A stretch of DNA of 64,000 nt from Pavona decussata (lineage: Eukaryota), in the NCBI GenBank assembly GCA_977016875.1, contig CDRNST010000120.1, forward strand, positions 3,410,001 through 3,474,000. Direction: 5' to 3'. Both the position numbers and the translations under genes were made by a program. Of this stretch, positions 1 through 64,000 are shown piece by piece (the first letter of the stretch is position 1; each line of letters begins with the position of its first letter). The notes under the pieces are model-generated. The model was not told the DNA's origin, did not search any database, and saw only the letters and a list, made by a program, of their open reading frames with translations.

Positions 1-15
1 ACCGATTATTTAAAT

Positions 16-1000
16 CACAGGGAGTCCACAAAAGTTGTGAAACTCCGAAATAAATTAATAAATTATCGACTTACGTTGTTCGAAGGGTCGTTCGTTTCTT
101 GTGGTTTTCTATAGCCCGTTCATTTGCATACAATTTACGCGACAGCACTAATGTCGTGTATTGAGTTGTGCACAAGCGGATCTGAGCTCTGCTCACCATA
201 CTTAATATACAGCTGTTTCGACAAAGGTTGTCCAAAAAGAGCGTAAAAGCGTATGCGACATTGCCGAACGGTAGTCTGGGAAATACCCAACAAATTTCAA
301 TATGAAAGCTCAGAATCCATATTGCCCGCCATCTCAAGTCTTCGCTGTACGGTCGAGGCAATATGGATTCTGAGCTTTCATTGAAATTTATTGGGTATTT
401 CCCAGACTACGTTTTGGTTTTGTAGCGTACGCTTTTACACTTTTTTTTGGACAGCCTTTGTCGAAACAGCTGTATATAGTGAGCTGTATAAAGCTCAGAT
501 TCGCTCGCGCACAACTCGGCCAGTACACGACATTAGTGCTGTCGCGTAAATTGTATGCTAATGAACCGGCTATAGAAAGCCACAAGAAACGAACAACCCT
601 TCGAACAACGTAAGTCGATAATTTATTAAAGTGGAAATAATGAAGAAGCCTTCTCAAGTCGAATAACTCGGAAAAAGAATTTTCCTAGGCCCCCAACGGG
701 AATCGAACCCATGACCTTCCTGATACCGGTTGGACGCTCTAACCACTGAGCTATGGGAGACTCATGGTGAGCGAGGCCATATACTAGGTTCTTATGGGTG
801 ACACATGTCCTGCTATACTGCAAGGCTCAAATATGTCCAAATGATAAATGTGGTTAAATGATAAATGGAAATGGCTGGTCATGAAAAAAATCGCAAAGCA
901 ATTTTTTGGTCATGACTTTATCCAAGTCGCCATTTCATTTATCATTTAACGATAATTTATTAATTTGTTTCTTTTTGACAACTTTTGTGGACTCCCTGTG
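16..1000. mobile_element. Foldback/MITE-like non-autonomous DNA transposon (Tc1/IS630-like), arms ~300 bp
   Basis: Terminal CACAGGGAGTCCACAAAAGTTG (from 16) and its reverse complement ending at 1000. Bases ~55-326 are an imperfect reverse complement of ~357-629. The central loop reads PRPYSEDLRWRAIW on the minus strand. Confidence 0.85.
630..949 (-). mobile_element. tRNA-derived SINE-like insertion in the right arm of the foldback element
   Basis: Minus-strand A box TAGCTCAGTGG and B box GGTTCGATTCC (~690-757). Flanked by a 14-bp direct repeat CGATAATTTATTAA (616-629 and 950-963) that occurs once in the left arm. Confidence 0.8.
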
Positions 1001-1083
1001 CACCGTCTAGCGGACAATAAGAACCTGCTCACGGGTAGATTAAAACGCTGTTTAACAGCAATTTCACGACCAGCCATTTTGAA

Positions 1084-2115
1084 ATGGACGGACTACTGCG
1101 CTACAGGCAGTTGAGAGAGTACGCCAATCGACTTAATATGCGACAAATTCGACGCCTTAGGGACAGGTTTAACCCTTCAGAGGAATACGATGACGAACAG
1201 TTTCGTTTGCGTTTTCGTTTCCGAAAGGACTCGGTGGTTGACCTGGTCAAAATTTAGGATAAAGATCTTCAACATCAGTCAAGAAGAGGTCTGCCACTGA
1301 CACCGCCGACAGCACGTTCTCATTGCGTTGCGATTTTTTGCGACTGGAACTTTTGAGCGGGTTAATGGCGATTTATTTGGTGTTTCTGTATTTGCTGCAT
1401 GCACAGTCATTCATAAGGTTTCAAGGGCAATCGCCAAACGAAAACGACAATTCTTGTCATTCCCTGATGATTTGACTGATACCAAGAGAAAGTTCTACGA
1501 TGTTGCACGCTTTCCAGCTGTGATCGGCACCATAGATTGTACCCACGTTAGGATCATATGTCCAAACAATGAAAATGCTATGGCATTTATTAACAGAAAG
1601 TAGTTTTATTCCATCAACGTCCAAGCAGTTTGTAATAGTGACGCCTTTGTTACTGACATTGAGGCACGTTGGCCTGGATCGACTCATGACTCACGCATTT
1701 TTGAGAACAGTATGATCGCAGACAAATTAAGGGAAGATACAATTGATGGCATTCTTGTGGATGACAGTGGATACGCTTGCAGATCATATTTAATGACACC
1801 AATCCTCAAGCCAAATAATTCAGGAGAAGTGCGCTACAATATTGCACACAGGCGTAGTAGATGTGTTATTGAAAGATGCTTTGGCTTACTTAAGCGACGA
1901 TTTCCACGTCTGAACTTAGGAATGCGCACCGCCCGGAAAATACTCTCGTCATCATTGTGACCACGGAAATATTGCACAATTTCGCCCTTATGCGTCGCGA
2001 ACAAGACTTCGATAAAGAAATCGAAGATAAAGGTGTTCCATTTGACATTGCTGCTGCTGCAGACGCAGGTGGAAATGCCAAACGTCAGCTAACTATTTCA
2101 GAATACTTTGCTTAA
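1084..2115 (+). pseudogene. Harbinger (HARBI1-like, DDE_Tnp_4) transposase pseudogene
   Basis: Motifs FRLRFRF, LRFFATG, VIGTIDCTHV, SINVQAVC, ARWPGSTHDSRIF, DSGY, RCVIERCFGLLKRRF, LHNF. Stops at ~1255 and 1601, frameshifts near 1310 and 1940. Confidence 0.92.
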
Positions 2116-2209
2116 TATTATTAATCAATTATATAATTAAATTGCATTTAGGGTTTCTTATCAACAGAATAGGAAATAAACGACAACAATCACTACAATT
2201 AATCAATCT

Positions 2210-3070
2210 TCATGTTGTTTTGTAATTTATCAGTGTTACATAACATGACAAATAAATAAGTTCAAACCACAAGATGGTGGAAGATTTTTCTTCGTCCATG
2301 TCGTATGTATGTGACAAACCAATACCCATATTAGTGAATTGGTGCATCAGCTTCCATTCCTTAGCTTTATGACCTTCATTTTTCAGTTTGTGCTCTTTCC
2401 TCGCCATGGGCAAGAATGGGTCCTCCTCGTGAGCTTCTGATCTTTTGCGTTTGCACCTGCAAGAGTAATTTTAATTGACGATCAATAACGGTAAATAATA
2501 TAATGTATTATGCAATAAACAAATCATAATTGTTCATAACTTTACTTTTGAATATCCTTCTTTTTCGGGTGACTTTAACTCCTTTTGTGTTCATGGTAAT
2601 GACTTCATCAGCAAGTCCACTTGGTCCCGCTTCGCTAGTGATTGGGTCCTACTCGTGTTCGCCTCGTCTTAATTATTAGGTTCCACTTCTGCGTCATCAT
2701 CAAACTCCTGATCTAGCGGATTAACTGAAGATGGTATGACGTCAGCAACTATTTTACACAATTGACTTGGGGATCCAGGAGTTTTTCCTCCACCAGTTTT
2801 TCTTGATTCACGACGTTGCAAATTGTGTTCTTTCTTGTTCTGTAGTTTCAGCCGCCTCCAGCATCCTTGGACCTGATTCAGGTACCTCTTGATACCGTTT
2901 CGGATTTTGGGAGTTGAATTTCTCAAGAATTTCTTCCCAGACCTTTGCCTTCTTCGTCAAAGTTTTGCTGTGGTATCCTTTATTTCCACATCTGAAAAAT
3001 CTCTTCTCAATTCCGCCAACAAAAGCTTTTCTTCTTCGCTAAAATTCACCACGTTGAGTCGAAACCTCTA
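2210..3070 (-). pseudogene. Harbinger Myb/SANT-like DNA-binding accessory gene, disrupted
   Basis: Fragments NFSEEEKLLLAEL and QVQGCWRRLKLQNKKE...RKTGGG, typical of MSANTD/Myb_DNA-bind proteins. Frameshifted and convergent with the transposase. Confidence 0.75.
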
Positions 3071-3859
3071 GTATCAAAATGTGCATACAAATTAACAACA
3101 AGCAGACGATGCATTCTATCGTGAGGCATTGTTTAGCCATTGACTGGAAAAATCACGGTTTAGTCGCGTTTCAACAATGTATTTTGAACATGGGTTAACC
3201 GTTGTCTAGCAAGACAACGTCTAAACCGCGAATTAGACTTAAACAAGGGCTAACTTAGACGCCGTTTAAATAGCCGGCCCATAGTCTCGAACACTCAACA
3301 ACATTATTGTTAATCAACGTCTAGCTTGGAAAAAACGAAATTAACTTGATACTGACAAAGAAACGACTCACGTGCGCATACAAAAATTTAAAATTCACAC
3401 TCTAACGCATTACAAGGATAGCGATTAGCGAGTTAATTAACTTGTTAGCGAACGAAAATGCCACTACATGCGTTCAACTCATGAATGTAATTACTAAGAG
3501 AAAGCCTACTTGCTATTATCGACTGTCTGCTTACAACAGTCATAAATTGTCTCTAGTGCAGAGTGCATTGTGGGACAGGTTTCTACACGTGATGACGTAC
3601 GTTACACGGTTTGCGCGCCTTACACGTGCACAAAATCAGATTGCTATGAATTATATGCCTTCTAAGTACTTCCGGTAAAATCTTCCCTCCTCTTCCCGTT
3701 ATACGGGTGTCTACTTTTATCCTAAAACGTCACTTTTCATGACAGAAAATAAATATCACGCTTTCTTTAAATTGCAAATAGATAAAAATTGTTACAGTTC
3801 GAATCGTTTTTTTCTACTAATAGCGCGCGCAGTGCAAATTGAATAATTACGTTTGTCTA

Positions 3860-4003
3860 TTATGACGTAAGAAATCATCACTATAACAACTGAAACTTTT
3901 CTCGTTTCGCGGGAAGTTTTATTACGCCGTGAAGCCTGAAGAATTCTGTTAAACAAGTGAAGATTTGACATTTTCGTTAAGAAAAGCTAGCAGCCAATAC
4001 AAG
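3860..4003 (+). promoter_or_regulatory. Putative promoter and non-coding first exon of the coiled-coil gene
   Basis: TGACGTAA (CRE-like, 3863) and CTATAA (~3881), then a donor AAG|GTAAG at 4003/4004. All are retained in copy 2 (52846, 52987). An acceptor TTTCTCCTAG lies 4 nt before the ATG at 5095. Confidence 0.45.
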
Positions 4004-5094
4004 GTAAGTTACGTATTGATTTTTTTCTAAAACGAAAAGTAGCTTTCGAGGAATTGCAAACTTTTTCTCACCCTCCGTAAAGGCCCCGTCACAAAAATTA
4101 TAAGTTAGTCCTAGGGATCAAGCGGTTCGTTGGGAGAATATATATTTTCGGTCTATTTAGGAGGCCTAAATCACCTCAGAAACTGATTTGCACTCAAGGG
4201 ATAAAGATGGCGTTTGCTTTGATACTTTGCCACTTAATATCGTGGGTGACAAAAAAATTTGGCGCAAAATTTCAGCGTTAGTTTATAATTTCGCATGTGA
4301 AATTACACGGTTGCCATGGAAACGTTTTAAAAACTCACGATTGAAAACATAATTTGTTCGCCATGATATTTAACGCTCACCAAATAGTATACTCGTGAAA
4401 AAAGGATACAATTTCATTTGCGTTTTGTTAAAAATATGCTCGGGAAATTATTAGATTACTTCACAAAGCGCGCGTGAAATTGATTACCCCACAGTAACAC
4501 GTAAGTGACAAAGGAAATTTAATTCCTTTTGTTATAATTAACGAAAAGACGAGAAGTTTCATCAAGAGAGGAAAGGAAAAAACTGCGATACCGTCCAGAT
4601 ATCTCTCTTTTAAAAACTTTGAAACGATCCTGAAGAAAATACATGCCTCCGATAAAATCTCTGCAAGTTGCACGGATTCATGTCACACATTACAAGGCCA
4701 TTCAATTTGTCTTACGAAAACATGGCTGAAGTTGCGACGCGAAATCACGACTCTGCCCTTTAAACGTATTGTCAAACGTTTAATTAACAAATTAGAAAGG
4801 AAAATAGTTTTCTCGTCAAACTTGAAAAATGTCGCAGAAAGGCAAAAATGATTCAAATAAGAATTTATTGGCGGTGAATGGTAGCTAATGGTACACGTTA
4901 TTTAACCGTCCGTGCAACTTGAAATGTCAACAAGTATCGTTACCAACCTCTATCATAAAATTGCCTTACCGTCGTACTATTATAAGTTTAAGTTTCTTAT
5001 GCCACAAGGGTGCAGTAGAGAAATGATTTTGCAAATAATTATCCTTAATTTTTTACAAGAGAGACATTACAAACCGGGATTTTCTCCTAGGATC

Positions 5095-6927
5095 ATGGCT
5101 TCTAGCGAATTATTTTCATATACCCAAGAAGAGCTCATCAGAGTAATAGAGCATCAACATGGCGAAATTCAAAGCCTACTTAATGAAAGAGGCTGGCTGC
5201 ATGAAGACAGCAACATGCAGAGGAGCCAAGCACAAGAATGTTATGACAAAGTTCTGGAGTGGCAGGCGTATGGAAATGGCCTTAAAAAGGATCTTGAAAA
5301 TTTGAAAAAACGAGACGAACAATGGAAGGAGGCACTGACAAAAGCCGTGGACAAACTAAACACGGAAAGAGAAAACTTCACCAATCTTGAAAATTTATAT
5401 TCTTCTTTAAAAGAGAAAAACAAACAGCTAAAAGAAACTCTCGAGTCGGCATTCATCCTCGGGAGAGGCATGTATGAAGAATATTGTGCTTTGTACAATA
5501 ACTACACGTTTCTTCTCAATTATGCGTACTGGATTCAGGGCGGTTGCAATGAACAACTTGCAATTCGTCAAGGTCAAGAGGAGGGAAATCCTACGCCAGC
5601 CACCCCTACCGAAAAAGAATTTCTTCTTACCACGACCCTTCCTCCCGAAGGCTGGTCAGCCATCTCCCCCAACATGCCAACCATCCAATCCCGTCAGAGC
5701 CCGCTTTTCATCCGGATCAATTGCCCTTGGAATGTTGGAGCTAACGCCAATGACAAGGTTCCATACATGTCAGCCATTCAAGTTCCACGTGTGCTAGCTA
5801 TTGAAGCTCCATGCTCATCAGCGAATAACACTCCATGCGCATCTGATACTCAGACCCCATGCTTGACAGAAATTAAAGCACTATGCCTGCCAGAGATTGA
5901 AGCTACATGCCTTTTAAATGATAAAAGTCTCTGCGTGGCTGATGCTCAGCCAACCCCATGCTTGACAGAAATTAAAGCTCTTTGCCTGCAAGAGATTGAA
6001 GCGAGATGCCTTTCAAAGGATAAAAGTCTATGCGTGGCTGATAATCAAATGCTTTGCTTTTCCGAGGTGAAAGCTCCTTGTGAATCAGAGAGCCAGGCTT
6101 TACTCGTGCAAGATAATGAAGCTCTATGCGTGATTGCAAACATTGATACTGAGTCTGCAGGAAGTGCCCATCTGTCTATTAATGAATCGCTGACAGGAAA
6201 ATCAACAAGCAAGGTAAGTTGAAGAAATGATACGAGTATAATGATATTTCTGTCCGACCAACGCCGTGCTTTTTTATGTGTTAACATGTATAGTTGTCAA
6301 GTGGCACATATGGGGGACCCCGGTCCCCATCTTATTATCAAAGAAAATCACTCACAGATGGCTCGAAGCTCTTTTCGATCTCGTTAAAAGTTTTTCCCTC
6401 CGTTCCCGGGGCCTCCACTTCACAAAAACCTTGGGTCACGCTACTCATCACATTTATGGCCATCAAATTAAATGTTAATTTTTCCCAAAATAGTCTTTAG
6501 TAGCAATGGTACAATGTTTTGAAGATGAGCGACCGATTAACGACACAACTTCGACTTAAATATTAATAATTTTGAGTAAAAAGTCGCTGTGCCCTATGTG
6601 GTGGGGTGAATTCCAGTTAGAATACTTTGTTCATGGATTTGAGGACAAACCACAGCCTCGTCGAAATTGTGCTCAAAGGCTCCTATCTGTTTCTCCCACG
6701 AGGATGGATTCGATTCAATTTTCTGCTTCTCTAATATTATGATGTTCATTCTGTTATTGTTGTATATTGTTAGGATCCTATGTCAGTTAGCTTTTTCATT
6801 TTTTTTTCAGCCAAGAAGTCGTTTCCAAAGATTGAAAAGATGGGTGAAGAAACATTTCTTGTGTTGCTGCAGCAGCGCAGATAAAGAAAACAGATCTGAT
6901 GCTGTTCCCCCCTCCCCGCAAGAGTAA
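5095..6927 (+). CDS. Uncharacterised ~411-aa protein: coiled coil, Cys-periodic octapeptide repeats, basic helix + CCC C-terminus; exons 5095-6213 and 6811-6927
   Basis: Long ORF. Phase-0 donor AAG|GTAAGT at 6213 and acceptor TTTTCAG|CCA at 6811 give ...GKSTSK-PRSRFQRLKRWVKKHFLCCCSS...PQE*. Splice sites and terminal stop position are conserved in copy 2. Confidence 0.75.
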
Positions 6928-7472
6928 AAAAAAATTTTAAAAAAATTAAAAAAAAAAACATAAAAAGACAAAAATATTAAAAAAAGAAAAAAAAGAAAAA
7001 GAAAAAGAAAAACAGAATTCTTATCGCAACGGGTCTGACGATAAACCGAAACAAGCCAATTTCAGAATGGTGCGCAGATTGCTGTCGTATAAAAAGGTAA
7101 AAGTACTATTCTTTTATTTTCAGTTTCAACGCCTGTCTTAGCAGGTCTTTCGGACAATTTTGGGAGATTCAACGATCTCAAAATCATTATTCAAAACGTG
7201 TTTAGTTGGCTACGGTCATCCTGTATCCAATAAGTGAATTGTAATAATTGCTTTACTTAGTTTTGTTTCGTGTTTGAACACTTTCATGAGATTTGCGCAA
7301 TACAAATTGCATTATTGTTATTTGTTATTATTGATATATCTTCCAAGATAATAACTTATTTATGCTTGGAGGAGGGGGGAGTGGGGTTCTGTCTTAATTC
7401 TTTTATTGTCCTGAATCCATGCTCCAGAAATGACGTACTCCCATTCCAACTCAACGATTTTATTATGAACAG

Positions 7473-8231
7473 AGCGCTACTGCTTGAGGTTCAAAACACA
7501 AGTAAAGACGGAGACTGAGGGAACTCAATTCAATTCAATTCAATTTATTTGCCATTAACAAAAAAATACAACATAAATACATTATAGACGACACACAATG
7601 TTCTTACTATTACAATATTCATACTTGACTATTTACAATATTAAATGTGTTAAAGGCTAGGAAGCCTATATAGAAGCCGGGGGCTTATTAACTATAGGCT
7701 TCCTAGAACTATTGGATAAACCATAGAAGTTAAGGGTACTGATTGAAATTTCCAATTAAATTTTTTTTTTTTAAAAGAAGAAAAAAAAAAAAAAGGAAAG
7801 GAAGAAAAGAAAGAAAAGGTAAAGAAAAGGTGTGTAGCTCAACAAAGAGTCAATTTAACTTAGATAGAAGGAATTTTTTAAGTCTTTTGCCAAACAAACT
7901 GATAGTTTCACTGTTTTGAATTTCACGACTTAGCGAGTTGAAAAACGAAGGACCTTGAAACCGAATTGAGAATTTTCGAAGATTAGTTCGACAATAAGGT
8001 ATATAGAAAAGGTTGGAATTTCTTGTTTTATAAGAATGTATTTGACTTGCAAGAGTAAACATATCACGAAAATAATTTGGAAGTAAGCTTCTTTTAAAAA
8101 GATACATCACAGAGCAGGTGCTGCCTGGGCTTGTGTGGGAGCTGACAGAGCTACAAGCCACAAGTATCCTGAAAGGAGACTATGATATGAGGATAAAAGG
8201 ACAGGATTACTGCAAATCCAAAGAGAATCAG
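7473..8231 (+). pseudogene. HAUS3: Orphan HAUS3-like exon fragment, interrupted by a LINE
   Basis: 8109-8231 reads TEQVLPGLVWELTELQATSILKGDYDMRIKGQDYCKSKENQ followed by a GT donor, resembling HAUS3 [31 protein letters not shown] (from memory). No other HAUS3 exons recognised. Confidence 0.65.
7528..8106 (-). mobile_element. 5'-truncated LINE 3' end (CR1/L2-like), copy 1 only
   Basis: C-terminal ORF2-type peptide IHSYKTRNSNLFYIPYCRTNLRKFSIRFQGPSFFNSL, with an AATAAA/(TTGAA)n tail at ~7528-7550. Absent from the matching site (~56555) in copy 2. Confidence 0.85.
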
Positions 8232-8913
8232 GTTAGTTTCACACACAATTTTAGAAGACTGTAGAGTGCCTGAGGATTTGAAACAAGGGACTACGATGAA
8301 ACAGAAAGCTAGAGGGACCTCAAAGTCGGGATTTCCCCATATTGTTTTTCTATTTTCTCTGTTGGTGACGTACTTAAAACAAACCTTTAGCTTTCGAACT
8401 GTCTCAAATGACAGCTAACAGAAGCTGCTCTTCCGTTGGTGCTATAAATGCATTGTTTTCTATAATTGAAAAATTGACTGAGTTATCTTACAGTTTTCCG
8501 TTCAGTCCAATTTGGAAACAACTTAACAAATATTATGCACGTGTAACTGACTTCTTTGCCAGCACTCATGTTTTTAAATACGTGAAAGAATAAAAAATGT
8601 CGAGCTGTGAACACATGTACCTCTTGTGTACCTATTTTTACCCTTCATTCTATTCGTCCCCAGGTCCTTTTCTTAGATAACTTAAAGATGATGGACAGGG
8701 AACTGTTTACGTATTCCTCCAGGGATCCTTCTCGTCTAAAGAGAGCTATCATTGAATAGATTGTCTGTGCAAGTTGACGCACAGAAAATTTCGTTGAAAT
8801 GAAGAACGCATGTGCAATGCAGGTGAACTTCTCAACCGAGACACTGGTCGAGGGACGGCATCCTCTACTGCTCCCGTTAGGAATACATTGCGGGTAACGA
8901 TTTAAGGAAAATT

Positions 8914-9251
8914 CTACCGCGTGCGGGGAAACCGACGCGTCACCTTCTATGGCAGTGACGACAAATTAGCGAAGTCCATAGCTCGCTACCGCGTGCGGGG
9001 GAACCGACGAAGTTTCACTTTCCACATGAACAAACAATGGCGACGAATTGATTAGAAAGATGTATCCCAGAAACTAACTGGATTTATACTTTAAAGTGGG
9101 TTGTCCGGCTGAGAGTCTGACGCGTGCGGGGGAACCGACGAAGTTTCACTTTCCACATGAACAAAAAATGGCGACGAATTGATTAGAAAGATGTATCCCA
9201 GAAACTAACTGGATTTATACTTTAAAGTGGGTTGTACGGCTGAGAGTCTGA
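8914..9251 (+). repeat. Repeated motif CTACCGCGTGCGGGG(G/A)AACCGACG plus a 131-bp tandem duplication
   Basis: Motif at 8914, 8986 and (partial) 9121. Bases 8990-9120 are duplicated at 9121-9251. Two motif copies in copy 2 (57204, 57276). Confidence 0.9.
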
Positions 9252-10435
9252 ATAACTAAAGCTTTAGAGCACGGTATTGGATAAATCAATTTTACGCCGG
9301 GCCGTTTCCAATGCCTGTCTTCGATGGATTTTTAGTAAAGGAATGAAGAGTGCTCATATAGAACTATGCTTTTGAACGCTTAAAAGAGACGAGCACCTCT
9401 TTTCTTGAAAATTGTTACAGAAAATAGATTCCAGTGTATTGTGAAGGGTTTATTTCTTGGTTGCAACATTGCAAATGAATGCAAATTGACGCATGTGCAC
9501 AACATTTGTGCTCGTAGCGCACCAATGTTACCACAGGAAGCCCATGTTCTTAATGAGAAAAGATTTCACAGTTGAACTGATACCTTTACAAAGAAGAAGA
9601 ACCTTATATAACTTTCGTATCTTTAAATTTAATATCACTTTAACTCAACTAATTTTTTCGTTAATTCTTAATATGTTCAACGAGAAGCAGAAATATCTAG
9701 GACCCTCTTTCAGACAAATGTCCGTAAAAATTTCCGAAGGAGCGCTTACCTTGCTGTTAGAAGCCAATCTCTAAAGGAAGCCTTGTTGCGCTCTGGTTTA
9801 AAATTCATTTTCCGTCAAGTTCTGCGACTGCTTTTATAATTTGCAATAAACAATTTTTCAGGATCTTAAATTAGGGTGTCGCTTAATCTCAATCGTAATA
9901 TACAAAGCTAATGGAAGTTATAGCTCTTTCATAGAGCGATCCCTCTAAAAGCGTTTTTGAGTCCCCCACGACATTTAACTGTATAACTTAATCGTTGTGG
10001 CGGCAGCGCAAATGATGTCGCTGATAGAAGCCACAGGCGAATATTAGTTAACAATCGTAGCATTTCATCCCGCGGGGAATGTAATTCAATTCAAAGAAAA
10101 CAAGGCAAAAATCAGTCCATCAACGCCATAACCAGCTTAGTTCCCAGGCGATTCAGGCGGGGTCCTTATATTAGGTCTAGGTTCTATGTTCGCGCGCTCA
10201 CGTCATTAAACCCACTTTAGAGTCCACTACTTGATACGAAACTCGACTGTGAACTTTGGTTCCTCGGGTATCTCCTGTAAGGGAAACAAATAGTGTGATT
10301 CATGTCAAACCTTTCAAGAAGCTTTAAATGTTAAGCGTTGACGTGTACACTTGACGGACTTGAAAGCGCATTTTGTAGTCGTGTTCCTAGTGACCTGGCC
10401 TTTGAGTAAAAGCGAGGCTAGAGTTGCCCTTTTTG

Positions 10436-10720
10436 GGTGCGGTGTGATTGGTCAATTTTACGGGCCGAATTCCACTGTACGGCCCGCTAAACTTCAACTA
10501 TTTTCCTTTCCTGAGAACCCGATTAACCTCAGATATAATAAAAATAGAGAATAAATCTCTTACTTACCTCGTTTTCTCGGTCTCTACGGTAAGTTACGAA
10601 TCCTCGTTTTTTCCTTTTTTTTTCTTTTTCCTCGCTTTTACGAATCCATAAATCAACGGGATAAAACTCTGTCCGTAACTTTCAGGACGGACCTCCAGCT
10701 CGGTTAGTAAGAGGTATATA
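10436..10720. mobile_element. Interspersed repeat with internal inverted repeats, copy 1 only
   Basis: Homology to copy 2 breaks here. Contains CGGGCCG...CGGCCCG and GTAAGTTACG/CGTAACTTTC inverted pairs. Confidence 0.5.
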
Positions 10721-10848
10721 AAGAAGCTAAAAGAGCTGTTCTAATGCTAAATCGTCTCTTTTCATAACAAAAAATGAAAATCACGCATTCGATTCTTTTA
10801 ATTGCAAATAATTATTGTTATAACACTGAGTCCCATCGCAGTGAAACG

Positions 10849-11133
10849 TTAAAACCTCTTTCTCTTTGCAGCCGGCATCTGTTGTGCTGAGAGCTTTCTT
10901 TCAAGTTCGGCAACCTTGCCCTTCAGTGTGGCGATTTCCTTTTGTGCCTCAGCTTTGGCAAATTGGAGTTTCTGAACATAAGATAAACCGAAAACATGTT
11001 TTAAAATATTGCTACGGACCTTGGCTGGAAGAACAAGTTGACAATAAAGGACGATGTTTTGCAATCATGATTCGGCTCGTTTTAAGAAAACCGGCCCTTT
11101 AACCTTTGTTATAGCTAAAAGCAACGTATGATA

Positions 11134-11180
<47 letters not shown>

Positions 11181-50526: not shown

Positions 50527-51816
50527 ACAGAATCGTGAATCAGTGAGCGGTCTGTTGTGTGTGTGTATTTTCTCCGAGTAGTCGTGTCTGAAATTTTTCC
50601 GCACATAATAATGGATAAAAAAGGCGGTTGAACTTACCTAAGGACAGAAGCACGTGTTGTTTCGTATCCCGCGCTCCCTTATGTGCCTCCTCGTGTAATT
50701 CACAAAGATACACCGAACATTCTCCACAACGAACATGGGCAGGGGACTCCTCGCTGGCATCACAAATATCGCACCCAACAGCTTCTCCTTCTTGAATAAG
50801 CAACAGATCGAGCAGCGACACGAGAAGAGAGTTTGCAGGAAGCTTTCTTACGGACGCACGGCTATCGAGCCCTTAGTCCAGTTGACAAGTGGGATACTTA
50901 AGCATTTTATCTTCCAAAGGTCGATTACGAACCAATGATTCGATGCACTGACAGCAGAATGTATGGAGACAAGGCAGTATCCGAGTATCTAGGAATAACT
51001 TGTCGCAGATTTGACAAGTCAAGTTCGTTTTGATGTTCGAAACGACATCGTCTTGTTCCATCGTATTGGTTTCTCCTTCTTCGAGGTTCATATTGATCCA
51101 GTAAATCTAGATTGGTGACCAATTCAAAAGAACGGTTAGATGTTAAATAAACAATTTCGTTTTTTTTATTTTTCAAGTGGACAAAAATTATGCTTACCAG
51201 TTGTCATAAAGAGTATCTTTCATCGAATTATTCGATTCGTGAGGAGTGCACTCTTTATTGAATACTGTCAATTATATAAACACATGTTTATCTCTTTGAG
51301 CCACAAGTCAATATAAAGTAATTAACCTTTTTACAAACAACATGACCTCTTTGGCTAGAAGATATTTACAGCAGGCAATTAGGTTTCGATCATACGACAA
51401 GTGAGTGCAAACGGAAATTCATTTGTTTGCTTCACAAGTAAATTATAATAATCCTTTTTCAAACGACCTTTATCTCGAGATGTTCTGAGTAGTGCGTTCC
51501 TTAAACATTAAAGTATCGGCAAACAACGCATATTGTAGATCTTATTCTACGCTTACCTTTCCAAGGGTCAGTTTTCAGTTGAAACTCCGAGTCAGTACTT
51601 GGGTTCTCTCGTGTGTCAGTCTACGAAAGTCAAACAACACCAATAATAACCATAAACATTCAAATCAAGTAATTTACTCACCAAACCGACAAAAAAACAA
51701 TAGAGAGCGCTTTTGTCGTCATGATTATGTTGTCGCCCATGGGATTTCGGAGGCTTTCAGAAGGAATTAAAAAAGCCGACGCCTGACGCCGACCTTTGCG
51801 TTGGCTCAATGCCTAA

Positions 51817-52173
51817 ATCCTGGTTTACACGTACCACGCAAACACAAGCGTAAACACAAGCATAAGCACAAGAAACCTACGTGTAAACCGGTAAGACGCA
51901 AGCAAAAGCGCCTTGTGCTTATGCTTGCGTCGTCCCGGTTTAAACGTACGACGCAACGACGCAAGTAAAACCACAAGCACAAGGAAAGGACACTGAAAAA
52001 CAGTGACAAGTTGTTAGTGTACATTCCAGTTACTCATGCTTTGACATTTGCAAAATGGCGGCAGCAAATTTTTATGCATCTGCGTTTGCGTATGTAACCT
52101 TATGCTTATGCATGTTTATGGCACGTGTGAACACCCTTGTGCTTATGTTCGCGTCGTACGTGTAAACCAGGCC
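51817..52173. mobile_element. MITE with CCTGGTTTACACGTAC termini
   Basis: CCTGGTTTACACGTAC ... GTACGTGTAAACCAGG, with internal AAGCATAAGC/GCTTATGCTT repeats. Confidence 0.8.
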
Positions 52174-54054
52174 TAACTTGCGTACTCTAAATACAACAAT
52201 TTTCGCACAAATTTTTCGCTATGAACACATGTCATCTGTCAGAACAAGAGATACAAAGATTCTTTATTCCGCCAATGGGCGGCCAGAACACAAATGCTCT
52301 TGACATTGACAGCGAAGGTAAAATTAAGTACAAAGAAAACGAAATTAACTTGATAACGGACAAACTACCCACGCGCGCATACAAAAATTTAAAACTCGTG
52401 CTCGCAAAAATCTTACGAGTTAATTTACTTGATAGCGAACGAACTACAATTACGTGCGTTCAACTCATGAATGTAAATACCAGCAGGTCCACTTGCTATT
52501 ATCGGCTGTCTGCTTACAACAGTCATAAATTGTCTCTAGGGCAGAGTGCATTATGGGACAGGTTTCTACACGTGATGACGTTACACGTTTTACGTACTAT
52601 CACGTGCACAAAATCAGATTGCTATGAATTCTATATCTTCAAATTACTAACGGTAAAATCTTCCGCTCCTCTTGCCGTCACACGGGTGTCTACATTTACC
52701 CTAAAACGTCACTTTTCATAACAGAAAATAAATATCACGCATACGACTCTTTCATTTTCAAATAATTAAAATTATTACAGTTCGAATCGTTTTCTACTAC
52801 TAATAGCGCGCGCAGTGTAAATTGAATAATTACGTTTGTCTATTATGACGTAAGAAATCATCACTATAACAACTGAAACTTTTCTCGTTTCGCGGTAAGT
52901 TTTATTACGCCGCAAAAGTTTGAAAAACTATTTTTCCACCGGTGAAGATTTGATATTTTTGTTAAGAAAAGCTAGCTGCAATACAAGGTAAGATACGTAT
53001 TGAACGTGTTCTAAAACAAAAAGTAGATTGCGAGAAATTGCACACTTTTTTCACCCTTCGTAAAGGCCCCGTCACAAAAATTATAAGTTAATCTTAGGGA
53101 TCAAGCGGTTCATGCCAGAGAATATATGTTTTCTGTCTAGTCAAAAGGGCTAAATCACCTCAGAAACCGATTTGCACTCAAGGTATAAAAATGGCGTTTG
53201 CTTTGATACTTTGCTACTAATTATCGTGGGTGACAAAAAAATTTGGCGCGAAATGTAATTTCCCGTGTGAAATTACACAATTGCTATGGCAAAGTTTTAA
53301 AAACTCACGATTGTGAACTTAATTTGCCCGTTATGATATTAAACGGTAACCAAACGGTAGATTCTTAAAATAAGGAAATAATTTCAGTTGCGTTATTTAT
53401 TTATTTATTTATTTATTTATTAGATTACTTGACAAAACGCGCCTGAAATTGGTTACCCATAGTAACACAAAAGTGACTTAGGAAATTCAATTCCTTTTGT
53501 TATAATTAACGAAAAGATGAAAAATTTCAAGAGAGGAAAGGAAAAACCTGCGTTACCGTCTAGATATGTCCCTTTTAAAAACTCGGAAACGATGCATGCA
53601 TCCAATAGTATCTCTGCAAGTTGCATGGATTCATGTCACACATTACAAGGCCATTCAATTTGTCTTACGAAAACATGACTGAAGTTGCGACACGATACGT
53701 AATAACGACTCTGTCCTTAAACGTATTGTCAAACGTTTAATTAACAAATAAGAAAGGGAACTAAAAGTTTTCTCCTGAAACTTGAAAAATGTTGCAGAAA
53801 GGCAAATATGATTCAAATAAGAATTTATTCGCGGTGAATGGCAGCTAATGTTACACGTTATTTAACCGTCCGTGCAACTTGAAATGTCAACAAGTATCGT
53901 TACCAACCTCTATCATAAAATTGCTTTAACGTCGTACTATTATAAGTTTAAGTTTCTTATGCCACAAGGGTGCAGTAGAGAAACGATTTTGTAAGTAATT
54001 ATCCTTAATTTTTTACAAGAGAGACATTACAAACCGGGATTTTCTCCTAGGACC

Positions 54055-55922
54055 ATGGCTTCTAGCGAAATATTTTCATATACTCAAGAAGAGCTCATCA
54101 GAGTAATAGAGCATCAACATGGCGAAATTCAAAGCCTACTTAATGAAAGAGGCTGGCTGCATGAAGACAGCAACATGCAGAGGAGCCAAGCACAAGAATG
54201 TTATGACAAACTTCTGGAGTGGCAGGCGTATGGAAACGGCCTTAAAAAGGATCTTGAAAATTTGAAAAAACGAGACGAACAATGGAAGGAGGCACTGACA
54301 AAAGCAGTGGACAAACTAAACACGGAAAGAGAAAACTTCACCAATCTTGAAAATTTATATTCTTCTTTAAAAGAGAAAAACAAACAGTTAAAAGAAACTC
54401 TCGAGTCGGCATTCATCCTCGGGAGAGGCATGTATGAAGAATATTGTGCTTTGTACAATAACTACACGTTTCTTCTCAATTATGCGTACTGGATTCAGGG
54501 CGGTTGCAATGAACCATTTGCAATTTGTCAAGGTCAAGGGGAGGGAAATCCTACGCAAGCCACCCCTGCAGAAAAACCATCTCCGCTTACCGCGACCCTC
54601 CCTCCCGAAGGCTGGTCAGCCATCTTCCCCAACATGCCAACCATCCAATCCCGTCAGAGCCCGCTTTTCATCCGGATCAATTGCCCTTGGGATGCGTTTG
54701 TTGGAGCTAACGCCAATCACAAGGTTCCATACATGTCAGCAATTCAAGTCCCACGTGTGTTAGCTATTAAAGCTCCATGCTCATCTGCGGATAACACTCC
54801 ATACGTGGCTCATACTCAGACCCCATTCTTGACAGAAATTAAAGCACTATGCCTGCCAGAGATTGAAGCTACATGCCTTTCAAAGGATAAAAGTCTCTGC
54901 GTGGCTGATGCTCAGCCAATCCCATGCTCGACAGAAGTTAAAGCACTTTGCCTGCCAGAGATTGAAGCTACATGCCTTTCAAAGGATAAACGTCTTTATA
55001 TGGCTGATAATCGAATGCTTTGCGTTTCCGAGGTGAAAGCTCCTTGTGAATCAGGGAACCAAGCTTAACTCGTGCAAGATAATGAAGCTCTATGCGTGAT
55101 TGAAAACATTGATACTGAGTCTGCAGGTAGTGCCCATCTGTCTATTAATGAATCGCTGACAGGAAAATCAACAAGCAAGGTAAGTTGAAGAAATGATACG
55201 AGTATAATAATATTTCTTTCCGACCATCGCCGTGCTTTTTTTATGTGTTAACATGTATAGTTGTCAAGGGGCACATATGGGGGACCGCGGTCCCCATCTC
55301 ATTATCAAAGAAAATCACTCACAGATGGTCAGAAGCTCTTTTGGATCTCGTTAAAAATTTTTCCCTTCGTTCCTAAGGCCTCCACTTCACAAAAACCTTG
55401 GGTTACACTACTCATCACATTTATGGCCATCGATTTAAATGTTAATTTTTTTCCCAAAATAGTCTTAAGTAGCAATGGTACAATGTTTTGAAGATAAGCG
55501 ACCTATTTACGACACAACTTTGACTTAAATATTAATAATTTTGAGTAAATAGTCGCTATGCCTTATATGGTGGGGTGAATTCCAGTTAGACTACTTTGTT
55601 CCTGGATTTGACGACGAACCACGGCCTCATCGAAATTGTGCTCAAAGGCTCCTATCTGTTTCTCCATGGAGGATGGATTCGATTCAATTTTCTGCTTCTC
55701 TAATATTATGATACTCTCTCTGTTATAATATTATGATACTCTCTCTGTTATATTGTATATTGTTAGGATCCTATGTCAGTTAGCTTTTTCTTTTATATTT
55801 TTCAGCCAAGAAGTCGTTTTCAAAGATTTAAAAGATGGGTCAAGAAACATTTATTTTGTTGCTGCAGCAGCGCGGATAAAGACAACAGTTCCGCTGCTGT
55901 TCCCCCCTCCCCCCAACACTAA
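54055..55922 (+). pseudogene. Paralog of the 5095-6927 gene (exons 54055-55179, 55806-55922) with a premature TAA at 55066-68
   Basis: Near-identical N-terminus. Copy-1 TTA(Leu) is TAA here. Downstream frame, splice sites and exon 2 (PRSRFQRFKRWVKKHLFCCCSS...PQH*) are still intact. Confidence 0.8.
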
Positions 55923-56492
55923 AAAAAAAATAAAATAAAAAAAAAATAAAAAAAACATAAAAAGAGAAAAATTTAAAAAAAAAAACATACCCTACATATA
56001 CAGACAAACAGAATTCTTATTGCAACGGGTCTGACGATGAACCGAAGGAAGCCAATTTCAGAATGGTGACAAATTGCTGTCTTACAAGAAGGTAAAGTAT
56101 AATTTTTTTATTTTCATTTCCAATGCCTGTCTTAGCAGGTTTTTCGTACAATTTTGGGAGATTCAACGATCTCATAATTAATATTCATAACGTGTTGAGT
56201 TGGCTACGGTCATCCTGTATCCAATAAGTGCAACTGTAATAATTGCTTTACTTAGGTTTGTCTCGTTTAGCATTTTTATCTATTAGTATTATGCGTGTTT
56301 GAACAGTTTCATGAGATTTGCGCAATACAAATTGCATTATTATTATTTGTTATTATTGATATATCTTCCAAGATAAAAACTGACTTATGCTTGAAGTGGG
56401 TTGAGCGAGGGGGGTTCGGGCTTAATTGTCCTGGAGCCATGCCTCAGAAATGACGTACTCTCATTCCAGCTCAACGATTTTCTTATGAACAG

Positions 56493-56676
56493 TGCTCTAC
56501 TGCTTAAGTTTCAAAAGGCCCTTTCACAAGTAAAGATGGAGACTGGGGGAACTCACAGAGTAGGTGCTGCCTGGGCTTTGTGGGAGCTGGGAGAGCTACA
56601 AGCCACAAGTATCCTGAAAGGAGACTATGATATGAAGATAAAAGGACAGGATTACTTCACATCCAAAGAGAATCAG
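56493..56676 (+). pseudogene. HAUS3: Orphan HAUS3-like exon, copy 2
   Basis: ELGELQATSILKGDYDMKIKGQDYFTSKENQ followed by a GT donor. Frameshifts and a stop upstream in the exon. Confidence 0.65.
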
Positions 56677-58949
56677 GTTAGTTTTACACACAATTTTAGA
56701 AGACTGTAGAGTGCATGTGGATTTGAAATAAGGGATTACCATGAAAGAAATCGAGTTCATGGTCAGAAAGCTAGAGGGACCTTAAACTCGGGATTTCTCC
56801 ATATTGTTTTTCTATTTTCTCTGTTGGTGACGTACTTAAAACAAACCTTTAGCTTTCGAACTGTCTCAAATGAGAGCTAACAGAAGTTGCACTTCCGTTG
56901 GTGCTATAAATGCATTGTTTTCTAAAGTTGAAAAATTGACTGAATTGTCTAACAATTTTTTCACTCAGTCCAAATTGGAACAACTTAACAAATATTATGC
57001 ACGTGTAACTGTCTTCTTTTTCAGCACTCATGTTTTTAAATACGTAAAAGAATAAAAAATCCCGAGCTGTGAACACATGTACCTCTTGTGTACCTATTTT
57101 TACCCTTCATTCTATTCGTCCCCAGGTCCTTCTCCGAGATAACTTAATGATGGTGAACAGGGAACTGTTTACGTATTTCTTGAGGGGAAACCGATGCCTC
57201 TTGCTACCGCGTGCGGGGGAACCGACGCGTCACCTTCTATGGCAGTGACGACAAATTAGCGAAGTCCATAGCTCGCTACTGCGTGCGGGGGAACCGACGA
57301 AGTTTCACTTTCCATATCAAAAAAACAATGGCGGCGAATTGATTAGAAATATGCATCTCAGCAACTAGCTGGACTATACTTCATAACGGCATGTTCGGCT
57401 CAGAGTCGGATGAATTAAAGCTTTAGAGCACGGTATTGGATAAATCAATTTTACGCCGGGCCGTTTCCAACTCCTTGGATTTTTAGTAAAGGAATGAAGA
57501 GTGCTCATATAGAACTATTCTTTTGAACTTTTTCAGTCGCCACTTTAAGGAAACCTTAAAAAAGACGAGCACCTCTTTTCTTTTCTTGAAAATTGTTACA
57601 GAAAATATATTCCAATGTATTGTGTAGGGTTTATTTCTTGGGTGCAACATTGCTAATAAATGCAAATTGACGCATTCGCACAAAATTTGTGCTCTTAGCA
57701 CAGCAATCAGTTACCAAAGGAAGCCTATGTTCTTATTGAGAAAAGATTTTACAGTTGAATACCTTTACAAAGAAGAAGTTCTGCGACTACTCACATAATT
57801 TACAATAAACAGTTCTTTGACCTTAAATTGGGGTGTTGCTTACTCTCAATCATATACAAAGCTGATGGAAGTTATAACTTTTCCAGAGAACGTTCTCTCT
57901 TACAGCGTCTTAAAATCCACCATGACAATCAACTGTATAACTTAATTGCTGTGGCGGCAGCGCAGATGATGTCCCTGATAGAAGAGACGGACGAATAATT
58001 AGTTAACAATCGTAGCATTTTAGCCGCGGGGAATGTAATTCAATTCGTACAAAACCGGAAATAATCAGTCCATCAACGCCATAATCAGCTTAGTTTCCAG
58101 GTGGTTCAGGTGAGTCTTTATATTAGCAAACAATAAGCAAGGAACCGCACAACGAAAATGCTGCAGGTATACGCATGATCTGTAAAAGATCTAATCAGCT
58201 AAAAATATAAATGACTCAAATTTCTGGAAGGCTGATCGGACTGCGTAGAAAACTTTACACGACAGCGACATGACTTATATTACATGATTTATATTAGGCC
58301 TGGGTTCTATATTCGCGCGCGGTGACGTCATTTAACCAACTGAGAGTCTGCTACTTGATACGAAATTCGACTGCGAACTTCGGTTCCTCGGGTATCTTCC
58401 CTAAGGGAAACAAATAGTGTGATTCATGATAAACCTTTCAAAAAGCTTTCAATTTTAAGCGTTGACATGTAGACGTGACGGACTTGAAAGCGCATTTTGT
58501 AGACGTGTTCCTAGTGACCTGAACTTTGAGTGAAAGCAAAGCTAGAGTTGACTTTCTTTCAGTCCTAAACTAGTAAGCTAGCTAGCAGCAACGTCAAGGC
58601 TCATTCACTGGCGACATCTAATGACGTGGTTCTGACATAAACTATCTGTACTTATTCCTACACCACTGTAACTGAGAGGGTCTGGGTACAATTAACTACT
58701 TTAATCAAGTGTCCCGTACGTAACGTGTGTATCCGCTGTACACTAGATTGCTTTTTTAGACTTTTTAAAATCATTCACCGATAAATCATTGTTTTGCGTG
58801 ACATTATTAAACTATAAAGTAACTAAAAGAGATGTTCACGTTCTCAGTGAATGCTATGCGTTCTTTGCATGACAGAAAATGAACATCACGCATGCAACTC
58901 TTTCTATTGCATTGCAAATAATTATTGTTGTAACACTGAGTCCCATCGC

Positions 58950-59079
58950 AGTAAAAAAAAAACCTTTTTCTCTTTGAAGCCGGCATCTGTTGTGCTGAGA
59001 GCTTTCTTTCAAGTTCAGCAAACTTGCCCTTCAGTGTGGCAATTTCCTTTTGTGCCTCAGCTTTGGCAAATTGGAGTTT
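58950..59079 (-). pseudogene. CCDC152: Duplicated last exon of CCDC152-like, stop codon lost
   Basis: KLQFAKAEAQKEIATLKGKFAELERKLSAQQMPASKRKRF, then a T-run replaces the TAA. Confidence 0.8.
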
Positions 59080-59902
59080 CTGAACATAAGACAAACCGAA
59101 AACATGTTTTAAAATATTGCTGCGGACCTAGACTGGAAGAACAAGTTGACAATAGAGTACGATGTTTTGTTATCATGATTCGGTTCGTTTTAGGAAAACC
59201 GACCCTTTAACATTTGTTATAGCTAAAAGCAACGTGTGATAAAGAAAGAAAGCAACAGCCTTAATACATATCTCCCGAATGTTCCTATGCCTCATAAATT
59301 TTGCAAAATCAGGGGCCAATTTAACAAATCGTTTACACTTGTAACCTGACCAACAATCTGGGCCATACACGCGCATGCATGCTCTCCCTTGAGGAACCAA
59401 AAGTAAATAAGCGTCCCTGGTGGTAAATCGAATTACAGTGTCGTGCATACGTGCGGTGCTATCACCAGTATACCCAGACTGGTGATTACATTTTATGCCC
59501 ACTTCAAATGGTGGTGTTCTCTTCATTTTTTTCTCAAGGAAAAAGGAGACAAATCTTCTAACATTTCACAAACTGAGTGATTCTAACTTATTATTGCTTA
59601 TTCATTAAAATTACATCAGCGATTTGTCGGTTTTTGGAACCAACTATTTTTAACGTCCATAACATGTCCTTCACCACTTTTTAGACCTAGTTCACCACTC
59701 TTTGCCTCTACAAAAATTCTAACCTATTCAGGCTAAACACAAAAACTAACACAGTACTTGGAACTTAGGAAAAAAGAAATAAGCCGGCCGTTTCGGGGAC
59801 CATGCCATCGTTATATTGTAACCTGGTAATCAACAAGAGGCGGATCTGTATGTTTCACCATGACAAATTTTGGACCCCCGCTCCATTCCTGCGGTCAATT
59901 TA

Positions 59903-62148
59903 TGCATCAGTCAATTCCAGCGGTGCCCATCCCCCCCCCCCCCGGGCAACCCCGGGGCATTTGCTCACGTTGTCAGTCCCGGCGGCGGGGCATTCGTAAT
60001 TTTATCGCGGCCCGGGGGCTGGGCATTTGCCTACCCCGGGGCGACCCCCGGGCATTTGATACACGTGTTTTCGAAAGTGCTATGGAGGAATTCATCGGCA
60101 AAGACGAAGCGTTTGTTGAGGATTGGCTAGTAGTTCGTCAGGGACTACACAAACTTGTGGATGTTTTTTAAAAGGTATGTTTTCTCAATTTTAGATATTT
60201 CTTCATTAGTTGTAAGCATATAGATATAAAAAGCAACAACTTGAACTATACTTTGTTTATCACATATCGAGAAGTCGGAAACAATCAACGTGAACACGAC
60301 TACAGCTGTATTTCGCATTTCGCATTCAAAACTAACCTAGCATTTTTAAATTCACGAAAGTCAACCTGGAGTGCACTTTAAAATACTTTAGGCTTGCGAA
60401 TTCATATGATGCGATCTTCAAGACAGATCAATGCATCGTAAATAGAAAACGAAGCCTGCAAATACAGGCGCCTATCATCGCTCGCAGCAGGAGGGACGTC
60501 CGCCGCAATCCCAGCGCAGTTTATTAAATAATAAGCTCCCTACCTTTTTAGCAAAACATAAAAAAATAAATATAATCATAATCAACTAACATGTCCTGTT
60601 GTCCTTGAAGTCCTACCGTTGCATTAAAATACTGAAAAGTAGAACATTTTATTCACTGATAATGATTAATAGAAAAATTGAATTGGTGTTGGAAGGCGAC
60701 GATCCCGGGGGCGGGGCATTTGCCCTCTTCCTTCATCCCCACCCCGGGGCATTTACACAGCTTATGTGTCCCCACCCCGGGGAATTTGCCCATTTTTAAC
60801 TCGTGAATGCGCGCATGCGCAATGAACGAGTTATAGCGATAGCTGGCTTTTGACTTGGTCGATCAGTCGGTCGGTCGGTTTTGTCGTTAACTTTCGGGCG
60901 TGCGCAGTGAGTGAGTTTCAAATTCAATTAGTGGGAAAAACACGCGAACATTTTTTGTTCACGGCGCATCAGGAAATTCTTATTCAATAAGTAGAGGATA
61001 ATTTGACGATCATTTAGTGCCAGAATGGAGATTTTTCGTTCAATCTGAGCAAAGTTACAAGTTTTTTTCAGTTTTTCAGAAAGTCCGGGGTCGTAAACTC
61101 AATTAGTGAAAAAAAAAAACGTGAAAATTTTTTTTCACGACGCGTCAGAATTCTCTCATTCATTCTGTAGAGAATAATTTGACAATCATTTCAGTGTAAG
61201 AATGGAGATTTTTCGTTGAATCTGAGCAAAGTTATAGGTTTTTTTCGTTTTTTTCTACAAAGTGCGGTTTCTTTTAAGAATTAAAAATAATTTAATTTAG
61301 AAATAATTTAATTAAAAATAATTTAATTTGTCAGTTTTCACGCGAAAGCGGAACGTGCCATGTCACGCATCATTGACGTCGTAAACAAAATTATGCAAAC
61401 TTCTGGTGAAATGAACACTTTAAGATCTTGTCAGCTTTCATAGAGGTTTCACAGGGGAAAAATGTTTCATTTTCGAAATTTACAACTGGTAATTTATGGG
61501 AAAGCAAAAGGACGCGGTCGATAAATAATTCTTATTTAGCAAGAGCTTGTCATAGTTCATTATTTTTACTTGAGGATTGCGTGGACTGAACTCCAAAGGA
61601 AAAATTTCACGCATTTATGTCGGGCATGAAATGTAATGCGATACTTTGTTGAACATATTTCCCTTTGTGAGATCGGCTTGCCCTACAGTAATTTTGTAAT
61701 TTTAATTCCCAAAAAAACTTCACTTGCCCATCGGGCAAGTGATGGTTAGAATCCACTAGCCCGATCGCGAAATCCAGTAGCCCCGGACTATCGGGGACAC
61801 GAATTTGCATGACGTAGCTGCACATGGCGTGCTCCTATGAACTTTGAATAAAAAAACACACGTGATTTTTTTTAATCGGCGCATCAGAATAATCGGCTTA
61901 TTCAATCTGTACAGAATAATTTGACAATCATTTTAATAGTACAAGAATGGTCATTTTTCGTTACATAATCGGGCAAAGATATAATTTCTTTTAGCTTTTG
62001 AGGAAGTTTCCGTAGCCGTCTAAATTTCAATTACTATGTGTCATCTGCATTCACGAGTTGGCTCACAGGAGCCTTTGATTTAAAAAAAAAAAATGCTAAT
62101 GCCCGGGGGGGGGGGGGGGGGTGGGCACTGCTGGAATTGACTGACGCA
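59903..62148. mobile_element. MITE with C/G-run subtermini that hosts the HINE-like element
   Basis: TGCATCAGTCAATTCCAGCGGTGCCCA-C run-GGGCA mirrored by TGCCC-G run-TGGGCACTGCTGGAATTGACTGACGCA. Confidence 0.85.
60798..62081 (+). mobile_element. Non-autonomous Helentron derivative (DINE-1/HINE-like)
   Basis: Sub-TIRs AACTCGTGAATGC (60798-810) and GCATTCACGAGTT (62047-59), 5' internal IR ACGAGTT (60826-32), (GTCG)n tract, ~175-bp internal repeats, 3' hairpin GGCTC-ACAG-GAGCC, T-run insertion site. Confidence 0.8.
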
Positions 62149-62395
62149 TTAAAGGGTCACTCTCAACCACTGTGCTTTGCGGGCGTTGAGTCGTGTGGCG
62201 GCCATTTTCGCTTATATCGAAATTGCAGTTCCCAGAGTCCTGGCTTTTTCTGTGGATTTTCAGCGCTATGTGAACGATTTACGGTCCGATCATCATTACA
62301 TTATAGAGTTTCTACATATATATATATATTTTTTCTATTGAATTTAATTTGTGCCAAAAAAAACCCGATTTTGTTGTGGTCGTACGTCGGGCCAA

Positions 62396-62891
62396 ATGTC
62401 GCGATCACCGCCAAAACGTGGTAGGCCGCCTAGGAATGAAAAAAACAAGACCATTCTGTTGCGACAGAGCACGTTCAATCTCTGGAACCAAAAGAAGATT
62501 GATCTTGGTTTTCAGGGAAACACCAACAGCGAATTTGCGGAGTTTCTTTTACATAGTTTGGTCCAACGTAAGCAATTTGAACAAGAAAGTATGAGGATGG
62601 ATGATGGAGCTGAGGTCAAGAAGAACAGAACTGCAGCGAACAGTAAGTAGTTTGTTTCGCGTTGAAAGTATATTTAGCATTGCTTTTCCTTTGTGTCATT
62701 TATTTACAATTATAATATTGTTGGAGATTATTTCGAGTACGGAGTCTTGGGTATATCAGCTTATTTCAATACCGCGTTTCAGTTTCAAGCAGGAGATCAC
62801 TTATCCATTCAACACCAGCAAAAGCTGAAATGGCAGCAATGACTAGCCTTTCCTTGTCTCCTGTTGTAGCAAGCAACGTAGCAAATGAAAG
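62396..62891 (+). CDS. First exons of an AT-hook-containing protein (62396-62643, ~62793-62891), probably TE-encoded
   Basis: MSRSPPKRGRPPRNEKNKTILLRQSTFNLWNQKK...NSEFAEFLLH followed by a GTAAGT donor. The next candidate exon reads SLIHSTPAKAEMAA...NE. Confidence 0.5.
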
Positions 62892-63035
62892 GTACACTTT
62901 GCCTTATAATCAATAGTACATATATACATTGTAGTGATCTAGTCTTGAGAAATCTTTGCCAAATGTTCTTACTTGTAGCTTCAAAGCACCCCCCCCCCCC
63001 CCCCCGCATATTCTTGCAAACTTACTTATATAAGC

Positions 63036-63386
63036 TATTTAACAAATCGACGGCAGTTTTCTATGGTCTATACTCTTATAGACCATAAAATGACGTCAAA
63101 AATGTTCAAAACTCAAGTGGAACCACGAGCCGCAGGCGAGTGGTTTCACTGCCAAGTTTTGGACATTTTATGGCGTCATTTTATGGTCTATAAGAGTATA
63201 GACCATAGAAAAATGCCGTCGATTTGTTTTTTACAATAACATGGAAAAAGTATGAGCGGAGTTGGCTATTTTTTTCGTTGAGAAAGCGCGCGCGTTACAT
63301 CTGACGTCATTTTTATTGTCTGTACTCTTATAGACAATAGCTACGAGCCAATCAGCGCGCGGGAATTTGGACAGTTATTGTAAAAA
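63036..63386. mobile_element. Non-autonomous element with long internal inverted repeat (Crypton-like)
   Basis: AAATCGACGGCA...CTATGGTCTATACTCTTATAGACCAT mirrored around CGAGCCGCAGGCGAG, plus a TTTTTACAATAAC/GTTATTGTAAAAA pair. Confidence 0.6.
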
Positions 63387-64000
63387 CAGGTATGTATGGC
63401 ACCCATGGTTCTGGTTTTTGAGATGTTTTGGCCTGAAAGTATGGAAATTGACTAGTTTTAGTCATAAATAGGGAATGGTTTGTGCAGTGTGTCCTAGAGT
63501 TGGGTATGTTGTTTAGATAATACTAATTAATTTTCTCTGTTTGAAATCGGGAATTTGAAGCAGTCTTCTCAATGTTTACACAAACAGAAGCCATTCCTGG
63601 GTTGCTGACCTTTTGTACTAGAGACACAACTAATCTTGAAGGTCTGAAACCACTTGTTGATTTTTGGGTCAGGTCAGAAAATGGGTTCAAAAATCACATC
63701 TTTTTGTCTGAAACAGGGTTAGGGTTTCAAGAAATGTGCCAGAGATGCCATGAAAATTTTAGGGAGTACCTCCCTGGGCTTCAAAGTTGACAAGCACACC
63801 TGTGTAAACATCACTCTAGTCTCACCAAATTAGATGTTCCAGTCCCGCACCAGTGTCTTCACTTGTAACTACCTGTCAAAGAAGATTCACTGTACCAAAC
63901 TTTTGTATACATTGGTATCCTGAGTTTCAAGAGGCATTCTCTTTGTTTATTTGCTCTTGGTTTGTTTTTTGTAGCTTGACGTTCACTATGATTGATGATG

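Follow-up and report, generated by a model that had tools for sequence, protein, structure and literature searches.

A fast-evolving coral gene family encoding a coiled coil, a variable cysteine-periodic repeat region and a basic, cysteine-containing last exon

Introduction

Paralemmin (PALM) and GAP-43 are soluble, cytoplasmic scaffolds that are anchored via palmitoylation of a basic end that contains cysteine, and syntaxin-11, syntaxin-19 and SNAREs of the SNAP-25 type are coiled coils that are held on membranes via a palmitoylated cysteine cluster and not by a transmembrane segment. S-acylation usually takes place at a cysteine that lies beside a hydrophobic, polybasic segment. The gene described here lies in a stretch of 64,000 nucleotides of the coral Pavona decussata (the window; assembly GCA_977016875.1, contig CDRNST010000120.1, positions 3,410,001 to 3,474,000 of the forward strand), which is AT-rich with 39% GC and contains no N. 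Its protein has a layout like that of paralemmin and GAP-43, in which a helical or coiled N-terminus is joined through a long disordered stretch to a basic end with cysteines, yet it has no sequence relationship to either of them and its acylation is only putative; the CaaX box and adjacent palmitoylatable cysteine of paralemmin are not found in it, and Paralemmin (PF03285) was not among the Pfam matches at E <= 1. In the same way Pfam revealed no SNARE or syntaxin domain in the window protein, and its cysteine cluster is separated from the coiled coil by more than 220 disordered residues, unlike that of syntaxin-11, syntaxin-19 or the SNAP-25-type SNAREs.

A third system for comparison is the SPRR/cornifin proteins, which share with the window protein a series of 8-residue tandem repeats containing proline and cysteine, but which differ from it at their termini and lack a coiled coil and a lipid tail. 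The match to Cornifin/SPRR (PF02389) reaches 15.8 bits (E 0.017), below the gathering cut-off of 34.8 bits, and as judged from the sequences the likeness is one of period and composition only, as is seen in unrelated proteins of period 8.

Corals have many lineage-restricted, tandemly expanded genes of obscure role, and the genes described here are one example: by its sequences this is a fast-evolving coral gene family without a curated name, probably transcribed, amplified to about twenty intact-looking copies and with an architecture simple enough to be testable.

Gene model and transcript contigs

The gene is encoded on the forward strand in three exons. Exon 1 (3900..4003, the start being approximate) is 5' untranslated sequence that is followed by the donor AAG/GTAAGT after position 4003, and a contig of sequencing run X1 covers 3850-3980. 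Intron 1 (4004..5090, GT..AG) is placed by a joint in the run contigs together with the sequence itself. Exon 2 (5091..6213) starts translation from an ATG at 5095 that has a good Kozak context, encodes 373 codons and ends in AAG/GTAAGT in phase 0, this K/GT donor at the end of exon 2 being common to all homologues. Since exon 1 contains a TAA in frame at 3978-3980 and no later ATG, the ATG at 5095 is the first possible start. Intron 2 (6214..6810, GT..AG), the joint of which is seen in a contig of run X3, finishes with a polypyrimidine tract and then CAG, leading in phase 0 into the last exon (6811..6927), where 38 codons and a TAA encode a polybasic helix, CCC and an acidic, proline-containing tail. 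The exons, the donors and the last exon with its CCC had been proposed in a sequence-only reading of this DNA and are all confirmed in the sequence.

Parts of the window are present in coral metatranscriptome runs, and Logan contigs from four runs, belonging to four studies, were compared with positions 3850-7050. Both of the junctions that had been predicted were found in run contigs, with the RNA label of the runs in question (X1 and X3, from two studies) being a guess and contigs of the same runs covering the introns too. The joint 4001>5089, which is equivalent to 4003>5091 with GT..AG, occurs in two contigs of X1, and a single X3 contig has the joint 6211>6809, which corresponds to 6213>6811, the flanks of the joints being short at 21-28 nt per side. 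Furthermore, loose ends of X1 contigs at 6213 and 6809 bear the first or last letters of the opposite exon. Contigs without 99 or 123 nt of the repeat array match shorter paralogues of the gene. Run X7 is definitely a metatranscriptome; its contigs cover exon 2 in parts and no joint was seen in them. The gene in the window is real and spliced, and it is probably transcribed.

Approximately 40 nt upstream of the untranslated exon, at 3859..3871 on the forward strand, is a promoter-proximal 13-mer containing the CRE/ATF-like TGACGTAA. It is identical in the second copy of the gene within the window (copy B, at ~52842) and at nine paralogue loci of the same genome. Loci L016, L017 and L018 of other assemblies share the exact 13-mer too, though protein identity there is no more than 46-72%. 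The motif is likely to be a core promoter element or a bZIP site.

Coiled coil and linker

The presence of an N-terminal coiled coil of ~150 residues had been suggested from the sequence and is borne out by structure prediction and by hydrophobic periodicity. AlphaFold2 (AF2), run on the exon 2 protein with a 15-sequence alignment, predicts a single helix from residue 11 to 147 (5125..5535, forward strand) with a pLDDT of >90. The hydrophobic power at a period of 3.5 residues is 3.77, compared with a mean of 0.24 for shuffled sequences, and was reached by 0 of 5000 shuffles; such a sharp 3.5-residue period marks the region as a canonical heptad coiled coil, and it is also the region to which profile matches at 20-30% identity align. 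Within the N-terminal domain of ~150 residues W34, W56, Y59, L116, G123, E129 and L140 are conserved (alignment A3).

Downstream of the coiled coil is a linker motif, LPPEGWS ... FIRIxCPW ... SAIQ, at residues ~181-235 (5635..5799, forward strand) that is nearly invariant in alignment A1, and a weaker counterpart of it (PPE ... N[IV]F) is found in distant relatives and in Montipora. The whole of residues 149-370, the linker included, has a pLDDT of 25-40 in the AF2 model and is predicted to be disordered.

The cysteine-periodic repeats

The octapeptide array occupies residues 238-350 (5806..6144, forward strand), and the octapeptides with periodic cysteine that had been noted there prove to hold 13 cysteines in an 8-residue register. 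These are situated at residues 240-329 and at 345, with exactly eight residues between neighbours in 10 of the 12 gaps, a regularity that none of 100,000 shuffled versions of this region equals, and in each unit the cysteine is flanked by Glu and Asp. TRF detects a period of 24 nt in the array, and also a tandem duplication of 99 nt (period 99, 1.9 copies, 91% matches) at 5854..6042 on the forward strand, which upholds the higher-order duplication of ~33 residues that had been described and which corresponds to four units. One block of 99 or 123 nt is missing from paralogues and from run contigs.

Unit number and cysteine occupancy vary across paralogues and relatives. Most paralogues within this genome retain their register cysteines, all 8 to 13 of them; in related assemblies only 4-7 ladder cysteines are left, and the cysteines are replaced in relatives by Y, F, R or S. 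Among close paralogues the ladder cysteines are substituted about as often as neighbouring residues. The idea that the ladder might form a solenoid fares badly, given a pLDDT of 25-35 in the cysteine region, which AF2 predicts to be disordered, the variable number of units, the loss of cysteines in relatives and the presence of unrelated repeats in Montipora. From sequence and model together the ladder is a variable, lineage-specific insert, and a solenoid is not supported. Phage tail, TGF-beta, hydrogenase, SET and LRR proteins also match the profile in the repeats; on inspection these are unrelated proteins that have repeats of period 8. A metallothionein reading was dropped along with the solenoid in view of the disorder, the turnover of cysteines and the differing repeats of Montipora.

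The last exon

The tail encoded by the last exon of the window gene carries a net charge of +7 and consists of a basic stretch containing Trp, followed by CCC and an acidic and proline-containing end. This exon is conserved at 13 paralogue loci of the genome and at three loci of other assemblies; no paralogue lacks a last exon of this kind, and relatives with as little as 20-30% identity have it too, among them Montipora, where the C-termini of the RefSeq models use an equivalent last exon. When 16 tails are aligned K14 and C18 never vary, R7 and W11 reach at least 90% conservation, and a cysteine directly follows the basic stretch in all 16. Across the family the net charge of the tail ranges from +5 to +8 and the number of its cysteines from one to three, distant relatives having only one or two.

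A basic amphipathic helix with CCC had been described here, and most of this description holds: the tail is basic, it has its CCC and it is predicted to be helical at residues 2-25 (AF2, pLDDT about 80). The amphipathicity does not hold up, as the hydrophobic moment of 0.41-0.53 is not above that of composition shuffles (p 0.16-0.37). No CaaX box, transmembrane segment or signal peptide is present in the window protein sequence; the protein ends in ...PPSPQE, 18 residues beyond the CCC, and so has no C-terminal CaaX box. The suggestion that the tail serves as a lipid-bearing membrane anchor is strengthened by its conservation throughout the family, which would fit membrane binding and S-acylation and makes the tail the most telling part of the protein. 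Attachment of the protein to a membrane is the most likely role of the tail as predicted from its composition and conservation.

Relatives and family identity

A word-indexed search returned only ENA open reading frames of 46-100% identity, all from holobiont-type assemblies, with introns and flanks that are collinear with the window. Searched exhaustively with a profile, 1.84 billion representatives yielded 53 matches, which comprise one set that matches the N-terminal domain only, at 20-30% identity (distant members at E 1e-20 to 1e-8), and a second set that matches the repeat region only. A cluster look-up led to one distant branch that includes XP_068757753.1 from Montipora capricornis (743 aa) and XP_068713077.1 from M. 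foliosa (731 aa), both of which have been automatically named "FK506-binding protein 5-like". By BLASTP the Montipora model is 28% identical to the window protein over 202 aa (E 9e-19). A word search started from the N-terminal part of the Montipora model gave no match, the representatives of the clusters lying beyond its length filter. As Pfam finds no FKBP_C domain in either Montipora model (P0118 and P0127) or in the window protein this name is an artefact, and a misleading label on the only annotated relatives of the family can thereby be corrected.

The Montipora models have in common with the window gene the coiled coil, the PPE linker motif, the phase-0 donor that ends the main exon and, as the final exon, one for a basic helix with Trp and Cys. 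They differ in that the middle of the protein is a separate exon with about nine acidic repeats of 42 aa, whilst the window protein has cysteine octapeptides, and in that the tail has one cysteine after the helix where the window protein has CCC, and lacks the acidic/Pro extension. Because the repeats differ, the conserved parts of the family are the coiled coil and the tail of basic helix and cysteine. The last exon was predicted independently in the ENA locus L024, and the RefSeq models map exactly there; candidate downstream tail exons, rich in K/R and with a Trp and then a Cys, are also found in three other distant relatives. The unnamed coral family of this gene, the ENA/Logan open reading frames and the Montipora models is marked by an N-terminal coiled coil and by a short last exon, in phase 0, for a polybasic helix with Cys after it, and the window gene has both.

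That no family could be recognised had been stated at the outset, and this stands as far as curated resources are concerned, but uncharacterised RefSeq relatives with automatic names do exist. When both coding exons (each by itself), 21 N-terminal domains and the distant relatives were compared with Pfam only generic coiled-coil noise (tropomyosin, TMF and ZapB) was found, NCBIfam gave SMC/Rad50 coiled-coil noise only, and a profile search of PDB sequences gave nothing below E 0.1. The ESM Atlas feature search was uninformative, its scores of 0.87 falling on clusters without names and recognition staying under the threshold, and a literature search by accession and name found nothing relevant. 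Nor has Pfam any match in the window protein to transposase, reverse transcriptase, integrase or capsid domains, and the expectation that there would be no strong match to a known family or transposable element ORF held in Pfam, NCBIfam and PDB searches. A transposable element or viral ORF, or the cargo of an element, had been considered as a candidate and was dropped, the copies lying in local arrays with conserved introns and a conserved promoter motif.

Copies, arrays and mosaic history

The gene had been described as duplicated, and there is indeed a second copy in the window, but the description understated a family arranged in arrays, of which a genome of 602 Mb contains 36 or more loci and fragments. 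Self-BLAST delimits a duplicated module of 8.6 kb, made up of the gene and ~5 kb downstream, at 3332..11957, with its partner at 52336-59902 and ~87% nucleotide identity between the two. Exon 2 of copy B (54055..55179, forward strand) has 89% amino acid identity to that of the first copy (copy A), and its tail exon (55806..55922, forward strand) is intact with CCC kept. The duplicate is broken by a premature TAA at codon 338 (55066-55068).

Modules on the same strand form arrays on contigs C120 (8 copies, spaced 42-79 kb apart), C162 (5), C154 (2) and C87 (2), and decayed copies are found in small clusters on C18, C84, C104, C20 and C58 and singly on C273. The N-terminal domain is free of stops at ~21 loci and ~15 are decayed; in at least 8 of the 15 loci that were fetched exon 2 and the tail exon are both intact. 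The genome holds one subfamily only, within which there are long paralogues with two 33-aa blocks and short paralogues with one. Intron 1 of copy A is 96-97% identical to that of short-type loci and 90% identical to that of the long type, and the coding N-terminus, unlike this intron, groups with the long type, direct evidence of exchange between paralogues. These young arrays illustrate clearly how genes can evolve in concert and as mosaics, the family having undergone tandem amplification and, through recombination among its paralogues, reshuffling.

Selection

Purifying selection among homologues, the absence of which had been named as a reason to doubt the gene, is found for the N-terminal domain both in omega and in the bias towards codon position 3. 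For the N-terminal 235 codons the deeper pairs have a Nei-Gojobori omega of 0.22-0.46 (Fisher p 3e-9 to 3e-3), and in these pairs there are two to three times more differences at position 3 than at the first two codon positions. The N-terminal domain is under purifying selection. In the repeats omega is 0.5-1.4, recent paralogues have overall values of about 0.4-0.6, indicating weak constraint, and in the closest pairs all three codon positions differ about equally.

Copies A and B are 94.9% identical in exon 2 and 88.9% and 92.6% identical in their introns. When loci of other assemblies are compared, the N-terminal coding sequence falls a little short of intron 2 in conservation (86.0/90.0, 79.7/82.3 and 65.2/69.3), and between locus L001 and L017, L018 and L016 exon 2 diverges 2-4x as much at synonymous and third positions as intron 2 does. 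We tentatively ascribe this excess of synonymous divergence in exon 2 to gene conversion or a mosaic history.

Possible function and alternative explanations

Having neither a signal peptide nor a transmembrane segment the protein is expected to be cytoplasmic, and as a CaaX box is lacking too the most economical mechanism would be that of a cytoplasmic oligomeric scaffold. We lean, with a little more than even confidence, towards copy A being functional, as one gene of a lineage-restricted coral family whose product is a membrane-anchored coiled-coil scaffold with an S-acylated tail. Oligomerisation, membrane binding and acylation are what we infer for the protein: the coiled coil of ~137 residues would probably form a parallel dimer or higher oligomer, the polybasic tail with its Trp could first bind acidic membrane leaflets electrostatically, and S-palmitoylation of the cysteine cluster might then lock the attachment. 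The anchored coiled coil would so become a peripheral membrane scaffold with the repeat region lying along or near the membrane, where the ladder cysteines, which are outside the conserved core of the family, could add sites for acylation or redox chemistry. If the tail is a membrane anchor it would provide a compact natural targeting tag, and it would also mark a membrane compartment that is possibly specific to corals.

The tail could instead be a motif for protein interaction or targeting without any lipid anchor, such as a helix of the calmodulin-type 1-5-10 class or a nuclear or nucleolar signal, its cysteines being free or bound to metal. The conserved Trp and regular hydrophobic spacing within a strongly basic helix would suit such a motif, as would the reduction to one or two cysteines in distant relatives and the lack of significant amphipathicity, but a cysteine that remains invariant after the basic stretch in 16 of 16 tails is in the usual setting for S-acylation, and we think this reading unlikely. 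Attention may otherwise be turned to the ladder, which would be the working part of the protein if it made a cross-linkable or metal-binding matrix, in the manner of SPRR/cornifin or of octarepeats, that the coiled coil merely assembles. The retention of 8 to 13 register cysteines in most paralogues of the genome, the flanking Glu/Asp in each unit and the weak Cornifin match (E 0.017) speak for such a matrix. That match however falls well short of its cut-off (15.8 against 34.8 bits) and the further profile matches to the repeat region are to unrelated period-8 proteins, the cysteines are replaced as often as their neighbours and number only 4-7 in related assemblies, the Montipora repeat is a different one, AF2 finds no structure, and disulfides would be unusual in a cytoplasmic protein. 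A ladder with this role is distinctly unlikely.

It would seem very improbable that the array is largely non-functional, being a young segmental repeat in which frames are kept by youth and gene conversion and transcription is incidental, even though at least 15 loci, copy B among them, have stops or frameshifts, recent copies have an omega of about 0.4-0.6 with equal differences at the codon positions in the closest pairs, and the module is mosaic with transposable element fragments around it. Against this are the preservation of architecture, splice phase and tail exon as far as Montipora at 28% identity, the strong position-3 bias of deeper comparisons, the existence of spliced contigs and the presence of at least 8 full-length intact copies with intact tails. 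The preferred reading of a membrane-anchored scaffold might be extended to a new, coral-specific class of lipid-anchored coiled-coil scaffolds whose disordered repeats form a fast-evolving, multiply S-acylated or redox/metal-responsive "Cys zipper" on some specialised membrane, such as that of an organelle found only in cnidarians or only in symbiosis, and diversified by exchange within the arrays; this extension we regard as decidedly doubtful.

Sequences flanking the gene

Fragments of transposable elements are found around the module. At 7522-8107, 0.6 kb past the stop codon, is a dispersed element of ~585 bp with copies of 98-99% identity on at least 12 other contigs, and as copy B and related assemblies lack it at this position it is a young repeat insertion. 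At 1328-1960 there are ORF fragments that, by motifs recognised by eye, resemble a DDE transposase of the Harbinger/PIF type. Finally, the ~5 kb downstream of the gene (8107-11957 and 56553-59902) is co-duplicated in every unit of the array, and this co-duplicated DNA contains short ORFs on the minus strand, including a coiled-coil-like piece at 10849-11064.
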